IMG/VR virus record: IMGVR_UViG_3300033490_000009 | Location: 1-11,913 of that record | Direction: 5' to 3' (one strand) | Length of the DNA: 11,913 nucleotides | DNA from: a virus | Shown here: positions 1-11,913 of the stretch, piece after piece | How the letters are laid out: the number at the start of each line of letters is the position of its first letter | Position numbering within the stretch: position 1 is the first letter of the stretch | Notes under the pieces: model-generated | Databases searched by the model: none | What the model was told of the DNA's origin: nothing | What the model saw: only the letters and a program-made list of their open reading frames with translations | Position numbers and translations under genes: made by a program

Positions 1-1561
1 CTATCGCTTCTTTTTGCTTGTCAACCCACTCGTAATACTTGCGCTTAATGTCTTCGTAAAACTGCTTGCGGTAGTTAAACCAATCCTGCCATTGCTTCTT
101 TAAAGTTTCAATGTAGTCAGCCCAGCGACGCTCTATGTTATGCTGGGATTGGAGCATGTGTTGCCGCCACTCAGCCCATTCGTCTTTCTTCGTCTCGGTT
201 TGTTTTCCTTCTTCTCCCGTGACACCTAACCCGCTCAAGTCGCCCTTTAGAAGTTTCTTTGCCAATTCTAACGGGTCTTCGGTCATTTCTTCTTTTTTGC
301 CTTTCGTTTTTGCCTCTTTCGCTTTTTGTTGTCGCTCCCATTCTTCGGCTTCCTTGCGGGCTTTCTCGCCTTCGTCTACGAGCGGGCGCAACTCTTTCGG
401 AAGCATTAACTTAGCAAGCCAACTGCTAATTTTGCCCGTCTTTTCGTCAATCCACCTGATTAGGAGTGCGAGACCTATTGCAACCGCACCAATTCCGAGA
501 ATTATCGGGTTTATTACAGCCGCTATGCCCGCCCCGATAACTTTCAGAATATCCCACAACTTACTGAGCCAGCCAACTAAATTCTTAATCCAATCAACTA
601 CTTTGAGTATGCCTAAGGCTTTTAGACCGTCAGCAACCCATTTAATTCCATGCCCCACAGCGCCAAACAAAACAGCCAGCCCCGCTAACACTGCCGCCAA
701 CATTACAATGTGACTGACAAAAGAAGCGAGGGTCGGGTGTGCTTCTTCAAATGCTTTGAGAGAAGCGACTATCTTGTTAATGCCTTCGGCTATGCGCTCT
801 ACCGTGTCAGCAACATTGCCGAGGTTTTCCGCCGTTAGCGCTTGCAACGACGCTTTCAATGTGCTGAGAGCGTCAGTCATTCGGTCAATCTTATTTGCTG
901 TTTCGTCGCTAACTACTACGCCTAATTCACGATACTTAGCAATGAGATTGTCAATTTCTTGTGCGCCCTCACGAAGAATAGGCAGCAATGTGTAGGCTCG
1001 GCGACCAAACATTTCAAACAAAATTTGTGCTTGCTGGGCTTGGTCTGGGATTTTGGCGATTTCTTTCAGCAAAAGCACGAATTGCTCCAACGGGTCGTTG
1101 GTTTGGGATTGCACAGTTTGACCGAGCACTGCTAAAGCCTTCGTCAACTCATTAACTCTGTTTCCTTTCTCAGCAACCGCTTGGGCGGCTTGTTGGAAGG
1201 CTACTTGCATGCGCATGATAAAAAATGGAATTAACTCAGCGTGGATTTCTAAGTCTTGGAGCATGGCACGGTAGACAGAGTATTTTTCTACAGTCGTGCC
1301 GATTTGAAGGGCTTCCTCACGCAACTGATTGGCGTGGCGTGCGCCAGCAACGGCAAGGGCGGTAAATGTGCCCGCAACGACAGCGCCTATCTTAGCGAGC
1401 GTGTTAAGGGCTTCCTCGTTTTGCTTGAAAAACTGAGTTAGCCGCCCAAAGACCGATTGGGCGTGCTGGCTAAGCCCCTCAAGTTGCTGCTTGACCTGAT
1501 TGACCGCTTGCGAAACATTTTCTTGCGCACGAATTAGGATTTCAACCGTTGCCTCTGCCAT
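1..1561 (-). CDS. Tail tape measure protein, first 520 codons only (gene runs off the left edge of the window)
   Basis: Absent from the supplied ORF track because no stop lies inside the window. Hand translation of the minus strand from the ATG (cat at 1559-1561) stays open to nt 2: MAEATVEILIRAQENVSQAVNQVKQQLEGL...QAQILFEMFGRRAYTLLPILREGAQEIDNLIAKYRELGVVVSDE... It has long helical/coiled-coil-like stretches, a hydrophobic block (LASFVSHIVMLAAVLAGLAVLFGAVG...IGAVAIGLALLIRW) and a K/E-rich segment, all typical of tape measure proteins. GGTGA lies 6 nt upstream of the ATG. The gene follows the tail chaperone genes. The + strand ORFs 135-713, 756-995 and 1256-1441 are antisense shadows of it. 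Confidence 0.8.
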   Translation of the reverse strand, partial: MAEATVEILIRAQENVSQAVNQVKQQLEGLSQHAQSVFGRLTQFFKQNEEALNTLAKIGAVVAGTFTALAVAGARHANQLREEALQIGTTVEKYSVYRAMLQDLEIHAELIPFFIMRMQVAFQQAAQAVAEKGNRVNELTKALAVLGQTVQSQTNDPLEQFVLLLKEIAKIPDQAQQAQILFEMFGRRAYTLLPILREGAQEIDNLIAKYRELGVVVSDETANKIDRMTDALSTLKASLQALTAENLGNVADTVERIAEGINKIVASLKAFEEAHPTLASFVSHIVMLAAVLAGLAVLFGAVGHGIKWVADGLKALGILKVVDWIKNLVGWLSKLWDILKVIGAGIAAVINPIILGIGAVAIGLALLIRWIDEKTGKISSWLAKLMLPKELRPLVDEGEKARKEAEEWERQQKAKEAKTKGKKEEMTEDPLELAKKLLKGDLSGLGVTGEEGKQTETKKDEWAEWRQHMLQSQHNIERRWADYIETLKKQWQDWFNYRKQFYEDIKRKYYEWVDKQKEAI

Positions 1562-1591
1562 GCTATCTCACCACACTCACTTGCCCCCTAC

Positions 1592-1623
1592 GGGCAGAAT
1601 TTATTCGGATAAATTCCAAGCCC
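1592..1623. repeat. AT-rich 8-4-8 palindrome GAATTTAT-TCGG-ATAAATTC (1597-1616) clamped by GGGC/GCCC; copy 1 of 2
   Basis: Perfect 8-bp inverted repeat with a 4-nt spacer, flanked by GGGC (1592-1595) and GCCC (1620-1623). It lies between the stop of the ATG-less frame (1631) and the tape measure start (1561). A 19/20 identical copy is at 5634-5653. Confidence 0.6.
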
Positions 1624-1630
1624 GCCCCGC

Positions 1631-1837
1631 TTAGAATAAGCCTTCCGCTTCCTTTATCAATTCCTGCAGGTTTAGCAAAATCAACTCGGTTTGGGCGAGG
1701 TTGAGGTTGAGGAAATCGTCTATGGAGTTGACTATGCGGTATTTGGCAAGTAGGATAAAGATTTTGGTGATTGAAGCGCCCCCCAACCCTAACCCTTCGG
1801 GTTGAGGGGCGGTAACCTTACGCTTGCTGAAAGAAGC
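1631..1837 (-). CDS. Candidate recoded (+1 frame) C-terminal extension of the tail assembly chaperone (gpG/gpGT-like arrangement); no start codon of its own
   Basis: The minus-strand frame shifted +1 relative to ORF 1818-2072 is open from just after a TAG (1838-1840) to TAA (1631-1633). It reads ASFSKRKVTAPQPEGLGLGGASITKIFILLAKYRIVNSIDDFLNLNLAQTELILLNLQELIKEAEGLF. The C-terminal 45 aa look like genuine amphipathic-helix coding sequence. It has no ATG and no GGTGA Shine-Dalgarno, which the other genes here have. The only in-frame alternative start is a TTG at 1784-1786, buried in a hairpin. It sits exactly where the T part of G/GT lies in siphophages. Confidence 0.3.
   Translation of the reverse strand, partial: ASFSKRKVTAPQPEGLGLGGASITKIFILLAKYRIVNSIDDFLNLNLAQTELILLNLQELIKEAEGLF
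1777..1811 (-). promoter_or_regulatory. 13-bp GC-rich stem-loop starting 6 nt after the chaperone stop codon
   Basis: Minus-strand sequence CGCCCCTCAACCC-GAAGGGTTA-GGGTTGGGGGGCG pairs over 13 bp (one G:U) with a 9-nt loop. No T-tract follows, so it is not a classical terminator. It could act as a recoding stimulator, an RNA stability element or a coupling element. Confidence 0.4.
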
Positions 1838-2072
1838 CTAAGGCGGGGCGCTCAAGCCATTCCTCAAACGAGATTTGCTCTCCCGTTTTGAGTGTGTGAA
1901 TTCGCCAGTCAAGCCACGCTACTGCCTCAATCCGCTTGGCGGGCGGAAGGTCTTCAAGGCTCTCAAGCCCCGTGCCAAACCGCTCACAGAATTCAATCAA
2001 GTCTTTCCAACGCAGCAACTTGAAATCGTCTTCACTCCATTTGCCCGCCAGCGTCATGACTTCCTCGGTCAT
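1818..2072 (-). CDS. Tail assembly chaperone-like protein (84 aa)
   Basis: ORF track. ATG overlaps the upstream stop (ATGA), with GAGGTGA 6 nt upstream. It is small and acidic (MTLAGKWSEDDFKLLRWKDLIEFCERFGTGLESLEDL...) and lies between the major tail and tape measure genes, the position of gpG-type chaperones. The function call rests mainly on position. Confidence 0.55.
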   Translation of the reverse strand: MTEEVMTLAGKWSEDDFKLLRWKDLIEFCERFGTGLESLEDLPPAKRIEAVAWLDWRIHTLKTGEQISFEEWLERPALGFFQQA

Positions 2073-2269
2073 TTCCTATCACCTCGGGCGTCTAATACCT
2101 TCAGAATGTCGTGCCAGCGCTCTCGCACCATAGGCTCGGCAGCACCAACCCCTGTCTTGACCAACTTCCAAAAGTCATGCTCCCTCAAACCTACACGCTT
2201 GCAAAACTCGTCTACGCCTTCCTTCATGGCGGCAATGTAAAGCATTTCACGCTCGTAGCGTGTCAGCAT
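2069..2269 (-). CDS. Small (66 aa) helix-turn-helix-like protein, function unknown
   Basis: ORF track, with AGGTGA 6 nt upstream of the ATG. The segment LTRYEREMLYIAAMKEGVDEFCKRVGLREHDFWKLV follows the sigma70-region-4/LuxR-type HTH spacing (LxxxEREhh...EG.s..Eha..hGhs...h...h). I recognised this by eye and did not search it. Confidence 0.5.
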   Translation of the reverse strand: MLTRYEREMLYIAAMKEGVDEFCKRVGLREHDFWKLVKTGVGAAEPMVRERWHDILKVLDARGDRK

Positions 2270-2284
2270 GTCGGCTCACCTTCA

Positions 2285-3097
2285 CTACTCAATCGAAATG
2301 TTGTTAGCGCTACCTTGCAAAGTGAGCGTCATGACCCACAAATCCGAGCCGCCCGAAACGGGCACTCGGCGGGTAGCAATATGGAAATCGTTTAAGGTCA
2401 AAGTCTTGTTGCCTAACGCAATCGTGATATCTACGGGGGCGGGGGCGTCGGCTGCAAAGTGCGGCGTAAATGGCAGGAAGATTTCGCACGAAAATTCGCA
2501 CTCAGCGACGCCATAGGCTGCGAGGTTAGGCAACCGCTTTTCGTTTGCTGCTTTAGCGGAAAAGTCAGCCGTGACATGCGGGTTGCGGCGCACTCGGAGT
2601 TGAAAGCGGCTAACTTGGTAGTTATTGCCCGCAACGGTCACAACGGCGTCGTGCCAAAGCAGAATGTTGCCGCTAAGGGGTTGAATTGTGGGCGCTGTGC
2701 TGATAAGGCTCGGCTTCATTGCCCGCAGAGAAAGTGTCGCACGCAAGGGCTCGCCGACCCGACCTTCGAGCGAAACTTCGTCTACAAGGCAGCCCAAACC
2801 CTTCACAATGTAGTCGTTTGGCGACCCTGCAACAACGCTGAGGGAAATGTCGTTTTTAATGAGGCTCTCAATGGTCTCTAACTGGCTGTCAACGACGGCG
2901 AATTCGGCGCTAATGGTGGCTTCAACGATTGAGTGATAGAAGAAGACGCCGCCAACGGCTTCCACTCGGCGCACATTCTCGTTAATGTTGATTTCGCCGC
3001 CGCTAACCTTGCCAATTTGAAGCCAGTCGCCCGTTGGCTCTTGCCCCTTTGCGGTTTCGATTTTGTAGCCAAAAATGTCTAACGCATGAGTTTTCAT
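2285..3097 (-). CDS. Major tail (tube) protein candidate (270 aa)
   Basis: ORF track, with GGGGTGA 6 nt upstream. It lies between the neck genes and the chaperone/tape-measure genes. The sequence is beta-rich with no enzymatic motif. The call is positional. Confidence 0.6.
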   Translation of the reverse strand: MKTHALDIFGYKIETAKGQEPTGDWLQIGKVSGGEININENVRRVEAVGGVFFYHSIVEATISAEFAVVDSQLETIESLIKNDISLSVVAGSPNDYIVKGLGCLVDEVSLEGRVGEPLRATLSLRAMKPSLISTAPTIQPLSGNILLWHDAVVTVAGNNYQVSRFQLRVRRNPHVTADFSAKAANEKRLPNLAAYGVAECEFSCEIFLPFTPHFAADAPAPVDITIALGNKTLTLNDFHIATRRVPVSGGSDLWVMTLTLQGSANNISIE

Positions 3098-3120
3098 TCG
3101 CTATCACCCCTAACACTTGC

Positions 3121-3549
3121 CTAAGGCAGCATAGTGACCGCCCGCAGGTTAACTCGTGCGACATGTATGTTGGGCACGGCTTCCTCGATTAGGTAATCGA
3201 CGCTAACAACATAAAGCCCGACAGGTTGCCCCGTCGTGAGCGTGTAGGGCGGCGTCGGGGCGTTTAAAACTGCGTTGACTATCGCAGCGGTTAGGCTGTT
3301 TTTGTCTTCAACCGAGCGGGCGATAACATAGACCTCTATGTTGTCGGTCTCCCGATAAATGTGTTGGTGGCTTTCGGGCACAATTTCGCTACTGACAAGG
3401 GCAATCAAAACGAATGGCTTAGTTATGCGGGTTAGGTCGGTGTCTCGGAGCAAACCCACGCCAATGTCGACCTTGCGACCGCCGCTCACGCTATTGAAGA
3501 CCAGGTCTCTAACCTTTTGCGCAACCTCAAAGGCTGCTAACTGCTTCAT
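3121..3549 (-). CDS. Tail completion/terminator-like neck protein (142 aa)
   Basis: ORF track. ATGA overlap with the upstream gp10-like gene. Its size and position (after the gp10-like gene, before the major tail gene) match HK97 gp11 / DUF3168-type proteins. The call is positional. Confidence 0.5.
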   Translation of the reverse strand: MKQLAAFEVAQKVRDLVFNSVSGGRKVDIGVGLLRDTDLTRITKPFVLIALVSSEIVPESHQHIYRETDNIEVYVIARSVEDKNSLTAAIVNAVLNAPTPPYTLTTGQPVGLYVVSVDYLIEEAVPNIHVARVNLRAVTMLP

Positions 3550-4013
3550 TGCGCAACACCCCGCTTGAATGCTTCGGCTAACTTGGCGATTTGGCTACGC
3601 AGCCACTCGGCGGCTGGCTTCATGAAAGGCTTGCGGATAATGTCGCCGACCTTTTCCCAAGTTGCTGATTTGCCCGACCGCCCTTGCTCAACCCGCTTAG
3701 CGAAAACCCAACCTATGCCTCGCAGGTAAAACCGCAGCGCTCGGGCGTTTACGGGCACGATTATGCGCCTATGACCAAATTCGACATATTGGGCGTATTC
3801 AACATTCGTGTAGACCCGCCCCGTTAAGCCTGAAACTTCGAAGTTGATACTTGCCCGCAGCCTACCCGTGTCTACGGGGGCGTGCTTTTTTGCCTCTCCA
3901 GAAGTGTGGGCGACCAACTTAGCGAATGTGTTGTGAATTTCGTCACGCCCCCGCTTCAACTTGCTAATCGTTTCGTTGACGCCTTTAACAGCGACGCTAA
4001 CCTTAAGCGCCAC
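3546..4013 (-). CDS. HK97 gp10-family phage protein (neck/tail component)
   Basis: Contains the family signature ...KKHAPVDTGRLRASINFEV...VYTNVEYAQYVEFGH... The track extends the ORF to a TTG at 4061. I prefer the in-frame GTG at 4011-4013, which has GAGGTGA 5 nt upstream and overlaps the previous gene by only 11 nt. Confidence 0.85.
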   Translation of the reverse strand: MALKVSVAVKGVNETISKLKRGRDEIHNTFAKLVAHTSGEAKKHAPVDTGRLRASINFEVSGLTGRVYTNVEYAQYVEFGHRRIIVPVNARALRFYLRGIGWVFAKRVEQGRSGKSATWEKVGDIIRKPFMKPAAEWLRSQIAKLAEAFKRGVAQ

Positions 4014-4320
4014 TGGCTTCACCTCGCAGGAAAAGTTTGCTAAAGGTCGGGTAGACTTCAAGTTTGGCGATTTGATAGCGCTTGTAGTTGATTTCGAGAA
4101 TGTCGTCGGTTTGGAATTGAAAGTCGCTAAAGACGAAGTAGACTGCGTCGATAGCGCCTAAGTGGGCGTGCATTAAGGATTGTTTGCCCGCCGAAGGCGT
4201 TACGAGATAGCCTACAGCCGTGCCAGCCATGACTTCTGTTACGCTAACCGTGCCGTCAGCGCTTTCTTCAATCCGTTTGCGCCAAACAACTGCGGGCACA
4301 CGAAGGTTTATCCTCGCCAT
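4003..4320 (-). CDS. Head closure / head-tail adaptor protein (HK97 gp9 / SPP1 gp16-like, 105 aa)
   Basis: ORF track. Size, position and the pattern MARINLRVPAVVWRK...DDILEINYKRYQIAKLE resemble head-tail joining proteins. Confidence 0.6.
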   Translation of the reverse strand: MARINLRVPAVVWRKRIEESADGTVSVTEVMAGTAVGYLVTPSAGKQSLMHAHLGAIDAVYFVFSDFQFQTDDILEINYKRYQIAKLEVYPTFSKLFLRGEASGA

Positions 4321-4799
4321 GCGGAAATCACCTGCCTTGCGATTGGTGGAAGTTGATTGAAATCAACCCGCACTTCGGATTGAATGCTGTCTACAATGTC
4401 GGCGTTAAGCAGCCAAACCGCAAGGTGGGCTACGGCGAGGGCTATGTCGTCGGGAATAGTGCTGTTAAAGCCCGCCAAGTATTCAACGACGGCTTCCCCG
4501 CAATAGGGGTAGGCTAAGACTATGAGCCCAAATTGCTGGGCGTTTAAAATGTCAAGGGCAGTGCCTTCGGGTAAAGCGACGACGCTGATAACTTCGTTGA
4601 CGGGGTGAGCGGAAGTTATGCCCCGCCCGTTGCTGAATGTGATAACTTCGGTTATGTTGCGGGGCTCAAGCGGCACGCCAGTTAGGCGCTCCCAAATCCG
4701 CTCGGCAGCGCCAAGAAAGGCTATGGCTCGGTCTTTCGTCTCCGAGCCCCATTGCACCTCGATTAGGTTGAGCACTTGCGCTTGGGCGGCAGCATTCAT
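4308..4799 (-). CDS. gp6-like head-tail connector protein (163 aa)
   Basis: ORF track. ATGA overlap with the upstream gene, and GGTGA 7 nt upstream of the ATG. The N-terminal helical segment ...KDRAIAFLGAAERIWERLTGVPL... is typical of gp6/SPP1 gp15-like connectors. The position also fits. Confidence 0.6.
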   Translation of the reverse strand: MNAAAQAQVLNLIEVQWGSETKDRAIAFLGAAERIWERLTGVPLEPRNITEVITFSNGRGITSAHPVNEVISVVALPEGTALDILNAQQFGLIVLAYPYCGEAVVEYLAGFNSTIPDDIALAVAHLAVWLLNADIVDSIQSEVRVDFNQLPPIARQVISAWRG

Positions 4800-5251
4800 T
4801 GCGACTTCACCTCTCGCTTAAGCCTTTCAACTAAGTCTTCAAACTCGTCAAACCCGTCTTTGATTTCCGCCTTGAATGCCTCGTAGACCTTCTTAGGCGC
4901 AACGCAGAGATAGACATTGACCTCTATGGCGGGAGAAATGACATATTGGCGGGTTAAGATAATGTGGGTTTCGGCGGGCAACTTAACCGTGTTGTTGACC
5001 GAGTAGAAAGCAAAGACTACATGCCCAAATGCGGTCATGAGTTTCCGTGCGCCAGCGGGCGGAAGTGGCTTCTTTGCTATAAGGCTGTTAAGGATATGCA
5101 CCTTTGCGGTCACAGAGAATAGGTTGAATTGCAAGGTGAGCCAATGCTCGCTATCGCCTGAGAAGACAAACTCAGCGACGGCTTTGAGCAATTCTTCTTT
5201 GTTGCCCTTAAGCCACGCCTTAGCACAATTCAAAAGTTGCTTCACTTTCAT
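4796..5251 (-). CDS. Hypothetical protein (151 aa), first gene of the neck/tail operon
   Basis: ORF track. GCAAGTGT-GTTT-GGTGA-GGCGAC-ATG start context. No motif recognised. It is preceded by a roughly 190-nt leader and a consensus-like promoter. Confidence 0.7.
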   Translation of the reverse strand: MKVKQLLNCAKAWLKGNKEELLKAVAEFVFSGDSEHWLTLQFNLFSVTAKVHILNSLIAKKPLPPAGARKLMTAFGHVVFAFYSVNNTVKLPAETHIILTRQYVISPAIEVNVYLCVAPKKVYEAFKAEIKDGFDEFEDLVERLKREVKSQ

Positions 5252-5446
5252 GTCGCCTCACCAAACACACTTGCCACCCGCCCCACGAAATTTCTCTAAC
5301 GCCTTGACGCAGACATACTTGGTCACTCTCTTGAGTTTCCGTATCACTTTTTCTGAAGCGGGTAAGGTTGTAGATTTCTAAGTCTGAAATCGTGCCCGAT
5401 TTTGACACCATTTTGGGCGATTTCGCCCACATTTTGCCCGCCCCGA

Positions 5447-5475
5447 AATCTACAACCCTATCTAAGGTGTGTCAA
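5447..5475 (-). promoter_or_regulatory. Sigma70-type promoter TTGACA-17 nt-TAGATT reading leftward into the neck/tail operon
   Basis: On the minus strand the -35 TTGACA is the complement of 5470-5475, the spacer is exactly 17 nt, and the -10 TAGATT is the complement of 5447-5452. An A/T-rich UP-like tract (ATTTTAAAGAA) lies just upstream. A GC-rich discriminator (GGGGCGGG) follows. Confidence 0.6.
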
Positions 5476-5517
5476 TTCTTTAAAATGCCCTTTTTCTAAA
5501 AATACCCCAAAGCGTGT

Positions 5518-5539
5518 AGTCTTGGTCATGACCAAGACT
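5518..5539. promoter_or_regulatory. Perfect 22-bp palindrome AGTCTTGGTCA|TGACCAAGACT, candidate operator/activator site
   Basis: Read directly from the sequence. Its dyad (5528/5529) is equidistant from the two flanking promoters: 56 nt to each -35 centre and 79 nt to each -10 centre. Confidence 0.6.
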
Positions 5540-5581
5540 TAGACCTGTAGGGGTTTTTTGGGAAAAAGGGCTTCTAAGAGT

Positions 5582-5610
5582 TTGACACGGGTCGGGTAAA
5601 GTCGTAGATT
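5582..5610 (+). promoter_or_regulatory. Sigma70-type promoter TTGACA-17 nt-TAGATT reading rightward (mirror image of 5447-5475)
   Basis: -35 TTGACA at 5582-5587, a 17-nt spacer, and -10 TAGATT at 5605-5610. It points toward the 3' end of the capsid gene, so any product would be a small or antisense RNA. Confidence 0.45.
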
Positions 5611-5633
5611 TCAGGTCGGGTCGGTCGCAGGCG

Positions 5634-5653
5634 GATTTTATTCGGATAAATTC
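5634..5653. repeat. Copy 2 of the AT-rich 8-4-8 palindrome (GATTTTAT-TCGG-ATAAATTC)
   Basis: 19/20 identical to 1597-1616. It lies just downstream of the capsid terminator on the minus strand. Confidence 0.6.
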
Positions 5654-5668
5654 TACTTGGGCAGGGCT

Positions 5669-5713
5669 AAAAAGTAAAAGCAGGAGCGGGAGCGGTTAGA
5701 CCCCCGCCCCTGC
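5669..5713 (-). terminator. Rho-independent terminator of the major capsid gene
   Basis: Minus strand: GCAGGGGCGGGGG-TCTAACCG-CTCCCGCTCCTGC forms a 13-bp stem (two G:U pairs). It is followed directly by TTTTACTTTTT and begins 37 nt after the capsid stop codon. Confidence 0.8.
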
Positions 5714-5750
5714 GGGCTTCTTTACGGGTCTACCTTAACCTACCTTCCTA

Positions 5751-6929
5751 TCACACAATCTTAACCGCCGAAGGCTCGTCGTAAGGCACGCCAATGAAGT
5801 CAGCACGCATTGTAGTAACGAGAATGTCGGTCTGCTTGACAATATCCCGCTGTGTTTCAACCCTCAAGCCACGCCTGACACCAAGCAGGAAGGCTCGGCG
5901 GTTGAAGACCAAGGCGTGCACGGAAGCGGGCACAAAGGCGCTGACGACGACAGGCTTACCGTAAACCTTAGCCAATTCGCCCGTCACGATAGTCGCCTGT
6001 GCCCCATACTTGTCAACCGTGCTAACTTCTTCCCAACCGACCATTTCGGCAAATTTGGCGGGGTTGACGACAACGACGACTTCGTTAGGGTTGACGCCCA
6101 ACTTGCCCATTTGAGCGCACGCTTGCTGAATGTGTTGCGCTGCGAAAGTGCCAATATCAAGCGAGTGAGCGCCCTTCAAAATCCCATTCCAAACCTTAAG
6201 CAGCGGGTCAGTGCTGGAAGTGTCGCCATTGAGGATAGCATTCTCGAGCGCCTCAGCAAAGGCTTGTGCCAACGCTGCTTGGAATTCGGGCATAATCGCC
6301 ACAATGCTATCCTCGGTAACTTCGTCGGCGACTTCAACGCCCGCAGCCAATTTCTTAGCGTCGAGCGTCAAGCCCTGTGCGGAAGCGTTGCTGAGAGTGA
6401 TAGAAGTTGCGGGCGCAACATAAACGACGCTAATCCCGCTGATAGACAGAGGGATTTTGTAGGTCTGGCTCGGCATGTCGACTTGAGGCAGCAATTGGGC
6501 AAGGCTCGGCTGCAAGCGAATGAGTTGCAGCACTCGGTTGGAGAATGTGGTCGGAATGTAGTTGACTAATTCGCTGCCAGTGACCGCCTTTGTGACTTCG
6601 ACGAAGCGGCGCTCAAGCCAGCCCTCAGTGGGCAAGTGGCGCAACCGCCTAATCGAGGCAAAGACAGTGTAGGCGTCGGCAAGGTCTTGCCACTTAGCAA
6701 TTTGCTCGTCGGTCGCCCGCATGAGCAGGAAGTTTTCAAACTTTTCCTGTGCGGTGTTACCCTCAACCTCAATGCGGGCTCGGGCGCTAACGCCCTTAGA
6801 CAAAATTTCTTCGACATTGGCGACCCGCTCTTCGAGCGCCTTGACTAAGCGCTCGGTCGCCGCAACTTTGTCAGCAATGTTTGAAACGACATTAAGCGTC
6901 TTTTCGACTTCTTGCAGCACTTCCTTCAT
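5751..6929 (-). CDS. Major capsid protein, HK97 fold, with N-terminal coiled-coil (delta/scaffold-like) domain
   Basis: ORF track. GGAGGTG lies 8 nt upstream. The N-terminal ~100 aa are helical (MKEVLQEVEKTLNVVSNIADKVAATERLVKALEERVANVEEIL...). The body resembles HK97-family capsid proteins (...IPTTFSNRVLQLIRLQPSLAQLLP...VDKYGAQATIVTGELAKVYGKPVVVSAFVP...). It directly follows the prohead protease gene. Confidence 0.9.
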   Translation of the reverse strand: MKEVLQEVEKTLNVVSNIADKVAATERLVKALEERVANVEEILSKGVSARARIEVEGNTAQEKFENFLLMRATDEQIAKWQDLADAYTVFASIRRLRHLPTEGWLERRFVEVTKAVTGSELVNYIPTTFSNRVLQLIRLQPSLAQLLPQVDMPSQTYKIPLSISGISVVYVAPATSITLSNASAQGLTLDAKKLAAGVEVADEVTEDSIVAIMPEFQAALAQAFAEALENAILNGDTSSTDPLLKVWNGILKGAHSLDIGTFAAQHIQQACAQMGKLGVNPNEVVVVVNPAKFAEMVGWEEVSTVDKYGAQATIVTGELAKVYGKPVVVSAFVPASVHALVFNRRAFLLGVRRGLRVETQRDIVKQTDILVTTMRADFIGVPYDEPSAVKIV

Positions 6930-6948
6930 GCGGTTAACACCTCCTTAA

Positions 6949-7914
6949 TCACTTGCACAACGCTTTTTCTAATTCTCGGCGCAATTGCTCAAGCGACCTA
7001 CGGATGTAGGCGAGCGGGTTTTCCCACCCGCAAGCCTCAAGCAACTCCAATTCCTCAGGCGTGTAAGAGCGAAACTCGGGCGGCTCTTTATCCGCCTTGC
7101 GGTAATACTTCACAATCGCCCGATAAACTTTCTCTCTGTCTTCCTCGGGGATATCGACGCCGCCTCGAGCACCTAACAGCGCCGCCATGGCAGCGACAAC
7201 GCCCCGCCAAATTGCGTAGGGTTTCCCGTCGATTACATCAACATGCGGGAGTTTGTAAGCGCCAAAGGTGTCGAGCCTCTCGTCGTCAGCCCAGAAAAAC
7301 CGCTTAGCATAGCGGCGCTGCTTTTCCTTGTCTTGCAAATCCTCGTTAGTTTCTACGCCCACATACTTGCGCCACCTTTTCTCGCTTTCGTCAGCATTCC
7401 ACTCTCGGTCGAAATCCTCGTAAAGCGGAAACTCAGCGTCATTGTCGGGCACAATGCCTTTCTTCACTAACTCCATGTCGCTATCACCCTCCTTTTGTAT
7501 CAAGGCTTGCGGATTTGCTGGGAGTGTCACAATCGAAGTTTCAATCCACTCCCATTCCGCATAGGTGTTGCCTTCAATTCGCCTCGGAATGAAACCAATG
7601 CTAAGACCTCGCACAATACCTTCGTCGACAAGTTGCTTGATTTCCTGCGCAAACTGTGTGGAAGCGAAAACGAATTGCACCTTAATTGCGTCGTCGGAGA
7701 TTTCGACATTGACGACTTTACCTATGGGGCGGTTAGGGTCGTGCTGCCAAAGGAGCACGGGGTTAGCGAGGTAGTCTTGCAGGTTAATGCAGCCTTTGGG
7801 GTTTACGATTTCGTTGAGCCTATCCTTCACTGCGGTCGTCGCCACGCCCGAGTAGATTTCCCCGCCGCTATCGGTTTCAATTTGCCTTGTGACCAAATAG
7901 AGCATATCTTTCAT
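6949..7914 (-). CDS. HK97-family prohead serine protease (S78-type) with ~175-aa C-terminal extension
   Basis: The N-terminal ~145 aa carry the family pattern ...NPVLLWQHDPNRPIGKV...GLSIGF...ETSIVTLPANPQA. The C-terminal half (...FGAYKLPHVDVIDGKPYAIWRGVVAAMAALLGARGGVDIPEEDREKVYRAIVKYYRK...LEQLRRELEKALCK) is an extra domain. Confidence 0.9.
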   Translation of the reverse strand: MKDMLYLVTRQIETDSGGEIYSGVATTAVKDRLNEIVNPKGCINLQDYLANPVLLWQHDPNRPIGKVVNVEISDDAIKVQFVFASTQFAQEIKQLVDEGIVRGLSIGFIPRRIEGNTYAEWEWIETSIVTLPANPQALIQKEGDSDMELVKKGIVPDNDAEFPLYEDFDREWNADESEKRWRKYVGVETNEDLQDKEKQRRYAKRFFWADDERLDTFGAYKLPHVDVIDGKPYAIWRGVVAAMAALLGARGGVDIPEEDREKVYRAIVKYYRKADKEPPEFRSYTPEELELLEACGWENPLAYIRRSLEQLRRELEKALCK

Positions 7915-7943
7915 TCCCGCTCACCAAAGACACTTGCGCAAGT

Positions 7944-8023
7944 TGGTGGAGGCGGCGGGAGTTGCACCCGCTTCCGACGCCAGCCACTTTGGGCTTAGGC
8001 GTCGTCAACACTCCGTCGCCCCC
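7944..8023 (-). ncRNA. tRNA-like RNA with tmRNA tRNA-like-domain architecture (acceptor stem with G3:U70, T-arm, encoded CCA; no D-arm or anticodon loop)
   Basis: Minus strand reads GGGGGCG-ACGGAGTGTTGA-CGACGCC-TA-AGCC-CAAAGT-GGCT-GGCGTCG-GAA-GCGGG-TGCAACT-CCCGC-CGCCTCC-A-CCA. This gives a 7-bp acceptor stem, a 5-bp T stem with a 7-nt loop, and a closed 7+4-bp hairpin in place of the anticodon arm. It starts 3 nt after the portal stop codon. Confidence 0.45.
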
Positions 8024-8026
8024 ACC

Positions 8027-9958
8027 TCAATCTACGGGCACTATAGTGCACCTGCAATTAATGACTTCTTCGGGTTGCCCTTCGGGGTCGCAAGGGAAAC
8101 GAAGCCGTGCGCCCGACGGCAGCACGAAGTAGTCGTCTAAGTCAACAATGACGCCTTCCATGTCTCTGTGGCTATCCCTAACTCTTTCGTCGTGGGCGGT
8201 AACCCACATTTTGCGCTTAACGCCTACGGCACGGAGGCTTTCCTCGTAGCCCAAGTTAAGCGCCGCCGTCGTCTCGGTGCGGGCAATCCGCTCAGCACGC
8301 CAAGTTTCGAGGTCGCCCAAAACTTCTTCAACCGCACCGATTAGGTCGCTCCAACCGCCGCCCTCGGCTAAAGCGTCGCCAAGTCTGATTTTGAGCTGCT
8401 CCCATGTCGTCTCGGTAATCCAGCGAATTCGCCGCTTGAATGACATTAGGCGGGCTTTAACTTTGGCGTCATAAATCAACGGGTCGACTTCAACGCCAAA
8501 CGCCTTAGGCGTGTCACGGAGAATGTCTTCTAAGACGGGCAACAAGATTTTTGCCAATTCTTCGGCTTCTTCGTCGAGGTTGAAAAGGAAGTCAACGATA
8601 TCCTTGCGGAAATAGGCATTAAGGTCGGATTTAAGACGGCGGCGCAACGATTGGGCGTAATCCTTGACCGCCTCACGCACAAGGCGCTCGTATCTATCGT
8701 GCAGCCGCAGGAATTTGAGCCACATTTCTTTGTAGGTGCGGGGAATTCGCTTCGTAACAACGACTAACTCGTCGCACTCCTTAGTTTGTTGCTGCGGCTT
8801 TTGTTGAGCGATAGGCACGATATTAAGGTTGCCCCACCAAGCGTCGCCCCACGGAAGCGGGTCTTGGAAGCCTAAAGTTTCACGGGCTTCGTTGATTGTG
8901 ATAATGCCCCTGTCAACGAGATTACCCAACGAATTAGCGACCTCGGCGATATTCTCCTTCAGGGCTTCAACTTGGCTAAGGTCGTAAGCGCACCAAAGTT
9001 GCGGGTTGACTTTGGGGAAAAACTGCGTGTTGAGCGTTTCCTCAATCAGCCTAAGGAGCGGGATTATGGTTTCCCGCCAGAAAATCTTGGTTTGCTCTCG
9101 TGCGTTGGCGTAGTTGGCATACTCGTAAATCCCGACGACGGCGGGCGGCACATTCAAGCAGGCTAAGATTTCTTCACGCAGAATTCGTCGCATTTCAACT
9201 AAGTCGCCCGCCTTGAAGGAAGTGTCAATCGTTTTAGTCTCATAATCCGAGCCCTCGAGCAATAGCCACTTAAACCGTTGACCTCGCCCGTGGCGGCTCT
9301 GAATGCGCTCGATAATGCGCTGTTTCGTCGCTTCGGGCAACGAAGACTTGGTGATTAGGATTGTCAACGGTTGTGCGCCGTGAAACAGGTATTCCGCTAA
9401 CAGGCGGTCGCATTCGTTGATTAGCGTGACTGCGTTTTGAATGGAGTAAAGGAGCGATAAACCTTGCGCCCTCGGGTCAGTCGGGTCGGGCAACTTGAAG
9501 TGCACTATGTCGTCAACCGACACGGTCACAACTTTGTCGGCGGTCATAATTTGGGCTTCCTTGCCGTCAACGGTGAAACTAATGCTGCTTGGGTGAATGT
9601 AGTCAAGCCCGAGAAACCGTCGCCCGACTTTGCGGATAAGCCAGTAGGAGTTTCCGAAGACAATCAAGTCGGTTGCGGTCGTGGCGGTAAAGTCGTTGTT
9701 GCTCATTCCGACGGCGACCGATTTGGCTAAGTGCCCAAAGTTTGGGTCGTCTTCGTTTAACTCAAATTCGCCGTTGTAGACTAAGAGTGGCACGGAAGCG
9801 GCTGAGTTGCTAATGCGGCTTAAGGCAGCCCGCACGATAGGGTTGCGGATAATGTCGGCTAAGGGGCTCGTCGGCATGCTCGTCTCGACGAAGTAAACCT
9901 CTCCCGCAGCGTCTCGGTAAAGCCACTTTTGCACCAACTCACGCAGTTTCTTCAGCAT
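8027..9958 (-). CDS. Portal protein (HK97-type) fused to a C-terminal Mu-F / SPP1 gp7-like head morphogenesis domain
   Basis: The N-terminal ~400 aa are portal-like (...FGNSYWLIRK...LLLEGSDYETKTID...REEILACLNVPPAVVGIYEYANYANAREQTKIFWRETIIPLL...). The C-terminal ~230 aa carry the Mu-F signature ...RAERIARTETTAALNLGYEE...WVTAHDERVRDSHRDMEG...INCRCT. The track start (GTG at 9976) lies inside the GCAAGTGT box. The ATG at 9956-9958 has GGTGA 5 nt upstream and is preferred. Confidence 0.9.
   Translation of the reverse strand: MLKKLRELVQKWLYRDAAGEVYFVETSMPTSPLADIIRNPIVRAALSRISNSAASVPLLVYNGEFELNEDDPNFGHLAKSVAVGMSNNDFTATTATDLIVFGNSYWLIRKVGRRFLGLDYIHPSSISFTVDGKEAQIMTADKVVTVSVDDIVHFKLPDPTDPRAQGLSLLYSIQNAVTLINECDRLLAEYLFHGAQPLTILITKSSLPEATKQRIIERIQSRHGRGQRFKWLLLEGSDYETKTIDTSFKAGDLVEMRRILREEILACLNVPPAVVGIYEYANYANAREQTKIFWRETIIPLLRLIEETLNTQFFPKVNPQLWCAYDLSQVEALKENIAEVANSLGNLVDRGIITINEARETLGFQDPLPWGDAWWGNLNIVPIAQQKPQQQTKECDELVVVTKRIPRTYKEMWLKFLRLHDRYERLVREAVKDYAQSLRRRLKSDLNAYFRKDIVDFLFNLDEEAEELAKILLPVLEDILRDTPKAFGVEVDPLIYDAKVKARLMSFKRRIRWITETTWEQLKIRLGDALAEGGGWSDLIGAVEEVLGDLETWRAERIARTETTAALNLGYEESLRAVGVKRKMWVTAHDERVRDSHRDMEGVIVDLDDYFVLPSGARLRFPCDPEGQPEEVINCRCTIVPVD
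8029..8057 (-). promoter_or_regulatory. Possible promoter TTGCAG-17 nt-TAGATT for the tRNA-like RNA, embedded in the portal 3' end
   Basis: On the minus strand the -35-like TTGCAG is the complement of 8052-8057, the spacer is 17 nt, and TAGATT is the complement of 8029-8034. That is the same -10 hexamer as the two promoters at 5447-5610. G1 of the tRNA-like element lies 5 intervening nt downstream. Confidence 0.3.
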
Positions 9959-10010
9959 GTCAATCACCAACAACACTTGCGCCCCGCTAAGTGAGTTTGG
10001 TGATTGGCGA

Positions 10011-10238
10011 ATGAGCGAGCGAGCGAAATTGTTTGTGCTGATTTATGCAATTACCGCTATTGTGTTGCTTGAAGCGATAGCGCTGTGGAAGGGCATAGAC
10101 GGCGTGGCGCTGTCGGCGACTATAGCGGCTATCGCTTTATTAGCCCCGTCGCCGCTCAAGTTTTTGCAGGTGGGCAACATTAAGGTTGAAAAGTTGGGCA
10201 AGGGTAACGGAGACGACAGCGGCGAGGCGGGGAGGTGA
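10011..10238 (+). CDS. Small two-TM membrane protein (75 aa), function unknown, in the position usually held by the small terminase
   Basis: MSERAKLFVLIYAITAIVLLEAIALWKGIDGVALSATIAAIALLAPSPLKF... has two hydrophobic helices and an acidic/Gly tail. The ATG at 10011 has GGTGA 7 nt upstream. The track start at 9957 has no Shine-Dalgarno and overlaps the portal start. Its stop TGA lies inside the terminase Shine-Dalgarno. Confidence 0.5.
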   Translation: MSERAKLFVLIYAITAIVLLEAIALWKGIDGVALSATIAAIALLAPSPLKFLQVGNIKVEKLGKGNGDDSGEAGR

Positions 10239-10243
10239 GGGGT

Positions 10244-11653
10244 ATGGCTGCTAAGCGGCAGGTTAGGGTTGAAGCCCCCGCAATCGATTTCTCCCGCTAC
10301 CGCAGCATAGCCGATTTCGCCGAAGATTGCTTGTTTGTGTTTGAAAACAACCGCAAGCAGCGGATTAAGTTGACGCCATATCAGCGGCGCTGGCTGCGTG
10401 AAGTTGAAGACCCCCGCTGGAAGGTTGTTGTGATTTGCGTGCCTAAGCGGGTCGGTAAGTCGCTTTTCAGCGCAATCGTGGCGGTCTATTGGGCGCTGGC
10501 ACGAATGGGCGCTACGGTCGTTGTCTTGAGCACTTCCGAGAAACACGCAAGTAGCGTGACCTTCAAGTATGTGCGCCAGTTTTGTCGGGTTAGCGACCAA
10601 GTCGCCGCTGAAGTTGCTACGCTGGCGCAAAACAAGGTCGAGTTTCGCAACGGAAGCGTGATTAGAGCCGTGCCATGCACGGTTGAAGCGGTTGCGGGAA
10701 TTGCGACCGATTTGCTCATAATCGACGAGTTGGCGCTGATTGACGACGAAGAAGTTGTGCAAATCGCTATGAGCCAAACTGAGAAAGAAGACGCTAAAGT
10801 GCTGATAACCTCGACCGCCTCGGAGCACGGGCACTTGCTCCATAGGCTCTATTTGAAGCACATTAACGGGGAAGCCGAGAAAGAGCGGTTGCGGTTTATC
10901 TATCACGGGGCGGAAATCTATGCTGAGCACCCGTTTATCACGCCCGAGTGGCTCGAGGAAAGGCGGCGGCAAATGCCTGAGTTTCTGTTTCGGCAGTATC
11001 ACCTTAATGAGTGGGGCGTTGCGGGCGAAAAGGTCTTCAAGCCCGAGTTGGTCGAAGCGGCGGTTAGAGACTATCCGCTGCCGCTGCCAATCGAGCGGAT
11101 TGAGGAAGTGTTGGGCGAGAAAGTTGTGGGCTTTGTGTTTACCGCTGCGATTGACCGAGCGTTGCCTATGAGTAAGCACGGCGACCGCACGGTCGGCTGC
11201 GTCGTGGCTAATTGTTTGACTGAGGGCGGCAAGGAAAAGTTAGTCGTCGTCGACTTAAAGGTTTTCCCGACGGGCGTCGCCGAAGAAATTAAAGCGTGGC
11301 TAATGCAAGTTGCCAGCCAATATTCGCTAACGAGCGTCGTGCTTGAAACCTATCAGGCTTATGACTTATATGCTTGGTGCAAGCAGCGTGGGTTGCCCGC
11401 AAAGTTAGAGCACGCTACGAGAGAAGCCCAACTCGCTGCGTTTCCCGTGCTGATTATGGCGTTTGAGCAAGGCAAGATTATCATTCCCCGCCACGAATTG
11501 CTGATTGATGAATTGCTTGCGTTGGAGCGCACTAACGGCGGAAAGTTTAAGGCAGGGCAAGGCAAACACGACGATACCGTTTTCGCTCTCCTTTGGGCGG
11601 TCTACGAGGCAATCAAGTTTTCCCCGTCTCGGGCGGATATCACGATTATTTGA
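10244..11653 (+). CDS. terL: Terminase large subunit
   Basis: Walker A-like VPKRVGKS, Walker B-like DLLIIDELA, and a C-terminal RNase-H-like nuclease region with ...GKHDDTVFALLWAVY. The track start (GTG at 10235) sits inside the GGAGGTGA Shine-Dalgarno. The ATG at 10244 is 5 nt after it. Confidence 0.9.
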   Translation: MAAKRQVRVEAPAIDFSRYRSIADFAEDCLFVFENNRKQRIKLTPYQRRWLREVEDPRWKVVVICVPKRVGKSLFSAIVAVYWALARMGATVVVLSTSEKHASSVTFKYVRQFCRVSDQVAAEVATLAQNKVEFRNGSVIRAVPCTVEAVAGIATDLLIIDELALIDDEEVVQIAMSQTEKEDAKVLITSTASEHGHLLHRLYLKHINGEAEKERLRFIYHGAEIYAEHPFITPEWLEERRRQMPEFLFRQYHLNEWGVAGEKVFKPELVEAAVRDYPLPLPIERIEEVLGEKVVGFVFTAAIDRALPMSKHGDRTVGCVVANCLTEGGKEKLVVVDLKVFPTGVAEEIKAWLMQVASQYSLTSVVLETYQAYDLYAWCKQRGLPAKLEHATREAQLAAFPVLIMAFEQGKIIIPRHELLIDELLALERTNGGKFKAGQGKHDDTVFALLWAVYEAIKFSPSRADITII

Positions 11654-11824
11654 AAACTGGCGGCAAAAACCGCAATTTTCGACTTGACAGCCCCGCAACT
11701 TTGCGACACAGTGAAATGTGGTTGGCGGTGTAGGAAGGTTAGGAAAACGGCGGGTTTTTGGCTGATTTTGGGCTATTTTTCTTCAACCTTCACCGCCAAA
11801 TGCCTGTTGTAGTTGCCCAGTGAG

Positions 11825-11847
11825 CCAAGAAGCCCGCAAGGGGCGGG
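11825..11847 (-). terminator. Terminator-like hairpin CCCGC-CCCTT-GCGGG-CTTCTT, second copy of the module at 5703-5723
   Basis: Minus strand CCCGCCCCTTGCGGGCTTCTTGG is nearly identical to + strand 5703-5723 (CCCGCCCCTGCGGGCTTCTTT). It is oriented to stop a leftward transcript entering from beyond the right edge. One minus-strand frame has a TAG at 11900-11902. Confidence 0.3.
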
Positions 11848-11913
11848 ACAAAACATGTGACGGCAAAACGGAGGAGCGTGACATTCAACCCGACAAAGGC
11901 TATTTCCATCGGG

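Follow-up and report, generated by a model that had tools for sequence, protein, structure and literature searches.

The late promoters of T4-type phages comprise TATAAATA and are read by gp55, a phage sigma-family protein. In the cluster A mycobacteriophages L5 and Bxb1, the 13-bp stoperators are bound by the repressor and match the operator of the early lytic promoter. The leaderless genes of Actinobacteria and Deinococcus-Thermus bear a further signature, a -10 motif whose distance to the start codon does not vary, because the transcript must begin exactly at the translation signal. To our knowledge, no described class has a promoter element fixed relative to a Shine-Dalgarno sequence (SD) that serves as the 5' end of the transcript.

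The SAS of cluster K mycobacteriophages is a short asymmetric repeat with 11-19 copies per genome, found in one orientation immediately upstream of the start codons of a subset of genes (PMC3203893). It is 13 bp long (GGGATAGGAGCCC), includes the SD itself, lies 3-7 bp from the start codon and is limited to non-structural genes of the right arm whose upstream gaps exceed 50 bp (PMC3203893). SAS is conserved across subclusters and essentially absent from the host genome, and its function is unknown (PMC3203893).

The window analyzed here (the whole stretch of 11,913 nt) belongs to an integrated temperate siphovirus, a prophage of the hot-spring bacterium Candidatus Fervidibacter, which is 27 kb in size, has 28 genes and shows the signs of a temperate phage (integrase, att repeats and a tRNA-Glu integration site). 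Pfam confirmed the capsid, S78 protease, portal+MuF, TerL, tail tube and HK97 gp10 among the genes in the window, in agreement with the capsid, protease, portal and tail identities given in the first-pass annotation. The seven gene starts at which that annotation had noted a GCAAGTG-like box upstream of the SD all carry it, and only the portal start had to be corrected (ATG at 9958-9956). The features of the window are as follows.

1559..1584, minus strand: tape-measure module, with GCAAGTG (1584-1578), AGTGT, GGTGA (1572-1568), GATAGC and ATG (1561-1559)
1597..1616, no strand: palindrome GAATTTATTCGGATAAATTC, 13 nt upstream of the tape-measure CAAGTG core, probable operator
3095..3120, minus strand: major tail tube module, with GCAAGTG (3120-3114), TTAGG, GGTGA, TAGCGA and ATG (3097-3095)
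4773..4779, minus strand: background GCAAGTG inside the 163-aa gene, no SD at N5
5249..5274, minus strand: orf151 module, with GCAAGTG (5274-5268), TGTTT, GGTGA, GGCGAC and ATG (5251-5249)
5680..5713, minus strand: strong intrinsic terminator with a 14-bp stem, TTTTACTTTT, 3' of the capsid gene
6632..6638, plus strand: background GCAAGTG, antisense within the capsid gene, no SD at N5
6927..6956, minus strand: capsid module, with GCAAGTG (6956-6950), ATTAA, GGAGGTG, TTAACCGC and ATG (6929-6927)
7912..7937, minus strand: prohead protease module, with GCAAGTG (7937-7931), TCTTT, GGTGA, GCGGGA and ATG (7914-7912)
9956..9980, minus strand: portal module, with GCAAGTG (9980-9974), TTGTT, GGTGA, TTGAC and ATG (9958-9956)
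9987..10013, plus strand: module of the small two-TM ORF preceding TerL, with CTAAGTG (9987-9993), AGTTT, GGTGA, TTGGCGA and ATG (10011-10013)
10832..10838, minus strand: background GCAAGTG, antisense within TerL, no SD at N5

The start-associated box noticed earlier is real and stronger than first reported. GCAAGTG matched nine times in the window against 2.19 expected from 200 shuffles, none of which reached nine, and the copies at starts were all in the sense orientation, as had been claimed. Shuffling gave 0.01 expected against 6 observed for GCAAGTGW-N4-GGWG and 0.06 against 7 for YAAGTG-N5-GGWG, the copies of the latter all lying at gene starts and pointing the same way as the gene that follows. 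Three copies of GCAAGTG lie away from starts rather than the two counted before, the one at 4773-4779 on the minus strand having been overlooked; we count this copy as background outside the box system, and over the whole prophage CAAGTG is about as frequent away from starts as chance predicts. No box with N5-GG was found away from a gene start. The invariant core is CAAGTG, so that the proposed 7-mer holds except for its first G, which is preferred in a position where G, C, T and A were all found. The T or A reported as the eighth base is not conserved (G and C were found in relatives), and the unit is therefore (G)CAAGTG followed by five variable nucleotides and the SD; the fixed spacing is retained, with the 4-nt gap recast as N5 after CAAGTG.

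This spacing was examined in 86 unique contexts. An automatic measure placed the first SD-like pentamer at N5 from the box in 63 of them, most of the others had G-rich spacers in which GGTGA still lay at N5 by eye, and the spacer between box and SD never exceeded 6 nt. N5 was kept even where the intergenic spacers were 250-500 nt. The G's of the SD thus lie at +6/+7 past the box, and the ATG 15-20 nt from it. In many cases the box touches the stop codon of the preceding gene or overlaps it, as at the tail tube gene, where it begins directly after the TAG at 3123-3121, and at the capsid gene, where it overlaps the protease TGA.

The box is conserved in relatives, a point that the first-pass annotation had put up for testing. 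Among those with 92-96% identical capsids, it was kept in 56/56 orthologous upstream contexts, which were anchored by protein similarity and not by the motif, with spacer and flanks varying: 11/11 for the protease, 10/10 each for the capsid and orf151 (the latter despite a wholly different upstream spacer between relatives), 7/7 for the tape measure, and 6/6 each for the tail tube, the portal and the small two-TM ORF, where the relatives have CCAAGTG or TCAAGTG. In distant relatives (51-64% capsid identity) the architecture is kept as YAA(A/G/T)TG-N5-GGTGA; with these included, the fourth base of the box is A, G or T and never C. Where the box lies inside the upstream coding sequence, it is read as the codon GCA, CCA, TCA or ACA followed by AGT-G, and the amino acid changes with CAAGTG fixed, which suggests selection at the nucleotide level. 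One could regard the box as having no function of its own, either as part of an extended ribosome-binding site spread by duplication or as extra pairing to 16S rRNA, and it does always adjoin the SD. This is scarcely credible, as the spacer evolves freely with the box invariant, the box withstands amino-acid changes in the upstream gene, the lineages with 51-64% capsid identity have the same architecture with a different hexamer, and the sampled host genes lack it (see below). The geometry of the box also argues against pairing with the 3' tail of 16S rRNA, which would end before reaching the distance of the box.

Across the prophage, the box was found at 13/28 genes, namely the structural genes (portal, protease, capsid, tail tube, tape measure and distal tail), the endolysin gene, the G8 fibre-like gene and one small zinc-finger gene, with upstream gaps often of 19-25 nt. 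The box genes are those not coupled to the preceding gene by overlap, as had been proposed. No box was found in the prophage at the integrase, primase-polymerase, 76-aa, 193-aa or sigma genes, even where the upstream gaps are 25-200+ nt, and the L053 lineage shows the same gene-class pattern. In about 32 kb of host DNA, 0/48 SD-plus-start contexts had a box, against 12/47, 9/41 and 7/28 in the phage DNA counterparts.

This distribution bears on the parallel with stoperators drawn in the first-pass annotation, by which a repressor bound to the box would block elongation into the late genes in the lysogen. The box resembles the stoperators of cluster A mycobacteriophages in being asymmetric, multicopy, tied in orientation to transcription, situated in short intergenic gaps and carried by a temperate phage. 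We regard the parallel as very improbable: the box is locked in a 5-nt register to the SD that is foreign to stoperators, is confined to late-type genes and is absent from the early region, where a copy identical to the operator at the early lytic promoter is expected. Besides, 6-7 bp is short for the site of a monomeric repressor, no repressor gene was recognized in the phage, and a separate 20-bp palindrome, GAATTTAT-N4-ATAAATTC, present in four copies, is the better operator candidate. The palindrome and terminator-like and att-like sequences are the intergenic repeats of the phage besides the box, which is the sole asymmetric motif found to recur at late-gene starts.

The phage encodes a 215-aa divergent sigma-70/ECF-type protein, whose gene closes the replication operon some 6 kb beyond the window. 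Its close homologs are named sigma24 by JGI, its AlphaFold model has two helical domains, and all of the 50 best fold matches of Foldseek against the PDB were sigma factors (best E 8e-5). NCBIfam TIGR02937 matched the L053 homolog with an E of 1.4e-10 and the window-contig protein P0034 with an E of 4e-4, both below the curated cut-off. The protein belongs to the sigma-70 family. Since a phage sigma needs cognate promoters, the recurring motif at the late-gene starts is a candidate for them. We thus consider that the box is a -10-like late promoter element of the phage sigma lacking a -35, from which transcription would start on the G's of the SD, and put this at slightly below even odds (about 0.47). 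Of the four unranked options in the first-pass annotation, the core of a phage-specific promoter is thereby the best supported. That the phage sigma recognizes a minimal promoter at the late genes is the likeliest account because, in addition to the presence of such a protein, the box is gene-class-specific, marking late-type genes and not early ones despite room for it there. It is, moreover, fixed within coding DNA and absent from the 48 host contexts, and its variant YAAWTG is carried by a lineage in which the sigma is only 25-30% identical, as if the two co-diverged. With invariant A's at positions 2-3 and 6-7 nt between its end and a G, the box is also laid out as a -10 element and its start site would be.

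Like the T4 late promoters, the putative promoters go with a sigma-family protein encoded by the phage and consist of one short -10-like element without a -35, many copies of which lie just upstream of late genes and would yield nested late transcripts; as with sigma-dependent late promoters in general, the multicopy motif occurs at late and not at early genes. They differ from those of T4 in that the box sequence is unrelated and not A/T-rich and is locked 5 nt from the SD, which the T4 elements are not, that the sigma is of two domains (regions 2 and 4, ECF-like), and that the phage is a 27-kb temperate siphovirus.

Two places in the genome are informative for the need of a promoter. The strong terminator 3' of the capsid gene, which is counted as bounding a capsid transcript, calls for a new start for the tail genes and for orf151, the first gene beyond it; in L005, only 17 nt separate the T tract of this terminator from the orf151 box, which favors the promoter reading. 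The portal module lies back to back with that of the small two-TM ORF, and the portal and small ORF-TerL operons diverge from starts 52 nt apart. A search of this spacer and its surroundings turned up no sigma-70-like promoter, the coding DNA flanking it shows codon-pattern variation only, and the box is thus the only promoter candidate for these divergent late operons. A transcript begun beyond the opposite SD was predicted to fold into a hairpin of -27.9 kcal/mol (z -4) burying box and SD, which a start at the SD would avoid. In L047, where the divergent starts are 38 nt apart, one palindromic CAATTG is common to both, with N5-SD on each side. The palindrome looks like the real operator: copies lie 7-24 nt upstream of several boxes at other genes and in other genomes, the position expected for an operator over a promoter.

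The earlier suggestion of a processing site, at which a host or phage endoribonuclease would cut in or next to YAADUG to release monocistronic mRNAs with short leaders, agrees with the orientation lock and the position at gene junctions, and a hairpin found just upstream of the tape-measure box in relatives could protect the upstream fragment. Nothing speaks for it specifically, and we judge it improbable: neither Pfam nor PHROGs revealed an RNase among the scanned phage proteins, folding found no structure common to the regions around the sites, the exact spacing to the SD is explained no better than by a promoter, and the missing promoter in the divergent spacer is left unsolved.

Under the promoter reading, the phage sigma would be produced together with the early genes and, with host RNA polymerase, would open the DNA at (Y)CAAGTG. 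Initiation is predicted 6-7 nt downstream of the box, on the first or second G of GGTGA, so that each late message would begin at its SD with a leader of 11-18 nt. About a dozen such starts would give nested transcripts boosting the portal, protease, capsid, tail tube, tape-measure, distal tail and lysis genes, and re-initiation at orf151 would bypass the capsid terminator. As in the leaderless signature, a promoter element would stand at a rigid distance from a translation signal, the presumed 5' end being here the SD and not the start codon. So short a leader may be required because a ribosome sitting on the 5' end could shield the RNA, as it does in the STAB-SD leaders of Bacillus.

Several observations weigh against a promoter. 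ECF-type sigmas normally require a -35 element, yet the box has no AAC-like -35 at 16-17 nt upstream, the information content at -36..-1 is at most 0.4 bit, and no k-mer is shared there across genomes, although region 4 of the L053 sigma is ordinary-looking; this counts against the reading. The composition of the box, not being A/T-rich, likewise weighs against it. A promoter needs an SD merely somewhere downstream, so that longer leaders would be expected; none occur, and the absence of free-standing boxes is evidence against the promoter reading.

The rigid spacing is in favor of the main rival, an element acting in the mRNA, a possible but less likely reading, in which a SAS-like, start-associated box 5 nt from the 5' edge of the SD would be read on the 30S initiation complex or by a late translational activator of the phage and would raise de novo initiation at genes not translationally coupled. 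The translation-enhancer or standby option raised before is thus not the best supported one but stays a live rival owing to the rigid spacing. Like SAS, the box is asymmetric, of single orientation, multicopy and at the starts of a subset of genes; unlike SAS, it is split from the SD by five free nucleotides, stands 15-20 nt from the ATG, and marks structural and lysis genes, often with gaps of 19-25 nt. An mRNA-level element would account for the two-sided rigidity of N5, the complete association with SD and start codon, the restriction to genes not coupled by overlap and the proximity to upstream stops, the box TAA being itself the stop in L056, L051 and L052 so that the intercistronic spacer is fixed at 19 nt. 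The nucleotides between box and SD are poor in C, and stable structure is lacking at the single sites (z -0.9 to +1.9), both of which suit an element read in RNA. It does not explain why the primase-polymerase, integrase, 76-aa and 193-aa genes, which need de novo initiation, lack the box, and 0/48 host contexts imply no general ribosome feature; the 16S 3' tail, too, would end short of the box. The box-containing portal and TerL mRNAs would be left with no visible promoter and, if longer, with leaders that sequester their own SD; one box site has a perfect TTTACA-17-TATAAT promoter whose predicted start falls inside the box; and the phage sigma would have no known target motif.

The fourth base being A, G or T and never C, the last three bases of the box are start-codon-like, which hints at a reader of RNA and is against the promoter reading. 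We propose as a rather unlikely alternative that AUG, GUG or UUG (never CUG) after AA, exactly 5 nt upstream of the SD, acts in the mRNA, where either the initiating ribosome or initiator tRNA would make a standby contact with it or a late translational activator of the phage would bind, and that it would turn on de novo initiation at the late genes at temperatures of about 80 degrees C. If true, bacteria would have in this start-codon-like box a translation-initiation signal of a new kind.

The box, a (G)CAAGTG core separated by five nucleotides (N5) from a GGTGA-type Shine-Dalgarno sequence (SD), is a real, strongly selected and phage-specific element that marks late-type genes. All seven sites reported in the first-pass annotation were recovered at precisely the same positions. 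In the window, nine copies of GCAAGTG were found on the two strands together (2.19 expected), a number reached in 0 of 200 shuffles, while GCAAGTGW-N4-GGWG and the looser YAAGTG-N5-GGWG matched six times (0.01 expected) and seven times (0.06 expected), respectively. Thus the enrichment check proposed with the initial claim gave counts far above the shuffle expectation. The orientation lock held as well, as all seven YAAGTG-N5-GGWG matches are in the sense orientation of a gene that starts 15-20 nt downstream, and overlapping (translationally coupled) genes lack the box as originally noticed. Pfam backed the assigned gene names (HK97-type capsid, S78 prohead protease, portal with a MuF domain, TerL and tail tube) and additionally confirmed an HK97 gp10-like gene. 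Three details needed revision. There are three GCAAGTG copies away from gene starts rather than two, the one at 4773-4779 on the minus strand having been missed; the eighth base (T/A) is not conserved; and the leading G proved to be a preference, not a fixed position.

The box is kept by all of the twelve relatives retrieved from IMG/VR, of which the capsids are 92-96% identical, and by further loci. When the seven gene starts were located in the relatives via protein similarity alone, [CT]AAGTG stood 5-6 nt from the SD in 56 of 56 distinct upstream contexts, which bears out the conservation anticipated for related phages. The box and SD were invariant across orthologous sites, with majority identity no higher than ~0.6-0.8 in the upstream flank and the 5-nt spacer. 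The box of the 549-aa tail gene falls within the preceding gene, where it is read as GCA, CCA, TCA or ACA followed by AGT-G; since CAAGTG stays constant while the encoded residue varies, selection acts on the nucleotides. The first SD-like pentamer was at N5 in 63 of 86 unique contexts, most of the other 23 having G-rich spacers with GGTGA still at N5 as judged by eye, and no spacer among the 86 exceeded 6 nt.

In more distant relatives, CAAGTG was kept at 74% capsid identity (L049), and the loci at 51-64% capsid identity (L047/L048, L051, L052 and L056) retained the layout with the hexamer changed to TAAATG, TAATTG, TAAGTG or CAATTG, followed by N5 and GGTGA. C was absent from the fourth box position at true starts, where A, G and T all occurred. 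The upstream gene in L056, L051 and L052 terminates at the TAA of the box itself, which leaves an intercistronic spacer fixed at 19 nt. Portal and the small ORF preceding TerL start 38 nt apart in L047 and share one palindromic CAATTG, which lies at N5 from an SD on either side. No box was found in the remote capsid relatives at ~30% identity (L054 and L055).

The window belongs to a metagenome contig of 29.9 kb, which was rebuilt from two loci. Since a 53-bp direct repeat of att type recurs at window positions 11788-11840 (98% identical to positions 1318-1370 at the opposite end of the rebuilt contig, beside a tyrosine integrase), the source is an integrated prophage of ~27 kb, and host DNA makes up the final 70 nt of the window. 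The capsid had no match in 50,697 GenBank phage records, and no close capsid relative was encoded in any GTDB genome. A rebuilt relative (IMG/VR 3300005855_000003) adjoins tRNA-Glu(CTC) and an integrase; a relative uses this tRNA gene (L023:6878-6956) instead of the att-type repeat of the window. Because the flanking host gene of 3300005855_000003 shares 85% identity with one on the Candidatus Fervidibacter sacchari PD1 chromosome, the host is a Fervidibacter. Fervidibacter is a hyperthermophile from hot springs, and the Fervidibacterota are a hyperthermophilic lineage recently brought into culture. To our knowledge, nothing is known of gene expression in viruses of this lineage, and our literature search found no description of the box motif or of transcription in Fervidibacter phages.

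The box was found at 13 of the 28 genes of this prophage.

Box-bearing genes of the prophage
Portal, protease, capsid and orf151 (the first gene after the capsid terminator)
Tail tube, tape measure, three distal tail genes and a G8-domain fibre-like gene
Endolysin, the small membrane ORF before TerL and a 79-aa zinc-finger gene adjoining the integrase

No box precedes the integrase, primase-polymerase, 76-aa, 193-aa or sigma genes, some of which have upstream gaps of 25-200 nt. As the box is absent from genes with ample gaps, it marks a gene class and is not a mere gap filler; the L053 lineage showed the same pattern. In ~32 kb of host DNA (the PD1 locus and the prophage flank), AADTG at N5 occurred in 0 of 48 SD-plus-start contexts; the corresponding values in phage DNA were 12/47, 9/41 and 7/28. 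Three other readings were rejected. A Chi-like or restriction-related word is at odds with the chance-level number of non-start copies (12 in 28.5 kb against ~14 by our own estimate). A sigma-54 promoter on the opposite strand would have TCACC and TTGC 8 nt apart, not 5 (by eye), and distant relatives carry CAATTG. A mini-ORF starting at the GTG of the box would be in frame with the gene at the portal and out of frame elsewhere.

The primase-polymerase operon ends with a 215-aa protein that looked sigma-like by eye (L046:10001-10648, on the same contig ~6 kb past the low-coordinate end of the window). Sequence searches of Pfam, PHROGs and PDB gave no match, and NCBIfam TIGR02937 scored just under its cut-off both for this protein (E 4e-4) and for its 230-aa L053 homolog (E 1.4e-10). 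Close homologs are named sigma24 by JGI. The AlphaFold model (pLDDT 70) shows two helical domains with an acidic linker between them, and the best 50 PDB matches in a fold search were all sigma factors, with SigH at the top (E 8e-5). On the basis of the modelled fold and the NCBIfam scores, with the JGI names in agreement, we regard the protein as a phage sigma-70/ECF-type sigma factor. Two sigma lineages, 25-30% identical, occupy the same genome position, and the divergent one accompanies a YAAWTG variant of the box; scans of IMG/VR and JGI metagenomes for additional sigma clades, meant to test sigma-box co-variation, yielded the same two only. Compared with the L053 homolog, the window-family sigma has a 4-residue deletion in its region 4 helix-turn-helix. 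The 193-aa protein encoded beside the sigma gene belongs to no recognisable family.

A sigma factor needs targets, and the box is the sole asymmetric motif found recurring at late-gene starts, the other intergenic repeats being palindromic, terminator-like or att-like. We favour the box as a putative sigma-dependent minimal late promoter, giving this most likely reading a probability of slightly under one half. The promoter would be locked to the ribosome-binding site, and mRNAs would begin at the SD. The principal alternative, to which we give a probability of slightly over one quarter, is a translation signal at the mRNA level, in which the transcribed box is read together with the SD. The divergent late operons, with 38-52 nt between starts, bear on both. 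Only boxes and SDs are present there, the adjoining coding DNA varies in a codon pattern only, and no sigma-70-like promoter was predicted in or around the portal/small-ORF spacer, which counts for the promoter instead of the mRNA element. Furthermore, a transcript running past the opposite SD is predicted to fold into a hairpin of -27.9 kcal/mol (z -4) with its own box and SD buried; a start at the SD would avoid this structure. No shared RNA structure was found at single box sites; the divergent spacer alone folds, because of its inverted layout. Also counted for the promoter are the orf151 box of L005, which follows the T tract of a strong terminator by 17 nt, and a G at 6-7 nt from the box end, where transcription usually starts relative to a -10 element.

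On the other hand, a rigid, two-sided SD spacing would be expected of an RNA element read with the SD, an RNA reading is also hinted at by the start-codon-like rule at the fourth base, and a promoter leaves unexplained the lack of longer leaders, which holds even for spacers of 250-500 nt. Neither information content nor k-mer enrichment revealed a -35 element (TCAC enrichment was confined to a single genome), which counts against the promoter since ECF-type sigmas normally need one. The promoter core, one of four options raised in the first-pass annotation, is favoured in spite of these points. For an endoribonuclease processing site, we found nothing specific in support. A stoperator-like repressor site is unlikely because the register to the SD is fixed, the early region has no copy, and a separate operator candidate exists. 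The latter is a 20-bp palindrome, GAATTTAT-N4-ATAAATTC, probably the operator of a dimeric regulator, and its position 7-24 nt upstream of several boxes was counted for the promoter.

Palindrome copies in the prophage, each with a box within the following 7-24 nt
Window 1597-1616
Window 5633-5655
Rebuilt contig 3485 (L046)
Rebuilt contig 3860 (L046)

In relatives, the palindrome is also upstream of the boxes of orf151 (L006), the protease (L049) and the endolysin (G855). Several spacers hold further elements. The capsid-orf151 spacer (5251-5751) is 500 nt long here and ~130 nt in relatives such as L005.

Features predicted in two long spacers of the window
5680-5713: strong bidirectional terminator, capsid-orf151 spacer
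5475..5447, minus strand: sigma-70-like promoter TTGACA-17-TAGATT, inside a repeated GGGTAARGTYGTAGATTTC segment
5582..5610, plus strand: sigma-70-like promoter TTGACA-17-TAGATT, inside a repeated GGGTAARGTYGTAGATTTC segment
1631..1786: ORF, gap before the tape-measure gene
1660..1633: sigma-70-like promoter match, same gap

The plus-strand promoter could produce a ~100-nt RNA ending at the terminator. The 257-nt gap (1562-1818) that separates the tape-measure gene from the 84-aa tail chaperone-like gene may hold a frameshifted chaperone extension; the corresponding junction in relatives is short, with a hairpin AAGAAGCCGAAGGTTTCTT just before the box. The portal-protease spacer (7915-8026, 112 nt; conserved core 7945-7969) contains a GC-rich stretch, GGGTGCAACTCCCGCCGCCTCCACC on the sense strand, that is nearly invariant in all relatives and may represent an RNA element or a small gene; some relatives have a box-like ATAAGTG-N5-GGTGG there, followed by a GTG-initiated short ORF. 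At 9956-10013, TerL and a 75-aa two-TM ORF diverge from the portal gene with start codons 52 nt apart, a layout unusual for a siphovirus packaging module, and the ORF resembles a membrane protein (possibly a holin) more than a small terminase. In L023 (8040-8105), four 12-nt tandem ACTAATCGTAGC-like repeats directly upstream of the box of the integrase-adjoining zinc-finger gene may be arm-type or regulator binding sites.

Among known systems, T4 late promoters, of which the -10-only element is recognized by the phage sigma-family protein gp55 and recurs before many late genes, are closest in mode of working, and the Start-Associated Sequences of cluster K mycobacteriophages are closest in appearance. 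The box belongs to neither, because the sequence, free spacer, gene class and SD-locked register differ. We know of no described class of SD-locked promoters giving mRNAs that start at the ribosome-binding site. If the box is a promoter, it would be a ~25-bp cassette of promoter and ribosome site with mRNAs starting at the SD, pairing a new sigma with its target, and its design principle could serve in expression systems for thermophiles. If it acts in RNA, it would be a second independent case, with a cleaner anatomy, of the unexplained start-associated sequences of mycobacteriophages, and the open question on those sequences would become directly testable. Under either reading, the box is a precise, easily scored marker of late genes and true start codons in this phage group.

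Follow-up and report, generated by a model that had tools for sequence, protein, structure and literature searches.

The mirror-image promoter pair at positions 5445-5612 of the window (the whole stretch of viral DNA that was analysed, 11,913 nucleotides) is a copy of a non-coding control cassette that is movable and repeated, and that occurs in a small hot-spring phage group. The carriers are small temperate HK97-like phages, with near-complete contigs of ~28-29 kb. They encode an HK97-type capsid, portal and protease together with an integrase and a Prim-Pol, and an integrated copy is found in a bacterium from a hot spring that has Fervidibacter/Armatimonadota as its relatives. A cultured phage collection gave no match at the DNA or protein level, and a search of species genomes with the capsid revealed no prophages. 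In the window, the palindrome is the core of a ~340-bp non-coding block (5285-5612), placed in a non-coding gap for which an earlier note on this DNA had correctly given a length of 499 bp (5252-5750).

The palindromic unit (type A, 168 bp at 5445-5612) is an imperfect palindrome of ~166 bp with its dyad at 5528/5529. Homologous units occur in the related lineages L003, L004, L009, L010, L013, L157, L184 and L185. Sequence inspection and a promoter scan both recover the promoter-like site TTGACA-17-TAGATT on the two arms, at 5582-5610 on the + strand and at 5475-5447 on the - strand, and the distances from the dyad are those of the earlier description (56 nt for the -35 centres, 79 nt for the -10 centres). 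These are the only two sites matching at 10 or more of 12 positions in the whole window, for which simulation gives an expectation of 0.87 per window (0.012 per 170 bp); the score used is the sigma70 consensus, which may not be that of the presumed host phylum. A third GTAGATTTC box is found at 5370-5378, giving three matches versus 0.23 expected. The centre, AGTCTTGGTCATGACCAAGACT at 5518-5539, is indeed a perfect 22-bp palindrome, and no other palindrome in the window has a perfect half of 8 nt or longer. Identity between the arms, put at 60-65% by hand alignment, is 66% in the multiple alignment and 72% in a BLAST self-match, and a gapped pairwise alignment has 67 identical positions out of 92. 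The blocks said to be identical in the two arms are present, except that AAAAAGGGC lies at 5563-5571 and not at 5564-5572, and the inverted symmetry reaches a few bases beyond them (CCCGAC / GGGGCGGG).

The 184-nt region 5437-5620 has predicted folding energies of -85.6 (- strand) and -84.4 (+ strand) kcal/mol. Shuffled versions average -43 to -47 kcal/mol (z = -10.5 and -9.1, respectively), and none of 200 shuffles equals the natural value. In the fold predicted for each strand, both hexamers are base-paired and an internal loop remains within the spacer. The sole open reading frame inside the gap (5220-5432, 70 aa) was rejected as a coding sequence: it is not conserved and carries a stop codon, read by eye, in L003. 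A search for known RNA genes in the region with Rfam yielded plant microRNA hairpin models alone, all of them below threshold, as is generally seen with long hairpins; a tRNA search found none.

The upstream neighbour of the non-coding island is the HK97-type major capsid gene (5751-6929, - strand; Pfam PF05065, E = 2e-16), which is 92-96% identical in all relatives. A strong intrinsic terminator of the capsid transcript was detected by scanning at 5680-5713 (- strand; 14-bp stem with 10 GC pairs, tail TTTTACTTTT) and is kept in every relative with or without the cassette. The scan also gave a weak terminator-like hairpin on the + strand, CCCGCCCCTGCGGG + CTTCTTTACG, at 5703-5725. The CCCGTAAAGAAGCC segment, which would provide the terminator with a T-rich antisense-side tail, was considered as a companion of the cassette and discarded, since L198 has the segment without the cassette. 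Between the terminator and the palindromic unit, an AT-rich 8-4-8 palindrome, GGATTTTATTCGGATAAATTC (5634-5653), represents a separate recurrent module. Its copies are found at position 1598 of the window and at positions 6294, 21330 and 25076 of the phage genome G001, among others, and it also stands alone in cassette-free spacers.

On the connector side of the unit, repeat search and alignment identified four phased boxes with a 10-11-bp period at 5380-5444 (GGGCRAAAT on the - strand, ATTTTGSC on the + strand), within which a 21-bp direct repeat occupies 5397-5415 and 5418-5436. The same boxes are found in the primase/endolysin intergenic region of G001, where 12 of the 27 occurrences in the genome fall within ~1 kb. 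They are followed by module M3 (GAGTTTCCGTATCAC...GGTTGTAGATTTC; 5330-5378, + strand), recognised by repeat search as a degenerate promoter-like module, the third one in the block, in which 32 nt separate the -35-like box from the -10 box; its AAAAAGTGATAYGGAAACTC is invariant across all relatives that carry the block. Alignment defines segment X (…TGACCAAG…GCGTCAAGGCGTT…GAAATTTCG; 5285-5329) as the conserved end of the block. A search for a conserved fold of the 165-nt leader gave a weak consensus (-10.8 kcal/mol, covariation term +0.53). Beyond the block lies the resident start region of the connector gene (5252-5284, - strand), with GGGCGGG, a GCAAGTG box at 5268-5274, a GGTGAGG Shine-Dalgarno sequence and the ATG at 5251, a region present in all relatives, cassette-free ones included. 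The downstream neighbour, a 151-aa gene in the connector position (4796-5251, - strand), is the most divergent structural gene, so that amino-acid identity to relatives falls across the spacer from 92-96% (capsid) to 61-73% (connector). The 151-aa protein has no match in Pfam or PHROGs, and a PHROGs search with the neighbouring 202-aa and 86-aa proteins was equally without matches.

Conservation of the region in close relatives, the lack of which the earlier note would have counted against its reading, is partial: of 15 related lineages whose gene order is the same, seven have the block and eight lack it. The capsid-connector spacer measures 480-837 bp with the cassette and 95-175 bp without it. 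The insertion point is constant, with the same terminator on one side and the same GCAAGTG/Shine-Dalgarno block on the other. Units with GTCATGAC at the apex number 2-4 per genome and occupy two hot spots, the second being upstream of the endolysin gene. Positions 5285-5442 of the window (+ strand) are colinear, at 80% identity, with positions 1583-1740 of L184, which lie upstream of the endolysin gene; the whole block is colinear at this identity and inverted between the two sites. From this colinearity, the rightward arm of the window corresponds to the arm that points at the endolysin gene in L184 and L185. In L184, the copy at the endolysin site is 80% identical to one of those at the capsid-connector site, and the two have their stem and -35 variant in common; copies of the unit in the phage genomes are overall 55-80% identical. 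Across eight aligned units, 88% of cells are paired and 21 pairs have changed on both sides, a result matched by none of 500 shuffles. Pattern scans of 2.9 million viral contigs found the cassette in this phage group alone. A 16-nt box pattern was abandoned as uninformative, with more than 116 unrelated single matches in viral contigs.

The proposal that the unit contains two outward-facing sigma70-type promoters is supported by the homologous units, which keep the hexamer pair, and by the position of arms next to gene starts elsewhere. At the capsid-connector site, the spacing is exactly 17 bp in 13 of 14 type-A arms, with at least 4/6 and at least 5/6 matches in the hexamers and 9-11/12 overall. 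In relatives, the leftward arm reads TTGACA, TTGCCA or TTACCA, 17 bp, then TATATT. The distal part of the spacer between the hexamers diverges among relatives, and the maintenance of the 17-bp distance in spite of this argues for two promoters of the sigma70 type. The -35 element begins 53-55 bp from the dyad, at position 145-147 in every 184-nt unit. It is preceded by an AT-rich sequence (GGGGTATTTTTAGAAAAAGGGCATTTTAAAGAA) with an equivalent in the other arm; before the rightward site, A/T tracts span 5550-5580. In L013, the leftward arm is located ~35 nt upstream of the connector ATG, and in L184 and L185 an arm lies directly upstream of the endolysin gene. Near-consensus sites TTTACA-17-TATAAT (11/12) also occur in G001 and G004, the one in G001 falling in an intergenic gap according to the ORF coordinates.

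The anatomy of the cassette, its conservation, the number of its copies and its presence or absence are thus seen directly; from these features, we infer promoter activity, an antisense RNA and a role for the hairpin. The unit would be made of two back-to-back sigma70-type promoters, each preceded by A/T tracts, around a central hairpin-forming palindrome. The leftward promoter, directed toward the connector and tail genes with a predicted start at ~5440, would restart their transcription right after the strong capsid terminator, and connector and tail levels would thereby be uncoupled from capsid expression. The rightward promoter, whose counterpart presumably drives the endolysin gene where the cassette occupies its other site, faces the capsid terminator and would therefore be antisense. 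Having no gene to drive here, it probably yields just a ~110-nt transcript antisense to the 3' end of the capsid gene, or interferes with read-through; the hairpin at 5703-5725 (+ strand) likely forms the 3' end of this transcript. The centre may act via hairpin or cruciform pairing with a fixed GTCATGAC apex, and not as a 22-bp sequence-specific operator. The repeated modules could double as recombination points at which the cassette is added, removed, inverted or duplicated.

A system of this kind has been described in T4-type phages. PeSLs combine a near-consensus sigma70 promoter (N17) with an AT-rich region and a stem-loop, both upstream of it; some copies are degraded and incorrectly spaced, and an association with indels has also been noted (PMC4122927). 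The cassette shares with them its composite non-coding nature, the N17 promoter, the AT-rich stretch and the stem-loop, as well as several copies per genome, degraded copies with wrong spacing, and indels or swaps between close relatives (Arbiol et al. 2010, PMC2839356; Comeau et al. 2014, PMC4122927). However, there is no sequence relationship, and the carriers are not T4-like. The cassette also differs from PeSLs in having two promoters fused back to back around one hairpin, a hairpin with covarying flanks below its invariant apex, phased 10-11-bp boxes, and a place inside the structural operon, where PeSLs are reportedly rare. With respect to the next gene, the Shine-Dalgarno sequence and start are at the 3' end of the element in L013, whereas a 190-nt leader separates them from it in the window. 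As to the stem-loop, the hairpin of the cassette is 53-55 bp upstream of each -35 and has no T-run, and the capsid terminator is a separate element; the endolysin-side copy of G001 scores terminator-like on one strand.

By analogy with PeSLs, we give roughly an even chance to the idea that the cassette works as they do. Several observations fit this idea poorly. A near-consensus promoter in the late operon of a prophage would need repression, and no repressor was found. The second promoter could be a by-product of palindromy, as it has no gene to drive at this site. The central hairpin is not a canonical terminator in the window (no T-run follows the stem, and it is absent from the scan list). 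Moreover, a plain promoter cassette leaves the four phased boxes and the conserved 165-nt segment X/M3 unexplained, and a paralogous copy next to the primase-helicase gene would be just as expected of an origin.

The function of the central palindrome is the point at which the earlier note and the present data part. The note had proposed a bidirectional control region, in which a dimeric regulator would occupy the palindrome of 22 bp, at a distance of ~88 bp upstream of each start. The perfect symmetry, the constant distance from dyad to promoter and the 8-bp core GTCATGAC (5525-5532), unchanged in 15 of 15 copies, are consistent with such a regulator. However, this core is all that is constant among copies. 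The flanking 4-7 bp vary, even within G001 (GTCTTTGTCATGACAAAGAC and GCATTCGGTCATGACCGAATGC), and always remain self-complementary, which recognition by a single protein leaves unexplained; this pattern points to hairpin or cruciform pairing, or to templated correction, rather than to one protein reading 22 bp. In addition, the sole nearby HTH candidate (66 aa, 2069-2269) occurs in relatives with and without the cassette and was dropped as a gene tied to it. No signal of restriction-site avoidance was detected around TCATGA. A regulator reading the 22-bp palindrome is improbable. If the GTCATGAC palindrome works in an extruded form, as a structure-dependent promoter of the host polymerase or as the nucleation site of a transcription-primed Prim-Pol/helicase origin, the covarying flanks, the shared -35 variants and a function in both orientations and at several sites would all be explained. 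We regard such a mode of action as doubtful, in either version. The early promoters of phage N4 are, beside Frpo, a parallel for the promoter version, which would here serve the host polymerase in the tailed phage of a thermophile.

A more specific form of this idea is a hairpin promoter, in which the paired arms of an extruded cruciform or of single-stranded DNA rebuild one duplex -35/-10/UP promoter. Filamentous phages, at their minus-strand origin, and rolling-circle plasmids, at their single-strand origins, also have hairpin promoters. The pairing of both hexamers in the predicted fold of either strand would suit this possibility, as would the sharing of the -35 variant by the arms of one unit (TTGACA/TTGACA, TTGCCA/TTGCCA, CTGACA/CTGACA), position 4 of the -35 agreeing in all two-armed type-A units; gene conversion between arms could, however, also account for shared variants. 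A comparable long imperfect hairpin, with the -35, -10 and UP elements each paired to a complementary stretch, has been described for Frpo/ssi of conjugative plasmids (Masai and Arai 1997, cited in PMC11541004), and the predicted folds resemble it. This likeness is one of description: Frpo acts on transferred single-stranded DNA and is orientation-specific, whereas the cassette is symmetric, both of its strands fold equally well, and its carrier is a tailed double-stranded DNA phage, which is not known to enter cells in single-stranded form. Furthermore, the -10 boxes differ between the arms in four units (TAGATT versus TATATT), and mismatches between arms are mostly transversions (136 versus 102 transitions), suggesting that pairing of the outer arms is not strongly selected. 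A hairpin promoter of this type is therefore very unlikely. The same holds, even more so, for an element acting at the RNA level, that is, a long hairpin in capsid read-through transcripts serving as an RNase III-type processing site or second terminator. The very stable fold (~-85 kcal/mol) sits in the path of terminator read-through, but also downstream of a strong terminator, and the block is found in both orientations relative to transcription. An RNAalifold impression of strand-specific RNA selection was set aside after counting G-U-compatible mismatches (54 sense versus 48 antisense), which reveal no strand asymmetry.

The remaining explanations concern replication and transposition. The block may be a copy of the phage origin region, with phased iteron-like boxes, a hairpin palindrome and flanking promoters that open or prime the origin; the capsid-connector copy would then serve as an additional origin that the phage can do without, or as a cis site comparable to P4 crr. 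G001 has a unit, again with GTCATGAC at its apex, in a 900-bp divergent region adjoining the gene of a 941-aa Prim-Pol/D5-like helicase, and this primase-side region shares with the window the ATTTTGSC boxes and their 10.5/21-bp phasing. The L184 copy is ~1.3 kb from the Prim-Pol/helicase gene, but a 202-aa gene stands between them. Type-B units (L013a and the endolysin-side copy of G001) have arms of CGATTT repeats in place of promoters. As read from the sequence, the leftward transcript would start with G-clusters. G-clusters at the start of a transcript favour an R-loop. The origins of P4 (ori/crr) and of SaPI/PICI are made of iterons plus a palindrome and adjoin primase-helicase genes. They have in common with the cassette phased short direct repeats, a copy beside a replication gene and more than one cis site per genome. 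Unlike them, the cassette has no clear or pronounced AT-rich unwinding element, and the copy of the window, in contrast to its G001 paralogue, is not adjacent to a replication gene. This copy cannot be essential, given that eight of the 15 lineages have no cassette at the capsid-connector site, and an origin inside a structural operon would be unusual. Taken as a whole, an origin appears unlikely, although less so than any other rival considered here.

The earlier note had also envisaged a MITE-like insertion, a small transposable element with incidental outward-facing promoters. Terminal inverted repeats (GAAATCTACAAC ... GTTGTAGATTTC), small size, presence/absence polymorphism and several copies per phage genome would agree with it. 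Yet comparison of filled and empty junctions shows no target duplication: no direct repeat flanks the block, and the flanks are inverted (CCCGCC / GGCGGG). The copies are not near-identical, and the viral matches are confined to this phage group. No dispersed host copies were seen in an exact-pattern scan of one genome per species (185,579 species, a set outside which the closest host genomes lie), where the 10 single matches in unrelated taxa compare with ~6.5 expected by chance by our estimate. There is hence only a slight chance that the cassette is a MITE.

Scattered control motifs have precedents in other phages. The stoperators and start-associated sequences of mycobacteriophages (clusters A and K) are single sites of 13-17 bp. 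They too are short conserved motifs dispersed at gene boundaries, late operons included, whereas the cassette is a 170-340-bp composite with promoters and a hairpin.

Movable promoter/stem-loop cassettes have so far been described in large lytic T4-type phages; the present case would widen their range to temperate phages of small size, from a thermophilic phylum that has barely been cultivated. It would illustrate concretely how late-gene dosage can change when a single non-coding block is acquired or lost: the capsid gene stays before its terminator, and the connector, tail and endolysin genes would gain their own promoter. As a design, the fused palindromic form is unusual, and the unchanging 8-bp apex with its covarying stem could bring to light a step in transcription or replication that depends on DNA structure. 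Finally, the arms of the cassette are candidate strong promoters for a host lineage without genetic tools.

The window, an 11.9-kb piece of a contig from an uncultured virus, has all its genes on the minus strand: a portal fused to Mu-F (8027-9976), a prohead protease (6949-7914), an HK97-type capsid (5751-6929) and, beyond a 499-bp non-coding gap, a 151-aa gene at the connector position (4796-5251), then a gp10-like gene and a tail tube gene. Longer relatives give the full layout, namely a leftward Prim-Pol/D5-like helicase gene, a control region, a GH108 endolysin, a leftward terminase and then portal to tail; the greater part of this cycle is present on contigs of 28-29 kb. On a 35 kb contig, G001, an integrase lies at the end, followed by bacterial genes. 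In this integrated relative (L159 and L160), at 26193-35397, the genes after the integrase encode a 1766-aa subtilase and a protein like thioredoxin reductase. The phage portion is only about 27 kb, although a far larger genome would be expected from completeness estimates of 15-31%. The flanking thioredoxin-reductase-like gene shows 95% identity to a protein of an NCBI assembly with a matching gene neighbourhood, and 82-84% identity to its closest named relatives, assigned to Armatimonadota or Candidatus Fervidibacter. These matches suggest that the host is probably a hot-spring thermophile of this lineage. A pattern scan of one genome from each of 185,579 species, a set without the nearest host genomes, found no host copies of the cassette.

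Within the gap, the earlier note had described a rightward (5582-5610, plus strand) and a leftward (5475-5447, minus strand) promoter-like site in mirror geometry around a perfect 22-bp palindrome (5518-5539). Sequence and scan bear out all of these elements; one coordinate of the note needs a shift of 1 nt (5563-5571, not 5564-5572), and an additional, third GTAGATTTC box lies at 5370-5378. The two sites are the only promoter matches of at least 10 of 12 positions in the window (0.87 expected per window by simulation), and the fold of the 184-nt region is more stable than that of shuffles by about 10 standard deviations, equally on both strands. The observation is confirmed; its interpretation is supported in part.

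The relatives comprise 12 viral and 9 metagenome contigs with capsids 91-96% identical to that of the window, and others reached via connector homologues. Their capsid-connector spacer takes two forms, short (95-175 bp) or long (480-837 bp). The short form contains a terminator, often an AT-rich palindrome, then a GCAAGTG box, a Shine-Dalgarno motif and the ATG; the long form has additional DNA between the same two landmarks, in the window the cassette at 5285-5612. Seven connector lineages carry the insert and eight lack it, so that the cassette, though real and conserved wherever it is found, is dispensable here. Two metagenome contigs terminate within the island (L194, 1-200; L201, 1-240), which may result from assembly breaks at the palindrome, so that metagenome counts of the cassette may be too low.

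Across the spacer, amino-acid identity to relatives passes from 92-96% in the capsid to 61-73% in the connector; the connector-position gene is the most divergent structural gene, and downstream of it identity climbs back gene by gene. Most genes of the structural operon start with a GGTGA-type ribosome-binding site that has GCAAGTG(T/A) a few bases upstream (window 1584, 3120, 5274, 6956, 7937 and 9980, minus strand). Several gene boundaries have a copy of an AT-rich palindrome, ATTGAATTTATT-NN-AATAAATTCAAT, often directly upstream of this box and the Shine-Dalgarno motif; in some copies its stem reaches 12-14 bp (window 1597-1616 and 5634-5653; G001 6294, 21330 and 25076; contigs G004 13691 and G005 6502). 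It also occurs alone in cassette-free spacers, and looks like a separate operator or translational-control hairpin. Directly upstream of the capsid terminator (5680-5713, minus strand), an extra segment, ACCCGTAAAGAAGC (5714-5727, minus-strand sequence), supplies the T-rich tail of that terminator on the opposite strand; it is found in five cassette-bearing relatives, yet in the cassette-free L198 as well.

The view of the palindrome centre as a single 22-bp sequence site does not hold, since GTCATGAC is the sole sequence common to 15 copies. The flanking 4-7 bp vary (AGTCTTG, AGTCTTA, AGTCTTT, TTAAA, GAAATT, GCATTCG, GGTT or AGTTT), each variant being paired with its own complement on the opposite side, and two differing versions occur within one contig in G001, G004 (which holds L013), L184 and L185. 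When eight units are aligned, pairing takes in 88% of cells and 21 pairs are altered on both sides, which none of 500 shuffles equalled; shifted registers bring pairing down to 34-54%. The centre thus appears to be kept as a structure rather than as a word. Its perfection could stem from selection on a hairpin or cruciform whose apex is fixed, or from repeated templated correction near the dyad. Arm-arm mismatches show no strand bias (54 versus 48) and are mostly transversions; the outer arms are thus not kept together through RNA pairing. One half of the central palindrome, TGACCAAG, is found identically in the leader (5318-5325, minus strand); this copy shares the variant base of its own phage's palindrome in four of six relatives (TGACAAA with TGACAAAG), the exceptions being L003 and L009. 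GTCATGAC also occurs twice within coding DNA close to the genes for the tail tube and a chaperone (window 2053 and 2328; L184 12920 and 13198), at positions conserved in relatives and without an extended palindrome around it.

Point by point, the function-like features match the description of PeSL, the promoter-early stem-loop cassette of T4-type phages (PMC4122927): a sigma70 promoter with a 17-nt spacer, an AT-rich upstream region, a stem-loop that is likewise upstream, degraded copies whose spacing is wrong, and an association with indels. However, the present cassette belongs to another phage type and has no sequence relationship to PeSL, whose description does not extend to back-to-back fusion, an invariant apex or phased boxes. 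The description of Frpo, the single-stranded DNA promoter of conjugative plasmids (PMC11541004), agrees with the predicted fold, but does not match in its biology. For the leader, no RNA fold is convincingly conserved. Neither the phased boxes (5380-5444), which also adjoin the primase-helicase gene, nor the good conservation of the 165-nt X/M3 segment is accounted for by a plain promoter cassette; both points keep alive the reading of the block as a replication origin.

The arms themselves point to promoters. Among the seven units at the capsid-connector site (window, L003, L004, L009, L010, L013b and L157), 13 of 14 arms have a -35-like hexamer (TTGACA, TTGCCA, CTGACA or TTACCA), followed at a spacing of exactly 17 bp by TAGATT or TATATT; the spacer half adjoining the -35 box diverges freely, and in every unit the -35 box starts at 53-55 bp from the dyad. 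Same-side arms are 77-91% identical across phages (connector-facing arm), versus 60-66% between the two arms of one unit, so that the inverted duplication is old and both arms have been retained. Type B units (L013a and the endolysin side of G001) have CGATTT repeats instead of promoter arms. One arm in L013 sits about 35 nt away from the start of the connector gene, and in L184 and L185 an arm faces the endolysin gene. Upstream of that gene, L184 1583-1740 is colinear with window 5285-5442 (plus strand; 80% identity), and the type-A palindrome (5445-5612 in the window) follows in both, giving the order segment X (5285-5329), module M3 (5330-5378), four phased boxes, palindrome. The L184 endolysin copy and one spacer copy have 80% identity, a common stem and a common -35 variant, and neither exceeds 70% with any other unit, which indicates exchange within a genome. 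L185 (1500-1900) has a 256-bp tandem duplication holding phased boxes and the hairpin AGTTTGTCATGACAAACT; the 65-aa gene prediction that spans it is probably an artefact. The block points toward the gene at the endolysin site, whereas in the capsid-connector spacer its orientation is opposite to that of the structural genes. Given this inversion, the rightward, 'antisense' promoter of the window would be the arm with an evident role at the endolysin site, and the leftward arm, a putative promoter, would be the one serving the connector gene.

Follow-up and report, generated by a model that had tools for sequence, protein, structure and literature searches.

The 80-nt element at positions 7944-8023 (minus strand) of the window, i.e., the whole 11,913-nt stretch of the IMG/VR record IMGVR_UViG_3300033490_000009 that was analysed, is very probably a phage gene for a selected RNA of the tRNA-like domain (TLD) type. 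It would thus represent a tag-less mini-tmRNA in which helix 2 is closed into a short hairpin. A miniature tmRNA keeping only the TLD had been put forward in the original prediction, and this identity is now supported by an end-to-end alignment to the Rfam tmRNA family (RF00023), by conservation with compensatory changes in related contigs and by homology to an element of mycobacteriophage DS6A. Since the DS6A precedent has been published, the novelty implied earlier was overstated; the element is a real RNA gene of a kind already known but barely studied. Regarding its function, we see about an even chance that the mini-tmRNA interferes with host ribosome rescue by competing with the host tmRNA.

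The 80-nt sequence given in the original prediction agrees letter for letter with the reverse complement of 7944-8023. It is single-copy in the window as well as in the 16 kb of the source contig (L284), where it is detected by the window-clade model R1 with 111.5 bits. The context is that of a phage, with portal, protease, capsid and TerL genes present in the window. On the same minus strand, the portal-MuF fusion gene (8027-9976; Pfam Phage_portal 1.4e-54, Phage_Mu_F 2.9e-17) ends with the stop codon TGA (8029-8027) 3 nt upstream of G1 of the element. The prohead serine protease gene (6949-7914; Peptidase_S78, 1.1e-10) starts 29 nt downstream of the element and is followed by the HK97-type major capsid gene (5751-6929; Phage_capsid, 2.2e-16) as the final gene of the unit. 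An intrinsic terminator (5680-5713, minus strand), consisting of a 14-bp stem with 10 G-C pairs and a subsequent T run, closes this portal-RNA-protease-capsid unit. A promoter and terminator scan revealed neither signal belonging to the element itself, a strong terminator being found only after the capsid gene. Here, the proposed own promoter TTGCAG-17-TAGATT (8029-8057, minus strand) could not be upheld: it is weak (7/12 to consensus), is absent from the scan output and lies inside the last portal codons. In the relatives, its -10 hexamer is variable (TAGACT, TGGATT), and in six of them the site lies ~257 nt upstream of the element. According to the annotation of the window genes, no integrase is present among them (Pfam/PHROG), no defence or counter-defence genes adjoin the element and no release mechanism is encoded near it.

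Positions 1-374 of RF00023 align to exactly 7944-8023 on the minus strand with a score of 46.2 bits (E 2.5e-17), which is 0.8 bit short of the gathering score of 47. The alignment contains a 308-nt internal deletion comprising the mRNA/pseudoknot core, with 14 nt in its place. The posterior probability is high at model positions 1-28 and 337-374, and the alignment covers the acceptor stem and T arm together with the conserved helix-2 base junction GAC...GGA. With 14 nt standing for 308 model positions, the closed hairpin offers no room for a tag frame. At the gathering threshold, Rfam gives no match to the element, and ARAGORN, another check named in the original prediction, reports neither a tmRNA nor a tRNA. 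The sub-gathering Rfam score and the negative ARAGORN result count against the best explanation.

In common with bacterial tmRNA (SsrA), the element has an acceptor stem with G3:U70, A73 followed by CCA, a stemless D-loop, the helix-2 GAC...GGA junction and a T arm. In contrast to it, the element has neither a resume codon nor a tag reading frame, and most of helix 2 is missing; the pseudoknots PK1-PK4 are absent, a single closed hairpin lying between D-loop and T arm. Moreover, position 55 of the T loop is occupied by G, and the GG of the D-loop is not conserved. The comparison with E. coli ssrA made in the original prediction proved correct: at the 3' end, 28/32 nt agree between the two, and the two differences in the acceptor strand are compensated (GGGGCUG/CAGCUCC to GGGGGCG/CGCCUCC).

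Other tRNA-like candidates were rejected. A tRNA-Ala does not fit, since the element has no D stem and a 6-nt loop CAAAGU instead of a 7-nt anticodon loop, ARAGORN finds no tRNA and the tmRNA model outscores the other members of its clan. The RAGATH-21 RNA (RF03097) reaches 19.0 bits against a gathering score of 70.3 (E 0.65), and the tymovirus tRNA-like structure (RF00233) 17.7 bits against 40 (E 0.2). Both share with the element a T-arm-like hairpin with the loop UGCAAyU, and RAGATH-21 in addition a closing stem of about 10 bp, which is a resemblance only.

With the acceptor and T stems forced, the RNA folds at -40.2 kcal/mol into a 7-bp acceptor stem, a stretch of 12 nt without pairing, the closed hairpin, a 5-bp T stem with the 7-nt loop UGCAACU, and the ACCA end. 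The fold described earlier (7-bp acceptor stem with G3:U70, 7+4-bp hairpin, T arm) is obtained under this constraint. The unconstrained minimum-energy fold (-41.7 kcal/mol, z = -3.1 versus shuffles) retains the acceptor stem and the long hairpin; here, the D-loop pairs with T-arm bases and the T arm is not formed. The support for the T arm is therefore homology and not thermodynamics.

Within this fold, the 5' strand of the acceptor stem, GGGGGCG (8017-8023, G3 at 8021), is invariant in all relatives, and its partner CGCCUCC (7948-7954, U70 at 7950) carries one G-C to G-U change, found in contig L003. The G3:U70 pair itself is present in all 11 distinct sequences of the clade. The D-loop-like single strand ACGGAGUGUUGA (8005-8016) aligns to the tmRNA D-loop consensus cuGGaUUCGA; its 'GUUGA' is invariant in the clade, and the canonical GG varies (ACGCAG, ACUGAG, ACGAAG). 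The closed helix-2-like hairpin (7975-8004), located in place of the mRNA-like and pseudoknot core, is formed in both folds and displays paired changes; it contains 7 bp, a 2-nt bulge, 4 bp and the 6-nt loop CAAAGU. The T arm GCGGG-UGCAACU-CCCGC (7955-7971) is invariant in the clade, and its 18-mer also occurs in phage-borne full-length tmRNAs as well as in other phage tRNA-like RNAs. The G at the expected U55 and the missing D stem, both pointed out before, are seen in the alignment and the fold.

The discriminator A73 plus CCA occupies 7944-7947, and A73-C-C is invariant. Of the 12 distinct sources, only 4 encode the full ACCA (this phage, L003, L006 and L020), the rest ending in ACC-U; a genome-encoded CCA was thus rightly noted for this phage and is not a constant feature. 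On the 5' side, all 13 sequences contain an invariant GGU leader (8024-8026, minus strand), although the region upstream is arranged in three different ways. As seen in the fold, this leader is able to base-pair to A73-C74-C75, which lengthens the stem to 10 bp, and such a GGU/ACC pairing is absent from the TLD-only lineages outside the window clade.

The element is present in 12 related IMG/VR contigs with 90-99% identity, whereas the third codon positions of the flanking genes are 64-78% identical and the second positions 94-98%. G3:U70, A73 and the T arm are invariant throughout. In the central hairpin, for which a search for compensatory changes had been suggested, two pairs are changed on both sides (G-C to A-U and A-U to G-C) and 99.2-99.6% of the cells are paired; the covariation is modest because the clade is narrow. 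Furthermore, the element was assembled independently in ENA (ERZ27247216), Logan (SRR10916987) and several JGI datasets. A conservation exceeding that of neighbouring third codon positions, the invariant residues and the compensatory changes argue for purifying selection and, together with the independent assembly, against the neutral relic or assembly artefact that had been considered earlier.

The distribution of this version of the element is narrow. A metagenome scan yielded five copies without new variation and no more divergent members of the clade. None of 28 loci with a portal protein of 23-46% identity carries the element, and the relative L011 (45% identity) has a plain 65-nt spacer instead. 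Among the isolate phages of INPHARED, no match to the 601-nt region was found, and all matches to the 80-mer are ssrA 3' ends of the attP type or full phage tmRNA genes. In 185,579 species genomes, a degenerate pattern covering the whole element had 0 matches; the portal relatives in these genomes reach at most 34% identity and are all found in MAGs of assorted phyla. In six relatives, a small Cys-rich ORF without a PHROG match is inserted upstream, the stop codon of which lies within the RNA.

For mycobacteriophage DS6A, a 'TLD only' tmRNA was noted in 2014 (tmID 11587 in the tmRNA Website; Hudson, Lau & Williams; PMC4131195). Like the element described here, it is a gene of 80-83 nt situated just downstream of a same-strand ORF; it is unannotated in GenBank. 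Both RNAs combine G3:U70 in the acceptor stem with a D-loop that lacks pairing, a helix 2 closed into one hairpin, a T arm and the discriminator A73. Its match to the Rfam tmRNA model is sub-threshold in the same manner (43.2 versus 46.2 bits), and model R1 detects it with 35.1 bits (E 8.5e-6). On the contrary, sequence similarity is scant beyond the positions conserved in tmRNA (acceptor stem, helix-2 junction and T-arm frame), the phage and host lineages are different, the T loop is the canonical UUCGAUU and the end is ACUA. Moreover, it is located between gp33 and the DNA polymerase III gene rather than in a head operon, and it lacks the GGU leader pairing.

Pattern scans of IMG/VR revealed dozens of TLD-only RNAs in unrelated contigs, several of them inside same-strand tRNA clusters. 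A query with the T arm only retrieved four sequence types (L064 with its near-copy L127, L049/L139, L074 and L057/L076), all of which keep G3:U70 and A73, neither being demanded by the query. In an alignment of 45 sequences, both free pairs of the T stem are formed throughout, across 8 stem variants. No general genomic context is apparent for these genes, their neighbours being as diverse as RNR, HNH, phosphoesterase and HTH proteins. Other T-arm-bearing RNAs in viral contigs include minihelices of 44-48 nt as well as an RNA of 81 nt that shares the T arm. As a side observation, a stop codon overlaps G1 in 8 of 39 lineages; this is suggestive only, since the lineages are not independent and the 'UA' before G1 could have other causes.

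Several further tmRNA derivatives are known. Full-length phage tmRNAs (cluster C mycobacteriophages, phage G and the two-piece forms of Melnitz and Mosig; PMC4131195, PMC9004378) are likewise phage-borne, and examples in IMG/VR contain the exact T arm GCGGGUGCAACUCCCGCC. The phage-borne permuted tmRNA L099 even has the same acceptor stem and is identical in 31 of the 3' 32 nt. In contrast, these full-length RNAs still have the tag frame as well as pseudoknots; their scores are 64-127 bits, and their D-loop is the canonical AGGUUCGA. The CDS-less tmRNAs of jakobid mitochondria and Mallomonadaceae plastids (~65-bp genes), which are thought to keep a rescue role (PMC11915505), are by their description also natural derivatives cut down to roughly the TLD without a tag frame. 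They differ in being organellar, vertically inherited and the presumed sole rescue RNA of their compartment and not a virus-borne extra copy. Engineered TLD RNAs, such as the crystal and cryo-EM constructs and the dominant-negative RNA of Mao et al. (2009), have a loop-closed helix 2 as well; being artificial, their behaviour represents a lead for the phage RNA and not a test.

The ssrA attachment-site fragments of temperate phages, for example of SopEPhi, CP-1639 and P4-like Klebsiella prophages, resemble the segment from T loop to CCA with 85-88% identity over 34 nt. They contain the 3' part of ssrA only, corresponding to nt 47-80 of the element, whereas the element has both acceptor strands, the D-loop, helix 2 and a location in the head operon. 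Such attP-type fragments are generally described from prophage ends or from sites beside an integrase; of the INPHARED matches of this type, one overlaps an integrase annotation, and several are close to the end of their record. An attP-type fragment was rejected on the basis of both acceptor strands, the portal-protease position and the window without an integrase.

How the RNA acts can be proposed from these features and from work on tmRNA. It would be transcribed late, within the portal-protease-capsid message, and released by the tRNA-processing enzymes of the host, with RNase P cutting at or near G1 followed by 3' trimming and CCA repair. The free RNA would then be bound by host SmpB and perhaps be alanylated by AlaRS using G3:U70 and A73. 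It would compete with the tmRNA of the host, for SmpB and perhaps also for stalled ribosomes, and may in this way lower tagging and degradation late in infection. Since it has neither a resume codon nor a tag frame, trans-translation cannot be completed by the mini-tmRNA. As a side effect, its excision would split the polycistronic message between the portal and protease genes. Acting as a decoy and serving as punctuation are compatible with each other.

The individual steps have precedents. tmRNA is matured by RNase P, the AlaRS determinants are G3:U70 plus A73, and the elbow of the TLD is the SmpB binding site (PMC3968760). An engineered TLD binds SmpB and enters the ribosome as a TLD-SmpB-EF-Tu complex (PMC3968760). 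In E. coli, a TLD-only RNA strongly inhibits tmRNA whether chargeable or not, 'perhaps by titrating SmpB' (Mao et al., 2009, as summarized in PMC4131195). Two features are less favourable. Contacts between D- and T-loop have been reported as required for SmpB binding (PMC3968760), and G55 together with the unconserved D-loop GG would count against it, but the full-length phage tmRNA genes share that T loop. In addition, the GGU-ACC pairing could shift or hinder RNase P cleavage, which counts against the mechanism.

Instead of competing with the host tmRNA, a charged mini-tmRNA together with SmpB might accept the nascent chain in stalled ribosomes, the chain then being freed untagged by a back-up factor or peptidyl-tRNA hydrolase, so that ribosomes are freed and truncated phage proteins spared. 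The conserved G3:U70, A73, T arm and helix-2 junction would agree with such a rescue without tagging, which is also the role proposed for the organellar CDS-less tmRNAs (PMC11915505). We consider it unlikely, as the neighbouring genes provide no release mechanism, the last A of the CCA is often missing from the gene and the only experiment on such an RNA reports an inhibition of tmRNA irrespective of chargeability (PMC4131195). It is rather improbable that the fold exists purely for cutting by RNase P and 3' enzymes, the excised RNA being functionless and the portal message being separated from the protease-capsid message so that stabilities and yields differ. The position inside the operon, separated by 3 nt from the portal stop codon and by 29 nt from the protease start and without own promoter or terminator, would suit such a role, and TLD-only genes of other phages often abut an upstream stop codon as well. 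Yet a minimal acceptor/T-arm helix is enough for RNase P, and here the AlaRS pair, the 'GUUGA' and the helix-2 junction are also invariant. Like RNAs in other phages occupy unrelated contexts, including tRNA clusters, and the relative L011 does without the element.

The RNA might also be a decoy for another host factor that recognises an acceptor/T arm resembling tRNA(Ala) or tmRNA, such as a defence nuclease, an acceptor-end toxin or RNase R. T-arm-bearing tRNA-like RNAs of several architectures recur in viral contigs, phage tRNA/tmRNA fragments directed against host nucleases have a precedent in the AcrIIIA1-RNAs (PMC11662646), and SmpB-like domains occur in predicted defence systems (PMC11090510). 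Nevertheless, no defence or counter-defence genes adjoin the element and its tmRNA-specific features suit SmpB and AlaRS better than an unspecified target, which makes this quite improbable. Least credible, and very improbable, is a non-functional remnant, i.e., a decayed phage or host ssrA, an attP-type fragment or an assembly chimera of ssrA ends. In temperate phages, an attachment site made up of the 3' 30-35 nt of ssrA is common, the INPHARED matches are all of this type or full phage tmRNA genes, and the near-identity to L099 at the 3' end would fit as well. Against this stand a conservation far above the synonymous sites of the neighbouring genes, the compensatory hairpin changes, the presence of both complementary acceptor-stem halves, the location in a head-gene operon of a window without integrase and the independent assemblies.

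A wider picture may be drawn tentatively. The element possibly belongs to a large, essentially unannotated class of phage 'anti-tmRNAs', which would have arisen by repeated internal deletion of tmRNA genes and would serve phages to disable the trans-translation of the host or to re-route it. In this clade, the RNA would be wired into the head operon, its excision truncating the portal message at the stop codon or, in the six relatives, cutting inside the frame of the Cys-rich ORF. Excision would thereby create near-non-stop or non-stop mRNAs, and the RNA itself would control what becomes of them.

There is also a gap in annotation, since ARAGORN and Rfam at the gathering threshold miss the element and the DS6A copy is unannotated. 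Quick pattern scans found dozens of such RNAs in unrelated viral contigs. The strategy is probably more common among phages than the one published example suggests. Within the head-gene message, a tRNA-processing site could alter the portal-to-capsid expression ratio. Trans-translation is the main ribosome-rescue pathway of bacteria and is pursued as an antibiotic target. If a phage-evolved RNA blocks or diverts this pathway, it would show how viruses handle quality control and would supply ready-made inhibitors.

The 80-nt element between the portal and protease genes is a genuine RNA gene maintained by selection. It encodes a tag-less mini-tmRNA of the type known from Mycobacterium phage DS6A. 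The sequence given in the original prediction is the exact reverse complement of window 7944-8023, and its reading as a miniature tmRNA reduced to the tRNA-like domain (TLD) is confirmed by the decisive result of this analysis. When 7800-8200 was scanned with Rfam, the tmRNA model RF00023 matched end to end, its alignment covering precisely 7944-8023 of the minus strand (46.2 bits, E 2.5e-17), with 14 nt in place of 308 internal model positions. Since this score lies 0.8 bit under the Rfam gathering score, the default Rfam scan at the gathering threshold has no match at the element and ARAGORN calls neither a tRNA nor a tmRNA there. The comparison with the 3' end of E. coli ssrA also holds, as 28 of the last 32 nt are identical and the 5' strand of the element carries compensating changes for both differences in the acceptor strand.

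With the acceptor and T stems imposed, the element folds at -40.2 kcal/mol into a 7-bp acceptor stem with G3:U70, a D-loop-like stretch of 12 unpaired nt, a closed central hairpin (7+4 bp, 6-nt loop), a GAA linker, a 5-bp T stem with the loop UGCAACU and a 3' ACCA. In the unconstrained minimum-energy fold (-41.7 kcal/mol, z = -3.1 versus shuffles), acceptor stem and long hairpin persist but the T arm does not form; the T arm therefore rests on homology and not on thermodynamics.

Using the portal protein as query, 40 IMG/VR loci were recovered. The element is present in 12/12 loci of ~90% portal identity, where it is itself 90-99% identical, and absent from all 28 more distant ones; locus L011 (45% portal identity) has a plain AT-rich 65-nt spacer in its place. 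Within these element-bearing close relatives, the window clade, no variation is seen in the acceptor 5' strand, G3:U70, A73, the entire T arm or the GUUGAC junction. Compensatory changes were sought in the stems and found in helix 2, where two pairs changed on both sides (G-C to A-U and A-U to G-C), and 99.6% of the paired cells of the clade alignment are paired overall, compared to 40-69% with the partners slid. In the portal, protease and capsid genes the relatives share 64-78% identity with the window at third and 94-98% at second codon positions; at 90-99%, the element evolves like a constrained site. This rate comparison is the strongest argument against the view, raised in the original prediction, that the element is a relic, and the element is under purifying selection. 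The element recurs in separate assemblies (ENA, Logan and several JGI projects), which rules out an assembly chimera.

Two details had to be corrected. The encoded CCA is not a general feature, the terminal A occurring in only 4 of 12 distinct sources and the rest ending in ACC-U, and the GG of the D-loop is not conserved in the window clade. A GGU before the element 5' end (G1) is invariant in 13/13 sequences despite three upstream arrangements. Predicted pairing of this GGU with A73-C74-C75 could lengthen the stem to 10 bp, so that the exact 5' processing site is uncertain; this pairing is confined to the window clade.

Six relatives carry an insert of ~257 nt between portal gene and RNA (L009:3910-4176, L002, L003, L004, L014, L020), and a ~40-nt remnant of it is seen in L005 and L008. 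On the insert lies a conserved ORF of ~85 aa, rich in Cys and unmatched in PHROG, whose frame enters the RNA and ends inside it, at a UGA in the D-loop or a UAA in the helix-2 bulge (two frames). Cleavage at G1 would strip this ORF of its stop codon. Furthermore, a 16-nt direct repeat flanks the element in L005, L008 and L009: the first copy, AAGTGCGAATGGTGGG, lies immediately upstream of and overlaps G1, and the second, AAGTGTGAATGGTGGG, lies downstream, serving as the protease ribosome-binding region. This repeat could be a trace of element insertion.

The portal-MuF fusion gene (8027-9976, minus strand) has its stop codon 3 nt before the element, and the S78 prohead protease gene (6949-7914, minus) starts 29 nt after it, followed by the HK97-type capsid gene (5751-6929, minus) and a strong intrinsic terminator (5713-5680, minus). 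Since no terminator was found directly after the element and a promoter scan of 7600-8400 revealed no sigma-70-like promoter, the element looks co-transcribed with portal, protease and capsid up to the capsid-end terminator. The own promoter originally proposed, TTGCAG-17-TAGATT, did not stand: it has only 7/12 consensus positions, lies within the last portal codons, has a variable -10 hexamer in relatives (TAGACT, TGGATT) and is located ~257 nt upstream of the element in six of them.

The large terminase gene lies on the strand opposite to the element, and the remainder of the window is the head-tail connector and tail module. A metagenome contig of 29.9 kb in ENA is the source of the window. 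A 75-aa ORF (10011-10238) and the terminase gene (10244-11653) diverge from the portal gene, and no sigma-70-like promoter was found in the ~35-nt gap between the two units. After the capsid gene, a ~500-nt non-coding gap (5252-5750) contains the terminator and, after it, promoter-like TTGACA-17-TAGATT sites on the minus (5475-5447) and plus (5582-5610) strands, which lie within and beside the inverted repeats 5478-5508/5550-5580 and 5363-5378/5445-5460. The tail genes may be controlled from this gap.

A precedent exists in the entry 'Mycobacterium phage DS6A (TLD only)' in the list of Hudson, Lau and Williams (2014; PMC4131195), repeated in a database paper that added CDS-less plastid tmRNAs (Williams, 2025; PMC11915505). 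Beyond DS6A, no further descriptions of TLD-only phage RNAs were found in literature searches. The DS6A RNA carries no annotation in its GenBank record; here it was placed at JN698994 28478-28560 (L042:8478-8560), where gp33 ends 10 nt upstream and gp34 begins 119 nt downstream. It gives an Rfam match of the same type (43.2 bits) and is recognized by a model from the window clade (35.1 bits, E 8.5e-6). Both elements share their architecture and have little sequence similarity beyond tmRNA-conserved positions, so the window element adds an independent second lineage to a known kind of RNA that has hardly been studied. New are its phage lineage and genomic position.

The T-arm 18-mer matched 115 stretches in IMG/VR. 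Among these are other TLD-only RNAs with G3:U70 and A73 (L064:2435-2517, L049:3690-3772, L074:2519-2608, L057:700-796/L076), full-length phage tmRNAs, both one-piece and permuted, with the same G55 T loop, as well as tRNAs and further small RNAs bearing the T arm. In the permuted tmRNA L099, the acceptor stem is the same as in the element and 31/32 of the 3' nt are identical; thus, in a comparison containing no host tmRNA, the nearest relatives found for the window TLD are phage-borne tmRNAs.

Permuted (L059, L099, L066, L108, L085, L068, L043, L077, L062) and one-piece phage tmRNAs (L107, L063, L100) and some phage tRNAs (L048, L071, L105) have precisely this T arm, GCGGG-UGCAACU-CCCGC, in which G takes the place of U55. 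Such a T loop could be the mark of a phage line of tRNA-like genes or a sign of particular hosts. The T arm also recurs in minihelix-like sequences of 44 nt (L053:1271-1314, L065, L119, L055, L097, L051, L056) and 48 nt (L050:7185-7232, L110), in which 9-14 nt link an acceptor-like stem of 6-7 bp to the T arm; they end in ACGA and contain no G:U pair, and L053 and L050 have no Rfam match at the gathering threshold. Many viral contigs (L075:308-388, L081:908-988 and ~10 further loci: L045, L052, L082, L090, L093, L095, L103, L104, L112, L113) share an almost unchanged 81-nt sequence that ends in this T arm but has no closing stem of the acceptor type and likewise no Rfam match at that threshold.

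A generic IMG/VR pattern (acceptor, gap, T arm, acceptor; ARAGORN tRNAs then removed) yielded at least ~40 distinct TLD-only candidates of 70-100 nt in unrelated viral contigs (L157-L235, e.g. L166:1209-1285, L168, L172, L177, L186, L201, L202, L204, L216, L222, L224). Among the matches listed, most combine a GGUUUCGA-type D-loop with a single hairpin for helix 2 and a GAC/GAA linker; the two T-stem pairs that the pattern did not require are formed in 45/45 aligned sequences with 8 stem variants; and some candidates lie inside same-strand tRNA clusters, the other neighbours being diverse. A few candidates resembling odd tRNA-Ala genes were set aside. The class seems widespread, with DS6A as its only member in the searched literature.

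Among the 39 TLD-only lineages in the matches listed (e.g. L166, L186, L201, L216, L172, L229, L197), which are not independent, an upstream same-strand ORF ends -12 to +17 nt from G1 in 22, the last base of a UAG stop is G1 itself in 8, and 'UA' before G1 is common. That excision would take away the upstream stop codon where UAG overlaps G1 is only suggestive. In many TLD-only RNAs (e.g. DS6A L042:8478-8560, L172, L209, L160, L186, L218, window 7975-8004), the helix-2 hairpin often begins with a lower stem, followed by a bulge rich in A (UAA, GAAAA, UAAAA) that is confined to the 5' side and by a short capped stem. This asymmetric layout may point to a conserved feature of structure or binding.

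Functionally, the element retains what the literature describes as determinants for AlaRS (G3:U70, A73), for RNase P and 3' processing (tRNA-like acceptor/T-arm) and for SmpB (TLD elbow, helix-2 junction), has no tag frame and lies inside a late operon. We infer a tmRNA competitor: tRNA-processing enzymes would excise the RNA, SmpB would bind it, it may be alanylated, and since it has no reading frame to hand the ribosome, it would compete with host tmRNA. The sole experimental precedent described in the source is an engineered TLD inhibiting tmRNA in E. coli, where a molecule similar to the DS6A TLD, chargeable or not, was strongly inhibitory, perhaps by titrating SmpB (Mao et al., 2009, via PMC4131195). 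G55 and the D-loop without GG count against this model because SmpB binding reportedly depends on contacts between D- and T-loop, an objection that carries less weight as complete phage tmRNA genes share this T loop. The pairing of the GGU leader with A73-C74-C75 also counts against it.

Rivals to tmRNA competition are tag-free rescue, a decoy for another factor and a relic, the last opposed by the conservation of the element. The RNA might also be pure mRNA punctuation, serving only to be cut from the message. Punctuation would follow anyway if the RNA is excised; nevertheless, it leaves unexplained the alanine identity pair, the SmpB-side features and the occurrence of the same kind of RNA in tRNA clusters elsewhere. 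Beyond the function of this single element as a putative tmRNA competitor, the wider prevalence of TLD-only RNAs is the more interesting lead.
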